From the NCBI GenBank assembly GCA_947586825.1, contig CANPXU010000005.1, positions 1 to 58,475 of the forward strand: a DNA stretch of 58,475 bases, written 5' to 3'. Source of the stretch: an uncultured Bacilli bacterium (GTDB taxonomy: Bacteria; Bacillota_I; Bacilli_A; RF39; UBA660). The notes beneath the pieces are model-generated. The model did no database searches. It had not been told where the DNA came from and saw only the letters and a program-made list of their open reading frames with translations. A program made the translations under genes and the position numbers. Shown here piece after piece: positions 1 to 58,475 of the stretch; positions within the stretch are counted from its first letter, which is position 1, and the number at the start of each line of letters is the position of its first letter.

Positions 1-1236
1 TCATTAATTGCTTACATGTACGAAGATGGTTTAGATACTCATGAATATAAAACTGGCACAAATGAAGATTGGACAAGTGGAGAATATATTCTTAATTTTA
101 AAGAAAGCAAGTGTAAGAATAGCAATATAAGTTGGGATAACGAAAATAATAAAATAATATTAAATGATGCGACTAGCAATGAGTGTAAATTATATTTTGA
201 TGTAAAAGCATATCATGAAAAATGCAATGACAATACATTAGCATGCCAAATAGCCAAAAAGGTTGGAACAACAGTTGGAGATAAAGAAGGAGAGGAACTT
301 TTGTATCATGATAATACAATTGACATAAATGGAGATGGAAATCCTGATGATGCGGGAGACTCATCATATAGATATTCAGGAGATAATCCAGATAATTTTG
401 TATGTTTTGGTACTGACGAATCTATTTGCCCTTATAAAAATTTGTATCGTATTTTGGGCGTTTTTCCTTTTGAAAAAGAGGATGGTACCTTACAGTATAG
501 TGTTAAACTTATCAAAAGTGAGTATATTACGGAAGAAGAACTAGGCCTAGCTAAAAGTGGCGTAAGCAATGTGCTAATTTCGGATTATGAAATGCCCAGT
601 ACTATTGCCCCGAGAGTCAATAAAACAACCGAAATAGATTATTTTAGATGGACGGGGACAGATGATCAGCTAAATAGCTGGATTTTAAGTCCATTAAAAG
701 AAAAGTTAAATGACGAAACTATAGGTTATTTATCCAAAATAGATAGTAAATGGCAAGATATGATATCATTTAATACTTGGTATATAGGTGGCTTTGAAAC
801 ATATGGACTGCCTAGGCAAGTATATGATAGTGAAGTAGGCAAAAATAGGTTAAGGGAGGGAGAAATAAAGTGCGTTAATAATACTCCTGATTTAGTGAAA
901 TGCACTGAAGAATTACTTGTATCAAAAGATAAAATAGGATTAATGTATGTTAGTGATTATCTCTATTCATCCAAAAGTAGTAATTGGGTTATATTAGATT
1001 ACCATAATGTAAAAAATAGAGAAAATAATTGGATATATAATGGTGTCTATGAATATTTTATATCAAGAACTGCAGGAACTGTTGATAAAATATATGATTT
1101 AGATGGTTGGGGCTATGTTCCTGCCGTAAAAAGACAGATTGAACCTGGACATGTTAGACCGGTATTTTTTTTGAATTCTAGTGTTAAATTTATCGATGGC
1201 TCAGGTACTGAAGATGAACCTTATAGAATTGGTTAA
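1..1236 (+). CDS. 5'-truncated exported/surface protein (Cys-paired module followed by a YRYSG...FVCFG / IGLMYVSDY-type domain)
   Basis: Frame is open from base 1 (SLIAYMYEDG), so the true start lies upstream of the window; the motifs are typical of repetitive surface proteins in low-GC Bacilli. Confidence 0.6.
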   Translation, partial: SLIAYMYEDGLDTHEYKTGTNEDWTSGEYILNFKESKCKNSNISWDNENNKIILNDATSNECKLYFDVKAYHEKCNDNTLACQIAKKVGTTVGDKEGEELLYHDNTIDINGDGNPDDAGDSSYRYSGDNPDNFVCFGTDESICPYKNLYRILGVFPFEKEDGTLQYSVKLIKSEYITEEELGLAKSGVSNVLISDYEMPSTIAPRVNKTTEIDYFRWTGTDDQLNSWILSPLKEKLNDETIGYLSKIDSKWQDMISFNTWYIGGFETYGLPRQVYDSEVGKNRLREGEIKCVNNTPDLVKCTEELLVSKDKIGLMYVSDYLYSSKSSNWVILDYHNVKNRENNWIYNGVYEYFISRTAGTVDKIYDLDGWGYVPAVKRQIEPGHVRPVFFLNSSVKFIDGSGTEDEPYRIG

Positions 1237-1319
1237 TGTATTATATTTCATTCTCTTTTCAAGAAATGTGACTAGTATATGATATAATAAATATAGTAAA
1301 TTAACAAAGAGGTGAGGAT

Positions 1320-2516
1320 ATGAAATGTATTCTTATGAATAAATATACTGAAGTATTAAAGGCAGAATATGATAGTGCTACTAGCGCTTTTACTAAAGTA
1401 TATGAAGTAATGAATATTAATTACGCTCCATATATTTTGAAAAATATTTACAATCAAGAAAATATAAATGATGATGCTTTTAGAACAAATTTAAGTGAAT
1501 GGTTTAAGGGAAGAGGAATCCCTTCATGGCGTGATAGATTAGATTTGCTATTATATAGATTAAATATTTCAGCTCCATATGAATTATTAGACAAAGCTTT
1601 TGGTTTATCTTTATCAGATCAATATTGGTTAAAACCCGATGGTAGCAATATTAATTATGATGATATTAATTTTTTTGATAATGATTTTGATTATGCTGAA
1701 TTCATGGAAGCTTCTTTATCTGTTAATAGCCCAAAAATATATAATGAGAATTCGTTAAAAACGCCAAATAATACAACTGATGGAATGCTTAAAAAAGCTT
1801 GGGTTATTGAAGGAGAAACTAGGTATTTAATCAAAGGTGGGTATAAAAATGAAACTTTACAGCCCTTTAATGAAGTATTAGCAAGTGAGATATGTAAAAG
1901 GTTAGGATTTAATTATGTTGATTATTCGCTATATACTTATAAAGATATGGTAGTATCTAAATGTCCATGCTTTATAACTAAAGATACGGAGCTTGTGCCA
2001 TGTCATCAAATAATAAGTGGTAGAAAAAGACATAACTCTTCAGCAGATTATGAAAATTATATAAAGATTCTAGAAGAAAACGGAATTGAAAATGCTCGCG
2101 AAAAACTTGAAAATATGTATATTCTAGATTTTTTAATATTAAATGATGATAGGCATTTAAATAATTTTGGTATTATAAGAGATGTTAATAGCTTGAAATG
2201 GTTAGATGTTGCACCTATCTTTGATAGTGGACAAAGCCTAAACATTGAATATTACGATGAAGAAGAAATGCATATTTCCGGAAATGGTCGATTATTTTAT
2301 GAAGTTAAGCCATTTGATGAAATAATAAAACTAGTAAAAAATATTAAAAGAATTGATATAACTAAGTTAGACGGTCTAGTTGAGTGGTTTGATAACTTGC
2401 TTCATCAGTATCAAAATATAACTAATTATTCAGATGCGAGAATTAATAAATTATGTATCCTACTAAATAGTCAAATTAATAAATTGAAAGATATAATTGA
2501 AAAAGCAAATAGGTGA
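1320..2516 (+). CDS. HipA-like C-terminal-domain kinase
   Basis: YLIKGG lysine motif, EVLASEI helix, DRHLNNFG catalytic loop, APIFDSG; SD GAGGTGAGG upstream. Confidence 0.75.
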   Translation: MKCILMNKYTEVLKAEYDSATSAFTKVYEVMNINYAPYILKNIYNQENINDDAFRTNLSEWFKGRGIPSWRDRLDLLLYRLNISAPYELLDKAFGLSLSDQYWLKPDGSNINYDDINFFDNDFDYAEFMEASLSVNSPKIYNENSLKTPNNTTDGMLKKAWVIEGETRYLIKGGYKNETLQPFNEVLASEICKRLGFNYVDYSLYTYKDMVVSKCPCFITKDTELVPCHQIISGRKRHNSSADYENYIKILEENGIENAREKLENMYILDFLILNDDRHLNNFGIIRDVNSLKWLDVAPIFDSGQSLNIEYYDEEEMHISGNGRLFYEVKPFDEIIKLVKNIKRIDITKLDGLVEWFDNLLHQYQNITNYSDARINKLCILLNSQINKLKDIIEKANR

Positions 2517-2518
2517 TT

Positions 2519-3478
2519 CTATTTGCTTTTATAATAAGTTAAATATTCTTCTAAAGTTAAATTGTTTTCGTAAATGAATGTCGCTGTATCAATACCAACA
2601 TAACGATAATGCCAGCTTTCTGCACTTTGACCTGTTATATATTCTTTGCCTTCTGGATATCTTTCAATAAAGCCATATTTATGAGCATTTTCTTTTATCC
2701 ATTTATAAGCATCACTTTCAGGAAATGTCACAGTAGTAAGAGCACCTTTAGCAAAGATGTCTAGAGCAAGGCCTGTAGTGTGCTCATCAGATCCTGGCCT
2801 TCCTATATTGTTATCAGCATATACTGTGCCATTGTTGTCTTTAGCTTTGTTATAAGCTTTTTCATGTTCACTATAAGGATAATAAGCAAAGTTAACGATT
2901 AGATAAAAACCTTGCTCATCAGCATCATTCCACATATTTAAGTATGCATCCCAGACTTCTTTTTTTACCTTAAAGCCATCACCATAAAAGTATTTTTGGT
3001 TCGTAACATCTATTAAATCATCAGGAACAAAATCTGAATCAAGTAAATAATATTTATTAACAAGTATTTCATTTTTTAAATCATAATCTACTTTGACAGG
3101 AGCTTCATAATATTCATAATCAAGATTTAGATTAACATATTCAATAGCTGTTTCAATATCCGTTCTATTTTCCTCCATAAATGTTAAATAACGATTATAG
3201 TTGCTATGAATATAATGTTCATTATTCATAAATTCCAAGAGATTTTCATCCTTCTTTTTATCTAATAAACTTTTTAATTCTGTTTCATTATAATACTTTT
3301 TTAAAGTGTTTATTTCTTTATCCGTATAACCAATTTCCGAAAGTTTATATTCAATCGTATTTTCAGCTTCGTATTTAGCGTGAATCTTATTATAGGATAT
3401 TATAGCAATGGTACCAAAGATGATGAAAACGAGAATAAACCACACAGTTTTTTTAAGTTTTAATCTTTTCTTTTTCAT
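2519..3478 (-). CDS. M15B/VanY-family D-Ala-D-Ala carboxypeptidase, N-terminal membrane anchor
   Basis: PGSDEHTTGLALD and ESWHYRYVG motifs; hydrophobic N-terminus. Confidence 0.85.
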   Translation of the reverse strand: MKKKRLKLKKTVWFILVFIIFGTIAIISYNKIHAKYEAENTIEYKLSEIGYTDKEINTLKKYYNETELKSLLDKKKDENLLEFMNNEHYIHSNYNRYLTFMEENRTDIETAIEYVNLNLDYEYYEAPVKVDYDLKNEILVNKYYLLDSDFVPDDLIDVTNQKYFYGDGFKVKKEVWDAYLNMWNDADEQGFYLIVNFAYYPYSEHEKAYNKAKDNNGTVYADNNIGRPGSDEHTTGLALDIFAKGALTTVTFPESDAYKWIKENAHKYGFIERYPEGKEYITGQSAESWHYRYVGIDTATFIYENNLTLEEYLTYYKSK

Positions 3479-3582
3479 CGGATTCTCCTTAATTTAATTA
3501 TATCTTTTTTTATAGTATTTTCAAGTTTTGCTTTACAAATAGAAACGAGTATTGTATTATTTATTTAAGGTAGTGATAATAG

Positions 3583-3942
3583 ATGAGCGAGAATAAGCAA
3601 ATATTAAAATACTGTCCTAATTTTTATAAAATAATAAATTTCAATCCATTGCAAGAGGATCAATTATCCGATAAGATAATTAAGATATATCAAGAATATA
3701 TCTTTAAGATAGATCCTAATAATGCTGAGGATGTTAAAGAAGTAAAAGAGCTTGATGAAGCTGTAGCTAAATACATTAATGATTATTCTTTCAGAAGAGA
3801 AGTTCAAAAAGAAATTGTTAATGTTAGAGTTAAATCAACTTGCAAAGATGTCTTAAAATTCTTTATTGAAGCTATCATTAAGATTTTTACTAATTATCAA
3901 GATTATACTACAAGAGTTATTTATGTCTCTCGCTGGATATAA
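3583..3942 (+). CDS. hypothetical protein
   Basis: 119-aa ORF with host-like codon usage; 26-nt convergent overlap with the next gene. Confidence 0.6.
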   Translation: MSENKQILKYCPNFYKIINFNPLQEDQLSDKIIKIYQEYIFKIDPNNAEDVKEVKELDEAVAKYINDYSFRREVQKEIVNVRVKSTCKDVLKFFIEAIIKIFTNYQDYTTRVIYVSRWI

Positions 3943-4921
3943 ATAACTTTTTTATTTGCGTAAGACCAAAGAGCATAATGAATATAGTAGCTATAAGTCC
4001 TAGTTGTTTGTGAAGAATCAAAACAGGGAAATATTTATTAACTAATAATAGATTAGTAAGACAAGGAGTTAAGATAATAATAGTATAAAAGATTATTTTA
4101 TTATTATTTAACTCTTTTCTTAAATTCTTAAAAGTTAGAGTAAGAAAGATAAAGTAGTCTAAATACCAAATAGTACTTAAGATATTTTCAAAGTTTTCAA
4201 TAAAGTTAAATAGCCTAATTCTTTTTAATAAGATGTATTCAGGGAAACGATATATCTTAGCTACATTTGGTGTTAAGACGGTTAGAATTAAAAAGCCTAC
4301 GATACTTAATATAATACTTGAAAATAAATAATACTTAATATGCTCTTTATGGGGTATTTTATCCTCACTCAAAAGAATATGAGGAATAGTCGATAAACTG
4401 GCATAGATAATAGTTCCTTTGAATATGGAGCTTATTTTGCTAGTGAAAAAGGGTGTAAGACTATCTAGTTTAATATAACTAAATAAAGATAGGAAAGTAA
4501 TACCCAAAGTAAAGAGACTTAATATACAAAGGATTATGGAAGTATATTTAATAACTTTATAATCTTTAAAAGAAGCGTATAAACAAAGAATAATACTTGT
4601 GGCAATAATAATCCATTTAGGAGTTTCCAAAAGAAAAAAGTCATTAATAAACACTTCAATAGTATAGGTACTTATAATGATAAATAATATATATAGGATA
4701 ATCTTTATATATTTATAAAATTTACTATCCGAAGAAAATCTATTTAGAAGATAAATAAAAAAGATACCTAAAATATTACCTAATATAAAGCATATTAAAG
4801 CATCAGAACCGGTATAACCAATAACTAAAGAGAAGATATTACCTAAAAAGATGGGCCTAGTTAAAAAATAGGCTAGGGAAAAATTTTCTTTATTCATATT
4901 TTGCCTCGTATGTAAAACCAT
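3917..4921 (-). CDS. GerAB/APC-type spore germination permease subunit (B)
   Basis: Multi-TM protein with the YRFPEY...RLFNFIENFE motif; third gene of a ger operon. Confidence 0.7.
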   Translation of the reverse strand: MVLHTRQNMNKENFSLAYFLTRPIFLGNIFSLVIGYTGSDALICFILGNILGIFFIYLLNRFSSDSKFYKYIKIILYILFIIISTYTIEVFINDFFLLETPKWIIIATSIILCLYASFKDYKVIKYTSIILCILSLFTLGITFLSLFSYIKLDSLTPFFTSKISSIFKGTIIYASLSTIPHILLSEDKIPHKEHIKYYLFSSIILSIVGFLILTVLTPNVAKIYRFPEYILLKRIRLFNFIENFENILSTIWYLDYFIFLTLTFKNLRKELNNNKIIFYTIIILTPCLTNLLLVNKYFPVLILHKQLGLIATIFIMLFGLTQIKKLFISSERHK

Positions 4922-5972
4922 TACGGTTAATGTTAAGCTTTACTTCTATTTCTATATCATGATTCATAGCATAGTCACGATCCTTTATTTTTGTCTTTTT
5001 ATAATATTTACTTGCTATTCCTAAAGGATCTGTTTTTGTTTTAATAATATTTTTAATTAAAGATTCATATTTATCTTTAGCTTTTTGTTCAAATTCTTTA
5101 TTTAACTTAGTATAAATATCATCATCTTTTAAATTAAAGTTAGGTTCATTAAGTTTTATTTCCGCGGAAAGAGTAATACTTATTTTGACTTTATCATCAT
5201 CAAACTCATAATCAGCCTTAGTTTTATAAATATTTATGGCAAAGGTTTTATCATCATATTCTTTCTCAATTAAATAATTACTTTCTTTATTAATAAGAGA
5301 TGATAATAAATAAGAATCTTCTTTATCAAGAGTATCAATATACTTGCCATTTTTAAAAAGACTAATCCCCGTCATTGATAAAACTTTTTCGCCTTCTTTT
5401 TCGATTGTTGTAATAGTCGTATCCATGCCATAGGTCGTATAAGTTTCTAGGTTATCGACAAATGTATTTGTAAAGATAATATTTTGCGTTTTAGGACTAT
5501 ATTCGACTAAATCAGATAGGGTACTAGCAATGCTTTCACCTGAGTCAGATTCGGTTTTTATAATCTCTTTGGCTTCGGTATTTTCGGCCAAAAGAAGATA
5601 GAAATTATTACTAATTTGCGGATTTCTTGTAATATAATCGATGATATCTTTAGTACCTTTTTTGGCAGCATCTTTACTTATTACCACGGCTTTTAAATGA
5701 AAATAATGGGGAAGAGTCGGAATCTTAAGCGCGATATCTGCAAAGGCATCGGAGATAGTTTTGGCTTTAGTACTTATCGTATAGGGTTTTATTTTACCAG
5801 ATTCCGTTTCGTAGTTTTGACCTGCTAAAACTTCGAAAGTAAGTTCATACTTTTCATCTTCATAATCAATCCCTATAGCTGTTACAAAAGCAAGTTTATC
5901 TACTTCTTTATAATCAAAACAACCGGTTATAAAAAAAGGAATTAATAAAAGTAAAATTATTATCTTTTTCAT
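4890..5972 (-). CDS. Ger(x)C-family spore germination lipoprotein
   Basis: Lipobox FITGC followed by DYKEV...VTAIGID and HLKAVVIS. Confidence 0.85.
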   Translation of the reverse strand: MKKIIILLLLIPFFITGCFDYKEVDKLAFVTAIGIDYEDEKYELTFEVLAGQNYETESGKIKPYTISTKAKTISDAFADIALKIPTLPHYFHLKAVVISKDAAKKGTKDIIDYITRNPQISNNFYLLLAENTEAKEIIKTESDSGESIASTLSDLVEYSPKTQNIIFTNTFVDNLETYTTYGMDTTITTIEKEGEKVLSMTGISLFKNGKYIDTLDKEDSYLLSSLINKESNYLIEKEYDDKTFAINIYKTKADYEFDDDKVKISITLSAEIKLNEPNFNLKDDDIYTKLNKEFEQKAKDKYESLIKNIIKTKTDPLGIASKYYKKTKIKDRDYAMNHDIEIEVKLNINRNGFTYEAKYE

Positions 5973-7363
5973 TGACGCTCCTTTATTATGTTATTAGATA
6001 GTTTTTTGCTACGATGTAAATTGTTTTTCGCAAGAATAAATTCAGAAAAATAAGCTTTATCATACGGAGCTAAAGGGAAGGTATACGGATAGCCAATTGA
6101 TTTAGCATCACATAGATTTATAAAGAGGAAGATAACACCCAAAACCAGGCCATATAAGCCTAAGAAGCTGGCTAGAAATATAAGAAAGAAACGATAATAC
6201 CTAAGCATATTACTTATCTCCGGGTCTGTAAATATTAAAGATGCAACATAAGTAAAAGAGCAAATGATAATCATAATCGGTGATACAAGGCCAGCACTTA
6301 CTGCGGCATCTCCTAAAACTAGGGCACCAAGAAGGGAAGCTGCTGAGCCATACTTGGAGGGAAAACGGATATCACTTTCCCGTAGTATTTCGCAAATAAT
6401 AAGCATGACAATACACTCGACTAAAGCCGGGAAGGGAATCTTGCTTCTTTGAGAGGCAAAGTTAATAATCAAGCTTGTTGGTATGGCCTCTTGGTTATAA
6501 TTGATTATCGCAATATAAAACGCGGGTACGACAATTGAACAAATAAAACAAAGCATTCTTATTAATTTCGTAAAATTTATATTATAAGAATTATTATATT
6601 TATCGGTAAATGGATTAATAAAATCAATTAAGAAGGCCGGTACTATTAAAGCAGTTGGGGAGTTATCACACATTATAACGATTTTGCCTTCGGCTAAAGC
6701 TTCGGCACAGCGATCGGGCCTTTCGGTAGTAATAACGGTTGGAAATAAATCTTTACTCTCACTTAAATATTTAATTAAACTTTCCGAAGAATTTAAAATA
6801 TCAATATCTATCTTACTTAAGATGTCATATACTTTATCGACATTTTCTTTTTTGGCAACATTATCAAGATATAATATTCCTACGTTATTATTGGCAAGCT
6901 TACCAATCGATAAGTTCTTAGTTTTAAAGTGTTTAGTTTTAAGTCTTCTTTTAATTAAACCTAAGTTAGTTTGATAGTTTTCAATAAAGGCATTTTTAGG
7001 TCCATTTATGGCAGGCTCATTTTCGTTAGTCGAAAGGCCTCGGTTAATATCGGCTTTTGTTTCAATTGCATAGATATGTTTATTATCAAAGATAACTGTA
7101 TAGCCATCATAAAGATATTTCTCAGCTTCTGTTAAGCCTTTTAATTTCTTGATTTTACTACCCGGGATATCGGATTCAAAATCAGGAAGATTTTTAATAC
7201 TGGTTATTCTTCTTAAAATATATTCGTTAATTTTATCTTGACTACATAAAGACTCAAGATAAAAAATATAAACCTTATGAAGAGGATTTATATTAATATG
7301 TTTTATTACTAGATCAGGATCATCTTTAAATTCATTTTGAATATATTCCAGTTCTTTTTTCAT
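5969..7363 (-). CDS. GerA-family spore germination receptor subunit A
   Basis: GPKNAFIE, TERPDRCA, EILRESDIRFP, LVLGDAAVSAGLVSP motifs. Confidence 0.9.
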   Translation of the reverse strand: MKKELEYIQNEFKDDPDLVIKHININPLHKVYIFYLESLCSQDKINEYILRRITSIKNLPDFESDIPGSKIKKLKGLTEAEKYLYDGYTVIFDNKHIYAIETKADINRGLSTNENEPAINGPKNAFIENYQTNLGLIKRRLKTKHFKTKNLSIGKLANNNVGILYLDNVAKKENVDKVYDILSKIDIDILNSSESLIKYLSESKDLFPTVITTERPDRCAEALAEGKIVIMCDNSPTALIVPAFLIDFINPFTDKYNNSYNINFTKLIRMLCFICSIVVPAFYIAIINYNQEAIPTSLIINFASQRSKIPFPALVECIVMLIICEILRESDIRFPSKYGSAASLLGALVLGDAAVSAGLVSPIMIIICSFTYVASLIFTDPEISNMLRYYRFFLIFLASFLGLYGLVLGVIFLFINLCDAKSIGYPYTFPLAPYDKAYFSEFILAKNNLHRSKKLSNNIIKERQ

Positions 7364-7449
7364 GTTATTATTATGGAAAGATAATTAAAAGTTATAATAT
7401 TATTTGAGAATAAATTAAAAATATATTATATTAATATTAAGGTGGATTT

Positions 7450-8661
7450 ATGAATGCAGTAATTGAAAAACTTGATGGTCTTGGAAATGGTATTTGTTAT
7501 ATTAATGGTAAAATCTGCTTTGTACCTAAATGTATACCGGGCGATGAAGTAGAAATTGAAATTACTTATGAAAATAAAGACTATTTAAAAGGAAGAGTTA
7601 CTAAAATAATTAAATCATCGCAAGACAGGATATCACCTTTTTGTCCATATTTTGACTCATGTGGTGGCTGCAGTCTTCAGATGCTTAACTATGATAAAGG
7701 TTTAGAGTATAAAAAAGAAAGAGTTAAGAACATCTTAGGAAGAATTATTAATCTGCCTGAACCTGAAGTTATAGCAAACACACATAATAAAGCGTATCGC
7801 AATAAAATTGAATTAAAGATTCAAAACAAAGAGATAGGCTTTTATGAAAGAAAAACTCATAATTTAATAGCTATTCATAATTGTCCTATTACTAAAGAGT
7901 GTATTAATAACTTTTTGCCTGAATTAAAACTTATGAACATCACAAATGGTGATGTTATGATTAGGGCTAATTTTAATGATGAGCTTTTAATAAGTATTAC
8001 GACAAGTGATGAAGTTAAATTAAATGAAGAGAATTACCCTGAAAGAAAAGTTGTAGGCATAATCGTTAATGGAAAGACTATCTATGGCGAAAATCATTTT
8101 ATAGATAAGATAGGTAATTACTTTTTTGATGTATCTTATGATTCGTTCTTTCAAGTAAATAGTTACATTAATGAAAAACTATTTGATATTATCAAAGAAA
8201 ACTCTATAGGAAATACTATACTCGATTTATACTCTGGAGTAGGTACTTTAGGCATTGTAGCAAGCCAAACTGCCCAAAAGGTATATTCGATAGAGTGTGT
8301 GCCAAACGCTGTTTTAAATGGCATTAAAAACGCTAAAATGAATAAGCGTGATAATATAAGCTTTATTTTAGGCAATGTTGAAGATAAAATTAAGTTTATT
8401 GAGGATAAGGTAGATACTGTAATTGTTGATCCTCCTCGTAAAGGCCTAGATGATTTTACGATAAATAAGCTTTTAGAATTTAAACCAAAGAAAATTATTT
8501 ATATATCTTGTGAGACTGAAAGCCTTGCTAATAATCTTAAAGTTTTAAAAGATTTATACAATTTGGATAAATTATATATTTTAGATATGTTTAGTTATAA
8601 TTATTTAGCAGAATGCGTTTGTATTTTAAATATAAAGGAGAAAGATTATGGAGACAATTAG
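7450..8661 (+). CDS. rlmD: 23S rRNA (uracil-C5)-methyltransferase, RlmD/TrmA family
   Basis: TRAM domain, CPYFDSCGGC Fe-S motif, DLYSGVG SAM site, VDPPRKG, YISC catalytic Cys. Confidence 0.85.
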   Translation: MNAVIEKLDGLGNGICYINGKICFVPKCIPGDEVEIEITYENKDYLKGRVTKIIKSSQDRISPFCPYFDSCGGCSLQMLNYDKGLEYKKERVKNILGRIINLPEPEVIANTHNKAYRNKIELKIQNKEIGFYERKTHNLIAIHNCPITKECINNFLPELKLMNITNGDVMIRANFNDELLISITTSDEVKLNEENYPERKVVGIIVNGKTIYGENHFIDKIGNYFFDVSYDSFFQVNSYINEKLFDIIKENSIGNTILDLYSGVGTLGIVASQTAQKVYSIECVPNAVLNGIKNAKMNKRDNISFILGNVEDKIKFIEDKVDTVIVDPPRKGLDDFTINKLLEFKPKKIIYISCETESLANNLKVLKDLYNLDKLYILDMFSYNYLAECVCILNIKEKDYGDN

Positions 8662-9115
8662 AACGACATTATTGCTTATTATAAAAGATGATATGATAAT
8701 GCTTGCTAAGAAGAAAAAAGGCTTTGGCGAAGGCAAATATAATGGCGTTGGAGGAAAACTTGAAGAAGGGGAGAGTGTTGAAGAAGCCCTTATAAGAGAA
8801 ACTAAAGAAGAGATAAATATAACTCCTTTAGATTATGAAAAAGTGGGCGTAGTTAGTTTTGATGAAGATTATAAAGGTAAACGTTCAAGACTTGAATTTC
8901 ACCTATACACTTGTTCTAAATGGGAAGGTGATTTAAAAGAAACCGAAGAGATGGAACCTCATTGGTTTAATATAAAAGAAATCCCTTATGATGAAATGTT
9001 CCCTGATGATAAACATTGGCTTCCTTATGTTCTTGAAGGCCGTAAGTTTAATGCTTATTTTAATTTTGATGATGATTGGAATATTATTGATAAACAAATA
9101 GATATAATAAGTTAA
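8648..9115 (+). CDS. NUDIX hydrolase, 8-oxo-dGTP diphosphatase (MTH1-like)
   Basis: NGVGGKLEEGESVEEALIRETKEE Nudix box; MFPDDKHW. Confidence 0.85.
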   Translation: METIRTTLLLIIKDDMIMLAKKKKGFGEGKYNGVGGKLEEGESVEEALIRETKEEINITPLDYEKVGVVSFDEDYKGKRSRLEFHLYTCSKWEGDLKETEEMEPHWFNIKEIPYDEMFPDDKHWLPYVLEGRKFNAYFNFDDDWNIIDKQIDIIS

Positions 9116-9121
9116 CTCAAG

Positions 9122-9150
9122 TTGTAATTTATTTAAATTAGTACTATAAT
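9122..9150 (+). promoter_or_regulatory. SigA-type promoter of sRNA copy 1 (identical copy at 9312-9340)
   Basis: TTGTAA-17 nt-TATAAT. Confidence 0.75.
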
Positions 9151-9156
9151 AATAAA

Positions 9157-9226
9157 TGAAGGAAGTGCATTAGCACTTGCCTAATTGGGTAAGCACCGGT
9201 TCGAGCAACCGGAGCTTTTTTATTTT
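9157..9226 (+). ncRNA. Putative ~70-nt antisense sRNA (type I antitoxin-like), copy 1
   Basis: Own promoter, internal hairpin AAGTGC-atta-GCACTT, intrinsic terminator CCGGTT-cgagc-AACCGG plus T-tract; no real ORF. Ends are inferred. Confidence 0.65.
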
Positions 9227-9249
9227 AACCTAACCTCCTTATAGTTAAA

Positions 9250-9303
9250 TTATAGTTGTATTAACAGAAGGAGAATAATCAAAAATAATGTGTAGAATAA
9301 TTT
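9250..9303 (-). pseudogene. 5'-truncated remnant of the small hydrophobic toxin-like ORF
   Basis: Encodes ...LFLIILLLLIQL*, the same C-terminus as 9441-9527; in-frame TAA at 9304-9306 and no SD or ATG. Confidence 0.6.
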
Positions 9304-9346
9304 TTAGTGTGTTGTAATTTATTTAAATTAGTACTATAATAATAAA

Positions 9347-9416
9347 TGAAGGAAGTGCATTAGCACTTGCCTAATTGGGTAAGCACCGGTTCGAGCAACC
9401 GGAGCTTTTTTATTTT
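9347..9416 (+). ncRNA. Putative antisense sRNA, copy 2 (cis-antisense to the toxin mRNA 3' UTR)
   Basis: Identical to copy 1; convergent with the ORF at 9441-9527. Confidence 0.65.
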
Positions 9417-9440
9417 ACCCGAAACCCCCTTATAGTTAGA

Positions 9441-9527
9441 CTATAGTTGTATTAACAAGAGAAGAATAATCAAAAGAAGTAGGAAAATAATAATGTATTG
9501 AATACGGATATGAGAATCCTTTTTCAT
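9441..9527 (-). CDS. 28-aa hydrophobic peptide, type I toxin-like (MKKDSHIRIQYIIIFLLLLIILLLLIQL)
   Basis: Translated by hand; SD GGAGGAG 6 nt upstream; one Leu/Ile TM helix after a basic N-terminus; below the ORF-track size cutoff. Confidence 0.75.
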   Translation of the reverse strand: MKKDSHIRIQYIIIFLLLLIILLLLIQL

Positions 9528-9592
9528 CTACATCTCCTCCATTCTAGCTCGAAGTTAAAATGAAGGCAGGCCCTAATGCAACTTCCAAAGCC

Positions 9593-9621
9593 ATATTACA
9601 AAAGAAGAAGATAAATGTCAA
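9593..9621 (-). promoter_or_regulatory. SigA-type promoter of the toxin-like mRNA
   Basis: TTGACA-17 nt-TAATAT on the minus strand; inferred start site about 9586. Confidence 0.7.
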
Positions 9622-9763
9622 ATGACCAAAAATGCAAATTGGAGCACCAAAATGGCCTTTTTGATTAAATTTTTGCAAAAAAGTGGCAATTTAGTTAACC
9701 AAATCAGTAGTTTTGGTAAAATTTATATTTTTTTAAAAATTTTTTTAGTATAATTAATTAAAG

Positions 9764-10660
9764 GTGAAGTATATGGAATATATAATTAATTTTATTAGGG
9801 GATTTTTTATGGCTTTAGCAGATAGCGTACCAGGTGTTTCCGGCGGAACTATTGCTTTTGTATTAGGCTTTTATGATAATTTTATTGCCGCTTTAGATGA
9901 TCTTTTTAGAGGTGATTTTAAAAAGAAGAAAAAGGCTTTCTTTTATCTATTTAAGATAGGTATAGGCTGGGTAGTAGGTTTTATTCTTGCAGCTTCATTT
10001 CTTTCTAGTTTATTTGAAAATCATATCTATGAACTTTCTTCTTTATTTTTAGGTTTTATTATTGTATCTCTTCCTTTTATCATTAAGGAAGAATTAAAAG
10101 CATTAAAAGGCAGATATTATAATATTGTTTGGTTTTTCATTGGTTTATTATTCGTTGTAGGTATTACTTTACTTAATGGCACTGATATTTTAAATATTAA
10201 TTTAACAAATCCTAACTTAATGAGTTATATATATACTTTCTTAGTGGCAGCCGTTGCCATATGTGCGATGGTTTTACCAGGCATATCTGGGTCTACGGTT
10301 TTACTTATCTTTGGTCTTTATGTTCCTATTATGGCAAAGATTAAGATTTTACTTGGCTTTGATTTTTCGGTATTTCCTATCCTACTTGTCTTTGGTTTAG
10401 GAGTTATCTTTGGAATTTTCTCATTTGCTAAAATTGTGCGTAGAAGCTTAGAGAAGAATCGTGGTGCGGTCATCTATGTTATACTAGGCATGATGGTAGG
10501 ATCTGTTTATGCCATTATAATGGGACCTACCACTTTAGAAAAGGCTCTTCCAATGCTTTCTTTTGATACTTTTAATATTCCGATGTTCTTACTTGGCATA
10601 GTTATCATTATTGCTTTAGAAAAATCAAAAGATATTTTAGCTAAAAAGAGGATCAAATGA
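9764..10660 (+). CDS. DUF368 membrane protein (undecaprenyl-phosphate translocase-like); start may be ATG 9773
   Basis: ADSVPGVSGGTIAF and AMVLPGISGS motifs. Confidence 0.85.
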   Translation: MKYMEYIINFIRGFFMALADSVPGVSGGTIAFVLGFYDNFIAALDDLFRGDFKKKKKAFFYLFKIGIGWVVGFILAASFLSSLFENHIYELSSLFLGFIIVSLPFIIKEELKALKGRYYNIVWFFIGLLFVVGITLLNGTDILNINLTNPNLMSYIYTFLVAAVAICAMVLPGISGSTVLLIFGLYVPIMAKIKILLGFDFSVFPILLVFGLGVIFGIFSFAKIVRRSLEKNRGAVIYVILGMMVGSVYAIIMGPTTLEKALPMLSFDTFNIPMFLLGIVIIIALEKSKDILAKKRIK

Positions 10661-11856
10661 AAACAATTGTCGTAGGTGGAGGAGCTTCAGGTTTAATTGC
10701 CGCGTTAAAAGCTAGGGAAAATAGTGAAGTTATAATTTTAGAAAAGAATGATAAACTTGGTAAAAAACTTCTTTTAACAGGTAATGGTCATTGTAATTAT
10801 TGGAATAAAGAAATTGATATAACTAAGTATGAATCAGATTCTTTAGAAACTTTAAAAAGTATTATAAATGAAGATAATATTAATGAAGTATATAAATATT
10901 TATATAGTTTAGGTATTTATCCAAGAGAAAAAGATGGGTATATATATCCATATTCAAATCAAGCATATAGTTTTAGAGAGGTATTAGAGCAAAATATCCT
11001 TAAAAAAGGTATTAAAGTTATATATAATGCCAAAGTAACGGATGTTAGAAAAGAAAATGATAAGTTTATAATAACTTATAATGATACTGAAACTATAACT
11101 GGTGATAAACTTATTATAAGTGCAGGCTCTGTAGCGTATTCTAAGACGGGTTCTACGGGTGATTTATATCCTATCCTAGAAAATCTAGGCCATAAGCTAA
11201 ATCCTTTGTACCCGGCTTTAACGAGCCTTAAATGCGATGCTGATTTTACGAAAATATGGTCAGGAATTAGAACGGATGCTAAAGTTAGTATTTATGTAAA
11301 TGATAAACTAAAAAAAGAAGAAGTGGGCGAAGTTCAACTTACCGATTATGGCATCAGTGGCGTTTGTGTATTTAATTTAAGTAGTATTGCTTCATCCCAT
11401 ATTGGTGAAAATGTAAAAGTTGTAGTTAACTTTCTTCCTAATATAACTGACTTTGAAGATTTCCTTTATCAAAGAAGCAGAGATCTTCCTGATGCTACTA
11501 TGGAAGAGATGTTTGAAAGCATATTTAGTTATAAACTAAATGATATCTTTTTCCATAATACTCATATAAATAGTAAAGCTTATTATAAGAGTTTAACAAC
11601 ATCAGAAATAAATAAACTTAAAGAAGTTATGACCCATCTTGAACTTAATATCACAGGAACTGGTGATTTTGAAAAAGCTCAAGTTTGTAAAGGTGGCATT
11701 TCTTTAATGGATATTAATCCTCTTTCGATGGAATCTAAAAAGGTAAGTAATTTATTTATTACAGGTGAAATCCTCGATGTAAATGGAATATGTGGTGGCT
11801 ATAATCTATCTTTTGCCTTTATAACTGGTTATATTGCAGGAGAATATCATGCTTAG
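10657..11856 (+). CDS. HI0933/YhiN-family flavoprotein
   Basis: GGGASG, GKKLLLTGNGHCN, GEILDVNGICGGYNL. Confidence 0.85.
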   Translation: MKTIVVGGGASGLIAALKARENSEVIILEKNDKLGKKLLLTGNGHCNYWNKEIDITKYESDSLETLKSIINEDNINEVYKYLYSLGIYPREKDGYIYPYSNQAYSFREVLEQNILKKGIKVIYNAKVTDVRKENDKFIITYNDTETITGDKLIISAGSVAYSKTGSTGDLYPILENLGHKLNPLYPALTSLKCDADFTKIWSGIRTDAKVSIYVNDKLKKEEVGEVQLTDYGISGVCVFNLSSIASSHIGENVKVVVNFLPNITDFEDFLYQRSRDLPDATMEEMFESIFSYKLNDIFFHNTHINSKAYYKSLTTSEINKLKEVMTHLELNITGTGDFEKAQVCKGGISLMDINPLSMESKKVSNLFITGEILDVNGICGGYNLSFAFITGYIAGEYHA

Positions 11857-13423
11857 AGTAAGACAAATTAAAGTTCCTGTTTTAAAAGATAATTCTGATA
11901 CTTTGAAAGAAAGTATTTTAAATAAACTAAGGATTCATGGGGATGAACTAAAAGATTATGCAATTTTAAAAAAGTCTATCGATGCTCGTGATAAAGATAA
12001 TATTAATTTTATTTATGAAGTTAAGGTAGATGTCTTAAATGAAGATAAACTTTTAAAGAAAAACCCTAATGATATTATTTTGCTTGAACAAAAAGAATAT
12101 AGTGCTCCTATGAAAGGAAATACTTTATTAAACCATCGCCCCGTTGTTATAGGAAGCGGTCCCGCGGGTCTTTTTTGTGCTCTTGTTTTAGCCGAAAATA
12201 ACTATAAGCCGATTATTATTGAACGAGGCAAAAAAGTCGAAGATCGAGTTAAAGATGTTGAACTATTTTGGGAAAAAGGAATATTAAATCTGAGTAGTAA
12301 TGTCCAATTTGGTGAAGGTGGGGCTGGTACTTTTTCTGATGGTAAATTAAATACCTTAATAAAAGATAGTGAAGGTCTTGGTAAAAAAGTATTAGAAACT
12401 TTTGTAAAATATGGTGCTCCCGAAGAGATATTATATTTAAATAAGCCTCATATTGGCACTGATCTTTTGCAAAATATTATCAGAAATATGCGTGAGGATA
12501 TCATTTCGATGGGTGGCACTTTCTTTTTTGAAGAAACTTTTGAAGATTTAGTTTTTGAAAATAATAAATTAAAGCAAATTAAAACTAGCAAACAAACTCT
12601 TGATACTGATGTGCTAGTTTTAGCTATTGGCCATAGTGCTAGAGATACTTTTTATATGTTAAATAATTATCTTGATATCAAATCTAAACCATTTGCCATA
12701 GGGGTTAGAATATCACATCCTCAGAAATGGATTAATGAAAATCAATATGGCTCAATGGCTAAATATTTACCTCCTGCGGATTATAAGCTAACTTATGAGG
12801 CTCAAAGTGGAAGGGGAGTATATTCCTTTTGCATGTGCCCTGGCGGTTTTGTTGTAAATTCATCAAGCGAAGATAAAGCCTTATGCATAAATGGTATGAG
12901 TAACTATAAAAGAGATGAGGCAAATGCCAATAGTGCTATTATCGTTACTATAGATAGTAAAGATTATGGCGATAATCCTTTAAGTGGCATTGAATTTCAA
13001 AGAAAGCTTGAACATTTGGCTTATGAAAAAGGTGAGGGCTTTATTCCTACCCAAAGATGGGAAGATTTTAAAAATAATACTTCTTCGAAAGCTTTAGGAA
13101 GTATTAATCCAATTTATAAAGGAAATTATCATTTGGCCAATCTTCATGAAATACTTCCTGATTATATTTGCCACGACTTAATTGAAGCAATAGATAACTT
13201 CGGTCACAAGATAAAAGGCTTTAATGATAACGATGCTTTAGTAAGTGCTGTTGAAAGCCGAACTTCATCACCGGTTAGGATAATGCGTGATGAAACTTTA
13301 ATGGCTAATATTAAGGGAATCTATCCCTGTGGTGAAGGGGCAGGATATGCCGGAGGCATAACTAGCAGTGCTATTGATGGCATTAAGGTAGCTCATAGTA
13401 TTATTGAAAATTATTATATTTAA
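11849..13423 (+). CDS. Uncharacterized FAD-dependent oxidoreductase (COG2509-like)
   Basis: GSGPAG, QFGEGGAGTFSDGKL, FCMCPGG, YPCGEGAGYAGGI; SD GGAG precedes ATG 11849. Confidence 0.85.
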   Translation: MLRVRQIKVPVLKDNSDTLKESILNKLRIHGDELKDYAILKKSIDARDKDNINFIYEVKVDVLNEDKLLKKNPNDIILLEQKEYSAPMKGNTLLNHRPVVIGSGPAGLFCALVLAENNYKPIIIERGKKVEDRVKDVELFWEKGILNLSSNVQFGEGGAGTFSDGKLNTLIKDSEGLGKKVLETFVKYGAPEEILYLNKPHIGTDLLQNIIRNMREDIISMGGTFFFEETFEDLVFENNKLKQIKTSKQTLDTDVLVLAIGHSARDTFYMLNNYLDIKSKPFAIGVRISHPQKWINENQYGSMAKYLPPADYKLTYEAQSGRGVYSFCMCPGGFVVNSSSEDKALCINGMSNYKRDEANANSAIIVTIDSKDYGDNPLSGIEFQRKLEHLAYEKGEGFIPTQRWEDFKNNTSSKALGSINPIYKGNYHLANLHEILPDYICHDLIEAIDNFGHKIKGFNDNDALVSAVESRTSSPVRIMRDETLMANIKGIYPCGEGAGYAGGITSSAIDGIKVAHSIIENYYI

Positions 13424-13455
13424 AAAGGATTGGTAATTAATAAGCCAATCCTTTT
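13423..13455. terminator. Bidirectional intrinsic terminator
   Basis: AAAAGGATTGG / CCAATCCTTTT inverted repeat between convergent genes. Confidence 0.8.
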
Positions 13456-13741
13456 AACTTACTATTTTTTTAGCTAGCTTTTCTACCATAGCTCTATCAA
13501 CATTAGCTATTTTAGCTACTTCATCTGCTTCCATGCCATGTTTAAGCATATTTTTAACAACTGATTTAATTCCTCGCTTTTCGCCAATTTCAATACCTTC
13601 AGTTTTACCAATTCTAATTCCTCGCTTTTCGCCAATTTCAAGATTTTCTTCCTGTACAGTTCTTAGTAACTTGGCGGTATCATCTTCCACTACATATCCC
13701 GCAGCTTTTAATCTTTCAAGTTCTTTATCAACATTATACAT
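13454..13741 (-). CDS. Free-standing copy of the Rpn C-terminal segment (RpnS-like small protein)
   Basis: DKELERLKAAGYVVEDDTAKLLRTVQEENLEIGEKRGI is identical to the tail of 13758-14582; own SD AAAGGA; 48-bp internal repeat. Confidence 0.8.
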   Translation of the reverse strand: MYNVDKELERLKAAGYVVEDDTAKLLRTVQEENLEIGEKRGIRIGKTEGIEIGEKRGIKSVVKNMLKHGMEADEVAKIANVDRAMVEKLAKKIVS

Positions 13742-13757
13742 ATCTATTCCTTTTATT

Positions 13758-14582
13758 TTAGTTATAATTATTTTTTGCTAATTCTTTAGCTACACTTTCT
13801 ACAATAGCTTCATCAACATTTGTAATATTAATTATATTTTTAGCTGTCATGCCTTTTTGAAGCATACTTTTAATAACTGATTTAATTCCTCGCTTTTCGC
13901 CAATTTCAAGATTTTCTTCCTGTACAGTTCTTAGTAACTTGGCGGTGTCATCTTCGACCACATATCCCGCAGCTTTTAATCTTTCAAGTTCTTTATCTAT
14001 ATCTTTCATAAACTTATCATCCTCCTTAAATTTTTTTAATTCTTCTCTTGTCATGGAAAGAGCACCTATATGTCTTATAAAATCTCTTTTGTCGCCATTT
14101 TCACAAAGCTTTTTAGCTTTGTCTAGGTTAACTTCATATATCTCTATATTCTTACAATATTTCTTTTTACCTAATTTTAATTTAACTTCATTTATTATAC
14201 CTAATGATTCACTTAATTCTCTAGTCAAATTGATTAATATATATACTTTATTAGTTTTATATAAATTTCCTCCATCTTGATCTTGGTTTGTTATATTGAA
14301 AAAATAGAGTAGATTTCTAAATATTACAGCTTGATCTAAACAACTATTTACTTCAATATCTATTCTTGTATCTTCATTATCAATTAATAGGTCTAATGTT
14401 TCAACTTTTTGAGTTGCCTTTATAACGGGTATTTCTTTATTAAGAAAAGTTATATTATTAATATCTTTACCTAATATATCTTTAAGTAAAATTCTTAATA
14501 ATATTTTTCCTTTTTCAGTACTAAATACAGCTTTGAATACTTTATCATTATATCCTCTTATGTCTTCGGTGTTATTATTCAT
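13758..14582 (-). CDS. Rpn-family recombination-promoting nuclease / PD-(D/E)XK putative transposase
   Basis: N-terminal DKVFKAVF, LDLLI...IDIEVN catalytic residues, IEIYEVNL, G-x-x-x tail repeats. Confidence 0.8.
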   Translation of the reverse strand: MNNNTEDIRGYNDKVFKAVFSTEKGKILLRILLKDILGKDINNITFLNKEIPVIKATQKVETLDLLIDNEDTRIDIEVNSCLDQAVIFRNLLYFFNITNQDQDGGNLYKTNKVYILINLTRELSESLGIINEVKLKLGKKKYCKNIEIYEVNLDKAKKLCENGDKRDFIRHIGALSMTREELKKFKEDDKFMKDIDKELERLKAAGYVVEDDTAKLLRTVQEENLEIGEKRGIKSVIKSMLQKGMTAKNIINITNVDEAIVESVAKELAKNNYN

Positions 14583-14644
14583 GTTACATTTTTAAAAGTC
14601 CTAATTATCTTTTGATGTTTAGAGCTATTTCCTCCCTTCTACTA

Positions 14645-14680
14645 TTATATATACCGGGTGAAGGCCAAATTTCCTTTTTT
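14645..14680 (-). promoter_or_regulatory. Conserved upstream element, copy A (before rpn)
   Basis: 32/36 identical to 24582-24617. Confidence 0.6.
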
Positions 14681-14789
14681 TTAAGCTAATTTTTTTTAAA
14701 AAATTTAAAAATTTGTGATGTAAAGTAAAAATTAGGATTAATATAAAATAATCTTCTTTTTGGTATACTAAAAGTGGAGATGATAGAAA

Positions 14790-15527
14790 ATGTTTATTGG
14801 TGAAAATCCTATTCACATTATTGTTCAAAACAAAGATGATATAGCTCCTTTAGTATTACTACCTGGTGATCCCTTAAGGGCTAAATATATAGCAGAAAAT
14901 TTCTTAAGTGATGCTAAATTAGTAAATACCGTAAGAGGAATGTATGCTTATACAGGATATTATAAAAATCAAAGAGTCACGGTTATGGGAAGTGGCATGG
15001 GCATGCCATCAGCTAGTATTTATGTATTTGAGTTAATTCATTATTTTAATGTTAAAAAGATAATTAGAATTGGTACATGTGGAGCAGTAAATCCTTCTGT
15101 TGATATAGGCGATGTTGTTTTAGCGGAAAAAGTATATTCGGAATCTAATTTTGCTTATACTTATAACAATTATGAAGGCCATGTAGTAGTGGCTAGTAAA
15201 GAATTAAATGAAGATATTAAAAGGGCTGCTGAAGAAGCTAATATCAAATTAACAAGTGGTATGATTACTACTATGGATGTTTTTGGACCATATGTAGGAG
15301 CAGATAGAATACTTAATAGAATTCCTAAAAAGTACAATATTATTGCTGAAGAAATGGAAGCCTTTGGGGTAATTCACGTAGCTAATACTTTAGGTTGCAA
15401 AGCAACATGCCTTATTACTGTTGTAGATTCTAAATATTCAGAAGTAGTATTATCAAGCGAAGATAGAGAACAAAAACTTAATACAATGATAACTTTAGCT
15501 TTAGATGCTATTGTTAAAAATAATTAA
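14790..15527 (+). CDS. deoD: Purine-nucleoside phosphorylase, DeoD type
   Basis: LLPGDPLRAKYIAE, GSGMGMPS, IRIGTCGA, EEMEA. Confidence 0.9.
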   Translation: MFIGENPIHIIVQNKDDIAPLVLLPGDPLRAKYIAENFLSDAKLVNTVRGMYAYTGYYKNQRVTVMGSGMGMPSASIYVFELIHYFNVKKIIRIGTCGAVNPSVDIGDVVLAEKVYSESNFAYTYNNYEGHVVVASKELNEDIKRAAEEANIKLTSGMITTMDVFGPYVGADRILNRIPKKYNIIAEEMEAFGVIHVANTLGCKATCLITVVDSKYSEVVLSSEDREQKLNTMITLALDAIVKNN

Positions 15528-15629
15528 TTCCTTTAAATTATGCGTAAATTTTAATTTGGAAACTTGACGAAGCGTAATAAATGAATTTATAATATACTTA
15601 AGAAAAATAGAGAGTAGGAGATATAAGAA

Positions 15630-16400
15630 ATGGAAAAGAAAAATACAATTTTATTAACAATTGTTGCTATAGCAACGCTACTTGTAACTGTAATAGGAGC
15701 TACATTTGCATACTTTGCTTCAAACGTTAATACTGATGCAAAGGTTGGTGTAAATGTTAATACTTCAAATAAGCAAGCATCATTTATAGCAACATCTAAT
15801 GGTAGCTTAGATATCAATGTTGAAAGCTACATGATGCAACAAGCTGATGCTGGTGATGGAAGCACAACTACTTCGAACAATGAGAATATTGCTAAGAATT
15901 TAACCACTAGTGCTACATTAAATGTTTCATTAACGGGAACAGATGATGAAAAAAATACAACTTGTACATATGATTTAATATATACTTGGACAGGAAGCGA
16001 TACAAATTTTAGCAATCCAGGCTCATCAAATAACGGAATTTACCCTTCTAAGTATTATGTAAGAACAAACAATAGTAATAGCACAGGTTTTAAAGAATTA
16101 ACAATAGAGGTAGATGCAACTGGTGCATATGTAGGAGATAATAGCGATGAAAGAGGTTTTTCAGCAGTAATATTAAAAGAAAAAAATATTGATGAATTAG
16201 CTCCACAAACGACAAATAATCAAGATAATAAAATTTTAGTTTTAAAGGCTGGCGAAACTATTACTAGTCAAAGTACAACGCAAGCTAGTCACGTTGATTA
16301 CCAAATTACTGTTAGATTTTATAATTTAGGAAGCCAACAAGATAATTTAATGAACAAGAAATTTAGTGGAACGGTAAGCGTTGCTAACGTTAAATGTTAG
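15630..16400 (+). CDS. SipW/TasA-type signal-peptide protein, array 1 member 1
   Basis: N-terminal TM ending GATFAYF; TCTYD and terminal Cys; promoter TTGACG-18-TATAAT upstream. Confidence 0.7.
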   Translation: MEKKNTILLTIVAIATLLVTVIGATFAYFASNVNTDAKVGVNVNTSNKQASFIATSNGSLDINVESYMMQQADAGDGSTTTSNNENIAKNLTTSATLNVSLTGTDDEKNTTCTYDLIYTWTGSDTNFSNPGSSNNGIYPSKYYVRTNNSNSTGFKELTIEVDATGAYVGDNSDERGFSAVILKEKNIDELAPQTTNNQDNKILVLKAGETITSQSTTQASHVDYQITVRFYNLGSQQDNLMNKKFSGTVSVANVKC

Positions 16401-16424
16401 TAAATTAAATAAAGGAGATTTAAT

Positions 16425-17180
16425 ATGGAAAAACGAAATACTTTATTATTAACAGTAATTGCTATTGCTACGCTTATGGTTGCAATAACGGGAGCTGCAT
16501 TTGCATACTTTGCAGCTCAAGTAAATATAAATAATTCATTAAATGTAGATGTTGAAACTACAGGTGGAAAAGCTATATTTACTGCCACTTCAAGTGGTGA
16601 AATTGCTATAGGTGTAGAAAGCTATATGATGCAAGAGCATGATGCTGATAATTCAAATACCAATACTTCAAATAATGCTGAAATAGCACCTTTATTAACT
16701 AACAATGCTACGATTAATGTTACTTTACAATCTTCTGAAGCTGGTAAAGAAACAACTTGTACATATGATGTAGTATATAAATGGAATGAAACAGCAAGTG
16801 GTAGTAACTTTACCGAAGAGTATTCCAAAGCTTCTTCAAATGGTACTGTGCATCCATCTAAGTATTATGTAAGATCTGAAAATGGAACTACGGCCGATTT
16901 TAAAGAACTTACAATTACTATTGAATCAAGCACTTATTCTGGGGAAGAGAGGCCTGATACCCAAACAGAACAACAAGAAGTTAATATTGATTATTTCAAA
17001 GATTCTGAAGGAAAGATAACATTATTACAAGGACAAACTATCGGAAGTGATAAAACAGATGATACAAACCATATAGTTTATGATTTTACTTTTAAATTTT
17101 ATAATTTGTCTATTGATCAAACTAAATTAATGGATAAAAAATTCTCTGGAACAATTTCAGTAGAAAATGTTCAATGTTAA
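16425..17180 (+). CDS. SipW/TasA-type signal-peptide protein, array 1 member 2
   Basis: GAAFAYF; shares TCTYD, PSKYYVR, FKELTI, FYNL..Q..LM.KKFSG with its neighbours. Confidence 0.7.
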   Translation: MEKRNTLLLTVIAIATLMVAITGAAFAYFAAQVNINNSLNVDVETTGGKAIFTATSSGEIAIGVESYMMQEHDADNSNTNTSNNAEIAPLLTNNATINVTLQSSEAGKETTCTYDVVYKWNETASGSNFTEEYSKASSNGTVHPSKYYVRSENGTTADFKELTITIESSTYSGEERPDTQTEQQEVNIDYFKDSEGKITLLQGQTIGSDKTDDTNHIVYDFTFKFYNLSIDQTKLMDKKFSGTISVENVQC

Positions 17181-17346
17181 TTTTTGATAAGGATTGCTAA
17201 TTAAAACTAAAGAAGAATGTAGTTTCTTCTTTTTTTATGCTCAAACGTTAACTCATTACGACAAATAATGTAATCTATCTAATTGCTTTTATTGACAATC
17301 TTTTTTATTATATGATAGTATTTAAATATAATAGAAGGAGAATACA

Positions 17347-18153
17347 ATGGAAAAAAGAAATACTTTAATATTAACAATAATTGGTGTTGCCACATTATTA
17401 ATTTCAGTAGTAGGTGCTACATTTGCATACTTTGCCTCAAACATAAATACTAATAGTAATGTTGGAGTTAATGTTCATACATCACCTAATAAAGCTGTCT
17501 TTACTGCTGCTGCTTCTGGTAGCATTAATGTTACAGTTGATGCAGTCGAAATGCAAGAAGGCGATGCCACAGATGATGGAACACAATCATCTAATACTAG
17601 TTTGATTGATGGGCTTACTGGTAAAGCAAATTTAAATGTTACTTTAAAAGCATCAGATAATGGACAACTTACAACATGTACTTATGATATAGTTTATACT
17701 TGGACTGGTGGAGAAAGTAATTTTACTGGTAGTGGCTATGAAAGCTTAACCGAAGCAGGAACTAGTTATAAATATTATCCTAGTAAATATTATGTAAGAA
17801 CTGGTTATAAAGATGAAAGTGGAAATGTTCAAGATGGTACTGAAGGATTCAAAGAGTTTACTATTGAAGGAACATTAACTACTGGTACAGTTGGTACTGA
17901 GGGTACTACAAGCGATGACGTATTTAAAGATGGAAATCATGGAGAAAAAAATATTGATACTTTTGGTATTCCTAATGATAAAAACCAAATAACATTAGTG
18001 TCTAAAGAACAAATAACTAGTACAAGTACTGCTAATGAAACTTATGCAAATTATGAATTTACAATTCGTTTCTATAATATAAATAAAGATCAATCTGCTT
18101 TAATGGGTAAAACATTTGCAGGTAACATTTCTGTAGCTAATGTTGTTTGCTAA
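17347..18153 (+). CDS. SipW/TasA-type signal-peptide protein, array 1 member 3
   Basis: GATFAYF and the same conserved blocks; own promoter TTGACA-18-TAGTAT after a terminator near 17209-17237. Confidence 0.7.
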   Translation: MEKRNTLILTIIGVATLLISVVGATFAYFASNINTNSNVGVNVHTSPNKAVFTAAASGSINVTVDAVEMQEGDATDDGTQSSNTSLIDGLTGKANLNVTLKASDNGQLTTCTYDIVYTWTGGESNFTGSGYESLTEAGTSYKYYPSKYYVRTGYKDESGNVQDGTEGFKEFTIEGTLTTGTVGTEGTTSDDVFKDGNHGEKNIDTFGIPNDKNQITLVSKEQITSTSTANETYANYEFTIRFYNINKDQSALMGKTFAGNISVANVVC

Positions 18154-18170
18154 TTAATTTAAAGTAACAA

Positions 18171-18198
18171 AAAACAGGATTATTTAAAATCCTGTTTT
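18171..18198. terminator. Bidirectional intrinsic terminator
   Basis: AAAACAGGATT / AATCCTGTTTT. Confidence 0.8.
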
Positions 18199-18206
18199 AT
18201 TATGCA

Positions 18207-20414
18207 TTATTTCCAATGTTTGTTTTCTGTAACAGTACCATTTGCTCTAACACATACTTGGTGGAACTTACCTCTACCAGTTCTTTGATATCCAGGAACA
18301 TAAGAGTCTGAACTATATAGATAGTCAACGTCTGTCCATGTAGGGTTAGTAGTTAATACTGAAGAACTATGACACATATTATCTGCGCCTAAAGTATAAC
18401 CATAGTCACACTTGTTTTCTAAGAATTTAGCTTCTTCTTTAACATAACATAATGTACCTTTTAATTCAGCATTAGCATTTTCACAGTAGTACTTATCTTC
18501 AGAAGTTTCATATTTGTAACATTCAATATTCTTGCCACTACCAGATTGAGTATAACCAGTAGGACACTTAGTATATGTAGAACCACTTGCGTACTTAGCA
18601 CTTACAGTCTTAGTACAATTATATCCATTATCTGAATATCCAGATGGACAATTTTGAACAGGAACTGAAGTACCAGCTACTTTCATATAACATGTTGAAC
18701 CACTATCGATGAATCCAGCAGGACATGTACCAGGAGTTGAAGTTGTAACTTTATTTGTATAAGTATAACAATAGTTACCATTTTGAGTATAACCTGAAGG
18801 ACAAGATGTAGTAGTAGATGTAGTCTTGTTAACATATTTATAACAGTAATCACCATTTGGAGTATAACCTGAAGGACAAGATCCTTTAACAGTTGAAGTT
18901 TGAACAGCAGTTCTTATATAACAGTTAGAACCATTATCAGTATATCCAGAAGGACACTTAGGAGTAGTAGATGTAGTAATAGGGTTAGAGTATACTAAAC
19001 ATGTTGTTCCTGAAAGTGTTCCTTGAGAACATGTATAACGAATAGATCTTCTATAAATAGAGTAATTATATACAGTAGATACACCTATAGTTGTTTTACC
19101 TTCGAATACTTTCTTTTCAAGTTCGTGAGTATATACACTTTGTTGAGTAGGTGAGCTGTAAGTACTTACTGGGTTACCCCATGGAGTATAACTCTTAACA
19201 GCACTAACTTTCTTAACACACTTATCACCAGAAGGAGAAGTACCAGCAGGACAAGTTGTAGTAGTTGAAGATGTCTTGTTAGCATATTTATAACAATAAT
19301 TACCACTTTGAGAGTATCCGTCAGGACAAGTTGTCTTAGTTGTAGTTGGTAATTTTTCTCTTATATAACAATTTGAACCATTATCAGTGTATCCAGCAGG
19401 ACAAGAACCTGTAACAGTTGAAGTTGTAACTGGGATTCTATAATAACAATTAGAACCATTATCAGTATATCCGTCAGGACAATTAGAAGTTGTAGAACCT
19501 GCAGATTTACTTGCATAAATGTAACAGTAATCACCAACTCTATTATATCCAGCAGGACAAGTTGTTTCGTAAGTTGTTATCTTATTAGCAGTAACAACAC
19601 ACTTATCACCTTGTAATGTACCTTCAGTACAATAATATGAACCATCAGTTGTATCAACAATAGGATCAACGTATACTTTATAAGGTTCACCTTTATTTAC
19701 TTTAGCATTTTCAACAGTTGTAGTTGGGTTAGAATATACAGGAGTAGGAGCTTTAGCATCAGATGTTTCCATTGTACAAACTGAACCACTTATATTATAT
19801 CCATTTGGACAAGATACAGATCTTTTAACATATTCATATTCATATGTTACAGTACAAGTTGTAGGTATTTCTTCTACAGTACATTTGAAATCTTTACAAT
19901 ATACTGTACTATCATTACCATTATCTTTATCTTTTTCAACGTCTAAATCAACATTATCTTTATCTTCATCAACGATAGTATTACCATTTTCATCTTCAAC
20001 AGTAGTAGATGATTTGATTTTTTCAACAGTACTATCTGATTTACCAGGACAAACTAAGTTAGATTTAACACGATATTCATCTGTACCAGTTTTAGTTATT
20101 GAAATATAACTTTCTTCAGTATCACACTTTTCGTTGCCGTATTCTAAATCATCGATAGCGCCCATTTCAATAAGTTCTTGTAAACTTGTTTGTAATGAAC
20201 CACCAACTTCGTCAGGTAATTGACCAGCAAAGAATTCTTTAGCTGTTTGGTGTAGTAAATTTAAGTTTTCATTAAATTGTTGATCGTTTTCAACTGTTTT
20301 ACTACTATTAGATTTATTTACTAAGAAAACGATTAAAAAGATAATAATTAATACAGCTATTACGCCGACTAAAATATTAATTAGTCGAGAACTTTTATTA
20401 TTTTTATTATACAT
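18207..20414 (-). CDS. Membrane-anchored Cys-rich repeat surface protein (pilin-like head plus 16 CPxGY...C-type repeats)
   Basis: SD GGAGG 8 nt before ATG 20414; N-terminal TM; repeats counted by hand. Confidence 0.85.
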   Translation of the reverse strand: MYNKNNKSSRLINILVGVIAVLIIIFLIVFLVNKSNSSKTVENDQQFNENLNLLHQTAKEFFAGQLPDEVGGSLQTSLQELIEMGAIDDLEYGNEKCDTEESYISITKTGTDEYRVKSNLVCPGKSDSTVEKIKSSTTVEDENGNTIVDEDKDNVDLDVEKDKDNGNDSTVYCKDFKCTVEEIPTTCTVTYEYEYVKRSVSCPNGYNISGSVCTMETSDAKAPTPVYSNPTTTVENAKVNKGEPYKVYVDPIVDTTDGSYYCTEGTLQGDKCVVTANKITTYETTCPAGYNRVGDYCYIYASKSAGSTTSNCPDGYTDNGSNCYYRIPVTTSTVTGSCPAGYTDNGSNCYIREKLPTTTKTTCPDGYSQSGNYCYKYANKTSSTTTTCPAGTSPSGDKCVKKVSAVKSYTPWGNPVSTYSSPTQQSVYTHELEKKVFEGKTTIGVSTVYNYSIYRRSIRYTCSQGTLSGTTCLVYSNPITTSTTPKCPSGYTDNGSNCYIRTAVQTSTVKGSCPSGYTPNGDYCYKYVNKTTSTTTSCPSGYTQNGNYCYTYTNKVTTSTPGTCPAGFIDSGSTCYMKVAGTSVPVQNCPSGYSDNGYNCTKTVSAKYASGSTYTKCPTGYTQSGSGKNIECYKYETSEDKYYCENANAELKGTLCYVKEEAKFLENKCDYGYTLGADNMCHSSSVLTTNPTWTDVDYLYSSDSYVPGYQRTGRGKFHQVCVRANGTVTENKHWK

Positions 20415-20436
20415 TTCCAAAACCTCCTTTTACTTT

Positions 20437-22245
20437 TTATCTATCTAATGACCAATTGTTTGTTATATTTTCGTCTATTACGAATGAATATATAGCATTT
20501 CTTTCATTACCAATGAATGTACCACCTTTAGCATCTATGTACATAAATGAAGCTAATTCTTCAACACATAGAGAACCATGAGTACCATCTATTCTTGGAC
20601 CACTACCATATATTGGACCAAGGTTTTTAGCGGATGTAAGATAAAGTATTCTGTCTTGGTTAGCAGTATACATACCAGCTATAACGTAGTGAGTTGATAC
20701 TGGGCTGTTTGGACAAACAGAGAAGTTAACAGCTTCACGACATACAAGTTCATTCATAACTTTAGCATAAACAAATGCAACATCTTCATTATCAAAATAA
20801 ATACCTGTTAAACAAATTTCAGCAGCTTTATAAAGATCATAGCCTCCATCGACTTTAGCGGAAGCAAATACGTCTATTGATAAATCGTTATCTGTTACAG
20901 TCATTATAATATCTTTCATTTGTTGTTCACTAATAACGATATCATCTTCAGGTGCTCTTTGAACTAAAGCATCAACGCCAACAACTGGAGCAAGTTTACC
21001 AATAAAGTAAGTAGCGGCACACACTTCATCACGATCAGAGAAATGAGATTTTTCTTGTAATTTGTCATAGTTTGCAAGTCTTAAAGCATACATAATATCA
21101 TCGACAGAAATATTGGCATCACTTGGAAGTTTAGCTTGAATCTTACAAGCAAAGTCAAATAGTTCATCATAGTTATCCATGTTAATGTTTTGGGCTAGAA
21201 GAAGATCATCAATTATTTCTTCAGTAGAAGTTGGTTCAGTATTTGTTGGATCTGTAGGAATATTATCAAGGTCAGTAGTATTAATACAATGACAGATAAG
21301 AGCTGCAATAAATGCTCCAAGTAAACCAGCACCAATTAAAGCAAAGATAGTTTTTAATAAATTGTTACCTGATCTTCTTGTAGTTTCAGGAACATCGTCT
21401 CTAGAAACTCTACCAGTTACAGCATGACGATTTACTTGATTTCCTCTAATGCTTCCTAGATAATCATTAAATTCAGCATATTTTGTAACATATTCTTGGA
21501 TTTTTGGATCATCATTATTTAAATCATAACAATCCATGTAATCTTTTCCAGCTTCAGAAATAATGGTATTGATTTTCTTTTTCTCTTTTCTACTTAATTT
21601 AATAGTAGTGTCATTTAATATATCAGAAGCTTCTCTTTTACAACTAAACATTGTTTCAAGCATTTCTGCTTTAGTAACTGTACGTCTCATTAAAGTAGTT
21701 TGACACATTTGAGCAATGCCTTCATACTTATCATATAAAACATCAAGTGTATTTTCATCAGCACCATTTAAGATTGTTTTAATATCTTCATTAATCTTAT
21801 CACTAGTAGCGTTTAAAATAGCTTTAGAAGTATCATTAATTGAAGGATCATCATTAATCTTTTTGATACTTTCTTTACAAGAAACTATCATAGCAAGTGT
21901 ATCTTTAGCTTTATTACCTAATGGTAAACTATTTATTTTATTAAGTTTATCTTCAAGGCTAGCATCAGATATTAAATCATTATATGCTTGATCAATAGCA
22001 TTTACAATTGGCATAGCCCAATCAGCTGCCAAAGTAGCAAGACTTTCATATCTGTTTTTGTATTCAGTGAAGTCATCATCATCTCTCATAGCTGAAATAT
22101 CAGCGTAGTCCTTATCAATTTGTGTTTTAACTTTCTTTAAATTTTCTTCTGTAACCTTTGTTACATCAAATGTTTTATCTTTTAGATAAGCGCTAATTAC
22201 TGCGTCACATCTAAATAATAAACCTAGTATCTCCATTTTATTCAT
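20437..22245 (-). CDS. Hypothetical single-pass membrane protein
   Basis: SD AAGGAGG before ATG 22245; central TM LLKTIFALIGAGLLGAFIAALIC. Confidence 0.75.
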   Translation of the reverse strand: MNKMEILGLLFRCDAVISAYLKDKTFDVTKVTEENLKKVKTQIDKDYADISAMRDDDDFTEYKNRYESLATLAADWAMPIVNAIDQAYNDLISDASLEDKLNKINSLPLGNKAKDTLAMIVSCKESIKKINDDPSINDTSKAILNATSDKINEDIKTILNGADENTLDVLYDKYEGIAQMCQTTLMRRTVTKAEMLETMFSCKREASDILNDTTIKLSRKEKKKINTIISEAGKDYMDCYDLNNDDPKIQEYVTKYAEFNDYLGSIRGNQVNRHAVTGRVSRDDVPETTRRSGNNLLKTIFALIGAGLLGAFIAALICHCINTTDLDNIPTDPTNTEPTSTEEIIDDLLLAQNINMDNYDELFDFACKIQAKLPSDANISVDDIMYALRLANYDKLQEKSHFSDRDEVCAATYFIGKLAPVVGVDALVQRAPEDDIVISEQQMKDIIMTVTDNDLSIDVFASAKVDGGYDLYKAAEICLTGIYFDNEDVAFVYAKVMNELVCREAVNFSVCPNSPVSTHYVIAGMYTANQDRILYLTSAKNLGPIYGSGPRIDGTHGSLCVEELASFMYIDAKGGTFIGNERNAIYSFVIDENITNNWSLDR

Positions 22246-22489
22246 AATCAAAACCCTCCTTTTTGATTTATTGGCGCCTATTCTAACACATAATAAAGCA
22301 AAAGTCAAATATTATATGCCTGCCTTAATTAAATAAAATATTGAAAAAAACATATATCCCTTTATCTATGGGGATTTCTTGGCGAATACTCTAACGCAAA
22401 CTAAATGGAAAGTCAACACATTTTTGACACAATATTTTGTGATAGCTAAAAGCAAATTTATGATATATAATGTTGTTAGGTGGTAATAA

Positions 22490-23047
22490 GTGTATAAATA
22501 CATAATAGGTAAAGTAACCATGCAAAGCTCTAGTTATATTGTTCTAGAGTGTAATAATATAGGATACCTTATATATGTAGCTAATCCCTATAGCTACGAA
22601 CTTGGCACTGAATATAAGGTATATCTATATAATAATGTTAAGGAAGATGAAAATTCTTTATTTGGCTTTAAAAAGGAAGAAGAATTGGAACTTTTCTTAC
22701 GACTTATTAATGTTAAAGGCTTAGGCCCTAAGATGGCTAATGTTTTCTTCGCTACAGGTTCTGTAAGTGGAATAGTAGATGCTATAAATAGAGAAAATAT
22801 TCTTTATTTAACTAAATTTCCACGAATTGGCGAAAAAATAGCAAAACAAATAATATTAGACTTAAAAGGTAAAATTGCTATTGAAACAGATACTAGTGAA
22901 GAAGAAAACAATCGTGAAGATTTGATAGCAGTATTAGAGTCACTAGGCTATAAAACAGGAGAAATTAAGAAGATTATCAAAGATATTGATGAATCTTTAT
23001 CAATTGAAGAGCAAGTAAAGGAAGCTTTAAAGCTTTTATTAAGGTAA
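22490..23047 (+). CDS. ruvA: Holliday junction DNA helicase subunit RuvA
   Basis: SLFGF, LINVKGLGPK, FPRIGEKIAKQIILDLKGK. Confidence 0.95.
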   Translation: MYKYIIGKVTMQSSSYIVLECNNIGYLIYVANPYSYELGTEYKVYLYNNVKEDENSLFGFKKEEELELFLRLINVKGLGPKMANVFFATGSVSGIVDAINRENILYLTKFPRIGEKIAKQIILDLKGKIAIETDTSEEENNREDLIAVLESLGYKTGEIKKIIKDIDESLSIEEQVKEALKLLLR

Positions 23048-23050
23048 AAT

Positions 23051-23572
23051 ATGGTAATAGGAATTGATTTTGACGATACATGTGTAGATACATGGCGTAT
23101 TATTAAAGAAAAGTATAAGACTTATTATCCGGGATTTACAGTTGATTTACCTGAAAATTCTCCTTGGGAAAAAGAAAAAATCATTATGAAAGATCATTTA
23201 GAAGAAATGGTATGGGGTGTAAACATCTATGAAGGACTTAAGGAGTTTTTAGATTATTGTCAAAACCATCATATTAAAACAGTATTATTAACGGGACGTG
23301 GGGGAGATTTAAAAGAAATAATTGAACCTACTAAAGAATTTATTAAAAAACATAACTTGCACTTTGATGAAATGGTCTTCAACTTAGATAAAAAAGGGGA
23401 AATATGTCAAAAATATGGCGTAGATTTAATGATTGATGACAGCAAAAGCATTCTTGATGATGTAGCAAAATATGGCATTAAGACTTTACGCTTTGGCATA
23501 AAAGACGACAAACATGATTATGTATTATCATGGCGTGATGCTCTTTTATATATAAAGAAAGGAGATTTATGA
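23051..23572 (+). CDS. HAD-superfamily 5'(3')-nucleotidase-like protein
   Basis: IGIDFDDT motif I, LLTGR, MIDDS. Confidence 0.7.
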
Positions 23573-24567
23573 GGATAGTAGATACAGCGGAACTTTCAGA
23601 AGATTCATTTGAAAAAAGTATTAGACCACAAAACTTGGATGAGTATGTAGGTCAAGAAGAAATAAAAGAAAACTTAAATGTTTTTATTAAAGCGGCTAAA
23701 ATGAGAGGAGAAGTACTAGACCATACTTTATTATATGGTCCTCCGGGAATGGGAAAAACAACTCTTGCTCATATTATCGCTAACGAAATGGGTACTAATA
23801 TTAAGACAACATCAGGCCCAGCTATGGAAAAACCAGGCGATTTAGCAGCTGTATTATCAAGCTTAGAACCAGGTGATGTCCTTTTTATTGATGAAATACA
23901 TAGACTTCCTAGCTATATTGAAGAAATATTATATCCAGCGATGGAAGACTTTGTTCTTGATTTAGTCATTGGTACAGAAGGCAAAAGCAAAAGTATCAGA
24001 ATAGACCTTCCACCTTTTACTTTAGTCGGAGCAACAACTCGTTCCGGAGATTTAACGGCTCCATTACGAGATCGTTTTGGTATTATTGATAAGCTTGAGT
24101 ATTATACCGATGAAGAGCTTAAGACAATTGTTAAAAGAACAGGTAACGTTCTAGGCATGGAAATCGATGACGATGCAGCTTTAGAGTTAGCCAGAAGAAG
24201 TCGTAAAACCCCAAGAATTGCTAATAGATTATTTAAAAGAGTAAGAGACTTTGCTTTAGTCGAGGGTGATGGTCATATATCACTAGACATAACTAAAAAG
24301 GCTCTTAAGAAGCTTAAGGTTGATGAACTTGGCCTTGATAATCTTGATATTGAATATTTAACTAGTTTAATAACTAAGTTTAATGGTGGGCCTGTGGGAG
24401 GAGAAACAATAGCTACTTCCATAGGAGAAGAAATATCCACTGTTGAAGATGTTATTGAACCCTTCTTAATGCAAGAAGGATTTATTAAAAGAACTAAAAG
24501 TGGTCGTATAGCTACATCAAAAGCTTATGAACACCTTAAAATTGCGCATAATCATTCATTATTTTAA
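23569..24567 (+). CDS. ruvB: Holliday junction DNA helicase RuvB
   Basis: [32 protein letters not shown]. Confidence 0.97.
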
Positions 24568-24581
24568 AAAAATTGCAAAAT

Positions 24582-24617
24582 AAAAAAGGAAATTTGACCT
24601 TTATCGGGTATATATAA
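24582..24617 (+). promoter_or_regulatory. Conserved upstream element, copy B (before the Bro-N pseudogene)
   Basis: 32/36 identical to the reverse complement of 14645-14680. Confidence 0.6.
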
Positions 24618-24679
24618 ATATAGAGGGAGTAAATATAGCCCTGATAAAGGAGGTTTTGATTATTGATAATCAAAATAAA

Positions 24680-25309
24680 ATGTATTTAATAAATAAAATA
24701 TTCAATAATGAGACGATTAGAACAGTTTGGGATAAGGAAGAGGAAAAATATTTTATTAGTGTAGTAGATGTAAAAAATAAGCTATCAAAAGTCTAGTATT
24801 ACTAGACAGTTGAAACTCAAAGATCAATCGATTTGTATAGAGCCAAAGAATATGACGAAAAATGGATTGCCCAAAAAATTCAGAATGTTCAAAGTCGCAA
24901 GAGTCTTACAGATATATGGCAATAAAATGGCGTTCATGAAGGCAAAGAGTTTGCTATATTAACTAATGAAATTTATAAAACTTGATCAGGAATGACTGCT
25001 AGTTAGTATAAAGAATATAAAGGGCTTAGAAAAGAGTCTTTAAGAGATAACATGGATAACATAGAAATATCACTAACAGACATAAGTGAAGAAGTAACTA
25101 AGAGATTAGCAAGTAAAACAAAACCCCAAGGTTTACAGGAAAATATTAAAGTTGCTAGACTTGGTGGTAAGGTTGCTAAGAATACTAGAAATGAAATAGA
25201 AGATTTACTTGGACAATCAATTGTTACTAAAGAAAATAAATTAAAATACGCATATGTTAATGAAAATAAAGAGATAGAACTAAAAAAAGGAGGATTAATA
25301 TGCTTTTAG
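24680..25309 (+). pseudogene. Decayed Bro-N / phage-antirepressor-like gene; 25052-25309 is its open 3' fragment
   Basis: IRTVWDKEEEKYFISVVDV, then after a deletion or frameshift RKSLTDIWQ*NGVHEGKEFAILTNEIYKT*SGMTAS*YKEYKGLRKESLRDNM with three in-frame stops. Confidence 0.75.
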
Positions 25310-26136
25310 ATGGAAAAATGGTACGTGATGCTTTACTTGAAAATGCAAAAGAAGAGATAGAAAGAGAAAAACTAGATCTAACTCTTGCTATAATTTATGT
25401 AGGGCATTATGAACCCAGTGAAAAATATATTAAAAACAAGAAAAAATATTGCGAAAAGGTAGGAATTAAGACTGCTATTTATGAGATGCCTGATGTAAGA
25501 AAAGAAGAAGAGATTATCTCTTTAATTGAAGATTTAAATAAAGATAATAGTGTAAATGGTATCATCTTACAAAGTCCAATTCCTAAAGGTTTAGATATTG
25601 AAGAGTGTATCAAACATATTGATCCTAAAAAAGATGTAGATGGCTTTACCAAAGAAAGTTTCTATAAATTAGCTCATAACTTACCAGGATTAAGATCTTG
25701 TACTCCTAAAGGAATTATCAAACTTTTAGAGTACTATAATATTGACCTAAGTGGTAAGAAAGTATGCATTATAGGAAGAGGAAATATTGTTGGTAAACCA
25801 CTTATATTTGAATTTTTAAACAAAGATGCTACTGTTACTATAGCTCATAGTAAATCTGGTAATTTAAAGGAAATAACATTAAATAGCGATGTTATTGTTT
25901 CGGCTGTAGGAAAACCTCATATTATTACCGAAGATATGGTTAAAGAGGGCGCTATAGTAGTAGATGTAGGAATAACTGTAATCGATGGCAAAATCGTTGG
26001 AGATGTTGATTTTGATAATGTAAAAAATAAATGTTCTTATATAACTCCTAATCCAGGTGGAGTAGGTCCAATGACGATTGCTGTGATTATTCAAAATGTA
26101 ATAGATGCTTATAAAGGAGGTAATATTGATGGATAA
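25300..26136 (+). CDS. folD: Methylenetetrahydrofolate dehydrogenase/cyclohydrolase
   Basis: [33 protein letters not shown]. Confidence 0.95.
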
Positions 26137-27361
26137 AGCATTAAAAATGGCTCTTAGAAAAGAGCGAAAAAGACAAGAAGAAAATATTGAACTTATTGCA
26201 TCAGAAAACTATGTTTCTAATGATGTATTAAAAATGCAAGGAAGTATTTTAACAAACAAATATGCTGAAGGATATCCTGGTAAAAGATATTATGGAGGCT
26301 GTGAAAATATTGATGAAATAGAAAGTTTAGCTATTGAATACGCTAAAAAGTTATTTGGCGCTAAATTTGCTAATGTTCAACCTCACTGCGGAAGTTCTGC
26401 CAATATGGCAGTATACCGAGCACTTCTTAAACATGGGGATAAAGTAATGGGAATGAATCTTGATAATGGCGGACACCTTACCCATGGCCATAAATTAAGT
26501 TTTAGTGGTATTGATTATGAAATTGTATCTTATGATGTTAATCATGAAACCCAAATGCTTGATTATGATGAAGTAGAAGCTTTAGCTCTAAAAGAAAAGC
26601 CTAAAATGATTATCGCCGGAGCTTCAGCTTATTCAAGAACCATTGATTTTAAACGTTTTAGAGAAATAGCTGATAAAGTAGGAGCTTATCTTATGGTGGA
26701 TATGGCTCATATCGCAGGCCTAGTAGCCGCGGGACTTCATCCTTCACCAGTTCCTTATGCTCATGTTGTTACATCAACAACCCATAAAACTTTAAGAGGA
26801 CCAAGGGGAGGCTTAATCCTAACTAATGATGAAGAAATAGCTAAAAAGATTAATAAAACTGTTTTCCCTGGTATACAAGGTGGACCACTTGAACACGTAA
26901 TCGGCGCTAAAGCTGAGTGTTTTTATGAAGCTTTACAACCAGAATTTAAAATTTATCAAGAGAATGTTTTAAAAAACATTAAAGCGTTAGCTACTTCTTT
27001 AGAAGAAGAAGGTATAAAGATTATTTCTGGGGGAACAGATAATCATTTAATACTAATAGATGTTAAATCTTCATGTAATATCACAGGTAAAGATGCTCAA
27101 AATCTTTTGGATACAATATGTATTACTACTAATAAAAATGCTATTCCTGGTGATACAGAAAGTCCAATGATTTCTAGTGGTTTAAGACTAGGAAGTCCTG
27201 CCATGACAACAAGGGGACTTAATGAAGATGAATTTAGAAAAATTGGTAAAATAATTGTTAAAGCTTTAAAAAATAAAGATAATGAAGAAATATTAAAATC
27301 ATTAAAAGAAGAAGTACTAGAACTTACAAGCAAACATCCTCTTTGGTACGATGAGGTGTAA
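26129..27361 (+). CDS. glyA: Serine hydroxymethyltransferase
   Basis: [34 protein letters not shown]; SD AAGGAGG before ATG 26129. Confidence 0.97.
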
Positions 27362-27367
27362 CTTCGT

Positions 27368-28804
27368 ATGGAAGTAAAATTATTAGGTAGTGCCTCTAAA
27401 GAATTTATAGATGAACAATTAAGAATTTGTGCAGGAGCAGGTAAACTATCAAGAATGAAAGGCAAAGTACAAGATGCCTTAGATAGTTTTGCAACCCCTG
27501 AAGAAGCTTTAAAATTTATCAAAAGAGTTATTAAGATGGGACATACTTCAACTATTGATCATGATTATATGGTTTTTGCTTTATCTGAAGTAAGTCCAGC
27601 AATTGAGCAAACGATAATTGCTGAAAGATTTTCTTCTTTTACAATTAAATCGCGAAGAGAAGTAGATTTTAGAACGGTCGGATTTTACACTCCTGATTTT
27701 CATGATAAAAACGGCAATTTAGTTTCTAATAATGATGAATTAAAAGAAAAATATAATGCTCATATGCGTTACTTATTTGATAATTATTCTATCTTTGTTG
27801 ATAATGGCATTAATAAGGAAGATGCTCGATTTGTCTTGCCTTATTCTTATCATGCTGAAATAATCATGGGACTTGATGCTACTGCTTTAGCTAGAATGAT
27901 AATATCTATGACTAAGGGAGTGCATTCAAATGTAAGTGAGTTTAGAGAATTTGGCGAAAAATTAAAAGCTATTGCCGAAACGAGAGCTCCATATCTAGAA
28001 ACGGTAATTGAAAATAGTGAGGTAACTAATACTTCAGAAATAGAAAATATACTTGATGATTATGTTAAACCAAGAAATTATAAGACTACCGATAAAGTAG
28101 AATTAATTAGTTATACCAAAGATGTTGATAATATACTTTTTATAAATGCTATTTCTAGAATTTATGGATATACTTTTAAAGAAGCCAGTAAAATCTATAA
28201 AGACGAAATAGATGGCAACGAAGAGTTAAAGAAAAAATTGATGAAAGCTATTTGTGAAGATGAAACTCATGAAGATTTAAAACAAGTTAATTTCCGTTTT
28301 AATCTAAGTGTAACCTTTGCTGTTCTTACACACTATACACGTCACAGAAGGCTTTCTTTATCAATACCAGCGTTCGTTCCTAATATTGATGTTACAAAAT
28401 ATTTAACTCCTCCATGTATTGAAGAAAACGAGAAATTATTTAAACTATTTAAAGAAATATTTAAGAAAAATGCGGAAATATATAATGAATTTTTAAACAT
28501 GGGTATTAGAGAAGAAGATTTAATTTATTTCACTTTATCAGGTAATCTTGTTAATATAACCATTAATTTTGATGGTGAAGCATTAAGATGGATATGTCGT
28601 TTAAGAATGTGTACTAAAGCTCAATGGTGTATAAGATATGCTGTTAACCAAATGCACGATGAAGTTGCTAAGGTTTCAAAATATTTTGCTATGAACTTAG
28701 GACCAGATTGCGTAACTAAACATAAATGTGGGGAAGGCAAAGAATCATGTGGCCGTATTAATGCTATATTAAAAGCGTTAGGAGAAGAAAATGAGCAAGG
28801 GTAA
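27368..28804 (+). CDS. thyX: Tandem two-domain flavin-dependent thymidylate synthase
   Basis: GHTSTIDH, KSRR, EDARFVLP in the N-half; TRHR and LRMCTKAQW in the C-half; lies between glyA and tmk. Confidence 0.8.
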   Translation: MEVKLLGSASKEFIDEQLRICAGAGKLSRMKGKVQDALDSFATPEEALKFIKRVIKMGHTSTIDHDYMVFALSEVSPAIEQTIIAERFSSFTIKSRREVDFRTVGFYTPDFHDKNGNLVSNNDELKEKYNAHMRYLFDNYSIFVDNGINKEDARFVLPYSYHAEIIMGLDATALARMIISMTKGVHSNVSEFREFGEKLKAIAETRAPYLETVIENSEVTNTSEIENILDDYVKPRNYKTTDKVELISYTKDVDNILFINAISRIYGYTFKEASKIYKDEIDGNEELKKKLMKAICEDETHEDLKQVNFRFNLSVTFAVLTHYTRHRRLSLSIPAFVPNIDVTKYLTPPCIEENEKLFKLFKEIFKKNAEIYNEFLNMGIREEDLIYFTLSGNLVNITINFDGEALRWICRLRMCTKAQWCIRYAVNQMHDEVAKVSKYFAMNLGPDCVTKHKCGEGKESCGRINAILKALGEENEQG

Positions 28805-29471
28805 AATAATTGTTATCGAAGGTACTGATTGTTCAGGTAAAGCTAGCCAAGCAGGTTTATTATTAGCATATTTAAAGCAAAAAGATATAAAAGTAGCAGA
28901 GTTTTCCTATCCTCGATATGATACTCCTACAGGTAAAATAGTCGGAGGCCCATATCTTGGTAAAAGCTATATATGTGATGGTTGGTTTCCTGAAGGAGCA
29001 GATGCTGTTGATCCTAGAGTAGCAAGTTTATATTATGCTGCAGACAGATTATATAACGCTGAAATAATTCAAAAAAAATTAGATGAAGGATATACCATAT
29101 TATTGGATCGTTATGTATATAGTAGTATGGGACACCAAGGAGGTAAGTATAGAAATAAAAAAGATCGCTTGAAGATGTATAAATTTATTGAAAAGCTTGA
29201 ATTTGATTTATTAGGCTTACCTAGACCTGATGCTGTTATATTTTTATATATGCCACCAGATAAGGCTAAATCTTTAAGAACCGAAAGAGCAGAGAAGTTA
29301 GATCAACATGAAGCTAATGATACCCATTTAAGACATGCAGCTGAAAGTTATCTTGAACTAGCTAAACTTTATAATTTTAGTATTATTGATTGTATTAAAG
29401 ATGGTAAACCACGAACTCGTGAAGACATTCATGCAGAAGTTGTAAGGGTTTACGATAATTTAACTCAATAA
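28791..29471 (+). CDS. tmk: Thymidylate kinase
   Basis: IVIEGTDCSGK, LLDRYVYSS, LPRPDAVIFL. Confidence 0.9.
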   Translation: MSKGKIIVIEGTDCSGKASQAGLLLAYLKQKDIKVAEFSYPRYDTPTGKIVGGPYLGKSYICDGWFPEGADAVDPRVASLYYAADRLYNAEIIQKKLDEGYTILLDRYVYSSMGHQGGKYRNKKDRLKMYKFIEKLEFDLLGLPRPDAVIFLYMPPDKAKSLRTERAEKLDQHEANDTHLRHAAESYLELAKLYNFSIIDCIKDGKPRTREDIHAEVVRVYDNLTQ

Positions 29472-29554
29472 ATGACTATATTCGACATAGGGTTTTATAA
29501 AAACCCTTTTTTTATTGATTAATATATGTTATTATAATATTGAGGTAGAACGAT

Positions 29555-30613
29555 ATGAAGGAATGGTTCAATAATAAGATTTTGGCTCATAAAAAACGTT
29601 ATATTATTATCGGTATCGTTCTTTTAATTTTGATTATATTTGTAGCAGCAGCCCTTTTTTCACATGGCTTTTTTACTAATTCAAGTGTTAACTTAATATT
29701 GAGTGGAACTGCTGAAATAGATAGTTCGGATATTAGACTTAGAATTTATTTACAAGAGAAAAAAAATGGAGCTCCTGTAGATAGCTATGCTGAATCTGTT
29801 GGTAGTGCCGTAGATGCAGAAAATTATATATTCAATCCTGCGAAGTCACATTGCACTGATGGCGAAGAAATTATTAAAGTTGAAAAAGGCGTTCTCACAA
29901 TTTCCTATGGCAAAAGAGGAACTTGCTCAGCTTATTTTGATGTTGTTACAAAAGACTATGATATAGTAACTAAGGTTTATAAAGAAAAAGATGGAGAACC
30001 TGGTAAATATGAGTATGTAGATAGTGGCACTGTTGATACGAGTCAATATAAGCTTAGTACAGAGTTATCTGATTGTACAAAAAATGGAACAGTAACTGCT
30101 GAAGGCAAAGCGTCATTTACTGGAATAGGTACTTGTGAAATTGTATATAAGAAAGATACTACTCAATGCTTTGTGGCAGGAACAAAAGTATCAGCAGAAA
30201 ATGGTTACGTAAATATTGAGAATATCAAAGTTGGCGATTTAGTGTGGTCAGTATCTGAAGAAACAGGTGAAAGAGAATTAAAGTCAGTATCAAATACGAT
30301 TATAAATGAAACAACAGAAATATATAAGATTAAAGTAGGTAACGTGACTATCGAAGCTACGCCAAGACACAGATTCTATGTAATGGATAAAGGCTGGGTA
30401 AGAGCATACGATTTAGAAGAAGGAGATTACCTTGTTAGTGGAGATAATAAAGAAAGACAAGAAATAACAGAAATAGTACACAAAACGAACTTAAATAATA
30501 CAAAGGTATATAATTTAGAAGTTGAAGATAATCATAATTATTTAATAAGTAGTGATGAAATATTAGTGCATAATGGTTCAACTACTAGTGGTGTAGAAAT
30601 ACTACCTGGATAA
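29555..30613 (+). CDS. Exported protein with two Cys-paired modules and a C-terminal Hint (intein-like) domain
   Basis: TM ending SHGFF; Hint from Cys205 (CFVAGT, nt 30167) through TPRH and VYNLEV to VHN340 (nt 30574), then 12 aa. Confidence 0.85.
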   Translation: MKEWFNNKILAHKKRYIIIGIVLLILIIFVAAALFSHGFFTNSSVNLILSGTAEIDSSDIRLRIYLQEKKNGAPVDSYAESVGSAVDAENYIFNPAKSHCTDGEEIIKVEKGVLTISYGKRGTCSAYFDVVTKDYDIVTKVYKEKDGEPGKYEYVDSGTVDTSQYKLSTELSDCTKNGTVTAEGKASFTGIGTCEIVYKKDTTQCFVAGTKVSAENGYVNIENIKVGDLVWSVSEETGERELKSVSNTIINETTEIYKIKVGNVTIEATPRHRFYVMDKGWVRAYDLEEGDYLVSGDNKERQEITEIVHKTNLNNTKVYNLEVEDNHNYLISSDEILVHNGSTTSGVEILPG

Positions 30614-30638
30614 CATTCGTAGCAAGTCAATATAATAA

Positions 30639-30670
30639 AACGAGATTTTGACGAAGAAATCTTGTTTTTT
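30639..30670 (+). terminator. Intrinsic terminator
   Basis: AACGAGATTT / AAATCTTGTT plus T-tract. Confidence 0.7.
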
Positions 30671-30827
30671 GTAGTATAGAAAATCAAGAATAACAAATAT
30701 TCACTTGCAAAAATTATGAGCTAGATATCATGCTTTATTTTTTATAACAATCAAAAATATATTAGTTTATTCAAAATGAAAGACGCTTATTAGCGCCTTT
30801 TTAAGTGTTTTAGTAAACGTTAATTTT

Positions 30828-31382
30828 TTATAATTCTCGCATTTTATCTTTATTTTTAAATGGATCTTTTTTATCAATACGATCGACAAACAAAATGCCG
30901 TTTAAGTGGTCTATTTCGTGTTGGAAAGCTACAGCGATTTCTTCGCGGACTCTGATTGTTTTTTCATTACCATCTATATCGTTATATTTAACTGTGATTC
31001 TCGCATGTCTTGGAACTATACCTTCAACATATCTATTGACGGATAAACAGCCTTCGCCTTCGCCAACATAAACAAGTTCTTCACTTTGGGATATAATCTC
31101 GGGATTAATGATAATATGAGTTTCAAATTCACCAGTGTCTTCATCTTTATTAGCTATAACAAAGATTCTTTTGGGAAGACCCATTTGAATAAAAGCAAGT
31201 CCCATGCCAGGTCTTAAATTACATTTTTTAGATATTTCTTCATCTTGAGATAATTCTAAGAATTTTATACTATCATTTATTAATTTTTTATCTTCGTTTG
31301 AAAGAGGAAAAGATACCTCTTTAGAAACAGTGTGAAGTATTTTTTCTTTTTCATCTAATACTTTGATTTTTGGAACTTCCAT
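30828..31382 (-). CDS. def: Peptide deformylase
   Basis: GMGLAFIQ, EGCLSV, QHEIDHLNG. Confidence 0.95.
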   Translation of the reverse strand: MEVPKIKVLDEKEKILHTVSKEVSFPLSNEDKKLINDSIKFLELSQDEEISKKCNLRPGMGLAFIQMGLPKRIFVIANKDEDTGEFETHIIINPEIISQSEELVYVGEGEGCLSVNRYVEGIVPRHARITVKYNDIDGNEKTIRVREEIAVAFQHEIDHLNGILFVDRIDKKDPFKNKDKMREL

Positions 31383-31449
31383 AAAATAACCGCCTTTTTC
31401 ATAGCTATTGTATCATAAAACAATAAAAAAGTAAGCAAATAATTGCTTA

Positions 31450-31638
31450 CTAATTGTTATTATTTTGGTTAGTACCAAATCCCCATGCTCCGATGATAAT
31501 TACAAGTAGGATAAATAATACTATCCATATTGCCGCACCAATGCCATAGCCTGATGTATATCCACCGTAAGTGCCACCACAACAAGGAGAATATGAGCCA
31601 TTACCGCCATAATAGCCGTTATTTCCGTAATAATACAT
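31450..31638 (-). CDS. YjcZ/SscA-like small sporulation membrane protein
   Basis: Gly/Tyr-rich N-terminus plus IVLFILLVIIIGA; SD AAGGAGG. Confidence 0.65.
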   Translation of the reverse strand: MYYYGNNGYYGGNGSYSPCCGGTYGGYTSGYGIGAAIWIVLFILLVIIIGAWGFGTNQNNNN

Positions 31639-31761
31639 TTTAAACCTCCTTTATGTATCTAATATAAGATAAGCGAAAGTTTTGATTTTGACACTCAATA
31701 TTACACGTTTATTGTAAAATTAATTATATGATGCTAAAATTATAGTAGAGAAGGATAGGGT

Positions 31762-32919
31762 ATGAGAGACTTAAGAAAAGCTGACAAATGGTTACTTTTA
31801 ATCATCATAATATTTAGTATCTTTGGCTTAATTATGATATTTTCAGCTTCTTCAGTATCAACTATTCTTAGGTATGATTACTCATCCGCTTACTTTTTTT
31901 GGCATCAACTTATTACTTTAGTGGTAGGGTATGTTATTGCTATAGTAATACTACTTACGCCAACTCGAAAATGGAAATTACTTGCCTATTTAGGAGTCAT
32001 AGGAATAGTTTTAGCTCTTTTTTATGTTTTAATATATGGTCATATTTCTGGTAATGCCCGAAGTTGGTTTAGAATAGGACCTGTTAGTATTCAACCTGCG
32101 GAATTTGCTAAGAGTATTGCGATTATAGCTATGGGTTATTATTATAATAATATAGCTAAAGTAAAGAAAAATCTTTTTAACCTTTATTATATTCCTTTAG
32201 CTATTGCTGTTATTATTGCTTACTTAATATTCAAACAACCAGATAAGGGAGGAGCCGTAATATTTTTAATGATTGTCGGTCTTACCTTCTTATCGATTCC
32301 CCGCGTCCAAAGTAACTTTCTACAAGTTGTTAAAACGGGAGTTATAGTTCTAGTTATCGTGGGAGTACCTTTAGCTTTAAATTGGGATAAATTTATGTCT
32401 GGTGAAGCTGGTAATCGTCTTAACTTTCAAGATCCTTGTGAAAAATATTATGAAGATGAAGGATCAGGTTATCAAGTTTGTAATGGCTTAATTGCTATTT
32501 CAAATGGTGGCCTTTTTGGCGTCGGTCTTGGTAAAAGCTCCCAAAAATATATGTATTTACCAGATAGTCACACCGACTTTATCTTTCCTATTATATGCGA
32601 AGAATTAGGTCTTGTAACAGGAATTTTAATTATCCTAGGATACTTTTTTATGTTATATCGTATTAACAAAATTGCTAGGGAGGCTGATAATGTTCGTAAT
32701 CGAACTATTGCCTATGGTACGTTTTGGTTCTTTACCATACATATTATCATTAACCTATTTGGCGTACTTGGACTTATGCCTTTAACCGGTATCCCCCTTC
32801 CATTCTTATCTTATGGCGGAAGTTTTACGCTTAATGCCATAATCCTTTCTTTCTTAGTAATAAGAATATCTATTGAAAATAAAACAGCAAAATTCCAAAA
32901 AGAATTAGCAAGTTTATAA
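31762..32919 (+). CDS. FtsW/RodA/SpoVE (SEDS) family protein
   Basis: IQPAEFAK, QPDKG, YLPDSHTDFIF, LPFLSYGGS. Confidence 0.92.
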   Translation: MRDLRKADKWLLLIIIIFSIFGLIMIFSASSVSTILRYDYSSAYFFWHQLITLVVGYVIAIVILLTPTRKWKLLAYLGVIGIVLALFYVLIYGHISGNARSWFRIGPVSIQPAEFAKSIAIIAMGYYYNNIAKVKKNLFNLYYIPLAIAVIIAYLIFKQPDKGGAVIFLMIVGLTFLSIPRVQSNFLQVVKTGVIVLVIVGVPLALNWDKFMSGEAGNRLNFQDPCEKYYEDEGSGYQVCNGLIAISNGGLFGVGLGKSSQKYMYLPDSHTDFIFPIICEELGLVTGILIILGYFFMLYRINKIAREADNVRNRTIAYGTFWFFTIHIIINLFGVLGLMPLTGIPLPFLSYGGSFTLNAIILSFLVIRISIENKTAKFQKELASL

Positions 32920-32979
32920 AAAAGTATGACATTGTCATATTTTTTGTTTGTGATATAATATTTTTCTTGTGAGGGAATT

Positions 32980-33747
32980 ATGTTTCTAGACAAAGAAAAA
33001 TTAGATAAGGTTGCTAAATTAATAAAGAAAAAAATTTTACGTGATGATGTTAGCTTTAAAAAGGCTCGTTTTAGTTTCATTTGCAATATATTTAATGCTG
33101 TGATTTTAGCTGTAGCAGGAGCTTTTCATTCTTTTGCAGTAATAGATACTATTTGTCTAATATTTTTGGCGTTATCAACCGCATGTACCGTTGTTAGTGG
33201 TGGTCTATTATTAATTAAATTAAAAGAAGTAAAACAAACCTCCAGAGGCCTTGCTGTTAAATATTCTTTAGAATATGACGATTATGATGCTTTAATAAAT
33301 GAACTTAATGAAGCTTTAGGAATAGATAGGAAAGAAAATATGGATAAAGAAGTAGAATATACTAAAGATGGAAGACCCATAATAGATGTTGAATATGAAG
33401 AGGTTCCTCAAAGTGGAAGGCAAGATCATCATCCTGATTTTGTCGTAGAGCATGCTCCTGAGCCAAGAATAATTGATGTTGACTATACGCCTGTTGAAGA
33501 TGTGACTTTAGCACAAAATATTGCATATTTAAGAGAATATGTAAACGATGTTGCTTATGAAGGCTATGAAAAAGATTTAGCTATTATTGATACGATGTAT
33601 GAATTAGTTATAAGTGGTACCGTAACAGGACCTGTTTTAGATTCTATTGAAGATTCACTTCATACTTTAACGGAAGCTATATTTCTAAAAGCTTGTAAAC
33701 ATTATGATTTGCCAAGTACTAGAAAAAGAACTAACCCAGAGAACTAA
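32980..33747 (+). CDS. Hypothetical membrane protein
   Basis: Two N-terminal TM helices and an acidic cytoplasmic part. Confidence 0.65.
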   Translation: MFLDKEKLDKVAKLIKKKILRDDVSFKKARFSFICNIFNAVILAVAGAFHSFAVIDTICLIFLALSTACTVVSGGLLLIKLKEVKQTSRGLAVKYSLEYDDYDALINELNEALGIDRKENMDKEVEYTKDGRPIIDVEYEEVPQSGRQDHHPDFVVEHAPEPRIIDVDYTPVEDVTLAQNIAYLREYVNDVAYEGYEKDLAIIDTMYELVISGTVTGPVLDSIEDSLHTLTEAIFLKACKHYDLPSTRKRTNPEN

Positions 33748-35032
33748 GATATTTTCTCGTATAAAGATAATTTAAGAAAACAACCACTATTATATTAAGT
33801 ATTTCAGCTATTAATAAAGAATAAACTCCTATTTTTAAAAGGGAGAAAATAAAGATACCTATAAGCTTGATAATACTTCCTATAATAGTGATTTTTAATG
33901 TTACTTTATTTTGATTAATAGCTTGCATAAAAGATGAAAAGATAGCTTCCAAATAGAAAAGGATGAAAAAGAAGGATAAATACTTAATATAATCAGCAGC
34001 TGAAGTATCATTATATAAAAACGAAAGAATTGGATAACGGAAGATATAAATAATACTAGTAAAGCCAATACCAATAATAATAGCAAATATAAAAGCTTCT
34101 TTTAATCTTTTCTTAACTATTTTATAGTTACCTTTAGCAAGATACTTTGATACTTCAGGTATTAAAGCCATGGATATCGCGGCAATAAAAAACGAAGGAA
34201 TAGTTAAAGTAGAAACGGCAAAAGCATTATAAGATCCATATTCTAAAAGGATAAATTCAGGTGTATAGCCAACATATAAAAGGGTATTAGTAAGAATGAT
34301 GGGCTCTAAAAAGTAGCAAATATTACCGACAATCCTACTTGTAACCGTGGGCATAGAAAGGCCAAAGATATCATGTGCATCAGCTTTGCTATAAGATATC
34401 TTAGTAATATCAATTAAATCTTTTTTATTCATGCATATTAAAAAGACGATGATGGAAGTAAGCTCGGTGAAAAAAGAGGTAAAGATAAGGCCACATGCAG
34501 CATAAACATAGCCTTTTTTAGCAAGTAAAGGCATAATTGTTAAAACAAGAATAAGTCTTACGATTTGCTCGGCGGTATTGGATATGGCATGGGGTGCCAT
34601 TTTTTGTTTGCCATAAAAGTAGCCCTTTAAGATGCACGCAATTGAGGCAAAAGGAAAGGTATAACTCATCGCAATTAACAAAGGATAACAATTAGGCTCT
34701 TTTAAAAGATTATTAGCTATATATGGAGCTGTTATATGGATAATTATGATAATAAGAAGATTTAGTAAAATGATTATAATACTTGCGGTATTAATTACTT
34801 TGACATCTTCTTTTTCGGATATTAACTTAGATATAGTAGTTGGCATGGCAAAAGAGCTAATCGTCAAAAATAGGGAATAAGTAGGCATTACAAGCGTATA
34901 TAAACTGATAGCTTTAGTACCGACAATACGGGTAAAAATAATCCTAATAATCATGCCTAAAAGCTTGGTTGACATACCACTTATAATAAGTATTAAAGTA
35001 GAAGTTAGAAATTTGTTTTTGACGATTTTCAT
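33731..35032 (-). CDS. SpoVB-like MOP flippase / polysaccharide biosynthesis protein
   Basis: KLLGMIIRIIFTR, KGYFYG, EQIVRL; multiple TM helices. Confidence 0.8.
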   Translation of the reverse strand: MKIVKNKFLTSTLILIISGMSTKLLGMIIRIIFTRIVGTKAISLYTLVMPTYSLFLTISSFAMPTTISKLISEKEDVKVINTASIIIILLNLLIIIIIHITAPYIANNLLKEPNCYPLLIAMSYTFPFASIACILKGYFYGKQKMAPHAISNTAEQIVRLILVLTIMPLLAKKGYVYAACGLIFTSFFTELTSIIVFLICMNKKDLIDITKISYSKADAHDIFGLSMPTVTSRIVGNICYFLEPIILTNTLLYVGYTPEFILLEYGSYNAFAVSTLTIPSFFIAAISMALIPEVSKYLAKGNYKIVKKRLKEAFIFAIIIGIGFTSIIYIFRYPILSFLYNDTSAADYIKYLSFFFILFYLEAIFSSFMQAINQNKVTLKITIIGSIIKLIGIFIFSLLKIGVYSLLIAEILNIIVVVFLNYLYTRKYLSSLG

Positions 35033-35136
35033 TACTAAATTTATATTAGTAAGAAAGTAAAAGTATGACTTGATACTTTAAATTTAATTTGGCTAAAATT
35101 GATGACTAAATAATAGATTTAAAGTATAATATACTT

Positions 35137-35382
35137 ATGAACAAGGAAATAAAATTTAAATCATTAAATGAATTATATAAAAGATTATATCCCGCACTTA
35201 ATACGAGAAAAAATGAACTTGCCAAAGAAAAAGTTGAGGTAACTGAACTTGATATATGGAACTATCTAAAAGAGACTATTTGGGATAATAATGATGAATT
35301 AAATTTATGTGATATGGTTGATAATATTTTAAGTCTTACAGAAAAAGATATTATTAGCTACATTCGGAAGAAGAAGGTGTAA
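35137..35382 (+). CDS. ComN-like post-transcriptional regulator
   Basis: LYPAL...TELDIWNYL...W...LCDMVDNIL; sits upstream of rel, adjacent to spoVB. Confidence 0.65.
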   Translation: MNKEIKFKSLNELYKRLYPALNTRKNELAKEKVEVTELDIWNYLKETIWDNNDELNLCDMVDNILSLTEKDIISYIRKKKV

Positions 35383-35384
35383 TT

Positions 35385-37475
35385 GTGACTATAGATGATT
35401 TACTATTAAAGATAAATAATCCTGATGATATCGTAGTTATAAAAAAAGCTTATGAATATGCTCAAGAACATTTAAAAGATAAAAAAAGAGCTAATGGTGA
35501 TAAACAAATTGATCATGCTTTAGCAGTTACTGATATCCTTATTGGGCTAAATGTGGATACCACGACTATTGTCAGTGGTCTTTTGCATGACGTAATAGAT
35601 ATTGGTGATGGTAAAGAAAGTGAAATAGAAAATTTATTTGGGGAAGAGGTATTAAATATCATTACTTCCGTTTCTAAAATAAATAAATTAGAAATGGTTG
35701 ATGATTCGGATAGTAGTGCTTTATACTTAAGAAAAGTAATGGTCGGTTTATGTGATGATGTTAGAGTTTTATTTATTAAGCTTGCCGATCGCCTTCATAA
35801 TATGAAAACAATGGAGTGCTTTACCAAAGAACATCAAAAAAAGGTGGCTAGTGAAACTTTAAGAGTCCTTGTGCCAATTGCCCATCGTCTTGGTATGTAC
35901 TCTATTAAAGGTGAACTTGAAAACTTATGCCTTTATTACCAAAAGCCGGAAGTTTATAATGATATCTTGGAAAAATTAAATAATACAACAATTGAACTTG
36001 ATGGTTATTTAAAAGAAATGAAAGAAAGCATCTCTTCGATTCTTAAAGAAAATGGTATTAAGTTTGAGATTAAGGGCCGCGTTAAAAGTGTCTTTAGTAT
36101 TTATAATAAACTGCAAAATGGTAAGAAATGGGAAGATATTTATGACATCTTAGCCTTAAGAGTCTTTGTTGAAAAAGAAAGTGAATGTTATGCCGTTGTA
36201 GGTTTAATCCACTCGAAGTATCGTCCTGTTCCTAATCGTTTTAAAGACTATATAGCAATCCCTAAAGAGAATATGTATCAATCTCTTCATACAACGGTAA
36301 TTGGTCCCGGGGGTAAAAACTATGAAGTTCAAATCAGAACATATGAAATGGATGAGATTGCCGAGAAAGGTATTGCTTCTCACTGGTCATATAAAGAAAA
36401 GGGTACTAAAAGAGTTCAATCCATGATGGAGCAAAAACTGGAACTTTATCGCTCCATGATTGAAAGTAATGAACAAAGTGAAGATAAAGAATTTACTAGT
36501 TTAATCGATAATAATATCTTATCGGATTTAATCTACGTCTTTACTCCTAAAGGTGATGTTGTTGAGCTTCCTCAAGGATCTACGCCTATTGATTTTGCAT
36601 ATCGTATTCATACTGCCGTGGGCGATAAGATGGTGGGAGCTATTGTTAATGAGCAAATGATCCCAATTAATAGTGCTTTACATGATGGCGATGTAGTTAA
36701 GATAATGACTAGCCCTAATGGTAAGCCTAATAAAGATTGGTTAAGCATTGTTAAAACCCCTCAAGCAAAAGATAAAATTAAATCTTATTTTTCTAAAAAA
36801 GATCGGGAAGGATATATTGAAAGAGGAAAATCTTTATTTGAAAAAGAAGTACGTAAAAGAAAATTATCAATAAATGAACTTTTAAGCGAAGAAAATATTA
36901 ATAAAGTATGTTCTTCCGTTAAACTAAAAGATCTTGATGAAATATATCTTTCAATTGGTTCCTTTAGATATACTGCTAACTATATAATAAGTGTTATCTT
37001 AGGTACTAATACTGAAGATAGCATGGTCGTAAAGAGTAGAGTAGTAAAAAGAAATAATAATGATTTTGATATCTTAATTGATGGTGAAAAATCAATTCAA
37101 ACCCATATAGCTAAATGTTGTCTTCCGGTTAAAGGAGATAATATCAAAGGTATAATAACGAAAAATGATGGTATCGCCGTCCATCGAGACACTTGTCCTA
37201 ATATCAAAGGCTATGAAGATAGAGAAGTAAATGTCTCATGGAATGATGCTTGCGAAGGAAGTTATAGTTCTTATATAATCTTTAATGCTGCTCCTGAGAA
37301 AATTGATGAAATTACTTTAGCTCTTACAACTGAATCTGTTAAAATCTTGGGAGTTAGTGAGAAAACAAGTGGAACATTTGAGTTAAATGTATCCGTAGCA
37401 AATAAAGAAGAACTTGATAAAATAGTTACTAATTTAACGAAACTTCGTTATGTTAAAGGAGCAAGGAGAAAATGA
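35385..37475 (+). CDS. relA: Long RelA/SpoT (p)ppGpp synthetase with TGS and C-terminal regulatory domains
   Basis: IKLADRLHNM, GRVKSVFSIY, DILALRV, YQSLHT, EVQIRT, YVFTPKG. Confidence 0.95.
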   Translation: MTIDDLLLKINNPDDIVVIKKAYEYAQEHLKDKKRANGDKQIDHALAVTDILIGLNVDTTTIVSGLLHDVIDIGDGKESEIENLFGEEVLNIITSVSKINKLEMVDDSDSSALYLRKVMVGLCDDVRVLFIKLADRLHNMKTMECFTKEHQKKVASETLRVLVPIAHRLGMYSIKGELENLCLYYQKPEVYNDILEKLNNTTIELDGYLKEMKESISSILKENGIKFEIKGRVKSVFSIYNKLQNGKKWEDIYDILALRVFVEKESECYAVVGLIHSKYRPVPNRFKDYIAIPKENMYQSLHTTVIGPGGKNYEVQIRTYEMDEIAEKGIASHWSYKEKGTKRVQSMMEQKLELYRSMIESNEQSEDKEFTSLIDNNILSDLIYVFTPKGDVVELPQGSTPIDFAYRIHTAVGDKMVGAIVNEQMIPINSALHDGDVVKIMTSPNGKPNKDWLSIVKTPQAKDKIKSYFSKKDREGYIERGKSLFEKEVRKRKLSINELLSEENINKVCSSVKLKDLDEIYLSIGSFRYTANYIISVILGTNTEDSMVVKSRVVKRNNNDFDILIDGEKSIQTHIAKCCLPVKGDNIKGIITKNDGIAVHRDTCPNIKGYEDREVNVSWNDACEGSYSSYIIFNAAPEKIDEITLALTTESVKILGVSEKTSGTFELNVSVANKEELDKIVTNLTKLRYVKGARRK

Positions 37476-37912
37476 GAGTATTAATTCAAAAAAGTAAAAA
37501 TAGTAAAGTAGAAGTTGATGGAAAAGTCACAGGTAAAATAAATAGAGGCTTAGTAGTCTTTTCTTGTTTTGAAGAAGGAGATGGCCAAGCCCAAATTGAG
37601 TATATTGCTAAAAAGGTATGTAATTTAAGAATCTTTGAAGATGAAAATGGTGTTATGAATTTATCTTTAATGGATGTTAAGGGTGATATTCTATCAGTAT
37701 CTCAATTTACTTTATATGCTGATTGTACTAAAGGAAATAGACCAACTTATAGTAGAGCTTTAAATGGAGCTGAGTCTATCAAGCTATATGATGCGTTTAA
37801 TGAAGAGCTCAGAAAATACACCAATGTTGAAACTGGCGTTTTTGGAGCTGATATGCTTGTTAGCATTGAAAATGATGGCCCAACAACCATAATTCTTGAT
37901 TCTAAATCATAA
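37472..37912 (+). CDS. dtd: D-aminoacyl-tRNA deacylase
   Basis: SQFTL, GNRP, GVFGADM...NDGP. Confidence 0.95.
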   Translation: MRVLIQKSKNSKVEVDGKVTGKINRGLVVFSCFEEGDGQAQIEYIAKKVCNLRIFEDENGVMNLSLMDVKGDILSVSQFTLYADCTKGNRPTYSRALNGAESIKLYDAFNEELRKYTNVETGVFGADMLVSIENDGPTTIILDSKS

Positions 37913-37936
37913 GATTAAATAAATGCTAGATAACAA

Positions 37937-38065
37937 TTGACTTTTATGCTTATTTTTGTTAATATTAAATCGCTTTAAGTCATTTCATCCACTCTAAAAA
38001 GGTTATAAATGTATTTAATACTACCTTAAAGGTGTGACTTATAAATATTAAAGGAGGTTAGAGAA
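37937..38065 (+). promoter_or_regulatory. rplU promoter plus structured 5' leader (L21-leader candidate)
   Basis: TTGACT-17-TAATAT; leader closed by AAGTCA/TGACTT with inner AAGGT/ACCTT pairing; L21 leaders are known upstream of rplU in Bacillota. Confidence 0.45.
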
Positions 38066-38365
38066 ATGAAAGCAATCTTTCAAACAGGCGGAAAACAATA
38101 CTATGTTGCTGAAGGTGATCACGTTTATATTGAAAAATTAGATGCTGAAGCTGGTAGCAAAGTAACTTTTGAAGAAGTTTTATTCGCTGGTGGTAAAGCT
38201 GGTAATCCTTATGTAAAAGGAGCTAGCATTGAAGCTGAAGTTATTAAAAATGGTCGTGCTAAAAAGATAAAAGTATTTAAATATCGTCCTAAGAAAAAAT
38301 ATCGTAAAACTCAAGGACATAGACAACCATATACTTTAGTTGAAATTAAGAAAATTAATGGTTAA
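38066..38365 (+). CDS. rplU: 50S ribosomal protein L21
   Basis: TGGKQY, GHRQPYT. Confidence 0.97.
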
Positions 38366-38367
38366 TA

Positions 38368-38664
38368 ATGATTAAAGTTATCAAAGATAATAATTTAATT
38401 ACGGTAAAAGGACATGCCAATATGGCAGAGTATGGTAAAGATATTGTTTGTGCAAGTGTATCAAGTATTATCTATACTTCAATTAATGCTATTGCTAGCA
38501 TTAATCCTAAATATATTGATGTCCAAGATGATGGAAATGTAATGACAATTGAGATTAAAGAAAATGATGAAATAGTTTTAAAATTAATTGCTAATATGTT
38601 CGAAATGCTTAAATCCGTAGCTAAAGATTATCCAAAAAATCTAAGTGTAAAGGAGAATGCGTAA
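38368..38664 (+). CDS. prp: Ribosomal-processing cysteine protease Prp
   Basis: GHA...[10 protein letters not shown]; lies between rplU and rpmA. Confidence 0.9.
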
Positions 38665-38945
38665 TGTTATTTATATTTAATATTCAACGTTTTGCCCACG
38701 TTAAAGCTCAAGGTTCTACTAAAAATAACCGTGATTCAGCTGGTCGTAGATTAGGCGCTAAATTATCTGATGGTGAACATTGCACTGCAGGTAGCATAAT
38801 TTATCGTCAAAGAGGAACTAAGATTTATCCGGGTACTAATGTTGGTATGGGTAAAGATCATACTTTATTTGCTAAGATTGATGGCGTAGTAAAGTTTGAA
38901 AGAATGGGTAGAGATAAGAAAAAAGTCAGTGTTTATGCTGAATAA
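38664..38945 (+). CDS. rpmA: 50S ribosomal protein L27 with cleavable N-terminal extension
   Basis: NIQRFA extension; [15 protein letters not shown]; RQRGTK. Confidence 0.97.
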
Positions 38946-39001
38946 TTAAGGTAGGCTATGTAGCTTACTTTTTTATGTTATAATAAAAGTGGTGATAGTA
39001 A

Positions 39002-39358
39002 ATGAATAAGAAAGATATAACTATAATATCTATATTAGTAGCCATTATTGCTATATTAGCGATAACTACGGGCGTGTTACTCATTAAATGGGAGCCAAAG
39101 CACGTTTGTGATTGCAATAAAACCGTAGATAATAAAGTAGATGAACTTGTGAAAATTCCTTACGCTAAAAAGGCACTTTCGGGAGGCACTACAATTACGG
39201 AGGATGTTGTCGGTTTTGTTGAAGTAAATAGTGAGTACTTGGCAAGCCAAGATGTTGATGTTATTCAAAACATTAATGAGTTATTAGGTAAGCATGTTAA
39301 GAAGGATACAACAATTCCTGAAGGTGGGATATTTTTTACTTCACAAGTAGTAGAGTAA
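39002..39358 (+). CDS. Membrane-anchored SAF-domain-like protein
   Basis: N-terminal TM; IPYAKKAL..GTTITED...LLGKHV...IPEG pattern. Confidence 0.55.
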   Translation: MNKKDITIISILVAIIAILAITTGVLLIKWEPKHVCDCNKTVDNKVDELVKIPYAKKALSGGTTITEDVVGFVEVNSEYLASQDVDVIQNINELLGKHVKKDTTIPEGGIFFTSQVVE

Positions 39359-39410
39359 GAAGCACTATAGCTTCTTTTTTTATTTTAGATTTTATGATAT
39401 ATTAAATTCG

Positions 39411-40682
39411 GTGATTGACATGTTTGTTGATGAAGTTAAATTAAAGGTTATCGCTGGCGATGGAGGTATGGGTTGTACCTCTTTTAGACGTGAAAAATTT
39501 GTCCCTATGGGTGGACCTGATGGGGGAAATGGTGGTCGTGGCTCAAATGTTATTTTTATGGCTGATAAATCCCTAAAAACTCTAATAGATTTACGTTATA
39601 GCAAAATAATCAAAGGCCATAAAGGTGAGAATGGTAAAGGCCAAAACAAATATGGCAAAAATAGTGAAGATATAATTATTAAGGTTCCTTTAGGAACAAC
39701 AATCTACGATGATGACACTAACTTAGTAATTAAAGATATTATAAATGAAGATGATAAAGTTGTTGTTGCTAAAGGTGGCCGTGGGGGAAGAGGAAATAAA
39801 GCCTTTGCTACCCATGATAATCCTGCTCCTAAGTTTTCCGAAAAAGGGGAAGCTGGAGAGATTAGATATTTAAGATGTGAACTTAAGATGCTTGCCGATG
39901 TTGGCATTGTTGGCCTTCCAAGTGTTGGTAAAAGTACTTTCTTATCAGTAATAAGTAGTGCTAAACCTAAAATTGCCACTTATCACTTTACAACGCTATC
40001 TCCTAATCTTGGGGTAGTAAAACTAATTGATGGTTCATCCTTTGTTGTAGCAGATCTTCCGGGTCTTATCGAAGGCGCTAGTGAAGGTGTTGGCCTTGGC
40101 TTTCAATTTTTAAAACATGCGATGCGTTGTCATGTTTTACTTCACATGGTAGATATGTCAAGTGATACCGCGATTAAAGACTATGAAGTTGTTCGTAATG
40201 AAATATGTAAATATTCTAAAAAATTAGCCAATAAAAAAGAGATAATCGCGGCATCTAAAATGGATATGCCTAACGCTAAAGAAAACTTAGCTAAATTTAG
40301 AAAAGCTTATCCAGATAAAGAAATTTATGAGATAAGTTCAATCGTTGGTGCAGGTATTGATACCTTACTTAAAGCTTTATATACTGCTCAAGCAGCCAAT
40401 AATGAAGCAATGTATAGTGATGATGAAATCGAAGACAGTGTATATATTAAATTTAAAGAAGAAAAACCATATACTATTACTAAAGAAGATGATGTTTGGG
40501 TAATAAGAGGCGAGAAAATAGAGCGTTTATTTAATATGACGAAATTTGAAGAAGAAGAGGGTGTTCTTCGTTTTGGCCGTATTTTAAAAGCTATGGGTGT
40601 TGAAGATGAACTTGCATCTTTAGGAGCCGAACCTGGTGATGATGTATCAATAAATGATTATCTATTTACTTATAAAGGTTAA
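39411..40682 (+). CDS. obgE: GTPase ObgE/CgtA
   Basis: GGPDGGNGG, VGLPSVGKST, DLPGLIEGA; start may be ATG 39420. Confidence 0.95.
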   Translation: MIDMFVDEVKLKVIAGDGGMGCTSFRREKFVPMGGPDGGNGGRGSNVIFMADKSLKTLIDLRYSKIIKGHKGENGKGQNKYGKNSEDIIIKVPLGTTIYDDDTNLVIKDIINEDDKVVVAKGGRGGRGNKAFATHDNPAPKFSEKGEAGEIRYLRCELKMLADVGIVGLPSVGKSTFLSVISSAKPKIATYHFTTLSPNLGVVKLIDGSSFVVADLPGLIEGASEGVGLGFQFLKHAMRCHVLLHMVDMSSDTAIKDYEVVRNEICKYSKKLANKKEIIAASKMDMPNAKENLAKFRKAYPDKEIYEISSIVGAGIDTLLKALYTAQAANNEAMYSDDEIEDSVYIKFKEEKPYTITKEDDVWVIRGEKIERLFNMTKFEEEEGVLRFGRILKAMGVEDELASLGAEPGDDVSINDYLFTYKG

Positions 40683-40982
40683 TTTTTGCCCAATTTTTAA
40701 ATTTTTACTAGCATTATAGGGAAGCTCTAAAATGCTAGTTTTTTTTGGCGCAAAATAAATTCTATTTTTTTTCATATTTGCTTTTATATTAGTAATAATA
40801 TTCTCTTTATCAAGGGCTACGACATCAATGTTTTCCTTCATAAAGAAAGTATGAATACTATTTATTTTAGGAAAAAGCATTCCATAGGAAATATTTTTTT
40901 TGCCCATTAAACCTAGTAGCTTTTTCTTAAAAGTATCAGCATAAATAATATCTAATTCTTTATCATTTATAACTAGTTTCAT
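40662..40982 (-). CDS. DUF192 family protein
   Basis: ADTFKKKLLGLM, IHTFFM, ILEL. Confidence 0.75.
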   Translation of the reverse strand: MKLVINDKELDIIYADTFKKKLLGLMGKKNISYGMLFPKINSIHTFFMKENIDVVALDKENIITNIKANMKKNRIYFAPKKTSILELPYNASKNLKIGQKLTFISK

Positions 40983-41125
40983 AATAACTTCCTCATTAAG
41001 TATATTATACTATAAAATAAGCACAGACATAATTAACATAAACCTATTTAATAAATATTGACTAAAACTTTAAAAAATTATATCATTTTAATAGATAATA
41101 GTAACGATAAAGGAGGATATACCCA

Positions 41126-42112
41126 ATGGATAGAAGTAATAATGATGAAAAAAACAACAATGTTATCTTACTAATTGTTATAGCAATTGCTACTATGGTC
41201 ATTGTGGTAGTTGGAGCAACTTTTGCTTATTTAGCGGATATCGTTGAAAATGAAGCAACTGCTAACATAGGTGGTAAAACAGATGGTGGCAGTGATATGT
41301 TCCTTTTAGATGCTGGTGATATATTATCGTTAAATGTTACATATGATAATTTTGGTATTAATACTGGTGATCAAACTGATAGTACTGTTGCTAGTGTATC
41401 TCTAGCTGCAGGAAAAGAAAATATTACTCATAAATATAATATGTATTTAAATGTTATAAATAATGATTTTGAATATACTTCAGGAAATTGTTATTCTGTA
41501 AGTACTGAAGCAGGTAAGAGTATTGCTCAAACGATGGATGCTTGTGTAGCAGAAGGAAACCTTTGGGCAAGAAGAACTGACGAAGAAGAATATTCTTGCT
41601 ATCAAAAAGCAGCTTCTGTAGAAATTCCTCTTGATGCTATAAATAAAAATGAACTTACATGTGATAGATATGAAAATGCTATTTGGGCTAAAGAAGCTGT
41701 ACCTGAATTAGTGTTGGATTTGTATACTCTTACTGAAGATACTACTGAAGAATCTTGTGTAGGAGAGCCTACTAAAGGTGTATGTTTAAGAACCTCAGGT
41801 AGTATAGATTATAGTAGTGAAACTGAGTGTAGTGATGGTACATGGATTCCTAATGTTTTTAAAGCAGGTAAATGTTTTAAATTTAGTAAAAGAGTCGACA
41901 TTACAGAATCTAGACCAGATAAAAATAATAGATATGAAATTATAAAAGAAAAAGAAATAACTTCATCAAGAAAAGAAGATGTAACAGAGTATTATTTAGC
42001 TACAATAAGAATGGTAAACTTAGAACATAATCAAGTTATTAATACTAGTAAATTATTTAGTGGTAATTTGGTACTATCTGTAGTTGATGAAGATGTAAAC
42101 ACAGGACAATAA
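41126..42112 (+). CDS. SipW/TasA-type signal-peptide protein with a Cys-rich insertion
   Basis: GATFAYL; C-terminal VNL..NQ....KLFSG block; 8 Cys in the central region. Confidence 0.65.
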   Translation: MDRSNNDEKNNNVILLIVIAIATMVIVVVGATFAYLADIVENEATANIGGKTDGGSDMFLLDAGDILSLNVTYDNFGINTGDQTDSTVASVSLAAGKENITHKYNMYLNVINNDFEYTSGNCYSVSTEAGKSIAQTMDACVAEGNLWARRTDEEEYSCYQKAASVEIPLDAINKNELTCDRYENAIWAKEAVPELVLDLYTLTEDTTEESCVGEPTKGVCLRTSGSIDYSSETECSDGTWIPNVFKAGKCFKFSKRVDITESRPDKNNRYEIIKEKEITSSRKEDVTEYYLATIRMVNLEHNQVINTSKLFSGNLVLSVVDEDVNTGQ

Positions 42113-42130
42113 TAATAGTAAACTGAGTCA

Positions 42131-42166
42131 AAAAGTGATGTAAAGTCACTTTTTTATGTTATACTA
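42131..42166 (+). repeat. Duplicated terminator plus extended -10 cassette (second copy 43515-43551)
   Basis: AAAAGTGA-tgtaaag-TCACTTTT hairpin followed by TGtTATACT; copies identical except for one T. Confidence 0.85.
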
Positions 42167-42189
42167 TTTAATAGAATAAAGGTAAAGAT

Positions 42190-42849
42190 ATGAATATAAA
42201 TACTAAGAGTTTAAATTATAGTTTATTACTTACAGTTATATTCTTGGTAGCTTTAGCTGCTATATTTTCTTATGGTTATATGGGCTATAAAGCAAATGTA
42301 ATTAATAATGATACCTTAAGTGGTGAAGTATTGAAACCTGAAAATATTTTAAGCATAACTGGAGATACTAACTTTGCCCTTAATATAACATTAGATGAGT
42401 TATCAATTGTTGAAGCAAATAATAATTTATCTGATTTTATAGAAGATAATGAAAATGTGACTATTAACATATCTGTTGAACCTGAAAAATATAAAAATGC
42501 TGTTACATGTGATTATGTATTTTATTATGAGCCTACTACTGAATATAAACCAAGCCCAGGAGCAGAAAGCTTGACTGAGTTAGGTTTTTCTGGTAATTGT
42601 ACGGGATGTGTAGCTCCTAAAAATACCTTTGGTCCTGTTTCAATAGCTAATAAAACTCAAGGTACTAAAGAACAATTATATGAAGGAAGTATAACAACTG
42701 ACCCTGCTACTGGAAAAGCTACACAAACTTGGCAATTCCATTATCGTTTTTATAATTTGGAAATTGACCAATCAAGTGTAATTGGCAAAAATCCTTCAGG
42801 AAAAATTATTATCGAAGGTAAAAATTGTTATGCTGCAAAAAATTCATAA
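42190..42849 (+). CDS. Exported filament-like protein, module gene A
   Basis: TM ending IFSYGY; VTCDY and FYNLEIDQS..GKNPSG...C blocks as in array 1. Confidence 0.65.
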   Translation: MNINTKSLNYSLLLTVIFLVALAAIFSYGYMGYKANVINNDTLSGEVLKPENILSITGDTNFALNITLDELSIVEANNNLSDFIEDNENVTINISVEPEKYKNAVTCDYVFYYEPTTEYKPSPGAESLTELGFSGNCTGCVAPKNTFGPVSIANKTQGTKEQLYEGSITTDPATGKATQTWQFHYRFYNLEIDQSSVIGKNPSGKIIIEGKNCYAAKNS

Positions 42850-42867
42850 AATGAAAGGAAATAAACT

Positions 42868-43497
42868 ATGGGTAAGAAAAGAATTATAATTTTATCAATA
42901 ATTTCTGCTTTGTTAATTATTTGTACGTATATTTCTATTTCATATGGATTTTACGTAATATCCTCTAATGAACAAAAAGAAATGGAAACAGCTACATCAA
43001 CTCCTTCATGTGTTGGCTTAACAATAACTGATAGCAAAGCTTTTACTTTGGAAGCTGATTACGCAGCACCTATTACAGATGATCAATTTTTAAATAGTAG
43101 CACAACTACGAAAAACAAATACAAATATACATTTACAGTTACTAATGATTGTACAGATAAAAGAACTTTAAATATTGGCGTTGCGCCATTAGATGATTCT
43201 TTACTAATATCAAAAATAAAATATATTCTTGTAGATGGAAATAGTACCACCTTTGATAAAGCATCAGTTAAGAATATTAACATTTCCGGAAATAAAACCT
43301 TAACGGACGAAATGAAAAAAAACATTCAAAAGACCGTAGGAGTATCTGCACAATCTTTGTATAATATTGGTACTGTTACATTAGATAACAAAGGAACAAA
43401 AACTTTTGATTTATATATGTGGGTTAGTTCAGATGCAGGAAATGATGTTATGGATAAATCATTTAAAGCTGCTATCGTACTTGATAATATTTCTTAA
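42868..43497 (+). CDS. Exported filament-like protein, module gene B
   Basis: TM ending ISYGFY; PSCVGL, NDCT, FDLYMWV...GNDVMDKSF. Confidence 0.6.
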   Translation: MGKKRIIILSIISALLIICTYISISYGFYVISSNEQKEMETATSTPSCVGLTITDSKAFTLEADYAAPITDDQFLNSSTTTKNKYKYTFTVTNDCTDKRTLNIGVAPLDDSLLISKIKYILVDGNSTTFDKASVKNINISGNKTLTDEMKKNIQKTVGVSAQSLYNIGTVTLDNKGTKTFDLYMWVSSDAGNDVMDKSFKAAIVLDNIS

Positions 43498-43580
43498 TAT
43501 ATTATTGCTAAGAGAAAAGTGATGTAAAGTCACTTTTTTTATGTTATACTAATGTTAGTATGTAAGGTAAGGTTTTAATT

Positions 43581-44234
43581 ATGAATACAAAAAGTTTGAA
43601 TTATAGTTTGATGTTTTCAGCTCTTTTTCTCTTAGGTCTTGCGGGTATATTTTCCTATGGCTATATGGGATATAAAGCTAATGTTATAAATAATGATACA
43701 TTAAATGCTGAAATATTAAATCCAGAAAATATATTAAATATAACAGGAGATACAAACTTTTCTTTAATTATCGATGCTGATCATTTATCAATAGTTAATG
43801 CCACTAATGATGAAACAAATTATATTGATAATACCAAAAATGTAACAATTAATCTAACGGTTGATAAAGAAAAATATAAATCTGCAATTACATGTGATTA
43901 TGAAATTTATTATGAACCTACTGTTGAGTACACAAATTCAGCAGAAGTAGGAAATCTTATAGAACTTGGCTTTGCTGGTGAATGTACTCAGTGTGCCACA
44001 AATCAAAATAAATTTGGACCAATATCAATCAGTGGTGTTAAACAAGGTGCTCAAGCATCTCTTTATAAAGGAAGCATTACAACTGATGCTAGTACGGGAG
44101 CTGCTACTCAAACATGGGCCTTACATTATCGCTTTTATAATTTAGATATAGATCAATCAAGTGTTATAAATAAACAACCATCTGGTAAAGTAGTAATAAA
44201 AGGTAATGAGTGTAGAGCTGCTCATACCGGCTAA
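43581..44234 (+). CDS. Exported filament-like protein, module gene A' (paralog of 42190-42849)
   Basis: Aligns end to end with gene A. Confidence 0.65.
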   Translation: MNTKSLNYSLMFSALFLLGLAGIFSYGYMGYKANVINNDTLNAEILNPENILNITGDTNFSLIIDADHLSIVNATNDETNYIDNTKNVTINLTVDKEKYKSAITCDYEIYYEPTVEYTNSAEVGNLIELGFAGECTQCATNQNKFGPISISGVKQGAQASLYKGSITTDASTGAATQTWALHYRFYNLDIDQSSVINKQPSGKVVIKGNECRAAHTG

Positions 44235-44256
44235 AACTTAGATAGGAAGGTGACTT

Positions 44257-44880
44257 ATGAACGCAAAAAGAGTAACAATTCTTGTATTACTTTCAATTGC
44301 AATTGCAATGAGTACTTATATTGCAACATCCTATGGTTTTTATGTTATAAACTCTAATGAAAAAGTTGAAATGAATACAACGACTAGCACACCTAGTTGT
44401 GTTGGCTTAACTATTGCAAGTTCGAGCACTTTTACATTAGGTAGTGATTACGCTGTACCAATTAGCGACAATCAATTTTTAAATAGTAGTATTACGACGC
44501 AAAATAATTTTAAATATACTTTTACTGTAAAAAATGATTGCACAGAAGAAAAAAAGTTATCTATTGGCTTTGTATCTTTTGATAATAATGCAGCACTTTT
44601 AAATAACTTAAGATACATATTAGTGGAAAGTGGTGCTAAGTTAGAAAAATCTAATATAAAAAGTGTAGTTTCAGGATCTCCTTCCGTAATTTCTAAAGAT
44701 ATGCAAGAGCATTTAAAAGATAAATATAATCTTGTATCACCATTAACTTATAAAATAGGAGATGCTATAATTAGCAATGCTGGTTCTAAGACTTATGATT
44801 TATATGTTTGGCTTAGTACCAGTGCAGATAATAGTGCTATGAATCAATCATTAAAGGCAACAGTAATTTTATATAATTAA
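44257..44880 (+). CDS. Exported filament-like protein, module gene B' (paralog of 42868-43497)
   Basis: Aligns end to end with gene B. Confidence 0.6.
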   Translation: MNAKRVTILVLLSIAIAMSTYIATSYGFYVINSNEKVEMNTTTSTPSCVGLTIASSSTFTLGSDYAVPISDNQFLNSSITTQNNFKYTFTVKNDCTEEKKLSIGFVSFDNNAALLNNLRYILVESGAKLEKSNIKSVVSGSPSVISKDMQEHLKDKYNLVSPLTYKIGDAIISNAGSKTYDLYVWLSTSADNSAMNQSLKATVILYN

Positions 44881-44935
44881 ATTTTACTTTAAAAAATAGA
44901 TAAGTATGTTAAAATAATTGATGTTGGAGGTTGTT

Positions 44936-45367
44936 ATGTTTAAGGAATTTAAAAAGTTTATATCTCGTGGTAATGTTCTTGATATGGCTGTCGGTGTTAT
45001 TATAGGTGGTGCATTTGGTGATATTGTTACATCACTTGTTAATGATATTATTACTCCTATAATAGGTATAATATTAGGTAAATCTGATATTGATTTTTCC
45101 GATTTAGCTTTTAAGGGTATCCATTATGGAGCATTTATTCAAGCCATTCTTAACTTCTTGATTATTGCTTTCTGTATATTCTTAATGATAAAAATGTTTA
45201 ATAAGTTATCTGACTTCCTAAAGAAAGAACAAGAAAAATTATTTAAGAAAGAGCAAAAAGAAGAAGAGGCAAAACAAGAAGAAAAAGTTAGTGAAGAAAT
45301 ACTACTTTTAAGAGAAATAAGCGCTGAATTAAAAAAAGCAAATAAGAAAGTTAAAGAGAGTAAATAA
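44936..45367 (+). CDS. mscL: Large-conductance mechanosensitive channel
   Basis: [27 protein letters not shown]; SD GGAGG before ATG 44936. Confidence 0.95.
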
Positions 45368-45438
45368 GTCCCATTTATATGGGATTTTTATTTTACAAAA
45401 ATATACGGGCATGATAGAATTATTATGAGGTTGGTATT

Positions 45439-46656
45439 ATGACTGGAGTGTGTTCAAGACCAGAAGTAATGGAAGCAATGTATATTTTTAATCAGGTGTT
45501 AACTGCTTTAAAAATATTAGTTCCTATTATTTTAATAATAACAAGCATGTATTCTTTTTTTAAAGCAACTTTATCCAGTAATGATAATACTAAAGAAGTT
45601 GTAAATTTATTAATAACTAAAATAATTGTTGCAGCTTTTATCTTTTTTATTCCAACGATAGTTAATAGCGTTATGCTTTTAGCAGATAAGGATTCTGATT
45701 ATAATAAATGTTTTTCGAGTGCTACTAAAGCTAATATTGCTAAAGCATATCAATTGTATGCTAAGGATGCCCTAGAAAGAGCCGAAGATACAAAAAAGAA
45801 AAATGATTATGAAGATGCAAAATTTTATGTATCTAAATTAGAGGATGGTTCAGTAAAAAGTAATTATGAGAAACGTTTAGAGAGCGTTGATAAGGCAATT
45901 AAAGATGCCATTAAAAATACAGAGCAAAGTGAAGCTGCCAAACTTAATGTGTATGGCTATTCATCTGGAGGGTCAGCAACAGCAACTCCAGGTCAAGTAT
46001 TATCAAGTGAACCAGATCCTGCTGCAGCACTTAATTATTGGCAAGGAAGGGGTCTAGTCAATACTTCTAACTTTATCTTTCCTAAAGATCAAGCAACAGG
46101 TCTTCCTTTAGGAGCTTGGCCTAAAAATTATGCTAGTATTCCTACGAGACTAACTAATTATGTTACTTATGGGGGAGGAGCTTTTATATTCCCAGTTACT
46201 CCGGCAAATGGTAAATACTCTGGATCTTATAATCATACTTCGATTGATATAATGTCAGTATTTGGAACCCCCATTTATAGTCCTGTTGATGGAACTTTAA
46301 TGTACTCTGAATGGGGACACACAGTAAACAAGGGTAGTGATGAAACCGCATATACTGTATCAATTAGATTAAGCAATCCTACTGTTGTCGGAGGCAAAAA
46401 TATCAATATAATGTTTTTAACTCATATGTGTGGTATTGTTTATCGTTGCTCATCTGGGCACTGTAACAGACATATATCTAAAGGTGATTTGCTTGGCTTT
46501 GTTGGTAATGCTTCAGGTAGTGCTGCTAGTGTTGGTTGGGCACCTCATTTACACATGACATTCTATGATACTAGTTACTCTAATGCATTATATACTCCAG
46601 CAGTTGAAGCATTATATGGAATTTCGGCTGGCACTTCTAAGGTAGCAGGTGGATAA
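45439..46656 (+). CDS. M23-family peptidase with an N-terminal two-TM (VirB2/TrbC pilin-like) segment
   Basis: HTSID (HxxxD), TPIYSPVDG, PHLH (HxH). Confidence 0.75.
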   Translation: MTGVCSRPEVMEAMYIFNQVLTALKILVPIILIITSMYSFFKATLSSNDNTKEVVNLLITKIIVAAFIFFIPTIVNSVMLLADKDSDYNKCFSSATKANIAKAYQLYAKDALERAEDTKKKNDYEDAKFYVSKLEDGSVKSNYEKRLESVDKAIKDAIKNTEQSEAAKLNVYGYSSGGSATATPGQVLSSEPDPAAALNYWQGRGLVNTSNFIFPKDQATGLPLGAWPKNYASIPTRLTNYVTYGGGAFIFPVTPANGKYSGSYNHTSIDIMSVFGTPIYSPVDGTLMYSEWGHTVNKGSDETAYTVSIRLSNPTVVGGKNINIMFLTHMCGIVYRCSSGHCNRHISKGDLLGFVGNASGSAASVGWAPHLHMTFYDTSYSNALYTPAVEALYGISAGTSKVAGG

Positions 46657-47258
46657 TGAATAAGAAAATTATTATTTTAATAGTAATATTAGTTATAGGT
46701 ATTATCAGTATAATTTTCTTTAATCAAAATAAAGAGGATTATTACTTAACCTATGCTAATAAAATTATTGCATTATATGATGGTAATTATGATACTGATG
46801 GTATAAAAGCAAAAGATTTAGATGCCTTTAATAATTTTTATAATAAATTAAAACATAAAGATGAAAGAATAGATATAACTGAATATTTTAATTTTACTGA
46901 CGAGTATAAAATAAATGATAATTCAGCTTTTAAGGCTACTTATTATAATAAAAAATGTTTTATTAATTATGATGATTTAACTTTATGGGATAATTATGAT
47001 AATGCATCTGAAGGTGGCGAAATCTTTCAAAAGGTTAGTTGTAATGGCTATCAAACCATTTTATATGAGACTATGTTTATGCCTCCGTATGATGTTATAG
47101 TAAATGATCCTAAATATAATTATGTTATTGATTCATACTCAGATAGCTTATCGGGATATACTTTTAAGTATAAATCTTCTTATGATAATACACCTCTTAC
47201 GATAAGACTTATCATGGAAGATAAGAAAGTTAATGAGATAGAAGTTACTTACGACTAA
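46656..47258 (+). CDS. Hypothetical exported protein
   Basis: N-terminal TM; translationally coupled to the M23 gene. Confidence 0.6.
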   Translation: MNKKIIILIVILVIGIISIIFFNQNKEDYYLTYANKIIALYDGNYDTDGIKAKDLDAFNNFYNKLKHKDERIDITEYFNFTDEYKINDNSAFKATYYNKKCFINYDDLTLWDNYDNASEGGEIFQKVSCNGYQTILYETMFMPPYDVIVNDPKYNYVIDSYSDSLSGYTFKYKSSYDNTPLTIRLIMEDKKVNEIEVTYD

Positions 47259-47532
47259 GCTCGTCAAGTTCAGCTTCTATTTTTTTAATGGCTTTTAATA
47301 TATAATCGATATCTTGTGAGTTATTGCCATTATTATTAGCATTATTATTGCGACTTGTAATAAGTTGCTTTTGTGCTGCATATGTCAAAAAATATTGGCC
47401 TAAAAGTTCAAACCAGTTGCCTATTGAGTTTAGTTCTTGGGCATTAAACTCATCAGAGACTATAGCACCAATTACTGCTGCTGTAAAAGCAAAAACATTA
47501 GGATCAGTATTCGGAGGAAATTTATTTGTCAT
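47245..47532 (-). CDS. Hypothetical small protein (start ATG 47532 or GTG 47550)
   Basis: Amphipathic ELNSIGNWFELLGQYFLT segment; tail overlaps the neighbouring gene. Confidence 0.6.
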   Translation of the reverse strand: MTNKFPPNTDPNVFAFTAAVIGAIVSDEFNAQELNSIGNWFELLGQYFLTYAAQKQLITSRNNNANNNGNNSQDIDYILKAIKKIEAELDELSRK

Positions 47533-47656
47533 TATATTAATTTTATGCACTAATAGTCATTTTCTATATAAAAGTAAATGCTCTCTTAAGGTGTATAGCA
47601 TCTTACGCAAGTTGCAATTTTAAGCTTATTAATATATAATTTACTTGGCGGTGCAT

Positions 47657-48238
47657 ATGGATATATTATCAGTAGATGAACCAATTATTTCCGTAAGAGT
47701 AAGCCAATATCCCGAGGATAACCGGCCTGAGTTTTTACTTGTGGGAAGGTCTAATGTCGGGAAAAGTAGTTTTATTAATTCTTTAATTGAACGCAAGAAT
47801 TTTGCTAGAGCATCATCAAAACCTGGTAAAACCCAAACTCTTAATTTTTATTTAGTTAATAAGAGTTTTTATTTAGTAGATGTTCCTGGTTATGGTTATG
47901 CTGCCGTTAATAAAGAAAAACAAAAGAAATTTGGCTTAATGATTGAGGAATATCTAAAAACTAGACAAAACTTAAAAAAAGTATTTATGTTAATTGACTA
48001 TCGTCATAAACCTACGGAAGATGATGTTTTAATGTATGACTTTTTGAAATACTATAATCTTGATATTACAATAATTGCCACGAAATATGACAAAGTAACT
48101 AAGAATAATCGTATTAAACAAGATAAGCTTATTAATGATACTTTAGGCTTAGATGAAGATAATAGTTTTATTCCTTTTTCAATAATGACAAAAAAGGGTA
48201 GAGAAGAAGTTTTAGAAATAATTAATTCTTATTTATAG
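47657..48238 (+). CDS. engB: Ribosome biogenesis GTPase YihA/YsxC
   Basis: GRSNVGKSS, PGKTQTLNF, DVPGYG, TKYD. Confidence 0.95.
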   Translation: MDILSVDEPIISVRVSQYPEDNRPEFLLVGRSNVGKSSFINSLIERKNFARASSKPGKTQTLNFYLVNKSFYLVDVPGYGYAAVNKEKQKKFGLMIEEYLKTRQNLKKVFMLIDYRHKPTEDDVLMYDFLKYYNLDITIIATKYDKVTKNNRIKQDKLINDTLGLDEDNSFIPFSIMTKKGREEVLEIINSYL

Positions 48239-48246
48239 GAGGATAT

Positions 48247-48801
48247 ATGAATAAAAAGGGTTTTACATTAATTGAATTATTAGCCGTAATTGTTATATTA
48301 GCCGTAGTTCTTTTGATCGGGGGCTCAAGCATGACTGCCGTTAGAAATGCTCTCAATAGAAAAATGTTTGATACTAAATTAAGTTTGGTTATATCCTCTG
48401 CTAAAAAGTATGGTGAAAGTAATAAAGATTTATTTATTGACACTAATGGTCTTGCCTCTAAAGCAGTTTATAAAACTCTTGCAGAATTAATTCAGTCAGG
48501 AGATTTAGAAACTGAAGAAGCAACGACTGGATTATCGCCTTGCCTTAATCCTGTTAATGATAGTAATGGCAATAAATTATGTGCGGCAGTTATTAATCCA
48601 GTTGATGATAATGTAATTAATTCTTTGCGTTTAAAAATATATATGGAAAATAATCGGGTATATGCTTGTATTCCGCTTACTAATGAAAATAAAACGATAT
48701 TAAATGAAACTAGCTGTGTTAAATCTAGTTGTAGTGGAGATTCATGCGTATATCAAAATTGTGAATATAGTGAATTAAATTACTATTGTGTAATAGACTA
48801 A
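48247..48801 (+). CDS. Type IV pilin-like protein (prepilin cleavage/methylation signal)
   Basis: KKG|FTLIELLAVIVIL class III signal. Confidence 0.85.
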   Translation: MNKKGFTLIELLAVIVILAVVLLIGGSSMTAVRNALNRKMFDTKLSLVISSAKKYGESNKDLFIDTNGLASKAVYKTLAELIQSGDLETEEATTGLSPCLNPVNDSNGNKLCAAVINPVDDNVINSLRLKIYMENNRVYACIPLTNENKTILNETSCVKSSCSGDSCVYQNCEYSELNYYCVID

Positions 48802-48811
48802 GGGGGATTTT

Positions 48812-50119
48812 ATGCAAACTGTATGTTTAATTGGTAAACCTAATGTCGGAAAAAGTACCATATTTAATCGTCTTATCAAAGAGAAAAAGGCGATTATTTT
48901 GGATACACCCGGTGTTACAAGAGATAGAATATATGGAACAGTAAATTATAATAATAAATCTTTTAGATTAATAGATACTGGTGGTATTACTCTAGAGGAT
49001 GGCACTTTTGCTAAAGACATTCTAATGCAAGCTACTTTGGCTATTGATGAAGCCGATATTATCCTTTTTGTAACCGATGGTCTTGCCGAAATTGATAATG
49101 AAGATAAGATGATTCAAAGTATGCTTCATAAAGCAAATAAAAAAGTTATTGTGGTTGTTAATAAACTTGATAATGAAAAAAGAAAAGAAAATATTTATAA
49201 CTTTTATGAACTAGGCTTTGAAAATGTTATTGCTTTATCAGCTGAACATAATATGGGCTTTAATAAGCTTTTAGATATGATTTGTGAAAATCTTCCTGAG
49301 GAAGAACCAGTCGAAGATAAAACCCTAAAGTTCTGCTTTTTAGGAAGACCTAATGTTGGTAAAAGTAGTTTAATTAATGCCTTATTAAATGAAGAAAGAT
49401 TAATTGTATCTAATGTATCCGGGACAACACTTGATGCTATAGATACTAAGTTTAAATATAATGGAGAAGAGTATACTTTAATCGATACCGCGGGCATGCG
49501 TAAAAAAGGTCGTATCTATGAAAATATTGAAAAGTATAGTTTTTTACGAAGCTTAAAAGCCATTGATCGAAGTGATGTATGTGTACTTGTAGTTGATGCT
49601 GAAGCCGGCATTATGGAACATGATAAACATATATTATCTTATGCTTTAGAATCAGGTAAAGCGGTAGTTATCGCGGTTAATAAATGGGATACCATTGAAA
49701 ATCCTAATGAAGCTATTAAGGACTGGAAAATAAAAATGGAAAATAATTTCCAATTTGCTCGTTTTGCTAAAGTTATCTTTGTATCGGCCAAAACACGAAA
49801 AAGATTAAAAGAATTAATGGATGCGATAATCAAGGCTTATGATAATACAATTCAAATGCTTCCAACCTCAGTCTTAAATGATGTTATCTTGGAAGCTGTT
49901 GGAACGCATATGCCTCCTTCATATAAAGGCCAAAGACTTAAAATATATTATGCCCATCAAACGGGATATATGCCGCCGAAGATTACTTTTGAAGTTAATA
50001 ATAAAAGGCTAGTACACTTTTCTTATGAAAGGTATTTAGAAAACGAAATAAGGAAAAGTTTTGATTTGGAAGGTACGCCAATTATCTTGCAATTTAAAAA
50101 TAAAAATGATGATGAATAG
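48812..50119 (+). CDS. der: Ribosome biogenesis GTPase Der
   Basis: Two G domains (GKPNVGKS, GRPNVGKS) and a KH-like C-terminus. Confidence 0.97.
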   Translation: MQTVCLIGKPNVGKSTIFNRLIKEKKAIILDTPGVTRDRIYGTVNYNNKSFRLIDTGGITLEDGTFAKDILMQATLAIDEADIILFVTDGLAEIDNEDKMIQSMLHKANKKVIVVVNKLDNEKRKENIYNFYELGFENVIALSAEHNMGFNKLLDMICENLPEEEPVEDKTLKFCFLGRPNVGKSSLINALLNEERLIVSNVSGTTLDAIDTKFKYNGEEYTLIDTAGMRKKGRIYENIEKYSFLRSLKAIDRSDVCVLVVDAEAGIMEHDKHILSYALESGKAVVIAVNKWDTIENPNEAIKDWKIKMENNFQFARFAKVIFVSAKTRKRLKELMDAIIKAYDNTIQMLPTSVLNDVILEAVGTHMPPSYKGQRLKIYYAHQTGYMPPKITFEVNNKRLVHFSYERYLENEIRKSFDLEGTPIILQFKNKNDDE

Positions 50120-50233
50120 GAAGTTTTTTATAGCTTCCTTTTTTGTATAATTTTCATAAGTAAAATTTTGTAAAATTAGTTTACTTATCAATAAATAAAA
50201 ACTATAATAAACATTAAATTTGGAGGGACGTTT

Positions 50234-52489
50234 ATGAATCACATACCCGTATTTATCTTAAATGAACTTGTAATCCTTCCTGGACAAGAAATTAAAATTG
50301 ATCTTAGTAATGAGATGAGTAAAAAAATCATCAAGTTCGCGAGTAAAAATAATGATAATCGGGTATTAGTTATTGCTCCCAAAAATCCTTTAGAATCTGA
50401 TCCTTCTTTTGAAGATTTACCTTCTATTGGGGTTATCGCTCGTATCAAAAGTAAAATAGAGCTTTCTTCAGGCAATCTTCGTATTGTTTTAAAAGGCTTA
50501 AATAGAGTAAAAATAGAGAAGTATTTTCAAAATTATTCGACTGGTATAATTAAGTGTTCTTATTCGGAAGTTGAACTACCTAAATTTGATGCTAAAAGAA
50601 AGACTGCCGTTCAAAGAAAATTACTTTCTTCTTTAAAAGAATATATTGATACAAATAAAAGTATTTCTAATAGTATCTTAAATGGTATCGATGAGACTAG
50701 TGATCTAGATACAATTACCGATATGATTACGACTTTTATGCCTAATAGTTTTGCTAAAAAGCTTGAGTATATGGAGTGTATTAATCCTCTTACAAGAGCT
50801 ACTAAGCTTATTGAAGATCTCGAGGGTGAGATAAGTTTTGCTATGCTTGATAAAGAGCTAGAGGAAAAACTCCAAGAAAACTTAGAAAATGGGCAAAGAG
50901 AATACCTATTAAAAGAAAAATTAAAAGAAATAAATAAAGCATTAGGTAATACTAAAGAAGAGGAAATTAGTGCTTTAGAGGATGCTATAAATAGTATTGG
51001 CTTTTCGGAAAAAACCGCTGAAAAGCTATTAAATGAAGTAAAAAAATATGGTACATCTTCCGAGTATAGTCCTGAAAGTTCGGTTATTAAAAACTACTTA
51101 GATACCGTTTTATCTTTACCATGGCGTAAATACTCTAAAGAAAATTTAGATGCTAAAAAGATAGAGGAAGCTTTAAATGCTACCCACTATGGACTAAAAG
51201 AAGTTAAAGAAAGAATTATAGAATATGCTCATTTAAAGAGTATTAATCCTTCCCTTAAAGCTCCTGTAATATGCCTTTTGGGCCCTCCGGGTGTTGGTAA
51301 AACTTCGATTGCTATGTCGATTGCTAAAGCTTTAAATAGGGAATTTTATAAGATAAGTGTTGGTGGCTTAAATGATTCTACCGAGTTAATTGGCTCACGT
51401 CGTACTTACTTAGGAGCTGCACCTGGTAAAATTATTCAAGCAATTATTAAGTGTAAAGTTAATAATCCTGTTTTACTTATTGATGAAGTAGATAAAATGG
51501 TTAAAGATTATAAGGGTGATCCAGCATCAACGATGCTTGAAATTTTAGATGAAACGCAAAATAAATTCTTCGTTGATAACTATATCGAAGAAGCTTTTGA
51601 TTTGTCACATGTTATGTTTATCTTAACTGCTAACGATATGGCTGGTATACCGGCAACTTTACTTGATAGACTTGAGGTTATTCCTCTTGGTAGTTATACA
51701 GTTTATGAAAAAATTGATATTGCTCGTAACTATATTCTAAAAAATATTTTGGAAGAGTATAAAAGCGATTTAAAAGTTAATAAAGACGTCTTAGAGTATA
51801 TAGTGCAAAACTATACAAAAGAGGCGGGTGTAAGAGAACTTAAACGAATTTTAGAAAAGCTAGTTCGTAAAGTAACTGTCTATGAAAAAGATTATAAGAG
51901 TATTACGTCTAGTCTTGCTAATAAATATCTTGGTAAAACCATTGATGAATACTTACCTAAGATTAGAGATTATGGCATAACTAATACTTTGGCATATACT
52001 AGTGTAGGTGGGCTTATCTCCCATGTTGAAGTAGCAAAGCATAAAGGTAGTGGTAAAATTTCGATTACGGGTAGTGCAGGTGACGTGTTAAAAGAAAGTG
52101 CTGAAGTAGCCCAAGGTTATATAGCATCTGCTTATGATATAAATGTTAATGATTATGATATAAATATTCATTTTATAAATGGAGCTCAAAAGAAAGATGG
52201 ACCTAGTGCGGGTGTATCAATTACGGTAGCTATGCTATCTTGCTATTTAAACCGTGTTGTTGATGGTGATATAGCTTTTACTGGTGAGATAACCTTAAAA
52301 GGAGATATTTTACCTATCGGAGGCTTAAAAGAAAAATTAATTGAAGCCTCACTCAAGGGCATAAAGACGGTATTTATACCACGAGCTAATGAACTAGATC
52401 TTACGGATGTGCCAATGAATGTCTTTAATGATATTGACCTAAAGCTAGTAAGTAACTTTAGCGAAATATATGATGTCCTTTTTAGATAA
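50234..52489 (+). CDS. lon: Lon protease
   Basis: GPPGVGKTS, IDEVDK, KDGPSAG (Ser), PIGGLKEK (Lys). Confidence 0.95.
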   Translation: MNHIPVFILNELVILPGQEIKIDLSNEMSKKIIKFASKNNDNRVLVIAPKNPLESDPSFEDLPSIGVIARIKSKIELSSGNLRIVLKGLNRVKIEKYFQNYSTGIIKCSYSEVELPKFDAKRKTAVQRKLLSSLKEYIDTNKSISNSILNGIDETSDLDTITDMITTFMPNSFAKKLEYMECINPLTRATKLIEDLEGEISFAMLDKELEEKLQENLENGQREYLLKEKLKEINKALGNTKEEEISALEDAINSIGFSEKTAEKLLNEVKKYGTSSEYSPESSVIKNYLDTVLSLPWRKYSKENLDAKKIEEALNATHYGLKEVKERIIEYAHLKSINPSLKAPVICLLGPPGVGKTSIAMSIAKALNREFYKISVGGLNDSTELIGSRRTYLGAAPGKIIQAIIKCKVNNPVLLIDEVDKMVKDYKGDPASTMLEILDETQNKFFVDNYIEEAFDLSHVMFILTANDMAGIPATLLDRLEVIPLGSYTVYEKIDIARNYILKNILEEYKSDLKVNKDVLEYIVQNYTKEAGVRELKRILEKLVRKVTVYEKDYKSITSSLANKYLGKTIDEYLPKIRDYGITNTLAYTSVGGLISHVEVAKHKGSGKISITGSAGDVLKESAEVAQGYIASAYDINVNDYDINIHFINGAQKKDGPSAGVSITVAMLSCYLNRVVDGDIAFTGEITLKGDILPIGGLKEKLIEASLKGIKTVFIPRANELDLTDVPMNVFNDIDLKLVSNFSEIYDVLFR

Positions 52490-52524
52490 ATATGGTATAA
52501 TTTCTTTGAAAGTTTAAAACGGAT

Positions 52525-53253
52525 GTGAAACTTATGAATATAAAAGATATTAATTATTTAGATTATGGGACTAATATCGAAGGTGTCATTGTTTTACTTC
52601 ATGGCTGGGGCCAAAATGTAGAAATGATGGATATGCTAGGCAGACCCTTTTCTAAAAGATTTCGAATTATAAATATTGATTTGCCGGGTTTTGGTAAATC
52701 ACCAGAGCCTCCGATTCCTTGGACAGTCGAGGACTATGCGAAAAAAGTTAATGATTTACTAAAATCTTTAAAAGTAAAAGATCCTATTTTAATTGGTCAT
52801 TCCTTCGGGGGAAGAATATCTATTTGTTATGCTGCCAAATATGGGGCAAGTAAAGTAGTGCTTCTTTCTTCACCATTTAGACCTGGTAAAGCCAAGGTAA
52901 ATATTAAAGTTAAAATCTATAATTTTATTAAGAAGATTAAGCTATTAAAACCCCTTGCTAATTATTTAAGAAATAAATGGGGCTCTACGGATTATAAAAA
53001 TGCTAGTGAAATTACCCGTGGTACTCTTGTTAAAGTTGTAAATGAGGATTTAAGCGATTATGCTAAAGAGATAAAAGCTCCTGTATTACTTATCTATGGT
53101 AAAGATGATAAAGATGTACCTATTGAAGAAGCAAGAGAACTAGAAAAGCTAATTGAAGACTGTGGCCTTATTGAATATGAAAATGCCCATCATTATGCTT
53201 ATTTAGAAAAACTTAATGATACGATTGCAATTCTTAATAATTTTTGGGAATAG
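52525..53253 (+). CDS. Alpha/beta-fold hydrolase
   Basis: LHGWG, DLPGFG, GHSFGG. Confidence 0.9.
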   Translation: MKLMNIKDINYLDYGTNIEGVIVLLHGWGQNVEMMDMLGRPFSKRFRIINIDLPGFGKSPEPPIPWTVEDYAKKVNDLLKSLKVKDPILIGHSFGGRISICYAAKYGASKVVLLSSPFRPGKAKVNIKVKIYNFIKKIKLLKPLANYLRNKWGSTDYKNASEITRGTLVKVVNEDLSDYAKEIKAPVLLIYGKDDKDVPIEEARELEKLIEDCGLIEYENAHHYAYLEKLNDTIAILNNFWE

Positions 53254-53265
53254 GATGGTGATAGT

Positions 53266-54858
53266 GTGAACTTAGCGATAGTAATTATACTTTCTAATTT
53301 ATTACTATTTGTTTCATCTTTGTATTATTTTTTAATGCTTCAACAAAATAGTTATAATGAAAATAAGAAATATTTTCATTTTATTAATGATGATGTTTTA
53401 TATAAGTATGCCACCATATATATTTTTATGTTGGTATTTTCCTTTTTGCTGGTAATATATGAGGATTTTCCTCTTTATCTATTAATATTTTATATTATTT
53501 CAATATTAATATTAATTCTTTCATTTATTAAAATATATAAAGCTCATAATAAGAAATTACCTCTTAAAATAACATCTAGAGTTAAACGAATCATGGCTTT
53601 AGATTATACTTTATTTATTGTATATGAACTAATAATGTATTTTCTTATTAAACAGACTGTATCATATGCGGGATCCGTTTTAATGTATATTGCTTTTCAT
53701 CCCTATATTCTTATTATAGTGGTATTATTACTTACACCCGTGGAAAAGATGATCTTTAATCACTATAAGAAGGAAGCTTTAGCAAAACTTAATAAAATGC
53801 CCAATTTAAAGGTTATCGGTATCACAGGATCATTTGGTAAAACTAGTACCAAAATGATATTAAATACGATCTTAAATACTACTTATAAGGGCTTTTGTAC
53901 CCCGGCATCTTTTAACACACCAAATGGCCTTTTAATTACAATTAATAAAGAAAAGACCATCTTTAACGATTATTTTATAAGTGAGATGGGGGCTAAAAAG
54001 GTTGGCGAAATTAAAGAGCTTTGTGATTTAGTATATCCTAAATATGGAATATTAACTTCAATTGGTCCTGCTCATTTAGAAACCTTTAAATCGCTTGAGA
54101 ATATTCAAAAGACCAAGTTTGAATTAATTGAGTCACTTCCAAGTGATGGTATAGCTATTCTTAATAAAGATGATGAATATCAAAGAAATTATAAATTAAA
54201 GAATAAAGTAAAAACGATTTGGATTGGTATTGAAAATGAAGCTGACGTTATGGCTAAAGATATTAAAGTAACAAGTAGTGGAACGACATTCAAGATTTAT
54301 TTTAAAGAGGGTAAACGTAGTATTGAAGTATCGACAATTCTTTTGGGTAATAAAAATATTTATAATATTCTATCGGCCTGTGCTTTAGCTAGTGCTCTAG
54401 GGGTCGATGATAAAGCTTTAGTACGTGGCGTTAAAGAAATTAAACCTATTAGTCATCGTTTAGAGATTAAAAATGTTGGCAATATGACAATCATTGATGA
54501 TTCGTTTAACTCCAATCCCGTGGGAGCCAAAAATGCCGTTGATGTTCTAGCTTTATTTAACACGAAAAAAATTATTATTACACCAGGCATGATAGAAATG
54601 GGCCAAAAACAAGAAGAGCTTAATAAGACCTTTGGCACTCAAATATCTAAAGTTGCGGATGAAGTTTATCTAATTGGGCCAAAACAAACCAAACCAATTT
54701 ATGATGGCCTTACTCAAGAAGGCTACAAAGAAGAAAATATTAAAGTAAAAAATTCCTTTAATGAAGCTTTTGATGAAGTTAAAGCTTCCAATGGAAATAA
54801 AAATATTACCGTACTATTTGAAAATGATTTACCAGATAGTTATATGGAGGGAAAGTAA
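53266..54858 (+). CDS. murF: MurF-type Mur ligase with an N-terminal membrane domain
   Basis: GITGSFGKTSTK, SFNTPNG, EMGA, DDSFNSNP, TPGMIEMG. Confidence 0.85.
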   Translation: MNLAIVIILSNLLLFVSSLYYFLMLQQNSYNENKKYFHFINDDVLYKYATIYIFMLVFSFLLVIYEDFPLYLLIFYIISILILILSFIKIYKAHNKKLPLKITSRVKRIMALDYTLFIVYELIMYFLIKQTVSYAGSVLMYIAFHPYILIIVVLLLTPVEKMIFNHYKKEALAKLNKMPNLKVIGITGSFGKTSTKMILNTILNTTYKGFCTPASFNTPNGLLITINKEKTIFNDYFISEMGAKKVGEIKELCDLVYPKYGILTSIGPAHLETFKSLENIQKTKFELIESLPSDGIAILNKDDEYQRNYKLKNKVKTIWIGIENEADVMAKDIKVTSSGTTFKIYFKEGKRSIEVSTILLGNKNIYNILSACALASALGVDDKALVRGVKEIKPISHRLEIKNVGNMTIIDDSFNSNPVGAKNAVDVLALFNTKKIIITPGMIEMGQKQEELNKTFGTQISKVADEVYLIGPKQTKPIYDGLTQEGYKEENIKVKNSFNEAFDEVKASNGNKNITVLFENDLPDSYMEGK

Positions 54859-54861
54859 ATT

Positions 54862-56025
54862 ATGAAATTAAATATTGGATTTATATTCGGAGGTAATTCA
54901 ACAGAACATGAAATAAGCATTATATCGGCGATCCAAGCCATAAATAATATGGACACCGATAAATATAATGTTATTCCTATTTATTTATCAAAAGATAGTA
55001 AATTATACTATAGTGAAGAGTATAAAAAAGTAGAAGTATTTAGAGATTTAAAAGCAGCCATAAAGCTTGGAACCGAAGTTTTACTTACTAAAAAAGATGG
55101 AGAACTTGTCTTAATTAAAGATTCATTCCCATTTAAAGTATTAAAGAAGATTGATGTAATGTTCCCTGTTTTACATGGTTATAATACCGAAGATGGTACA
55201 ATCGCCGGCTTTTTAGAAATGCTTGGTGTTCCTTATTGCGAAAGTGATATTTATGCTTCAACAATAGGTCAAGATAAGATTTTACAAAAAATGGTTTTAA
55301 AAGAATCTGGTGTAAGAGTATGTGATTATCGATACTTTTATGAAAGTGACTACCAAAAAGATCAAGATAAAGTTTTAAAGATGGTTATGGAAATACCTTT
55401 TCCTTTGATTATTAAACCATCACGTCAAGGAAGTAGTGTAGGAATTGGTGTTGCTCATAATAAAGAAGAACTTATTAAGAAAATTGAAGAAGCTTTAGAA
55501 TATGATGAAAAAATTCTTGTTGAAGAAGTAGTAGAGGACTTAAAAGAATTAAATATCTCTGTTTTAGGAGACAATACTTCATATGAACTATCGGATATTG
55601 AAGAAGTTTATGGTAGTGATGAAATACTTTCTTATAAAGATAAATATATGAGTGGCGGCAAGGGTGCAAGCAAAGGCATGGCTTCTACAGGCCGTAAGAT
55701 TCCCGCAGATTTGGATAAAAAGATCAAAGAAGAAATGGAAGATATGGCTTTAAAAGCTGCTCGTGCACTAAATATATCTGGTGTTGTTCGTATTGACTTT
55801 ATGCTTGATCGCAAAACAAATAAACTTTATTTAAATGAACTTAATATTATCCCAGGATCTTTATCTTTCTACCTATGGAAGACCAAAGGAATAGAGTATA
55901 AAGACTTACTTGATAAGATTATAAATGTTGGAATTAAAAAGTTCCAAAATAAAGATAAGAAGCTATCTTCATTTGAAACTAATGTCTTAGAAAGCTTTAA
56001 TGGCACTAAAGGTGTTAAAAAATAA
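54862..56025 (+). CDS. ddl: D-alanine--D-alanine ligase
   Basis: GGNSTEHEIS, FPVLHG..TEDG, KPSRQGSSVG, RIDF, NELNIIPG. Confidence 0.9.
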   Translation: MKLNIGFIFGGNSTEHEISIISAIQAINNMDTDKYNVIPIYLSKDSKLYYSEEYKKVEVFRDLKAAIKLGTEVLLTKKDGELVLIKDSFPFKVLKKIDVMFPVLHGYNTEDGTIAGFLEMLGVPYCESDIYASTIGQDKILQKMVLKESGVRVCDYRYFYESDYQKDQDKVLKMVMEIPFPLIIKPSRQGSSVGIGVAHNKEELIKKIEEALEYDEKILVEEVVEDLKELNISVLGDNTSYELSDIEEVYGSDEILSYKDKYMSGGKGASKGMASTGRKIPADLDKKIKEEMEDMALKAARALNISGVVRIDFMLDRKTNKLYLNELNIIPGSLSFYLWKTKGIEYKDLLDKIINVGIKKFQNKDKKLSSFETNVLESFNGTKGVKK

Positions 56026-56079
56026 TTGACAAGAATATAAATATTTGATATGATTTTCCTCCTAACAAGGAGGAATGGT

Positions 56080-56550
56080 ATGAATTATTTCTTAGTACTT
56101 GAAAAAAGGCCTAAAGATTTTATGCCTATTAATATAGGAATAATTTCTAAAGATGATAACCATAACTATTCTTCTTTACAAAGTATTGATGAGTTTACCC
56201 GAAGATATACCGAAGAAGAAATAAGAGATTTAATTAAAGAAAATAATATTGTGACAGATGATTACTTAAATGGTACTTTATGCGTAATAAATGAAAATAA
56301 GTATCGTTATAAATTATTTACTAAAGATATAGACATGAGCATGGATACCTTTTTAATAAAGAATATCAAGAATAAACAAATAATGAATAAATTTATAAAT
56401 ATTTATATTAAATATTCTAATGATAATACTTCATTATTAAAAGAAGCTATTAAAAATGAACAGCTAGATGTGATATTACAATTATTATTTTCTCTAGATT
56501 ATGAAAAAATAAGAGGCATCTATTTTTACTTATTTGAGAATTGTAAGTAA
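56080..56550 (+). CDS. Hypothetical protein
   Basis: SD AGGAGG before ATG 56080. Confidence 0.6.
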   Translation: MNYFLVLEKRPKDFMPINIGIISKDDNHNYSSLQSIDEFTRRYTEEEIRDLIKENNIVTDDYLNGTLCVINENKYRYKLFTKDIDMSMDTFLIKNIKNKQIMNKFINIYIKYSNDNTSLLKEAIKNEQLDVILQLLFSLDYEKIRGIYFYLFENCK

Positions 56551-56633
56551 AATAGATGTTTTTTAATTGCCACTTTACTTGAATATAATATAAATAGTAG
56601 ATATAATATTATTAGAGGATTCTAGGTGATAAT

Positions 56634-57776
56634 ATGAAAAAGAACCAAGAAGTTGATAAACAGAGTTTAAATGAACTTATTCATTTATCAAAGAACTTAT
56701 TAAGAGTTTTTTATATAATGTTAATAATATCCATCGTATTTGTCGTATTCTTTCTTTGTAAACAAGCTGGTATTTTTCCTGCGATTGAAGGAATGCTTGG
56801 GGTTATATCTCCCTTATTCGTTGGATTTGTAATTGCTTGGTTATTCTATCCTTTACAAAAGAAACTCGTAGATAAGAAATTTAATAAAGTAGCAAGTGCT
56901 ATTATGATTTTTATCTTCATTATAGCTATTCTGGCTTTCTTCTTATATTTCTTTATGCCAATTTTATATGAACAAGTTAGTGATTTTGCTGAATATATAA
57001 CTAAAGTAATTCCTGATGTTACTAAATGGGCTACTGATTTAATTAATAAGATTAATATCAAAGGTATTGATGTAACATCGATAAAAGATGGTATTGTTAA
57101 CGCAGTAAAAGATTTTGTCCTTAATATAGCAAATGATTTACCAGGTAGTATTATTGATATTGTTAAAGGCTTAGTATCTGCAGTCGGCGTCATTATTATG
57201 AGCCTTATCATTGGCCTTTATATGTTAATCGATTTTGAAAATATTACAAAAAACTTCTATAAGGTATTGCCTAAAAAGAATCATGAAGATTATGTTAATT
57301 TATTTCAAAGAATAGGCACTGAAGCTCGTAAGGTAATAAATGGTACTTTATTCGTAGCCTTTATCGTCTTTGTCTTTGACACCATTGGCTTTATGGTCAT
57401 TGGCTTAAAGAGCTCAGTATTATTTGGTTTATTCTGCGGTATTACGGATTTAATTCCTTATATTGGCCCATATATTGGTGGGGCAGCAGCGACTATCGTA
57501 GGATTTACCCAAGGCCCTATCATTGGTGTAGGTACATTGGTAATTGCGATTATTGTTCAATTCGTTGAAAGCTACGTACTACAACCACTTGTTATGAGCA
57601 AAGCAATGCAATTAAATCCCGTTGTTATAATAGTAGGTCTATTAATATTTGCACACTTCTTTGGTATTCTGGGAATGGTTATAGCTACACCATGTATTGC
57701 TATTATAAAAGAAATAATACTATTTGTAAGAAGGAAGAATGTCGATGGAAAAAGAAGAAAAGTTAATCAAGAATAA
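56634..57776 (+). CDS. AI-2E family transporter
   Basis: DLIPYIGPYIG, QFVESYVLQP, NPVVII. Confidence 0.9.
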   Translation: MKKNQEVDKQSLNELIHLSKNLLRVFYIMLIISIVFVVFFLCKQAGIFPAIEGMLGVISPLFVGFVIAWLFYPLQKKLVDKKFNKVASAIMIFIFIIAILAFFLYFFMPILYEQVSDFAEYITKVIPDVTKWATDLINKINIKGIDVTSIKDGIVNAVKDFVLNIANDLPGSIIDIVKGLVSAVGVIIMSLIIGLYMLIDFENITKNFYKVLPKKNHEDYVNLFQRIGTEARKVINGTLFVAFIVFVFDTIGFMVIGLKSSVLFGLFCGITDLIPYIGPYIGGAAATIVGFTQGPIIGVGTLVIAIIVQFVESYVLQPLVMSKAMQLNPVVIIVGLLIFAHFFGILGMVIATPCIAIIKEIILFVRRKNVDGKRRKVNQE

Positions 57777-58395
57777 AATGTCTATAGCATCTATTGTAGC
57801 AAGTGTAATGTTATTATCAATTGTTTTATTAGGAGCCTCTTATGCTTTCTTTTCTGATCAAATGAATGGCACCGATGATTCACTTACCTTTGGAAACGGT
57901 CTTAATGTAAGCTTTACTCTTGATGCTGGTAATTCAATTGATTTTGATTTTAACCCTTTAGAAATGACTAATGCTACAGCTGATGGAACTCAGTATATTG
58001 ATAGTACTCCAGGAAATGGTACTGTAACGCTTGAAAATCACTCAGGCAAGCAAACAATTACTTGTGAATATGAAGTCTGGTATAAAGCTTTATCCACTTT
58101 TGAAAATAAAGACAAGAAAAAAGACATTTCTTTAATAACTCAAATAACTTCAGAAAATGATACAGAAAATGAAGTTAATTTAAATGAGGTAGCTGTTAAT
58201 TCGGATAGAAAAATCTCTGATGAGTATATTACTGTAAATGGCGTTAATGCGACAGCAACGCAAAAGTGGACTTTTAAATTTAGACACTTCATTTTACCTG
58301 ACGTAAATCAAAATGAACACTTAGGACAATCTTTTAGCGGTCAAGTGTATTTTAAAGCAAAGAAATGTTATGAGGGAACTAAAGCTAGCAGTTAA
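57739..58395 (+). CDS. SipW/TasA-type signal-peptide protein
   Basis: GASYAFFSD; ITCEY; NQ..HLGQSFSG...C; start ATG 57739 or 57745. Confidence 0.7.
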   Translation: MSMEKEEKLIKNKMSIASIVASVMLLSIVLLGASYAFFSDQMNGTDDSLTFGNGLNVSFTLDAGNSIDFDFNPLEMTNATADGTQYIDSTPGNGTVTLENHSGKQTITCEYEVWYKALSTFENKDKKKDISLITQITSENDTENEVNLNEVAVNSDRKISDEYITVNGVNATATQKWTFKFRHFILPDVNQNEHLGQSFSGQVYFKAKKCYEGTKASS

Positions 58396-58433
58396 TACTA
58401 AATTATATTACTTCACGTAAATTGACAGAGAAG

Positions 58434-58464
58434 AACGAGATTTTTACGAGAAAATCTTGTTTTT
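58434..58464 (+). terminator. Intrinsic terminator
   Basis: AACGAGATTTT / AAAATCTTGTT plus T run. Confidence 0.65.
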
Positions 58465-58475
58465 TTTTTTTTTTT

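Follow-up and report, generated by a model that had tools for sequence, protein, structure and literature searches.

[quoted passage not shown] Two features are given in T1TAdb as key determinants of type I toxin mRNAs, namely 5'-3' long-distance interactions and pairing of the Shine-Dalgarno (SD) sequence with an anti-SD segment (PMC8594479). In the bsrG/SR4 system of B. subtilis, which has been dissected experimentally, nucleotides 1-35 of the bsrG mRNA pair with nucleotides 232-262 and the SD lies in a double-stranded region; the antitoxin SR4 is complementary to the 3' half of the 5'-3' helix, its binding releases the 5' end and lengthens the SD helix, and RNase III contributes to decay (PMC3834814). 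The txpA/RatA, bsrE/SR5 and yonT/SR6 systems are related to bsrG/SR4 in that their antitoxins likewise overlap the toxin mRNA at the 3' end. Toxins of the BsrG/TxpA type belong to the Pfam family named Hol_Tox. In hok/Sok and AapA1/IsoA1, which come from Gram-negative hosts, the full-length toxin mRNA is also closed by a 5'-3' long-distance interaction and the antitoxin base-pairs within the mRNA 5' region; for AapA1, it is the 3' end that masks the SD, and the mRNA is activated once this end is trimmed.

The locus described here occupies an intergenic gap (9116-9763) between two housekeeping genes in a 58,475-nt stretch of DNA from an uncultured Bacilli bacterium; this whole stretch is referred to as the window, and all positions are counted along it. 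We think it likely that the locus is a type I toxin-antitoxin-like module, which would be a divergent subtype of a large, unannotated and lineage-restricted family, and to judge from sequence comparison it looks like a new family-level member among type I toxin-antitoxin systems. An earlier note had already read the locus as type I-like, and that reading holds on every in-silico test run here; what did not prove to be conserved is a par-like pairing, which is discussed below.

The toxin-like open reading frame (ORF; 9441-9527, minus strand) encodes a 28-residue peptide, MKKDSHIRIQYIIIFLLLLIILLLLIQL, in which a charged N-terminus (MKKD) is combined with a 17-residue hydrophobic C-terminus (GRAVY of residues 12-28, 3.56). 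The SD, GGAGGAG (9534-9540), lies 6 nt upstream of the ATG, and a motif scan places a promoter-like site, TTGACA-17-TAATAT, at 9593-9621 on the same strand; all three elements are where the earlier note had put them. The ORF thus has the small size (<60 aa), the hydrophobic, membrane-type character and the SD of its own by which type I toxins are recognised. Throughout the alignment of module homologs (A3) GGAGG is unchanged. An ORF of 25-29 aa is retained in nine of ten diverged modules, one further module (genome G345) retains an ORF of 25 aa, and the copies in genome G064 carry an equivalent toxin promoter, TTGACT-16-TATCAT/TATAAT (spacing counted from the sequences). Searches of Pfam and NCBIfam at E <= 10 matched the window peptide to no family and yielded only chance-level matches for its relatives, none of them to a toxin family; over Pfam, NCBIfam, PHROGs and Rfam there were zero family matches for the peptide or the RNAs. 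Among 5.8 billion proteins only four clear relatives were found (E below 1e-5), all without a name. We discarded a tblastn match of the peptide at 350-433 of the window (39% identity, E = 0.22), which is out of frame within a 411-aa ORF, and also weak blastn matches of the hydrophobic-coding stretch in relatives, where inspection showed no homologous small ORFs.

The predicted toxin mRNA covers 9345-9586 of the minus strand (~242 nt); we infer its ends from a terminator-like site and the fold, the 3' end being placed just past the hairpin 9368-9353. Its fold has a free energy of -75.2 kcal/mol (z = -5.75), with the 5' end paired with its own 3' UTR. The 5' arm of this long-distance helix (9567-9586) is a near copy of the hairpin-1 segment of the sRNA described below, and the 3' arm (9351-9372; inverted repeat I6) is located in the 3' UTR of the toxin gene. 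The pairing of the two ends, proposed in the earlier note, is borne out by the isolated duplex of the arms, which reaches -30.8 kcal/mol compared to -11.8 +/- 2.8 kcal/mol for shuffled sequences, none of 500 being as good. In the minimum free energy structure the anti-SD arm CCUUCAUUUUA (9556-9566) forms an 11-bp local hairpin with 9546-9536 that includes the SD, and the predicted fold therefore contains both elements that are expected to silence a type I toxin mRNA in cis, i.e., SD/anti-SD pairing and a 5'-3' long-distance interaction. Across ten modules the 5'-3' helix and the anti-SD hairpin are 98% paired, compared to at most 53% in slid controls. Eleven pairs of the 5'-3' helix are present in all ten homologs, two of them compensatory, and the anti-SD/SD helix keeps 95.6% of cells with two pairs changed on both sides, where the compensatory changes in this MKKD subtype stem from essentially two clades and represent few independent events.

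Facing the toxin gene is a predicted plus-strand antitoxin-like sRNA of about 70 nt (9344-9416), which has its own promoter-like site, TTGTAA-17-TATAAT (9312-9340), and its own terminator (hairpin 9386-9402 followed by T6), as the earlier note had described, and which through its overlap with the predicted toxin mRNA is complementary to it. The sRNA consists of a 5' tail, hairpin 1 (AAGUGC-AUUA-GCACUU), a variable linker, the terminator hairpin and a U-run, and a 69-nt form folds into two hairpins with -23.2 kcal/mol and z = -3.1. In homologs 94.3% of the cells of this structure are paired, compared to at most 51% in slid controls, and six pairs have changed on both sides. Terminator-like sites are clearly more frequent in the locus than the 0.3 expected by chance (four were found). 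The DNA is AT-rich, and promoter-like sites are not enriched (six, versus 5.2 expected from shuffles); the toxin and sRNA promoters are credible only because they are conserved in diverged homologs, where both hexamers of the sRNA promoter are retained in 10/10 modules of the window subtype from two genera, at a spacing of 16-17 nt (counted from the sequences). Rfam searches of 9000-9800 at E <= 10 gave chance matches only. The best of them, to PyrR, was rejected (31.7 bits compared to a gathering score of 54, E = 0.024); it involves both copies of the sRNA and its alignment tracks the two hairpins and the U-run. In eight homologous loci the same library found nothing but tRNAs.

The extra sRNA copy results from a tandem duplication of the sRNA gene together with the 3' end of the toxin gene (9121-9238 versus 9311-9428, 97% identical). 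This orphan antitoxin-like gene (9154-9226, plus strand) is preceded by an identical promoter-like site, TTGTAA-17-TATAAT (9122-9150; repeat family D1), and carries its own terminator hairpin (9196-9212) with a T-run behind it. It is identical to the downstream copy over 9121-9224 and scores 106.1 bits with RNA model R1, where it was among the sequences from which the model was built. The accompanying relic of the toxin ORF, LFYTLFLIILLLLIQL and a stop (9250-9300, minus strand; direct-repeat family D2), was matched by tblastn at 9300-9253; it comprises 16 codons without start codon, SD or promoter. Annotation of the gap should list a gene for the peptide, one pseudogene and a gene for each of the two sRNAs.

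We propose that the minus strand would make a ~240-nt mRNA for the 28-residue peptide, whose charged N-terminus and hydrophobic C-terminal helix suggest that large amounts of it would enter the membrane and damage the cell. The mRNA would be kept quiet by itself, with the SD buried in the anti-SD hairpin and the first ~20 nt paired with the 3' UTR in the long 5'-3' helix. If the mRNA indeed ends beyond the hairpin 9368-9353, then the entire sRNA is complementary to its last ~70 nt, including the 3' arm of the helix. Since this arm is the complement of sRNA hairpin 1, of which the mRNA 5' arm is nearly a copy, the sRNA and the mRNA 5' end would compete for it. On the model of bsrG/SR4, neutralisation may proceed by formation of a long duplex for RNase III, release of the mRNA 5' end and tightened sequestration of the SD. 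In constrained folds where the sRNA site is blocked, SD accessibility falls from 0.107 to 0.009, from 0.18 to 0.002 and from 0.058 to 0.006; the trend is inconsistent in the 29-aa subtype introduced below. The folds predict a buried SD whether or not the sRNA is present, which counts against the type I reading.

According to these models, the closest described design is that of bsrG/SR4 and the 3'-overlapping systems grouped with it, and not hok/Sok, AapA1/IsoA1 or par, which the earlier note had chosen for comparison. As in bsrG/SR4, the toxin mRNA and the antisense RNA are convergent and pair at their 3' ends, the mRNA 5' end is held in a long helix with the 3' region, the SD is double-stranded, and the antitoxin is predicted to cover the 3' end of the toxin mRNA and to target the 3' half of the 5'-3' helix. 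The window peptide, however, is unrelated to toxins of the BsrG/TxpA type (no Pfam or NCBIfam match); BsrG is longer (about 38 aa) and has its charged tail at the other end. The window sRNA has ~70 nt compared to 183 nt for SR4 and, unlike in bsrG/SR4, stops short of the ORF, the RNAs match no curated Rfam family of known type I systems, and the host belongs to an uncultured small-genome lineage of Bacilli rather than to Bacillus, with no evident prophage. Closure of the mRNA by its ends is shared with hok/Sok and AapA1/IsoA1, but their peptides are unrelated to that of the window and the complementarity of the antitoxin to the mRNA 5' region is missing here: the sRNA gene overlaps the 3' UTR only, which puts the antitoxin on the 3' end, and a local hairpin conceals the SD.

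The suggestion in the earlier note that this may be a new type I family stands insofar as no known toxin or antitoxin family matches; the locus is not isolated, though, but probably one subtype of a very large lineage-restricted family. The other subtype combines a nearly invariant 29-residue peptide, MKKKDLLISF... (MKKKDLLISFLILIIILLIVS.MILCIKK), with a convergent sRNA, and the libraries searched hold no name for this cassette. It was matched in 165 of 401 genomes of the host's bacterial family, and in a class-wide sample the 11 matching genomes (of 399) all fall within that same family. The 29-aa cassette resembles the window module in size, order and convergent promoters, in the sRNA-like copy in the 5' arm, the 5'-3' helix and the anti-SD hairpin, and in its restriction to the same bacterial family; copies of it are also present in the window's own genome (at C48, C23 and C20). 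The two subtypes differ in that window-subtype peptides share only 39-48% of their residues with the 29-aa consensus and the window peptide ends in hydrophobic residues whereas the 29-aa type ends in KK. Moreover, the window sRNA stops ~25 nt before the ORF whereas the terminator U-run of the 29-aa type overlaps the last codons, and the window type contains an extra palindrome-rich segment. Models built from MKKD-type sRNAs only match the convergent sRNA beside the 29-aa ORF in several genera with 17-29 bits, always in the expected position and on the expected strand (E between 1e-6 and 5e-3 in 60 kb). These scores are weak and the DNA profile of the 29-aa subtype does not match the window copy, so that homology of the two subtypes is probable rather than certain. 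On this comparison, the window module is probably a divergent (MKKD-type) subtype of a large unannotated family that is found in uncultured small-genome gut Bacilli and confined to one bacterial family.

The RNA structure of the 29-aa subtype follows the same design (96.7% paired, six compensatory pairs). Its column identity is 0.95 in the coding sequence compared to 0.67-0.68 in the UTRs, variable sites are distributed 10/3/15 over the three codon positions, and codon variants comprise 21 synonymous versus 14 non-synonymous changes; both the distribution over codon positions and the surplus of synonymous variants show that the 29-aa relatives are constrained as coding sequence.

As for the window subtype, a second intact module lies in the same genome (C9:760-1195, 97% identical), and with the module HMM the C5 and C9 copies align over 436 positions. 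Diverged copies were found in two sister species and in two species of another genus, with up to 7-8 per genome, some of them decayed. G021 has one intact copy and one that lacks the toxin 5' end and has a broken sRNA U-run, G064 has 7-8 copies, one of which carries a stop at codon 6, and G345 has one intact and one decayed copy. Such repetition and decay is the expected behaviour of chromosomal toxin-antitoxin genes. A pattern search of genome contigs returned only the two sister MAGs, isolates Lapin-007 and Lapin-022. A pattern of the peptide N-terminus and SD had 0 matches in viral contigs, phage records gave no match, the only plasmid match was a 34-nt AT-rich segment from Buchnera, and all 37 metagenome matches to the degenerate coding sequence of MKKD[ST][HQ]IRI were due to chance. 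A prophage or plasmid context of the window copy was rejected. RNA-model matches in G070 and G200 (~27 bits) were likewise set aside, as they lie in apparently continuous coding sequence with no convergent peptide ORF, and so were matches in G421, G474, G181, G276, G352 and G318, also with no convergent peptide ORF.

The near-invariance of the 29-aa peptide in more than 20 genera is an unusual trait in a toxin and would be compatible with a conserved function in the cell as well. The module might then encode a small membrane protein that is not toxic (one that modulates a membrane complex, say) and whose amount is adjusted by an antisense RNA in cis, which would be ordinary antisense control rather than addiction or defence. 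Purifying selection is what one would expect from a protein with a conserved partner, and the neighbours of the window copy are a gene for an RNA methyltransferase, one for a NUDIX protein and a PF04018 translocase-like gene, i.e., a housekeeping setting. We nevertheless consider this alternative unlikely. The copies number from 1 to 8 per genome at non-syntenic sites, are often decayed and appear to be enriched beside tRNA genes, which is how a selfish or accessory module behaves, not a core membrane subunit; no match was obtained in about 60% of the sampled genomes of the family; and the double lock of 5'-3' helix and buried SD is a key determinant for recognising type I toxin mRNAs (PMC8594479).

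Within the type I reading itself, control could be exerted at a different point. The 12-nt direct repeat reported in the earlier note, AAATGAAGG(A/C)AG, is real and occurs in three copies (at 9154, 9344 and 9558; family D4), and had been suggested to allow base pairing between the mRNA leader and the 5' end of the sRNA. If this contact near the ribosome-binding region, and not the 3' overlap, were the main control step, the module would operate like par of pAD1 (Fst/RNA I-RNA II), which it resembles in its convergent transcripts, small sRNA, structured toxin mRNA 5' end and Gram-positive host, and in the window clade also in the oppositely read direct repeats. In that clade the sRNA 5' end indeed pairs with leader nucleotides 18-29 (-14.4 kcal/mol, reached by at most 1% of shuffles). 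In the G064 clade, however, the best pairing is at another site and at chance level (-9.5 kcal/mol, equalled by 14-22% of shuffles), and we rejected direct-repeat pairing as a conserved or defining feature. Diverged homologs do retain the ORF, both promoters, the fold of the sRNA, the 5'-3' helix and the hairpin of SD and anti-SD, with compensatory changes. The target of the direct-repeat pairing, moreover, is the anti-SD arm and not the initiation region as in par, so that pairing would expose the SD rather than block it. Unlike in par, the overlap covers the whole sRNA and there is no shared bidirectional terminator: the sRNA terminator hairpin lacks a minus-strand U-run, and it is the adjacent hairpin (9368-9353) that looks like a terminator on that strand. 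The peptide, finally, has no match to the Fst family in Pfam or NCBIfam. Par-like control is thus very unlikely.

That the locus is a non-coding repeat (a dispersed promoter/terminator cassette or a MITE-like element) with an incidental short ORF is extremely improbable: the unit is repeated within genomes together with extra palindromic DNA, many copies lie at contig ends as repeats do, and the peptide has never been annotated, but the ORF start, length and MKK(K)D-hydrophobic pattern are kept across clades with widely differing nucleotides, the 29-aa relatives are under coding constraint, the strong SD is invariant at a fixed spacing, and a repeat search of 8900-9900 gave no inverted repeat joining the module ends.

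If the preferred type I reading is correct, this locus and its relatives reveal a whole family of 25-29 aa peptides hidden in uncultured small-genome gut Bacilli, with as many as eight copies per genome at a genome size of about 1.2 Mb and with a clear, covarying RNA design that would recreate the logic of bsrG/SR4 with unrelated sequences. The family offers a natural test set for the co-evolution of antitoxins that overlap the 3' end with anti-SD hairpins and 5'-3' helices. It is also a source of compact RNA parts, and it raises the question why genomes this reduced retain modules of this kind in such numbers.

Copies of the window subtype always combine the toxin/sRNA unit with the palindrome-rich segment, which carries an outward promoter as well as GCAAAATTG-like repeats. 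The segment of the window (9625-9755), identified from repeats and the module HMM as co-duplicated with the module, contains an outward promoter-like site at 9695-9722. The gene that the segment faces is the PF04018 gene in the window and tRNA-Lys on contig 9. Three of the four G064 modules whose downstream DNA was read sit directly upstream of the poly-G-tract leaders that belong to genes for TasA/SipW-like exported proteins, the fourth does not. One could speculate, with a rather low chance of being right, that the module is the stabilising end of a larger promoter-delivering cassette that labels or guards surface-protein variation hot spots, and insertion sites next to tRNA genes, in genomes of very small size. 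The toxin would then make it costly to lose a copy by recombination with another, and sRNA copies without a toxin, such as 9121-9238, would serve as anti-addiction elements. A solitary partial copy of the palindrome-rich segment is present in the same genome at C17:14584-14669 (E = 1e-8).

The module is flanked by a NUDIX gene (8648-9115) on one side and a PF04018 undecaprenyl-phosphate-translocase-like gene (9764-10660) on the other. The elements of a putative toxin gene that the earlier note had read on the minus strand are all present, namely a promoter-like site TTGACA-17-TAATAT (9621-9593), the Shine-Dalgarno (SD) sequence GGAGGAG (9540-9534) and a 28-codon open reading frame (9527-9441) encoding MKKDSHIRIQYIIIFLLLLIILLLLIQL. 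The ~70-nt RNA gene that it placed on the plus strand likewise stands, bounded by a promoter-like site TTGTAA-17-TATAAT (9312-9340) and a terminator hairpin (9386-9402) followed by T6, and its product has a predicted two-hairpin fold (-23.2 kcal/mol, z = -3.1). Terminator-like sites are far more numerous than expected by chance; the count of promoter-like sites is no higher than chance, and consequently the promoter calls rest on conservation. The peptide has no match in Pfam, NCBIfam or PHROGs, in agreement with the view that it belongs to no named toxin family, and the RNAs of the locus match no Rfam family. Relatives of the peptide gave only chance-level matches to unrelated families in the same three protein databases. 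Comparison of a 45-aa variant with 5.8 billion proteins returned eight entries at E <= 1, all of them short and unnamed, and searches of phage, plasmid, viral and metagenome sequences found nothing related. Elsewhere in the window, an ordinary ribosomal protein L21 leader (Rfam RF00559) is found at 37977-38049, scoring 37 bits (gathering score 36).

The sRNA gene is tandemly duplicated together with its promoter and terminator (9121-9238 and 9311-9428, 97% identical), and the duplicated gene is followed by a toxin relic (9300-9253) that retains the last 16 codons and lacks a start codon, SD and promoter. Contig 9 of this genome carries a second copy of the complete unit, 97% identical, with a DUF2207 gene on one side and tRNA-Lys(CTT) on the other; the copied unit extends to ~130 nt of palindrome-rich DNA (9625-9755). 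The genome also carries an intact family locus (L192, C48:429-646) that encodes MSKKDFLIFFLIVIILLLIVLLFVILI and, on visual inspection, has a 5'-3' inverted repeat, a frameshifted family copy (L193, C23:19489-19726) and a relic consisting of leader and start (L194, C20:15896-15949). In each pair of ~97%-identical copies, sRNA variation is greatest in the linker between the two hairpins (9372-9380 and homologous linkers; variants TAATTGGG, TTAGGTGG, TTGTTGGC and TAAAAGGG). This linker may be a loop under no constraint, or it may determine specificity and prevent cross-talk between copies.

For the predicted mRNA (9586-9345), the calculated folding energy is -75.2 kcal/mol (z = -5.75); the first ~20 nt are paired to the 3' UTR and the SD is enclosed in an 11-bp anti-SD hairpin. 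The proposed pairing of the mRNA 5' end with its own 3' UTR proved strong: a duplex of just these arms has -30.8 kcal/mol, compared to -11.8 +/- 2.8 for shuffled arms (0/500 shuffles as good), and the helix of 11 pairs is intact in all 10 aligned mRNAs, with two compensatory pairs. Covariation among homologs, which the earlier note had suggested as a check, supports all three structures, although the compensatory changes come from essentially two clades and therefore represent few independent events: in addition to the 5'-3' helix, the anti-SD/SD hairpin is 95.6% paired in the 10 mRNAs with two compensatory pairs (slid controls for both at most 53%), and the sRNA has 94.3% of cells paired among 12 distinct sequences, with 6 pairs changed on both sides (slid controls <= 51%). 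In silico, the locus comprises a coding-constrained peptide gene and a convergent sRNA whose fold is conserved; a 5'-3' helix, likewise conserved, closes the mRNA, its 5' arm is a copy of the sRNA, and the SD is buried. On the plus strand, 9425-9429 reads CCCCC, which corresponds to GGGGG in the toxin 3' UTR; this run could pair with the GCCUUC anti-SD, and no supported pairing partner was found for it.

The closest match in design is bsrG/SR4, in which the bsrG mRNA forms a helix between nt 1-35 and nt 232-262; SR4 has complementarity to the 3' half of this 5'-3' helix and, once bound, releases the 5' end and lengthens the SD helix (PMC3834814). SD/anti-SD pairing and 5'-3' interactions are also among the T1TAdb criteria for type I toxin mRNAs (PMC8594479). 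We consider the locus to be probably a type I toxin-antitoxin-like module, in which both RNAs would be transcribed and the mRNA would end beyond the hairpin at 9368-9353. The sRNA would bind the 3' UTR and displace the 5' arm, leading to RNase III cleavage and tighter occlusion of the SD, and upon loss of the sRNA the peptide would damage the membrane. Blocking the sRNA-complementary part in predicted folds reduces SD accessibility from 0.107 to 0.009 in the window mRNA and from 0.18 to 0.002 and 0.058 to 0.006 in two mRNAs of G064, a species of another genus; the trend is inconsistent in the 29-aa subtype, a larger family from the same bacterial family. A non-toxic membrane peptide under antisense regulation seems to us unlikely.

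Much less probable still is par-like pairing of the sRNA 5' end with the leader as the main mechanism. The 12-nt direct repeat on which this proposal was based is real, with three occurrences at the locus, and in the window clade the sRNA 5' tail pairs with the leader at -14.4 kcal/mol, which <= 1% of shuffles reach. In the G064 clade, however, the pairing is not conserved: the site differs and the energy of -9.5 kcal/mol is at chance level, being reached by 14-22% of shuffles. Moreover, the target in the predicted fold includes the anti-SD arm, such that binding would uncover the SD instead of occluding it. For these two reasons the pairing was left out of the conserved mechanism.

The type I-like module is present at both loci of the window genome in the sister species G018 and G021 (MAGs labelled 'uncultured Bacilli bacterium'). 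The tandem arrangement of the window recurs in G018, and G021 has one intact copy at the NUDIX locus and a decayed one at the tRNA-Lys locus, with the toxin 5' end deleted and the sRNA U-run broken. Among 301 genomes of the bacterial family, the sRNA covariance model detects seven copies in G064 (42-49 bits), and a refined model adds two in its congener G345. These copies keep the layout and a promoter-to-promoter length of ~310 nt, and encode MKKDCQILFHYIIILLLLVIIIYLLNQQ, MKKDADS(T/I)LFQRIIIILLLRIILYL(L/I)KLL and MKKDTQIFLLYIIIILLLLIIFNLV; codon 6 is a stop in one of them, and another lacks the toxin 5' end.

A weak model match in another genome (G473) is convergent to an ORF encoding MKKKDLLISFLILIIILLIVSVMILCIKK, and a peptide profile including this sequence matches 165/401 genomes and 119/214 genera of the bacterial family at E <= 0.05, where the weaker matches may partly be due to chance. 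In a class-wide sample, 11 of 399 scored genomes match at E <= 1e-4, all 11 from this same bacterial family. The 29-aa peptide is nearly invariant in 23 of the 26 loci read, with GGAGG upstream of the ATG in all but three. Conservation is 0.95 in the coding region vs 0.67-0.68 in the UTRs, variable sites are distributed 10/3/15 over codon positions, and synonymous codon variants outnumber non-synonymous ones (21 vs 14), which together show that the peptide is a real product under selection; that the region is a non-coding repeat is hardly credible. The 5'-3' helix of this subtype has 23 pairs, and helix and anti-SD hairpin are 96.7% paired with 6 compensatory pairs (19 aligned mRNAs). Window-derived sRNA models give independent weak matches exactly convergent to 29-aa ORFs in several genera (G256, G142, G289, G241, G473), hence homology of this subtype with the window type (MKKD) is probable but not certain, as the 29-aa DNA profile does not reach the window copy.

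The palindrome-rich segment beyond the toxin promoter (9625-9755), co-duplicated with the module, contains CCAAAAATGCAAATTGG, CCAAAATGG, TTGGTTAACCAA and TTTTTGCAAAAA, and also occurs without the module in the same genome (L195, C17:14584-14669; nhmmer E = 1e-8). Analogous GCAAAATTG repeats lie on the same side of G064 and G345 modules (L109, L113, L114, L118). Within the segment, a promoter-like TTAACC-16-TAAAAT with upstream TG (9695-9722) points to the PF04018 gene, and to tRNA-Lys in the contig 9 copy; possible roles of the segment are a portable promoter or an array of operators.

Downstream DNA was read for four G064 modules, and three of these lie immediately upstream of TTGACA...poly-G...TATCCT leaders (L109 ~1170-1240; L113 ~1180-1240; L114 ~1150-1215), in which the G-run varies by copy from about 9 to 15 G. 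Its location in the promoter spacer suggests slipped-strand phase variation. The genes behind these leaders encode exported proteins (MNKK..., motif GFSYAVW) that are hydrophobic near the N-terminus and, by eye, resemble TasA/SipW-type proteins.

A tRNA gene is present in 10/32 family loci, within ~300 nt of the module in 8 of these 10; in the contig 9 copy, tRNA-Lys(CTT) is about 50 nt away (C9, L006 633-708). The tRNAs are of varied identities (L131, L149-L152, L156, L158, L172, L173). This adjacency is far above the chance expectation of roughly 2% by our own estimate, which suggests an insertion preference near tRNA genes or linkage to tRNA-targeting elements.

Follow-up and report, generated by a model that had tools for sequence, protein, structure and literature searches.

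How should we read a nuclease gene that carries a probable ribosome-binding site and start codon within its own reading frame and is followed directly by a small second gene repeating the part of the protein behind that start? The question is raised by an rpn gene encoding a 274-aa protein and a downstream open reading frame of 95 aa, both on the minus strand of a 58,475-nucleotide stretch of DNA from an uncultured Bacilli bacterium (hereafter, the window). The original prediction, made from the letters of this stretch, was that the gene encodes an Rpn nuclease with an internally translated antitoxin and that the small gene supplies an extragenic second antitoxin or a variant of its specificity.

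The Rpn systems characterized by Zhong et al. (2023, PNAS, PMC10400941) provide the frame for this question. In these, the long form is toxic and is blocked when a short form, RpnS, binds to it. The long and short forms share a long helix in which the number of 4-residue repeats is hypervariable between strains, and only partners with equal repeat number neutralize each other. One plasmid-encoded Rpn protects against T-even phages.

We conclude, with a probability of about 0.78, that the two genes of the window make up an operon of the Rpn toxin-antitoxin or antiphage type, with a putative long nuclease (RpnL), a nested short form (RpnS), and a free-standing further copy of the short form (RpnSs). 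For this locus we infer translation from the internal methionine (M192), toxicity, neutralization, and phage defense; the layout, the relatives, and the predicted folds on which this reading draws are described below.

Layout of the locus and its transcription unit

The features of the locus are collected in Table 1. It lies between a gene for an FAD-dependent oxidoreductase and deoD; its neighbors are housekeeping genes, and no defense-island context was seen at this position. The host genome is a metagenome-assembled genome of 1.2 Mb with 30% GC. Related records are labeled "uncultured Bacilli bacterium" of the rabbit gut and lie near Ca. Coprosoma and Ca. Aphodocola.

Table 1. Features of the rpn locus, in positions of the window
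Feature	Position	Strand	Description
rpn, long form (RpnL-like)	13758..14582	minus	274 aa; putative PD-(D/E)XK nuclease of the PDDEXK_2/TIGR01784 branch
Internal Shine-Dalgarno sequence, AAGGAGG	14021..14027	minus	codons AAG GAG (K-E), 11 nt before ATG
Predicted RpnS-like product	13758..14009	minus	83 aa; 34-aa head, two xxGx units, predicted three-helix HTH-like tail
Spacer between rpn and small gene	13742..13757	minus	16 nt; AAAGGA, the SD of the small gene, at 13748-13753
Free-standing second copy (RpnSs-like)	13454..13741	minus	95 aa; head, six xxGx units, diverged tail, predicted HTH-like
Repeat array of the small gene	13568..13639	minus	six 4-residue units; 24-nt period, three times
Intrinsic terminator hairpin (predicted)	13418..13455	minus	directly 3' of the small gene; 11-bp stem, 11-nt loop, U-run
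5' region of rpn with a recurring ~100-nt element	14583..14700	minus	second occurrence at ~24540-24680, 80% column identity

The terminator hairpin, which was found by direct folding (dG -12.5, z -3.3), is common to the small gene and the convergent FAD-oxidoreductase gene. Our consensus terminator scan missed it because its loop exceeds the 8-nt limit of that scan. No terminator was found between rpn and the 95-aa gene. Because the hairpin follows the small gene and nothing separates that gene from rpn, the two are a predicted single operon, co-transcribed up to the hairpin. A consensus scan for an internal promoter returned 10 sites where 9.1 were expected, a result that is uninformative at 30% GC. 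The recurring element in the 5' region of rpn is found a second time upstream of another accessory gene and may be a shared promoter or leader.

The gene is not a fixed component of these genomes. Rpn genes are present in 6 of the 22 genomes of the genus, and in a close relative (G018) the site is empty, with only 68 nt between the flanking genes; rpn thus behaves as an accessory gene.

Family and catalytic residues of the long protein

The 274-aa protein matches the PF12784 (PDDEXK_2) model with an E value of 1.2e-15 and 58.4 bits, against a cut-off of 27.4. The two rpn paralogs of the window genome match this model as well. The protein also aligns end to end with TIGR01784, the NCBIfam model [quoted passage not shown] (protein residues 12 to 263, model positions 2 to 272), although its 50.1 bits fall 2 bits under the curated cut-off of 52.1. 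For PF04754 (YhgA-like/Transposase_31) there was no match at E <= 1 for the 274-aa protein and none genome-wide. The window rpn is therefore a member of the PDDEXK_2 branch (PF12784) and lies outside the enterobacterial YhgA/Transposase_31 family (PF04754). A PADLOC search gave no match for the nuclease and only weak, chance-level matches for the small protein.

Pairwise and profile alignments of the window protein with Escherichia coli RpnE are colinear but weak, at ~20% identity, and hhalign likewise returned a weak colinear match (E 0.003, probability 10%). Via the RpnE alignments, residues D13, D64, E77, N79, and R89 of the window protein align with D11, D63, E82, Q84, and R94 of RpnA, which are the residues found to matter by mutagenesis; RpnA Q84A stays toxic and Q84K is dead (PMC5350276). 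In our alignment of ten homologs, four of these residues (D64, E77, N79, and R89) do not vary, while D13 is kept in at least 90% of the sequences. Unlike RpnA, the window protein has Asn (N79) at the position of Q84, and this Asn is invariant in the window clade.

A free-standing copy of the C-terminal module

The original prediction described the downstream gene as separate, as having its own SD, and as repeating the C-terminal segment of rpn with an identical 38-aa core, one added 16-aa (48-bp) repeat, and a divergent end of ~35 aa. Our comparison bears out each of these points. The ORF (13741..13454, 95 aa) begins 6 nt behind an AAAGGA that lies in the 16-nt gap. Residues 5 to 42 of the two small proteins, 38 aa in all, are identical, and the DNA encoding them differs at three positions, all synonymous. 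The added 48 bp, which encode the 16 residues RIGKTEGIEIGEKRGI, amount to four 4-residue xxGx units and lie at about 13568-13615; they are extra relative both to rpn and to the sister strain described below. The small gene accordingly reads EIGE, KRGI, RIGK, TEGI, EIGE, and KRGI, where rpn itself has only the two units EIGE and KRGI, at 13884-13907. Tandem Repeats Finder (TRF) placed three copies of a 24-nt period at 13567-13637. The last 37 to 41 residues of the two small proteins are ~55% identical. At the DNA level, a repeat search paired 13615-13742 with 13883-14010 over 128 nt at 94%, and the tails over 142 nt at 78%.

These properties give the 95-aa ORF the character of an RpnSs-like gene: it is a separate downstream gene, it is closest to the putative S module of its own rpn, and it starts at the predicted S start. 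We also considered whether the ORF could be the remnant of a whole second rpn and rejected this, as no trace of an N-terminal domain lies between the genes, which are 16 nt apart.

A profile of the small module found 10,887 proteins at E <= 1e-3 in a library of 1.84 billion proteins. Among the best 147 of these 10,887 matches, 89 are proteins of 160 aa or less, and 85 of the 89 start with Met. Because of this, and allowing for some fragmentary gene calls, putative stand-alone copies of the small module are common.

Repeat variation and exchange of the module among relatives

The sister strain (L013) has both rpn and the small gene at the syntenic site, between the same FAD-dependent oxidoreductase gene and deoD, and its 16-nt spacer is conserved except for 2 nt. 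Its small gene (P0002, 76 aa) has two units, against six in the window. Otherwise, the small genes of the two strains differ by three synonymous changes and one non-synonymous change, and by a 1-nt indel in a poly-A run, which changes the final three residues. The P0002 ortholog is present in two other assemblies, and an intact small gene occupies the syntenic site in three assemblies. The orthologous rpn genes have 1, 2, 3, or 7 units. Thus, as is characteristic of RpnL/RpnS, strains differ here in how many 4-residue repeats they have, and the repeats fall in the predicted helix spanning residues 20 to 67.

A survey of other rpn loci for downstream C-terminal copies had been proposed together with the original prediction, and such copies do occur, among others in L038 and, at other rpn paralogs of the genus, in L030 and L033. 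The two rpn paralogs of the window genome have no downstream copy.

One of these loci is that of L038, from a sister species. Here, two small genes, Ss1 (100 aa, seven units) and Ss2 (107 aa, nine units), lie downstream of an rpn of 267 aa with a single unit. In L036 and L037, which come from two other samples of that species and are >99% identical to L038, rpn encodes 291 aa with a seven-unit tail, and only the 107-aa gene is found downstream. The breakpoint between the two arrangements maps to the head, within nt 53 to 95. The difference between L038 and L036/L037 is a homologous crossover that fuses the downstream Ss1 cassette onto the nuclease domain.

Head identity is 0.91 to 1.0 within a genome and ~0.6 between species. 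Across species, the tails of rpn correspond as orthologs (identity 0.73), whereas those of the small genes are divergent (0.33 to 0.55). Because heads are so much closer within genomes than between species and the tails diverge, the pattern indicates concerted evolution of the head. Orthology between the window small gene and the second of the small genes in the sister species was considered as well and rejected, because tail identity is only 0.33; for the same reason the two probably arose independently.

These data bear on a different reading of the small gene, namely, that it is debris of a partial tandem duplication of rpn, unexpressed or without a role, whose similarity to rpn comes from recency or gene conversion alone. 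The ORF did arise by duplication of the 3' part of rpn, related strains lose such copies by recombination, and the two paralogous loci of the window genome do without one. The variable last three residues would also suit a decaying gene, and the E. coli equivalent, ypaA, is annotated as a pseudogene in RefSeq. We nevertheless regard this reading as improbable. Three assemblies have the ORF uninterrupted, preceded by its own SD and starting at the boundary of the module; its changes are mostly synonymous (3:1 between strains and 3:0 in the core between copies); and its repeat array has changed in frame, by exactly 48 bp. Moreover, the layout recurs independently in the genus, short Met-initiated proteins make up much of the best profile matches noted above, and the E. 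coli counterpart, RpnESs (YpaA), has been detected as a protein (PMC10400941). The evidence from the relatives is more consistent with a maintained gene of the RpnSs type.

Predicted structure and fold matches

AlphaFold2 (AF2) models of both proteins are of only moderate confidence (pLDDT 72.5 for the 95-aa protein and 66.7 for the full-length protein). In the model of the small protein, a short helix precedes a long helix (residues 20 to 67) that runs through the repeats, and two short helices then close a small bundle. The full-length model has an alpha/beta core in the N-terminal 150 residues, a helix from residue 190, and a C-terminal three-helix bundle at residues 232 to 272. The predicted fold of the small protein, a repeat helix with a small bundle, would be that described in words for RpnAS.

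Foldseek gave no match at E <= 1e-3 for either model, and the RpnAS crystal structure was absent from the top 50 matches of the small-protein model. The weak matches of the full-length model were enriched in PD-(D/E)XK nucleases (McrC, Can2, and cap-snatching endonucleases), none of them significant. For the small protein, the best partial matches were helix E plus the helix-turn-helix (HTH) of serine recombinases and the HTH of IstA (0.8 A over 35 residues). A sequence search of the PDB with the small protein gave only sub-threshold matches to resolvase HTHs, with the C-terminal domain of gamma-delta resolvase at E 0.13, and Pfam gave a weak match to TrmB.

The C-terminal module might therefore be thought of mainly as a DNA-binding HTH, with the small proteins acting as transcriptional regulators or DNA-targeting subunits and not as protein-level antitoxins. 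The best sequence and fold similarities are indeed to HTH domains (gamma-delta resolvase, serine recombinase, and IstA, with TrmB as a weak addition), and Zhong et al. noted an HHpred relatedness of the small module to HTH motifs (PMC10400941). However, none of our HTH matches is significant, and the characterized systems pair protein to protein through the repeat helix (PMC10400941). We find it quite improbable that DNA binding replaces antitoxin activity here. Many antitoxins do both, so DNA binding would be an addition to the toxin-antitoxin model more than an alternative to it and is compatible with it.

A predicted internal start within rpn

The AAGGAGG motif (14027..14021) is followed by 11 nt (ATGATAAGTTT) and an in-frame ATG (14009..14007), from which an 83-aa product would be read; the coordinates and counts in the original prediction are correct in this respect. 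The 11-nt distance from SD to ATG is rather long but within the usual range. The predicted pairing of this SD with the anti-SD has an energy of -11.1 kcal/mol, whereas the background within the gene is -1.7 +/- 2.6. Across 13 homologous genes, SD pairing before the internal Met averages -8.5 kcal/mol, compared with -1.7 +/- 2.6 for every other codon of these genes, and 11 of the 13 have an SD-like sequence at the matching place (-7.3 or better); the SD partly overlaps the conserved K-[G/E]-D-D residues, and some of this conservation could be at the protein level. F191 and M192 are invariant in the alignment of ten homologs, which reaches down to 28% identity.

Codon use offers a further view of the same site. 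In the window genome, AAG makes up 0.23 of Lys codons and GAG 0.17 of Glu codons, so both are minority codons. The genes in which Gly is replaced by Glu at the motif (the window rpn and its orthologs) use precisely AAG GAG, which yields the perfect AAGGAGG. Because of this use of minority codons, together with a pairing energy of -11.1 against the background of -1.7, the predicted internal SD exceeds chance expectation.

The start codon of full-length rpn, on the other hand, is without an SD (dG -3.5), and that of the ortholog is likewise without one. A weak start for the toxin and a strong start for the antitoxin would be the balance that a toxin-antitoxin pair needs. An in-frame internal SD and putative start ahead of a variable C-terminal module is also the arrangement that characterizes RpnL/RpnS genes.

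The boundaries of the free-standing genes point to the same position. Ss1 and Ss2 of L038 and the copy in L033 begin exactly at the internal Met, and the sequence upstream of their ATG is derived from the internal SD region. The copy in L030 begins about one residue off the internal Met and has an SD unrelated to the internal one.

It is very improbable that the internal SD and ATG are only a by-product of a conserved Lys-Glu/Gly-Asp-Asp-x-Phe-Met stretch, with just the full-length and 95-aa proteins being made: the K-[G/E]-D-D-[K/E]-F-M motif is conserved as protein, its K, G, E, and D codons are purine-rich and easily SD-like, 2 of the 13 homologs have weak pairing (-4.6 and -4.8), and AGGAGG with an in-frame ATG is found 12 times inside long ORFs of the window genome, yet the Gly-to-Glu genes use the rare AAG GAG that strengthens the SD, the internal SD is maximal and the full-length start has none, upstream sequence from the internal SD region is present in three of the four free-standing descendants that were compared (all but L030), and internal starts are proven in E. 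coli, with RpnS also made there from a cloned C. difficile gene (PMC10400941).

A model for the locus

In the toxin-antitoxin model that we prefer, RpnL would be a PD-(D/E)XK DNA endonuclease, toxic when alone and synthesized at a low level from a start that is essentially without an SD. The strong internal SD and the ATG of M192 would direct abundant synthesis of the C-terminal RpnS, in which the head is followed by the long helix of 4-residue xxGx units and then by a small HTH-like bundle of three helices. RpnS would pair with the identical module of RpnL and keep the nuclease inactive until a trigger, presumably phage infection, arrives.

The RpnSs would be a co-transcribed second copy with the same head, six units against two, and a diverged tail. 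If the rule of equal repeat number holds for this family, then because of this six-to-two mismatch the 95-aa protein is probably not a cognate inhibitor of the adjacent RpnL in the window strain. The sister strain's allele, with its two units, could be one. A role as a variant specificity module or a spare cassette is more likely for the RpnSs of the window, and its near-identical 128-nt head would permit recombination with rpn that replaces the nuclease's own tail, as seen between L038 and L036/L037.

An extension of this model, which we offer tentatively and consider somewhat unlikely as it stands, is that the downstream small genes form a store of cassettes for switching the C-terminal specificity module of the nuclease. 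The head, kept near-identical by gene conversion, would be the handle for recombination, and a single crossover would place a new repeat length and a new tail on RpnL and on the nested RpnS at once. The alleles of L038 and L036/L037 and the homogenized heads look like the traces that such a mechanism would be expected to leave. In Zhong et al., fusion figures only as a way in which such copies are lost (PMC10400941). If the idea is true, it would amount to variation in the style of silent cassettes for a defense toxin.

Taken together, these results extend the Rpn long/short/extra-short layout to reduced-genome, uncultured gut Bacilli and to the PDDEXK_2 branch. They reveal no new mechanism, and their most useful by-products are the natural allele pairs and the head-mediated exchange of cassettes. 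The allele pairs, with small genes of 2 and 6 units and nuclease tails of 1 and 7 units, are suited to examining the equal-repeat-number rule. In addition, the conserved internal Met and SD and the boundaries of free-standing copies offer a route to annotating nested antitoxins that uses sequence only. Small genes of this kind are often overlooked by annotation pipelines or labeled pseudogenes, as ypaA is in RefSeq.

Comparison with known systems

The original prediction put forward a nuclease, an internal antitoxin, and an extragenic copy of the latter as an architecture that had not been described. The combination itself fits our comparisons and the published L/S/Ss model, but the claim to novelty does not survive: separate downstream RpnS genes, rpnESs (ypaA) and rpnCSs, are reported by Zhong et al. 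(PMC10400941), and the commentary by Koonin (PMC10400984) repeats the point. The window locus is a further example of this published layout and not a new design. According to Zhong et al., second copies lie downstream of rpnE and, in some strains, of rpnC; each Ss gene derives from its own upstream rpn and can disappear through deletion or by becoming fused to the N-terminal domain of rpn (PMC10400941).

The window locus differs from these systems in several ways. Its long protein belongs to PF12784 and not to PF04754, and shares only ~20% identity with RpnE. The small module is larger, at 83 to 95 aa compared with ~56 to 61 aa for RpnE-S and YpaA, and has a head of 34 residues before the repeats, which in published RpnS proteins follow after 8 to 20 residues. 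The host, unlike E. coli, is an uncultured member of the Bacilli that lives in the gut and has a genome of ~1.2 to 1.4 Mb. Zhong et al. equate free-standing RpnS genes of some species with DUF4351 (PMC10400941); unlike stand-alone DUF4351 (PF14261) proteins, the 95-aa protein has no match to that model even at E <= 1, and neither has the 274-aa protein. The Rpn proteins of C. difficile and other Gram-positive bacteria in TIGR01784 resemble the window protein in their low-GC Gram-positive hosts and their xxGx repeat variation, and differ from it in that the window protein falls just short of the curated score for that family.

The closest parallel is rpnE-ypaA. Reading the E. coli K-12 locus directly, we found that ypaA starts 12 nt after rpnE, behind AAGGAG, and that the first 17 residues of YpaA equal RpnE from M244, after which YpaA has an additional unit (EGKL) and a tail that is less well conserved. 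Both loci have a nuclease gene with an internal start, predicted in the case of the window, a small gene with its own SD after a spacer of 12 to 16 nt, an identical head, a changed repeat number (one unit more in YpaA, four more in the window), and a tail that has diverged further. As with rpnE-ypaA and rpnC-rpnCSs, the downstream copy in the window comes from its own upstream gene, and loss through fusion to the nuclease domain is found on both sides of the comparison.

The rpn site in related genomes

A close relative (locus L053) carries an empty version of the site occupied by rpn and its small downstream gene in the window, with 68 nt between the FAD-dependent oxidoreductase and deoD genes. 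The deoD promoter-proximal sequence is kept there, and the ~1.3-kb block of rpn and small gene is thus an insertion/deletion polymorphism. A distant Rpn homologue (26% identity) likewise lies divergent to the adjoining deoD in L066, which comes from a more remote member species of the genus, and rpn genes may repeatedly land at this deoD-adjacent site. The FAD-dependent oxidoreductase itself, one 529-aa open reading frame (ORF) in the window, is divided in the sister strain (L013) into two overlapping ORFs of 264 and 271 aa, a difference caused by a frameshift or else by misassembly.

Features compared and their coordinates
Feature	Location	Coordinates	Strand	Remarks
Empty site	L053 (G018:C11)	~1432-1501
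Occupied site	window	13423-14790
Distant Rpn homologue	L066 (G003:C8)	2419-3231
Split oxidoreductase	L013	524-2096
Upstream element	window	14583-14700	minus
Upstream element	window	24540-24680	plus
Reverse transcriptase	L002 (C42)	2343-3392	minus	349 aa; PF00078, 4.6e-16; YMDD motif
rpn paralogue	L002 (C42)	1308-2207
Contig-end rpn	G021:C89	2-598
Contig-end rpn	G018:C15	73-621
Contig-end rpn	G019:C7	70-627
ypaA	L050 (E. coli K-12, NC_000913.3)	7817-8002

Associated sequences and copy number

An element of ~100 nt occurs twice in the window (80% column identity), upstream of rpn and of a second accessory gene 10 kb off, and may serve both genes as a common promoter or leader. Its conserved parts include AAAAAAGGAAATTTG(G/A)CCTT..GGTATATATAA and a GGGAG box; the ATG of rpn, which has no Shine-Dalgarno sequence, lies ~55 nt beyond it. 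On another contig of the same genome (L002), a reverse transcriptase gene sits directly upstream of an rpn paralogue and is itself preceded by a 126-aa ORF resembling a four-helix-bundle accessory protein. Together, these might form a retroelement or else a module that generates diversity or acts in defence.

Many rpn copies are found at contig ends in the related MAGs G019, G018, and G021 (examples in the table), which suggests that multicopy rpn sequences cause breaks in these assemblies and that copy numbers are underestimated. In E. coli K-12, ypaA (rpnESs), the separate small gene downstream of rpnE, is labelled a pseudogene by RefSeq, despite detection of its protein product by Zhong et al. 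(PMC10400941).

Follow-up and report, generated by a model that had tools for sequence, protein, structure and literature searches.

Among the nearest known systems to the protein described here is the long F-type TraN, comprising the medium and long versions from IncA/C and IncH plasmids and environmental PF06986 proteins such as Sphingobium TraN. TraN has been described as a base with one distal tip that is encoded mid-sequence (PMC13104618). In the long versions, a central insert is flanked by CPxGY-like hairpin units of the form C-x10-C, joined by 13-aa linkers, and each flank has as many units as the other (9/9, 10/10, 11/11 and 12/12). In the streptococcal Antigen I/II proteins, namely SpaP, SspB and BspA, a stalk formed from the interacting A and P regions raises the V domain, and the N- and C-terminal parts of the protein lock at the base (PMC7732690). 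Likewise, the cysteine-rich tandem repeats of Myxococcus TraA have been proposed to act as a rigid stalk presenting a recognition domain at the cell surface (PMC3325183).

We analyzed a protein of comparable layout encoded in a 58,475-nucleotide stretch of DNA (hereafter the window) from a bacterium of the rabbit gut that is uncultured and has a very small genome; the gene is unannotated. Like the long TraN proteins, it carries a central insert flanked by hairpin units with linkers of similar length. With Antigen I/II it appears to share the principle of an out-and-back stalk on a Gram-positive surface protein. However, the Antigen I/II stalk is an alpha-helix wound with a polyproline helix and is anchored through a C-terminal LPXTG motif, whereas our protein has predicted disulfide-clamped beta-hairpins and an N-terminal TM helix. 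The two lack sequence similarity, and neither the A-region, V domain, P-region, IgG-like domains and LPXTG motif of Antigen I/II nor any Pfam match was found in it. The recognition domain of TraA (PA14) is placed terminally, whereas the insert here is central, and a folded-back symmetry is undescribed there; TIGR04201 was not matched in an NCBIfam scan at E <= 0.1. A single hairpin unit of our protein resembles the last disulfide-closed beta-hairpin of the EGF domain (C-x-x-G-[YF]-x-G-x-x-C), but it has one cysteine pair as against the three disulfides of EGF, and the units are predicted to pair across two arms; with two cysteines per unit, the protein has no match to cEGF (PF12662) at E <= 0.1.

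The locus, its partner gene and the relation to TraN

The gene (18207..20414, minus strand; 735 codons and a stop) is the single real ORF in this interval, and its product, predicted to be a surface protein with an N-terminal anchor and a stalk of the hairpin-ladder type, has 735 aa, 38 cysteines and a C-terminus reading …TENKHWK. The start codon is the ATG at 20414; an in-frame TTG is also present at 20420, and the orthologues share the ATG, opening with MYNK... or MYTK.... A Shine-Dalgarno sequence, GGAGG (20423..20427, minus), stands 8 nt 5' of this ATG. Directly past the stop codon, between convergent genes, there is an intrinsic-terminator-like hairpin of 11 pairs followed by a T run (18171..18198, minus). 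Pfam and NCBIfam scans (E <= 0.1) of the protein and its neighbours gave chance-level matches only, and a search of PDB sequences with the single protein sequence gave none. Neither Pfam nor NCBIfam nor the PDB contains a relative of the family, and none of the sources names it in a meaningful way.

The gene directly upstream (20437..22245, minus; 602 aa from its ATG) ends 22 nt before ATG 20414 and is predicted to be co-transcribed with our gene; a promoter-like site (22308-22280, minus) lies upstream of it. In all close relatives' loci it holds the same position and orientation. Its product has a cytoplasmic half that is helical, a single TM helix and a conserved outer domain of ~275 aa; it has no Pfam or NCBIfam match, and a homologue search recovered seven unnamed proteins only. 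Across many genera the gene order is ruvBA, the partner gene, this gene, a set of variable genes and deoD. In the window the flanks hold ruvA, ruvB, a HAD-like gene, SipW-leader genes and deoD. The three SipW-leader genes (15630-18153) do lie tail-to-tail with our gene, as the initial annotation had stated; a functional link between them is unsupported, as SipW-like genes are found downstream in some relatives only and several lack them at this site, and we rejected the array as an obligate functional partner. Synteny instead points to the gene directly upstream as the conserved partner.

In HMMER searches the two arms show similarity to TraN proteins bearing PF06986, with E values of 1e-20 to 1e-30. 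The initial annotation had pointed to CPxGY repeats in extended TraN; these are indeed present, and in the PF06986 carriers they, moreover, flank a central insert symmetrically. In both systems a distal tip is encoded mid-sequence on a base (PMC13104618), between symmetric stalk segments, a likeness that is architectural only, and one source labels a member of our family 'TraN'. Thus, the protein could be read as a TraN-like mating-pair stabilizer, that is, the conjugation adhesin of an integrated element, with its tip holding donor and recipient together. However, hmmscan against Pfam (E <= 0.1) found no PF06986 in it, and the terminal cysteine spacing of TraN (…8,8,6,8,8,14,5,4,42,9,0,40…) is absent. 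The locus has no conjugative tra/T4SS cluster: the gene is chromosomal, its ruvAB-deoD synteny holds across genera and its flanks are without transfer genes. In place of the diderm outer membrane of TraN, we find a monoderm Bacillota host (the relatives' records are Bacilli or Bacillota MAGs) and an N-terminal signal-anchor helix. Finally, the tip is conserved, whereas that of TraN is isoform-specific, and the tip sequences are unrelated. Membership in TraN is largely refuted by the missing PF06986, cysteine pattern and transfer-gene context, and a role in mating-pair stabilization is in our estimate exceedingly improbable.

The membrane anchor and the head domain

The protein opens with a predicted signal-anchor TM helix (approximately residues 13-34; 20313..20378, minus), marked by the hydrophobic run INILVGVIAVLIIIFLIVFLV and without a prepilin leader. 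It leads into the head, or anchor-proximal domain (residues 36-134; 20013..20309, minus), in which a helix extension is joined to a small beta-sheet; C97 and C122 form an invariant pair, and further invariant residues are P67, G71, L78, S102, K117 and L120. AF2 predicts an unbroken helix across residues 8-62 and models the head with a pLDDT of 86.4 and a pTM of 0.68. The head is followed by an acidic, variable low-complexity spacer (residues 135-172; 19899..20012, minus), which differs in length across the alignment (mean pairwise identity 0.40); the AF2 pLDDT is below 50 over residues 152-180.

A profile of the head, which matches the protein at 1.2e-52, is present in 148 of the 151 genomes of the order and detects 2,096 cluster representatives, with the head being N-terminal in all of the 150 best matches listed. 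In other proteins the same head is fused to many unrelated ectodomains. These sequence relationships mark it as a lineage-wide N-terminal anchor module. We define here a head-anchored surface-protein superfamily by an N-terminal TM helix and a head of ~100 aa with the eight invariant residues listed above, all of which the protein has. It likewise shows all the features by which we define a hairpin-ladder sub-family: insert 1 (48 aa), equal and mirrored arms, a tip with the motif W-x-N-P…Y-x-Y-x-x-Y-x-R, and a C-module of three constant hairpins.

The initial annotation had likened the head to a pilin encoded at 48247 in the window, while observing that it lacks the G|FTLIE signal. The absence of the signal was borne out: the class III signal peptide G|F(M)xxxE (PF07963, TIGR02532) is missing from the protein, although both models match the control pilin at 48247 (5.5e-8 and 6e-8). 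The likeness itself fared less well. BLASTP of the head against this pilin returned nothing (E = 63), and hhalign with the head profile paired the very segments singled out earlier, at a probability of only 17.6% (E 0.0014). A Foldseek search of the PDB with the head model gave no match at E <= 0.001 (best E 0.17), the 50 best matches listed include no pilin, and a search of PDB sequences with the head profile was empty. Type IV pilins and pseudopilins do share with the head model a gross topology in which a small, disulfide-containing sheet comes after one long hydrophobic helix at the N-terminus; however, they differ from it in the G|F-x-x-x-E motif, and neither a sequence nor a structural match joins them to the protein. 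The model does not recover a pilin fold, though a remote likeness to pilins may exist.

These results bear on a possible relation to type IV pili, in which a pilin-like head would dock into or prime a pilus or pseudopilus displaying the cysteine-rich part. The topology, the weak hhalign match, the prepilin gene in the window and the N_methyl proteins that adjoin the operon in one relative are consistent with it. The missing cleavage and methylation motif and the empty BLASTP, Foldseek and PDB profile searches speak against it, as does the use of the head as a general anchor on many unrelated ectodomains, and we consider such a relation very unlikely.

Hairpin units, tip and the two arms

The cysteine-rich part contains 16 units of the form C-x(9-14)-C. 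Seven of these (202-213, 262-272, 286-297, 312-323, 338-349, 363-374 and 388-399) precede, and nine (462-472, 487-498, 513-524, 538-549, 564-575, 589-600, 617-632, 644-656 and 669-681) follow, a cysteine-free stretch of 62 aa (residues 400-461). The majority read CPxGYxxxGxxC and are joined by Thr/Ser-rich linkers of 13-14 aa. Both the count around an insert of about 60 aa and the unit type agree with the initial annotation. The cysteine positions are kept across 18 orthologues, and the regularity of the units is far beyond chance. Two features had been overlooked, namely a second cysteine-free insert of 48 aa (214-261) after unit 1 and the atypical, constant character of the final three units; with these, the true layout becomes 1+6, tip, 6+3.

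The N-terminal part of the predicted base (residues 173-261; 19632..19898, minus) extends from C173 through insert 1 and holds C173-x4-C178, the lone C187, a long strand, hairpin 1 (C202-C213) and insert 1, whose length is constant at 48-49 aa throughout the family. The putatively outward-running N arm (residues 262-399; 19218..19631, minus) consists of the six units h2-h7. It leads to the tip insert (residues 400-461; 19032..19217, minus), a beta-rich module with invariant columns W412, N414, P415, Y419, K435, Y449, Y451, Y454 and R456, for which AF2 predicts strands at pLDDT 86-96; the tip profile matches the DNA of the window at 18999-19214. Variation of this insert among orthologues, which the initial annotation had proposed as a check, was not observed: the insert is conserved (identity 0.54). 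The six units h8-h13 of the return C arm (residues 462-600; 18615..19031, minus) are the mirror partners of h7-h2. The C-terminal part of the base (residues 601-735; 18210..18614, minus) comprises the three atypical constant hairpins (C617-632, C644-656 and C669-681) and a conserved tail with the lone C721. Its cysteine spacing of 16,14,11,11,12,10/11,39 is constant in all close orthologues, and S701, G708, T712, G713 and C721 are invariant.

The AF2 model of the whole protein has a mean pLDDT of 75.5 and a pTM of 0.28, and Foldseek found no match to it at E <= 0.001 in the PDB and BFVD. The class II fusion proteins, phage fibres and RNAP insertion listed in that search were set aside as noise, being long and beta-rich with TM-scores below 0.1.

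The initial annotation had further proposed an antiparallel stalk that runs out and back and presents the insert as its tip, and had suggested looking for symmetric gain and loss of repeats among orthologues. Comparison of the arms came out in favor of both. Counting units from the cysteine gaps, we found equal numbers in the N and C arms of 82 of 87 distinct homologues, with n ranging from 2 to 11, as against a mean of 23 and a maximum of 37 in 10,000 permutations, the protein counts being not fully independent of each other. The arms are unequal in the other 5/87, and assembly or parsing errors may underlie some of these. In a phylogeny-aware test on a tree made from the non-repeat parts, the minimum number of changes was 34 in the N arm and 35 in the C arm, and the two arms taken jointly required just 36; hence nearly every change in length, about 34 in all, struck both arms on one branch. 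Linker lengths agree better in mirror order than in translation order in 59 proteins and worse in 3, with 12 ties, and the summed differences are 233 for mirror versus 599 for translation.

The unit types follow the same symmetry, in that "CY.Y" units oppose "CY.K/R" units across the arms. At mirror register 0 complementary pairings outnumber the others by 187 to 36, with all other registers scoring lower, and when distinct patterns of internal rungs only are counted, 55 are complementary versus 3 same-type. In our protein the pattern is oYRRYR for the N arm and, read in reverse, RRYYRY for the C arm. Further, alignment with an 83%-identical orthologue has exactly two indels, one over residues 346-370 (h5, R-type) and one over 505-530 (h10, Y-type). 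The two units mirror each other, so that the orthologue lacks exactly one mirrored rung; the indels are the sole large difference between the two proteins and coincide with the two low-confidence stretches of the AF2 model.

A simpler view would treat the protein as a beads-on-a-string cysteine-rich spacer, in which one extended chain bears the 16 hairpins as EGF-like knobs independent of each other, and the insert is no more than an embedded domain. Some homologues have weak sub-threshold or precomputed matches to cEGF (PF12662). Moreover, while the tip, insert 1 and C-tail have no detectable mutual homology, a strand and a GTL-hairpin follow both inserts, and hhalign aligns insert 1 and h2 with the tip end and h8 at 90% over 26 columns, which could stem from a simple tandem duplication. 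However, independent beads leave the equal arms at n = 2-11, the joint changes on the tree, the mirrored linker lengths, the complementary unit types and the paired indel unexplained, and we give this view very little credence. A tandem duplication of insert and arm (x 2) read in parallel was ruled out because mirror order beats translation order in both linker lengths and unit types. From these comparisons, the hairpin repeats, each clamped by cysteines, very probably form a rod with two arms, one leading out and the other back, which is adjustable in length and bears a conserved tip.

Architecture, function and wider meaning

Taken as a whole, the data are best explained, with a probability that we place at roughly 0.6, by an N-in bitopic surface protein with a mirrored hairpin ladder that carries a conserved tip and is encoded in a two-gene operon. 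The gene would be the second in this conserved chromosomal operon of a clade of small-genome, uncultured gut Bacilli. Outward from the membrane, an uncleaved signal-anchor helix would be followed by the small helix-plus-sheet head and then by the acidic spacer. The base would be built jointly, from the N-terminal strand, hairpin 1 and 48-aa insert together with the three atypical C-terminal hairpins and the tail. From it, six cysteine-clamped beta-hairpin units would run outward, the conserved 62-aa beta-rich module would make the turn and form the tip, and six more units would return toward the base, so placed that outward unit i lies beside return unit n+1-i. Each rung would have one 'C-Y-x-Y' and one 'C-Y-x-K/R' partner, resulting in a rigid two-armed ladder whose length depends on how many rungs it has (2 to 11 in the relatives) and would have changed in evolution by one whole rung at a time. 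Sequence comparison firmly supports the unit anatomy, the equal mirrored arms and their coordinated gain and loss, as well as the synteny and the operon partner. The cysteine pairs are likely to be disulfides, including a closing C187-C721 clasp. Against this stands that, with 19 disulfides predicted, no DsbA/BdbD-, DsbB- or VKOR-type gene (PF13462, PF07884, PF02600, PF01323) was found in the protein's own genome, which is 82% complete.

Such a rod would presumably carry the tip through and past the wall, where the tip, possibly in concert with the partner protein's outer domain, may bind a conserved ligand for adhesion or contact. The role of the protein may be that of a contact adhesin, as the initial annotation had proposed, or of a spacer. 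Conservation of the tip is in itself equally compatible with a structural cap and a binding site.

The spacer role can be put more specifically: the folded-back ladder and the partner membrane protein may set or sense a distance within the envelope, be it wall, surface layer or spore layers, with the tip serving as a folding cap or as a docking site for a self-component. It would accord with a tip that is conserved to the same degree as the head, a single-copy gene at a fixed chromosomal site beside housekeeping genes, an obligate upstream membrane partner, lineages that differ in rung number by whole steps, and the spore genes GerA and CotJB on relatives' contigs. On the other hand, only 9 of the order's 151 genomes, from 7 of 86 genera, have a match to the tip profile, an unexpected rarity for a core component of the envelope; the ectodomains of other head-bearing proteins are quite different, as those of exchangeable surface ligands would be; and no wall-binding domain was recognised with Pfam or NCBIfam. 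We regard an envelope ruler without an adhesive function as possible but rather unlikely.

A bolder extension of the mirrored ladder with a contact tip, which we advance only tentatively and think doubtful as a complete account, is that of a programmable protein ruler. It would combine a rung code, in which a Tyr-type unit is always opposite a Lys/Arg-type unit, with an origin shared with long TraN by descent or transfer, a contact tip and the lineage-wide anchor. Mirrored rungs would be added or lost singly in evolution, the conserved tip would mediate cell-to-cell or cell-to-host contact for a dependent, reduced-genome lifestyle, and the head would represent a hitherto unrecognised means by which monoderms anchor exchangeable ectodomains.

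If confirmed, the ladder would add a third structural solution to those of Antigen I/II and long TraN for holding a binding module at a set distance from the cell, with a digitally tunable length and a pairing rule that can be read from sequence. These properties, in turn, would help in annotating hundreds of orphan cysteine-repeat proteins, in understanding the stalks of long TraN and in devising scaffolds for protein design. The head module occurs in nearly all genomes of this order, a large one made up of uncultured gut Bacilli with small genomes, and the tip and the partner protein would, on confirmation of the ladder, offer a concrete handle on how these organisms contact their surroundings.

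Cysteine units of the stalk protein

The stalk protein is the product of a single ORF on the reverse strand (18207..20414; 735 aa). A GGAGG motif ends 8 nt before its start ATG at 20414, 22 nt separate the stop of the upstream partner gene from this ATG, and a strong terminator-like hairpin (18198-18171) follows its own stop. The window has a G+C content of ~30% and comes from the genome (1.2 Mb, 82% complete) of an uncultured bacterium from the gut. Searches of Pfam, NCBIfam and PDB sequences with the protein recovered no match above chance, and a search of 5.8 billion proteins yielded 107 relatives. Bacillota MAGs contribute approximately 20 close orthologues, none of them named; many further relatives are more distant and share the N-terminus of the protein, and proteobacterial proteins with the TraN domain (PF06986) are recovered at E 1e-20 to 1e-30. 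The closest public records are 'uncultured Bacilli' MAGs from rabbit gut, and remoter ones bear labels such as 'Mycoplasma sp. CAG:472' and 'Candidatus Coprovivens'.

The initial annotation described 16 C-x(9-14)-C units split 7/9 around a Cys-free insert, and this observation was largely correct, with every counted unit present. The protein has 38 cysteines, with seven C-x9-10-C hairpins upstream, and nine C-x9-14-C hairpins downstream, of a Cys-free stretch of 62 aa (residues 400-461), hereinafter the tip. The commonest form of the unit is CPxGYxxxGxxC, followed by a Thr/Ser-rich linker. We additionally noted that hairpin 1 is followed by a further Cys-free insert (insert 1, 214-261; 48 aa), and that the final three hairpins (C617-632, C644-656 and C669-681) are atypical, with a spacing that is constant across relatives. 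This gives a layout of 1 + 6, insert, 6 + 3. A shared type of 'GTL' starter hairpin comes after each non-repeat insert: residues 246-272 (the end of insert 1 and hairpin 2, …YYCTEGTLQGDKC) resemble 447-472 (the end of the tip and hairpin 8, …YTCSQGTLSGTTC), with an hhalign probability of 90% over 26 columns. By parity two cysteines remain unpaired, C187 where the base begins and C721 within the tail. Both are invariant within the close clade; we predict that they form a clasp closing the loop.

Symmetry of the two arms and the conserved tip

The proposal of an out-and-back antiparallel stalk was tested on sequences by parsing the Cys spacing in 87 distinct family proteins. In 82 of the 87, as many gaps separate insert 1 from the central insert as separate the latter from the constant C-terminal module, with 2 to 11 hairpins per arm across the family; shuffling gave a mean of 23 such matches and a maximum of 37. 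A tree built from non-repeat parts only requires at least 34 changes in the N arm, 35 in the C arm and 36 when the two are scored as a pair; thus, practically all length changes affected both arms on the same branch, and the check for symmetric gain and loss of repeats proposed in the initial annotation is positive. Linker lengths read outwards from the tip also agree between arms (15, 9, 13, 13, 13 on each side in the homologue P0007), with mirror order fitting better than translated order in 59 proteins and worse in 3, with 12 ties.

Two kinds of unit, 'C-Y-x-Y' and 'C-Y-x-K/R', occur in the arms. They give 187 mixed rungs against 36 of the same type in the mirror register (55 against 3 if only distinct patterns and internal rungs are counted), and every shifted or translated register scores lower. 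The query's N arm has the pattern o-Y-R-R-Y-R, and its C arm, taken in reverse, R-R-Y-Y-R-Y. The query differs from an 83%-identical orthologue by only two indels, at 346-370 (hairpin h5, R-type) and 505-530 (h10, Y-type), and h5 and h10 are exact mirror partners. These two segments are also the low-confidence parts of the AF2 model of the protein (mean pLDDT otherwise 75.5). In very long relatives the newest duplicates lie near the tip in both arms. Six sequence results match what a folded-back, two-armed ladder would predict, making the stalk interpretation well supported, and we see no way for a single-file string of beads to yield them.

The tip is predicted with high confidence to be a small beta module (AF2 pLDDT 86-96). 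The initial annotation had called for a check on whether orthologues vary in this insert; instead, it is among the best-conserved parts of the protein, its mean pairwise identity of 0.54 being the same as that of the head, versus 0.42-0.43 for non-Cys arm positions. W412, N414, P415, Y419, K435, Y449, Y451, Y454 and R456 are invariant. Of the 151 genomes sampled from the order, only 9 match a tip profile; hence, the stalk with this tip is a sub-family.

A lineage-wide N-terminal anchor

The head, modelled separately as residues 1-138, gave a confident model (pLDDT 86.4, pTM 0.68) with a helix at 8-62, strands at 73-77, 103-108, 113-122 and 125-134, and a short helix. Its gross topology in this model recalls a pilin, but the pilin-like head envisaged earlier is not supported, having failed each test. 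The query lacks an N_methyl motif, which the control pilin at 48247 matches; BLASTP of the head against that pilin gave E = 63 and hhalign a probability of 17.6%. The head profile found no match in PDB. With the head model as Foldseek query, nothing in PDB reached E <= 0.001, and none of the 50 best matches listed is a pilin. The control is an orphan prepilin gene (48247-48801, forward strand; GFTLIE motif, N_methyl E 5.5e-8) located between ysxC and der, which encode GTPases of ribosome biogenesis; its product has 10 Cys in the C-terminal half.

A profile of the TM-plus-head module (window 20013-20414, reverse strand), run against a genome set that includes G001-G150, matches 148 of 151 genomes and 84 of 86 genera of the order, where the copy number ranges from 1 to 14. 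From a library of 1.84 billion proteins the profile recovers 2,096 cluster representatives, and in all 150 best matches listed the head is N-terminal. It is fused to diverse ectodomains, including other hairpin ladders, types with a Cys periodicity of 36-37 or 74-75 residues and Cys-poor types. Given this wide occurrence and varied fusions, the head is a lineage-wide anchor module, one without a description in curated libraries. Several head-bearing proteins with unrelated middles (P0123, P0144, P0168 and others) end in a C-terminal motif, W-[ST]-x4-[LY]-x-G-[WY]-x2-T-G-x2-[KR], found at residues 691-714 of the query; its recurrence suggests that the tail may make a conserved contact with the base or head. 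A 289-aa 'mini' relative (L036:921-1790, reverse strand), separated by 3 kb from a full-length member of the family on the same contig, comprises the TM and head without hairpin units and terminates in the same motif (…IWSKEKSIASYTNTGEYIYK).

Genomic context and comparison with known stalks

In relatives the recurring gene order is ruvB-ruvA, the partner gene followed by the stalk-protein gene, variable genes, and deoD. The partner gene (20437-22245, reverse strand; 602 aa counted from ATG 22245) lies directly upstream of the stalk-protein gene at the locus of every close relative. Its product, with unnamed homologues only, combines a helical cytoplasmic half, a single TM helix and an outer domain of ~275 aa with no family match. 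The cytoplasmic half contains two similar helical segments (…KKVKTQIDKDYADISAMRDDDDFTEYKNRYE… and …KKKINTIISEAGKDYMDCYDLNNDDPKIQEYVTKYAE…), and the N-terminal half is highly variable in length across relatives (407-955 aa for the total protein). Downstream, in the window and several relatives, are genes for exported proteins with a SipW-type leader; the window has three paralogs (15630-18153, forward strand; TIGR04088, weak, E 0.01-0.02), each ending in …V(A/E)NV(K/Q/V)C with a C-terminal Cys. Their tail-to-tail placement, as originally noted, holds in the window, but a functional link is not supported: these genes are missing in other relatives, and the placement therefore reflects a variable island rather than a fixed pairing. 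At one relative's locus (L003:10033-17992) three large prepilin-type N_methyl proteins (627, 391 and 409+ aa) occupy this slot instead. There are no transfer genes near the stalk-protein locus. A search of the 82%-complete genome found no DsbA/BdbD (Thioredoxin_4), DsbB, VKOR or DSBA-family gene, for a query with 19 putative disulfides. Conserved Cys pairs are nevertheless present in many exported proteins of the same genome, among them the query, the SipW-leader proteins and the 48247 prepilin.

The hairpin unit and symmetric arms are shared with long TraN proteins, which have been described as having a base and a single distal tip (PMC13104618); their equal-arm symmetry is seemingly not set out in that work. 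In proteobacterial TraNs (P0058-P0073, PF06986), C-x10-C hairpins with 13-aa linkers flank a Cys-containing central insert in equal numbers (9/9, 10/10, 11/11 or 12/12), with a single 10/8 exception. The query fails all defining TraN features tested, and whereas the TraN tip differs with receptor specificity (PMC13104618), that of the query family is conserved. Among other known stalks, Antigen I/II is the classical Gram-positive out-and-back form, in which an alpha-helix combines with a polyproline helix (PMC7732690), and the Cys-rich repeat stalk of myxococcal TraA bears its recognition domain terminally rather than centrally (PMC3325183). The query protein works like long TraN, Antigen I/II and TraA and is a member of none of them, and a role as a candidate adhesin is plausible.

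Follow-up and report, generated by a model that had tools for sequence, protein, structure and literature searches.

What can a Hint domain do when it stands at the very end of an exported protein? Hint domains are known to splice (inteins), to release toxins (pretoxin-HINT) or to hand a C-terminus to another molecule (Hedgehog, ciliate BIL2). The gene considered here, located in a window of 58,475 nucleotides from a gut bacterium of the Bacilli that is uncultured and has a small genome, encodes P0001, a predicted small, Sec-exported surface protein whose conserved Hint domain has nothing behind it to release, so that the protein's own C-terminus is the only possible substrate. The likeliest answer, to which we attach about even confidence, is that the Hint would remove itself by thioester formation and Asn cyclisation.

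Organization of the gene and its surroundings

The open reading frame of P0001 occupies positions 29555-30613 of the plus strand, and the features of the locus are as follows.

29489..29507, + strand: intrinsic terminator of the upstream gene tmk (terminator scan, sequence read)
29527..29547, + strand: tentative extended -10 TGtTATTAT (29527-29535) and Shine-Dalgarno GAGGT (29543-29547), identified by eye
29555..30613, + strand: complete P0001 ORF, 352 aa and stop (ORF call, translation)
29600..29674, + strand: hydrophobic signal-anchor, aa 16-40, ending S36-H-G-F-F40 (AlphaFold2, family alignment)
29726..29947, + strand: beta module 1, aa 58-131, Cys pair C100/C124 (AlphaFold2, family alignment)
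29960..30157, + strand: beta module 2, aa 136-201, Cys pair C174/C194 (AlphaFold2, ortholog comparison)
30167..30574, + strand: A-type BIL / PT-HINT domain, aa 205-340, predicted autoprocessing (Pfam, PDB profile, AlphaFold2, Foldseek)
30167-30169, + strand: Cys205 (motif alignment)
30359-30370, + strand: block B, T269-P-R-H272 (motif alignment)
aa 318-329, + strand: block F, VYNLEVEDNHNY (motif alignment)
30569-30574, + strand: His339-Asn340 codons of block G, L-V-H339-N340 (motif alignment)
30575..30613, + strand: C-terminal flank G341-STTSGVEILPG352, 12 aa, predicted disordered, with stop TAA at 30611-30613 (translation, AlphaFold2)
30631..30673, + strand: terminator-like hairpin followed by a U-run (RNA fold -13.8 kcal/mol, z = -2.4)

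All the parts of the protein named in the initial annotation, from the segment ending in SHGFF through two Cys-paired modules to a complete Hint followed by Gly and 11 more residues, are present. Look-up of the exact protein sequence gave no match. The tmk terminator makes the Hint gene a separate transcription unit whose ATG lies 7 nt behind the GAGGT Shine-Dalgarno; its promoter is only tentative, since a full -35/-10 promoter before the gene is absent from the output of the consensus scan. On the 3' side, the stop codon is followed by only 214 nt carrying the terminator-like hairpin and then by the convergent def gene (30828-31382). The rule-based terminator scan missed this hairpin owing to its AT-rich stem. 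No immunity gene was found downstream of P0001 among the ORFs of the window, the convergent def coming next, and the 12-aa tail, the hairpin and the position of def bear out the initial description of a gene devoid of both toxin domain and immunity gene. Nor was a conserved partner gene found adjoining P0001. We note that an LtaS-like sulfatase gene lies downstream of both a Hint-bearing paralog on contig C4 and one pilin-Hint homolog; the sulfatase was rejected as a general Hint partner since P0001 has no such gene and another homolog has other neighbours.

Export signal and ectodomain

From N- to C-terminus, P0001 would consist of a signal-anchor helix with a TasA-like motif, a flexible linker, a beta ectodomain of a rare family, the BIL domain and a disordered tail. 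The AlphaFold2 model places the helix at aa 10-38, and SHGFF corresponds in the family alignment to the motif S-Y-[AGS]-[FYH]-Y; a similar signal motif occurs in 17 proteins of the genome. P0001 shares with SipW-dependent TasA/camelysin proteins a hydrophobic segment followed by an aromatic-small-aromatic-aromatic motif (SHGFF; SYAFY in relatives), and differs from them in having no match to the SipW-signal model TIGR04088, no TasA-like ectodomain match and no adjoining sipW. TIGR04088 matched neither P0001, at E up to 1, nor its ortholog, and a gene of the window at 15630 reached 15.2 bits, under the cut-off of 19. Two matches to TIGR02228 (SipW-type signal peptidase) above cut-off were found on contigs C12 and C6, neither of them near P0001. 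The term "SipW-like" that had initially been applied to the protein reflects only a likeness of its signal peptide; it finds no support in TIGR04088 or in the structural comparison, where no TasA/camelysin match was obtained, although the two SipW-type peptidase genes do lie elsewhere in the genome.

Membership of P0001 in the nine-gene TasA-like family of the window was rejected. A genome-wide whole-protein search matched none of the nine and returned Hint paralogs together with weak matches to the N-terminal module (on contig C15, and on contig C4 at 20673). None of these nine window genes encodes a Hint or is detectably related in sequence to P0001; the signal-peptide motif is the sole feature common to them and P0001.

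The ectodomain was modelled with a pLDDT of 91.5 as two all-beta modules and is probably disulfide-stapled. C100 and C124 of module 1 are invariant across the ectodomain-family alignment. Searched against PDB structures, this confident model gave no match with E < 0.07 or TM > 0.25, and no functional lead came from its fold. The Hint is present in only 2 of the 43 ectodomain-family representatives listed.

The C-terminal domain is an A-type BIL

The assignment of the C-terminal domain to the Hint family is far above chance. Pfam PT-HINT (PF07591) matches with 74.2 bits against a cut-off of 27.7 (E 1.6e-20), over profile positions 4-136 of 137, and the BIL domain of C. thermocellum (PDB 2lwy) matches aa 204-340 with an E of 7.5e-22. 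The AlphaFold2 model of aa 205-340 has a pLDDT > 93, and its comparison with 2lwy by Foldseek gave a TM of 0.94, an rmsd of 1.4 A and an E of 3.8e-14 at 39% identity. C205, TPRH, block F and His-Asn align with the corresponding residues of 2lwy and other Hints, suggestive of a catalytically intact domain. H339-N340 is followed by the non-nucleophilic +1 residue G341, as in type A BILs, which are defined by His-Asn without a +1 nucleophile (PMC4031507). The marks of a canonical intein are missing, the +1 residue being Gly, the host a rare variable surface protein and the site of insertion the C-terminal end. The 2LWY BIL (Amitai 2003, Dassa 2004, Aranko 2013, cited in PMC4031507) has the fold, Cys1, TxxH, His-Asn and non-nucleophilic +1 residue in common with the P0001 Hint and, like it, occurs in a non-conserved secreted or surface protein; the P0001 Hint differs from it in standing at the extreme C-terminus, with 12 residues behind.

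Cleavage products dominate in type A BILs, and splicing proceeds via Asn cyclisation followed by aminolysis (PMC4031507, PMC7664689). The initial premise that splicing needs Cys/Ser/Thr at +1 does not apply to domains of this type, in which cleavage occurs, and aminolytic splicing can occur, with no nucleophile at +1 (PMC4031507). In P0001, an N-to-S acyl shift at Gln204-Cys205 after export would yield a thioester, cyclisation of Asn340 assisted by His339 would cut off the tail, and the thioester would then either be hydrolysed, giving cleavage, or be attacked by the amino group newly exposed on the tail, giving splicing by aminolysis. We infer catalytic activity, this order of steps and either fate of the thioester for the P0001 Hint; its self-removal would leave behind an ectodomain equivalent to what related species make from their Hint-less orthologs.

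Syntenic orthologs with and without the Hint

The gene order thyX-tmk-gene-def is conserved in the genus. At this locus, the ortholog of sister species G021 has a Hint and ends 15 aa past His-Asn. The more distant tmk-def orthologs of G018 (215 aa) and G019 (205 aa) stop 4-20 aa past the last strand of module 2, and no remnant of Hint DNA was found in either of them. The absence of the Hint from these two orthologs makes it a lineage-specific add-on. Between the genome under study (G000) and G021, the DNA of the orthologs is 91% identical over the Hint and only 74% identical over the ectodomain. Nucleotide homology to other Hint copies is limited to nt 608-1022 of the gene, that is from codon 203-205 to codon 341, and similarity between Hint copies is mosaic. 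Judged from these comparisons, the Hint appears to be a lineage-specific cassette recombining between genes. Its dN/dS is 0.12 relative to a Hint of 94.5% identity that stands in an unrelated genetic setting, and 0.13 relative to the contig C4 paralog, values indicating that the domain is under strong purifying selection.

If nothing but self-removal took place, the keeping of a 136-aa Hint whose net product would be that of the Hint-less orthologs would be hard to account for, which argues for an added function or a selfish element. That the Hint is purely a passenger of the intein-like kind, selfish or neutral, which recombination carried to the 3' ends of surface-protein genes and which persists only by clean self-splicing or self-cleavage, with no benefit to the host, seems to us quite unlikely. 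The presence and absence of the Hint among syntenic orthologs, the restriction of homology exactly to the domain borders and the mosaic similarity between copies are what such a passenger would leave behind; inteins too, which have to keep splicing, would be expected to show purifying selection, and the fact that a zero-length tail was never seen fits the need for an Asn-cleavable bond. However, the cassette brings no homing endonuclease or other mobility function, an inactive Hint at a C-terminus would not necessarily be harmful, which makes selection for activity harder to explain, and the clade is tied to carrier types (77 of the 96 short-tailed homologs described below are pilin-like). The mechanism of such a passenger overlaps that of the self-removal favoured above and differs only in who benefits. 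If mere self-removal is what takes place, the locus would illustrate clearly how an intein-like cassette is acquired in nature at the 3' end of a gene and then retained. Its orthologs, some with and some without the Hint, provide a ready comparison for experiments.

A subfamily of short-tailed terminal Hints

The tail of P0001 (GSTTSGVEILPG) has neither the hydrophobic segment nor the LPXTG-type motif of a sortase substrate. One Hint paralog in the same genome ends 5 aa past His-Asn; together with the short tail of the G021 ortholog, it lends comparative support to the P0001 stop. Among the 120 best homologs, 96 end in a tail of 3-28 aa (median 4; lengths of 0-2 did not occur), and Cys1 and His-Asn are kept throughout these 96 proteins. 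Of the same set, the 77 pilin-like members have an N-terminal G-[FI]-T-L-[IV]-[EA]-L prepilin motif, which is absent in P0001, as is any match to PF07963. Modular type IV pilins (S. sanguinis PilB/PilC; PMC8179133) have a module grafted at their C-terminal end, as do most terminal-Hint homologs of P0001; P0001 differs from them in having no class III (G-F-T-L-x-E) signal, and Hint or intein modules are not mentioned in that article on modular pilins. In 37 of 40 non-redundant short tails, at least one of the positions +1 to +3 holds a residue with a hydroxyl or thiol group, and 26 have Ser at +3. The tail sequences of short-tailed homologs are poorly conserved, which argues against a need for a spliced product.

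Short-tailed Hints score approximately 70 bits on PT-HINT, against approximately 111 bits for toxin-linked ones, and short tails cluster on the tree: the label changes 5-6 times, compared with about 20 times after shuffling, and none of 500 shuffles gave so low a number. The biochemically studied relative, 2lwy, groups with toxin-linked Hints in a quick tree; the P0001 Hint falls within or beside the short-tail clade, its place being left unsettled by a careful tree. Short-tailed Hints thus appear to form a coherent subfamily in gut Firmicutes, where they stand at the very end of pilin-like and other surface proteins and have only 3-28 residues behind them. The literature on BIL/Hint domains with pilins, sortases, the cell wall or thioesters gave no account of short-tailed terminal Hints on pilin-like or surface proteins, although the founding BIL papers (Amitai 2003, Dassa 2004) may mention them.

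These comparisons bear on whether the Hint is the remnant of a decayed polymorphic toxin that has lost its toxin domain, a reading we hold to be very improbable. Pfam does place the domain under PT-HINT, about a fifth of the homologs listed are toxin-type with tails of 50-280 aa, and one homolog is named "polymorphic toxin-type HINT domain-containing protein" by its source. P0001 further resembles pretoxin-HINT systems (PF07591; MafB, CdiA/FhaB, Rhs-type) in scoring above the gathering threshold, in the border between a constant N-terminal part and a variable C-terminal end and in its recombining cassette DNA. Unlike them, it has no toxin domain, no immunity gene and no N-terminus for toxin trafficking or delivery; its flank reads Gly-Ser-Thr where toxin-type flanks have Cys at +2, and its score is 74 bits versus approximately 111. 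Decay is also at odds with a dN/dS of 0.12, with the same short-tailed layout in the ortholog of another species and with the clustering of short-tailed Hints apart from the toxin-linked ones. Truncation of a polymorphic toxin was accordingly rejected on the grounds of selection, ortholog conservation, tree clustering, flank residues and the missing immunity gene; the initial view of a complete, terminal Hint that is not a broken toxin agrees with the dN/dS of 0.12-0.13, the short-tailed G021 ortholog, the 96 short tails among 120 homologs and the tree.

Ligation as an alternative to self-removal

Self-removal also has to be weighed against ligation, which we consider somewhat unlikely. In such a device, the Cys205 thioester would be taken by an outside nucleophile, and the ectodomain would become covalently attached via Gln204 without ATP or sortase; candidate acceptors are lipid head groups and amines, the latter on peptidoglycan or lipid II, on another subunit or on a target surface. 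The initial proposal that a thioester activates the C-terminus of the 204-aa N-fragment is chemically sound and has a published precedent in Tetrahymena BIL2 (PMC8616854). BIL2 of the T. thermophila BUBL protein (PDB 6TMM / 6Y75) is the second-best match to the P0001 Hint (sequence E 4e-8, TM 0.83), and its thioester conjugates the N-extein to amines of other proteins, the linkage being an isopeptide bond to Lys residues in several substrates (PMC8616854). BIL2 is, in contrast to P0001, eukaryotic and cytoplasmic, with ubiquitin-like flanks and a nucleophilic Lys in a folded C-extein; P0001 lacks both a folded C-extein and a tail Lys. Also consistent with ligation are the strong purifying selection on a Hint without cargo behind it and the existence of an entire clade of terminal Hints whose carriers, pilin-like and surface proteins, are plausible candidates for covalent attachment.

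Other observations argue against a ligation device. Strict conservation of His-Asn and the presence of at least three following residues point to C-terminal cleavage, which would be needless for a pure transfer of the Hedgehog type. Hedgehog/Hog proteins resemble P0001 in the order of exported cargo and terminal Hint and in the thioester, proposed for P0001, at the cargo-Hint junction; they have no terminal His-Asn and possess a sterol/adduct recognition region, whereas P0001 keeps His-Asn and has no adduct-recognition region after the Hint, just 12 disordered residues. Syntenic orthologs do without the Hint, and no conserved partner gene stands beside P0001. The genome is not sortase-less: it has five sortase-domain genes, which leave no anchoring gap to fill. 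These genes, together with the nine Hint-less and unrelated TasA-like paralogs and the two Hint-less syntenic orthologs, do not sustain the sortase-free anchoring route for the filament family that the initial annotation had put forward.

A more general form of thioester transfer, which we regard as unlikely, is that short-tailed terminal BILs on pilin-like or TasA-signal-like carriers of gut Firmicutes are a widespread ATP- and sortase-independent module for C-terminus activation, in which an amine on the wall, on a lipid, on an adjacent subunit or on a target surface accepts the thioester, and the conserved +2/+3 hydroxyl and the obligatory Asn-cleavable tail take part in controlling transfer. 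Such a module would be the bacterial counterpart of Hedgehog cholesterolysis and ciliate BIL2 conjugation, and thioester transfer, if it occurs, would represent a new covalent attachment of bacterial surface proteins and a compact natural tool for C-terminal ligation. Also in favour of ligation is a second Hint type in the same genome (the contig C32 paralog and P0156), in which Cys1 and block B are kept and His-Asn is lost, suggesting that chemistry at the N-side junction may be the shared, selected function.

Gene and protein architecture

The gene at 29555-30613 (+ strand) of the window is open throughout and encodes a protein of 352 amino acids, hereafter the Hint protein. It is predicted to be its own transcription unit, given the tmk terminator upstream, its own Shine-Dalgarno sequence, a terminator-like hairpin 3' of it, and a convergent neighbor, def, that lies 214 nt beyond its stop codon.

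29489-29507, intrinsic terminator of tmk, upstream of the Hint gene (terminator scan)
7 nt before the ATG, Shine-Dalgarno sequence GAGGT (sequence inspection)
30631-30673, terminator-like hairpin, -13.8 kcal/mol, z -2.4 (RNA fold)

The source genome (G000; 1.2 Mb, 29.5% G+C, 82% complete) uses translation table 11, and the recorded origin of a congeneric assembly, also an uncultured Bacilli bacterium, is a rabbit-gut metagenome. An AlphaFold2 model of the protein, built on a 48-row alignment (mean pLDDT 82), displays the following parts:

aa 10-38, helix
aa 38-55, disordered linker
aa ~60-130 and 137-200, two beta modules
aa 205-340, Hint domain (pLDDT >93)
after aa 340, disordered tail

Cysteines occupy positions 100, 124, 174, 194 and 205, and the pair in module 1 is invariant across the family alignment. 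Residues 205-340 can be assigned to the Hint fold with high confidence: the PF07591 PT-HINT profile scores 74.2 bits (cut-off 27.7), the NCBIfam intein N- and C-terminal region models also match, and the C. thermocellum bacterial intein-like (BIL) domain of PDB 2lwy is matched at E 7.5e-22. The latter is also the best Foldseek hit of the Hint (TM 0.94, rmsd 1.4 Å), followed by Tetrahymena BIL2 (6y75/6tmm, TM 0.83) and then by many inteins. The catalytic motifs are complete (C205; T269-P-R-H272; block F, VYNLEVEDNHNY; L-V-H339-N340), and N340 is followed by G341 and 11 further residues. ORF, profiles, Foldseek and motif alignment agree in all details with the initial annotation's description of the ORF, the Hint motifs and the short tail.

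Stability of the short tail

Four lines of evidence, namely orthology, paralogy, a homolog survey and selection, show the short tail to be stable by design. Members of the genus share the gene order thyX-tmk-gene-def-ftsW, and the ortholog in the closest species (G021), whose ectodomain (aa 41-204 of the Hint protein) shares 65% amino acid identity, has a Hint and ends HN-VGSATGGGGIPSTKD, a 15-aa tail directly before def. A paralog on contig C4 of the source genome, a 445-aa exported protein containing one related N-module and Ig-like repeats, carries a Hint 66% identical to that of the Hint protein and ends HN-VGSDN. Among the best 120 of 444 homologs (length window 0.55-1.75 times the query), Cys1 and His-Asn are present in all 120 and the tail measures 3-28 aa in 96 (median 4, never 0-2); in 77 of these 96 the N-terminus is a G-[FI]-T-L-[IV]-[EA]-L signal like that of type IV pilins. 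The same split between short and long tails recurs among named genomes, with toxin-type copies in Chryseobacterium and some Clostridia (tails of ~100 aa, Cys at +2) and tails of 5-19 aa in gut Bacilli and Clostridium MAGs. Toxin-linked copies score ~111 bits against PT-HINT versus ~70 for short-tailed ones. Of 40 non-redundant short tails, 37 have a hydroxyl or thiol residue at one of the positions +1 to +3, and 26 have Ser at +3; the Hint protein has Gly-Ser-Thr there. By the Nei-Gojobori method, the Hint has a dN/dS of 0.12 when compared with a 94.5%-identical copy from a different metagenome, and of 0.13 when compared with the C4 paralog.

The initial annotation had allowed that homologs might carry long tails and that this copy might simply be truncated. 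The tails of ortholog, paralog and homologs, together with the dN/dS values, make a truncated toxin-type copy very unlikely.

In a maximum-likelihood phylogeny of 62 Hints, the short-tail label changes 6 times versus ~20 in shuffles (0 of 500 as low), and a clade of 30 short- and 2 long-tailed rows has support of 87/89. The position of the Hint protein itself, not settled in the careful 62-Hint tree, is soft; a quick tree places it and the C4 paralog inside the short-tail clade, and 2lwy with toxin-linked Hints. The Hint/BIL domain type is already known. Short-tailed terminal Hints appear to form a clade of their own without a characterised member, and the literature searched, which was that other than the founding BIL papers, gave no account of an intact terminal Hint with a 3-28-aa tail on pilin-like or surface proteins.

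A Hint added to a protein complete without it

The ectodomain family is rare (43 representatives at E <= 1e-3 among 1.84 billion proteins) and combines a TM segment ending S-Y-[AGS]-[FYH]-Y (S-H-G-F-F in the Hint protein) with one to three Cys-paired modules and C-terminal heads that are variable or absent. Only two of the 43 listed representatives, the Hint protein and one other, have a Hint; the domain is an addition to a protein that is self-sufficient without it. Syntenic orthologs in two related assemblies, G018 (215 aa) and G019 (205 aa), end 4-20 aa past the last strand of module 2, exactly where the Hint starts in the Hint protein, and the intergenic DNA 3' of them (34-112 nt) contains no Hint remnant. 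Self-removal of the Hint would therefore leave the product that related species make without this step.

Nucleotide similarity between Hint copies extends from codon 203-205 to codon 341, with unrelated flanks, and the G021 Hint is a mosaic whose 3' end resembles the C4-type copy. Given these sharp borders and this mosaic, the Hint-coding DNA behaves as a cassette exchanged or converted among genes. The G000 and G021 orthologs share 91% DNA identity over the Hint and 74% over the ectodomain, a pattern that may reflect conversion between Hint copies, rapid divergence of the exposed ectodomain, or the two together. The sister-species DNA compared with window 29555-30613 was L010:1501-2223 and L021:3-155; the 3' end of its Hint is closer to the C4 paralog of G000 than to the ortholog.

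Self-removal or ligation

Type A BILs by definition have a C-terminal His-Asn and no +1 nucleophile; cleavage products dominate, and splicing is possible too, by way of a thioester that is attacked by the amino group which Asn cyclisation sets free (PMC4031507; PMC7664689; PMC7765530). The initial annotation took a +1 Cys/Ser/Thr to be required for splicing, a requirement that therefore does not apply to this domain type. Self-removal of the Hint is the most likely outcome, and we would put its chances at about even. It is favored by the His-Asn and at least three following residues kept in every short-tailed homolog (best 120 of 444), a sign that cleavage at the C-terminal side belongs to the reaction, by the absence of an adduct-recognition region past the Hint, and by orthologs that function without one. 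The same three features speak against ligation, a less likely alternative suggested by analogy with Tetrahymena BIL2, a close structural relative whose N-extein is conjugated to lysines of other proteins (PMC8616854), in which the Cys205 thioester would join the ectodomain C-terminus to an outside acceptor; yet a cargo-less domain under purifying selection asks for some benefit, and a second Hint type (the C32 paralog and another Hint protein, P0156) has kept Cys1 and block B and lost His-Asn, suggesting that N-side junction chemistry may be the common element.

Export signal, sortases and pilus genes

The label "SipW-like" does not hold beyond a similarity of the signal to that of TasA-type proteins: TIGR04088, the curated model, matched neither the Hint protein nor its ortholog. 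In seventeen G000 proteins, one of them the Hint protein, the TM segment ends in an aromatic-small-aromatic-aromatic motif of TasA-like kind. Proteins with this motif map to:

window 15630-18153
window 41126-44880
window 57739-58395
G000 contigs C7, C8, C17 and C27

The genome encodes two SipW-type signal peptidases, the gene for one of which (C6:47304-47807) adjoins TadE/Flp-like pilus genes. A model of the two-module ectodomain (pLDDT 91.5) found no fold match among solved structures in the PDB, TasA included. The proposal of a sortase-free anchoring route for a filament family does not stand up to the five sortase-domain genes of G000 and to the TasA-like genes of the window, which lack a Hint and bear no detectable relation to the Hint protein. 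At window 48247-48801 (+), engB and der, both housekeeping GTPase genes, flank a single type IV pilin-like gene (MNKKGFTLIELLAVIVILAVVLL..., with a Cys-rich C-terminus); the sole prepilin peptidase match in G000 is on C4 (5494-6288).

Other terminal Hints and Cys-paired module proteins

The second kind of terminal Hint, found with the same Cys-paired N-module at G000 C32:5230-6564 (+) (L003:757-2091) and in P0156, retains Cys1 and block B (T-R-D-H), lacks the His of block F, and has its terminal His-Asn replaced, ending in ~30 hydrophobic residues (IYAVSLGILGVSFNVHMV...); it looks like a putative N-side-only (Hog- or B-type-like) or membrane-tethered form. The ~70-aa Cys-paired module (...Y.YN..KS.C..G......KG.C.VYFD) forms the head of at least five surface proteins of G000, including those at:

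window 29675-30166
L004:1333-2658
L005:577-1965
L002:1492-2829

Their C-ends are glycine-rich "GHSGNGYARITL", "RPSFYL...NPY", a Hint, or none, and one member weakly matches the LMxysn_1693 intestinal colonization family (E 0.014). Within C4:51-3560 (L002), an LtaS-like sulfatase-family gene directly follows the C4 Hint paralog, and within L075:7001-10106 such a gene likewise follows a 398-aa pilin-Hint homolog of another organism. With 45% identity between the two sulfatases, the adjacency could be synteny inherited from a common ancestor, or the genes could work as a pair.
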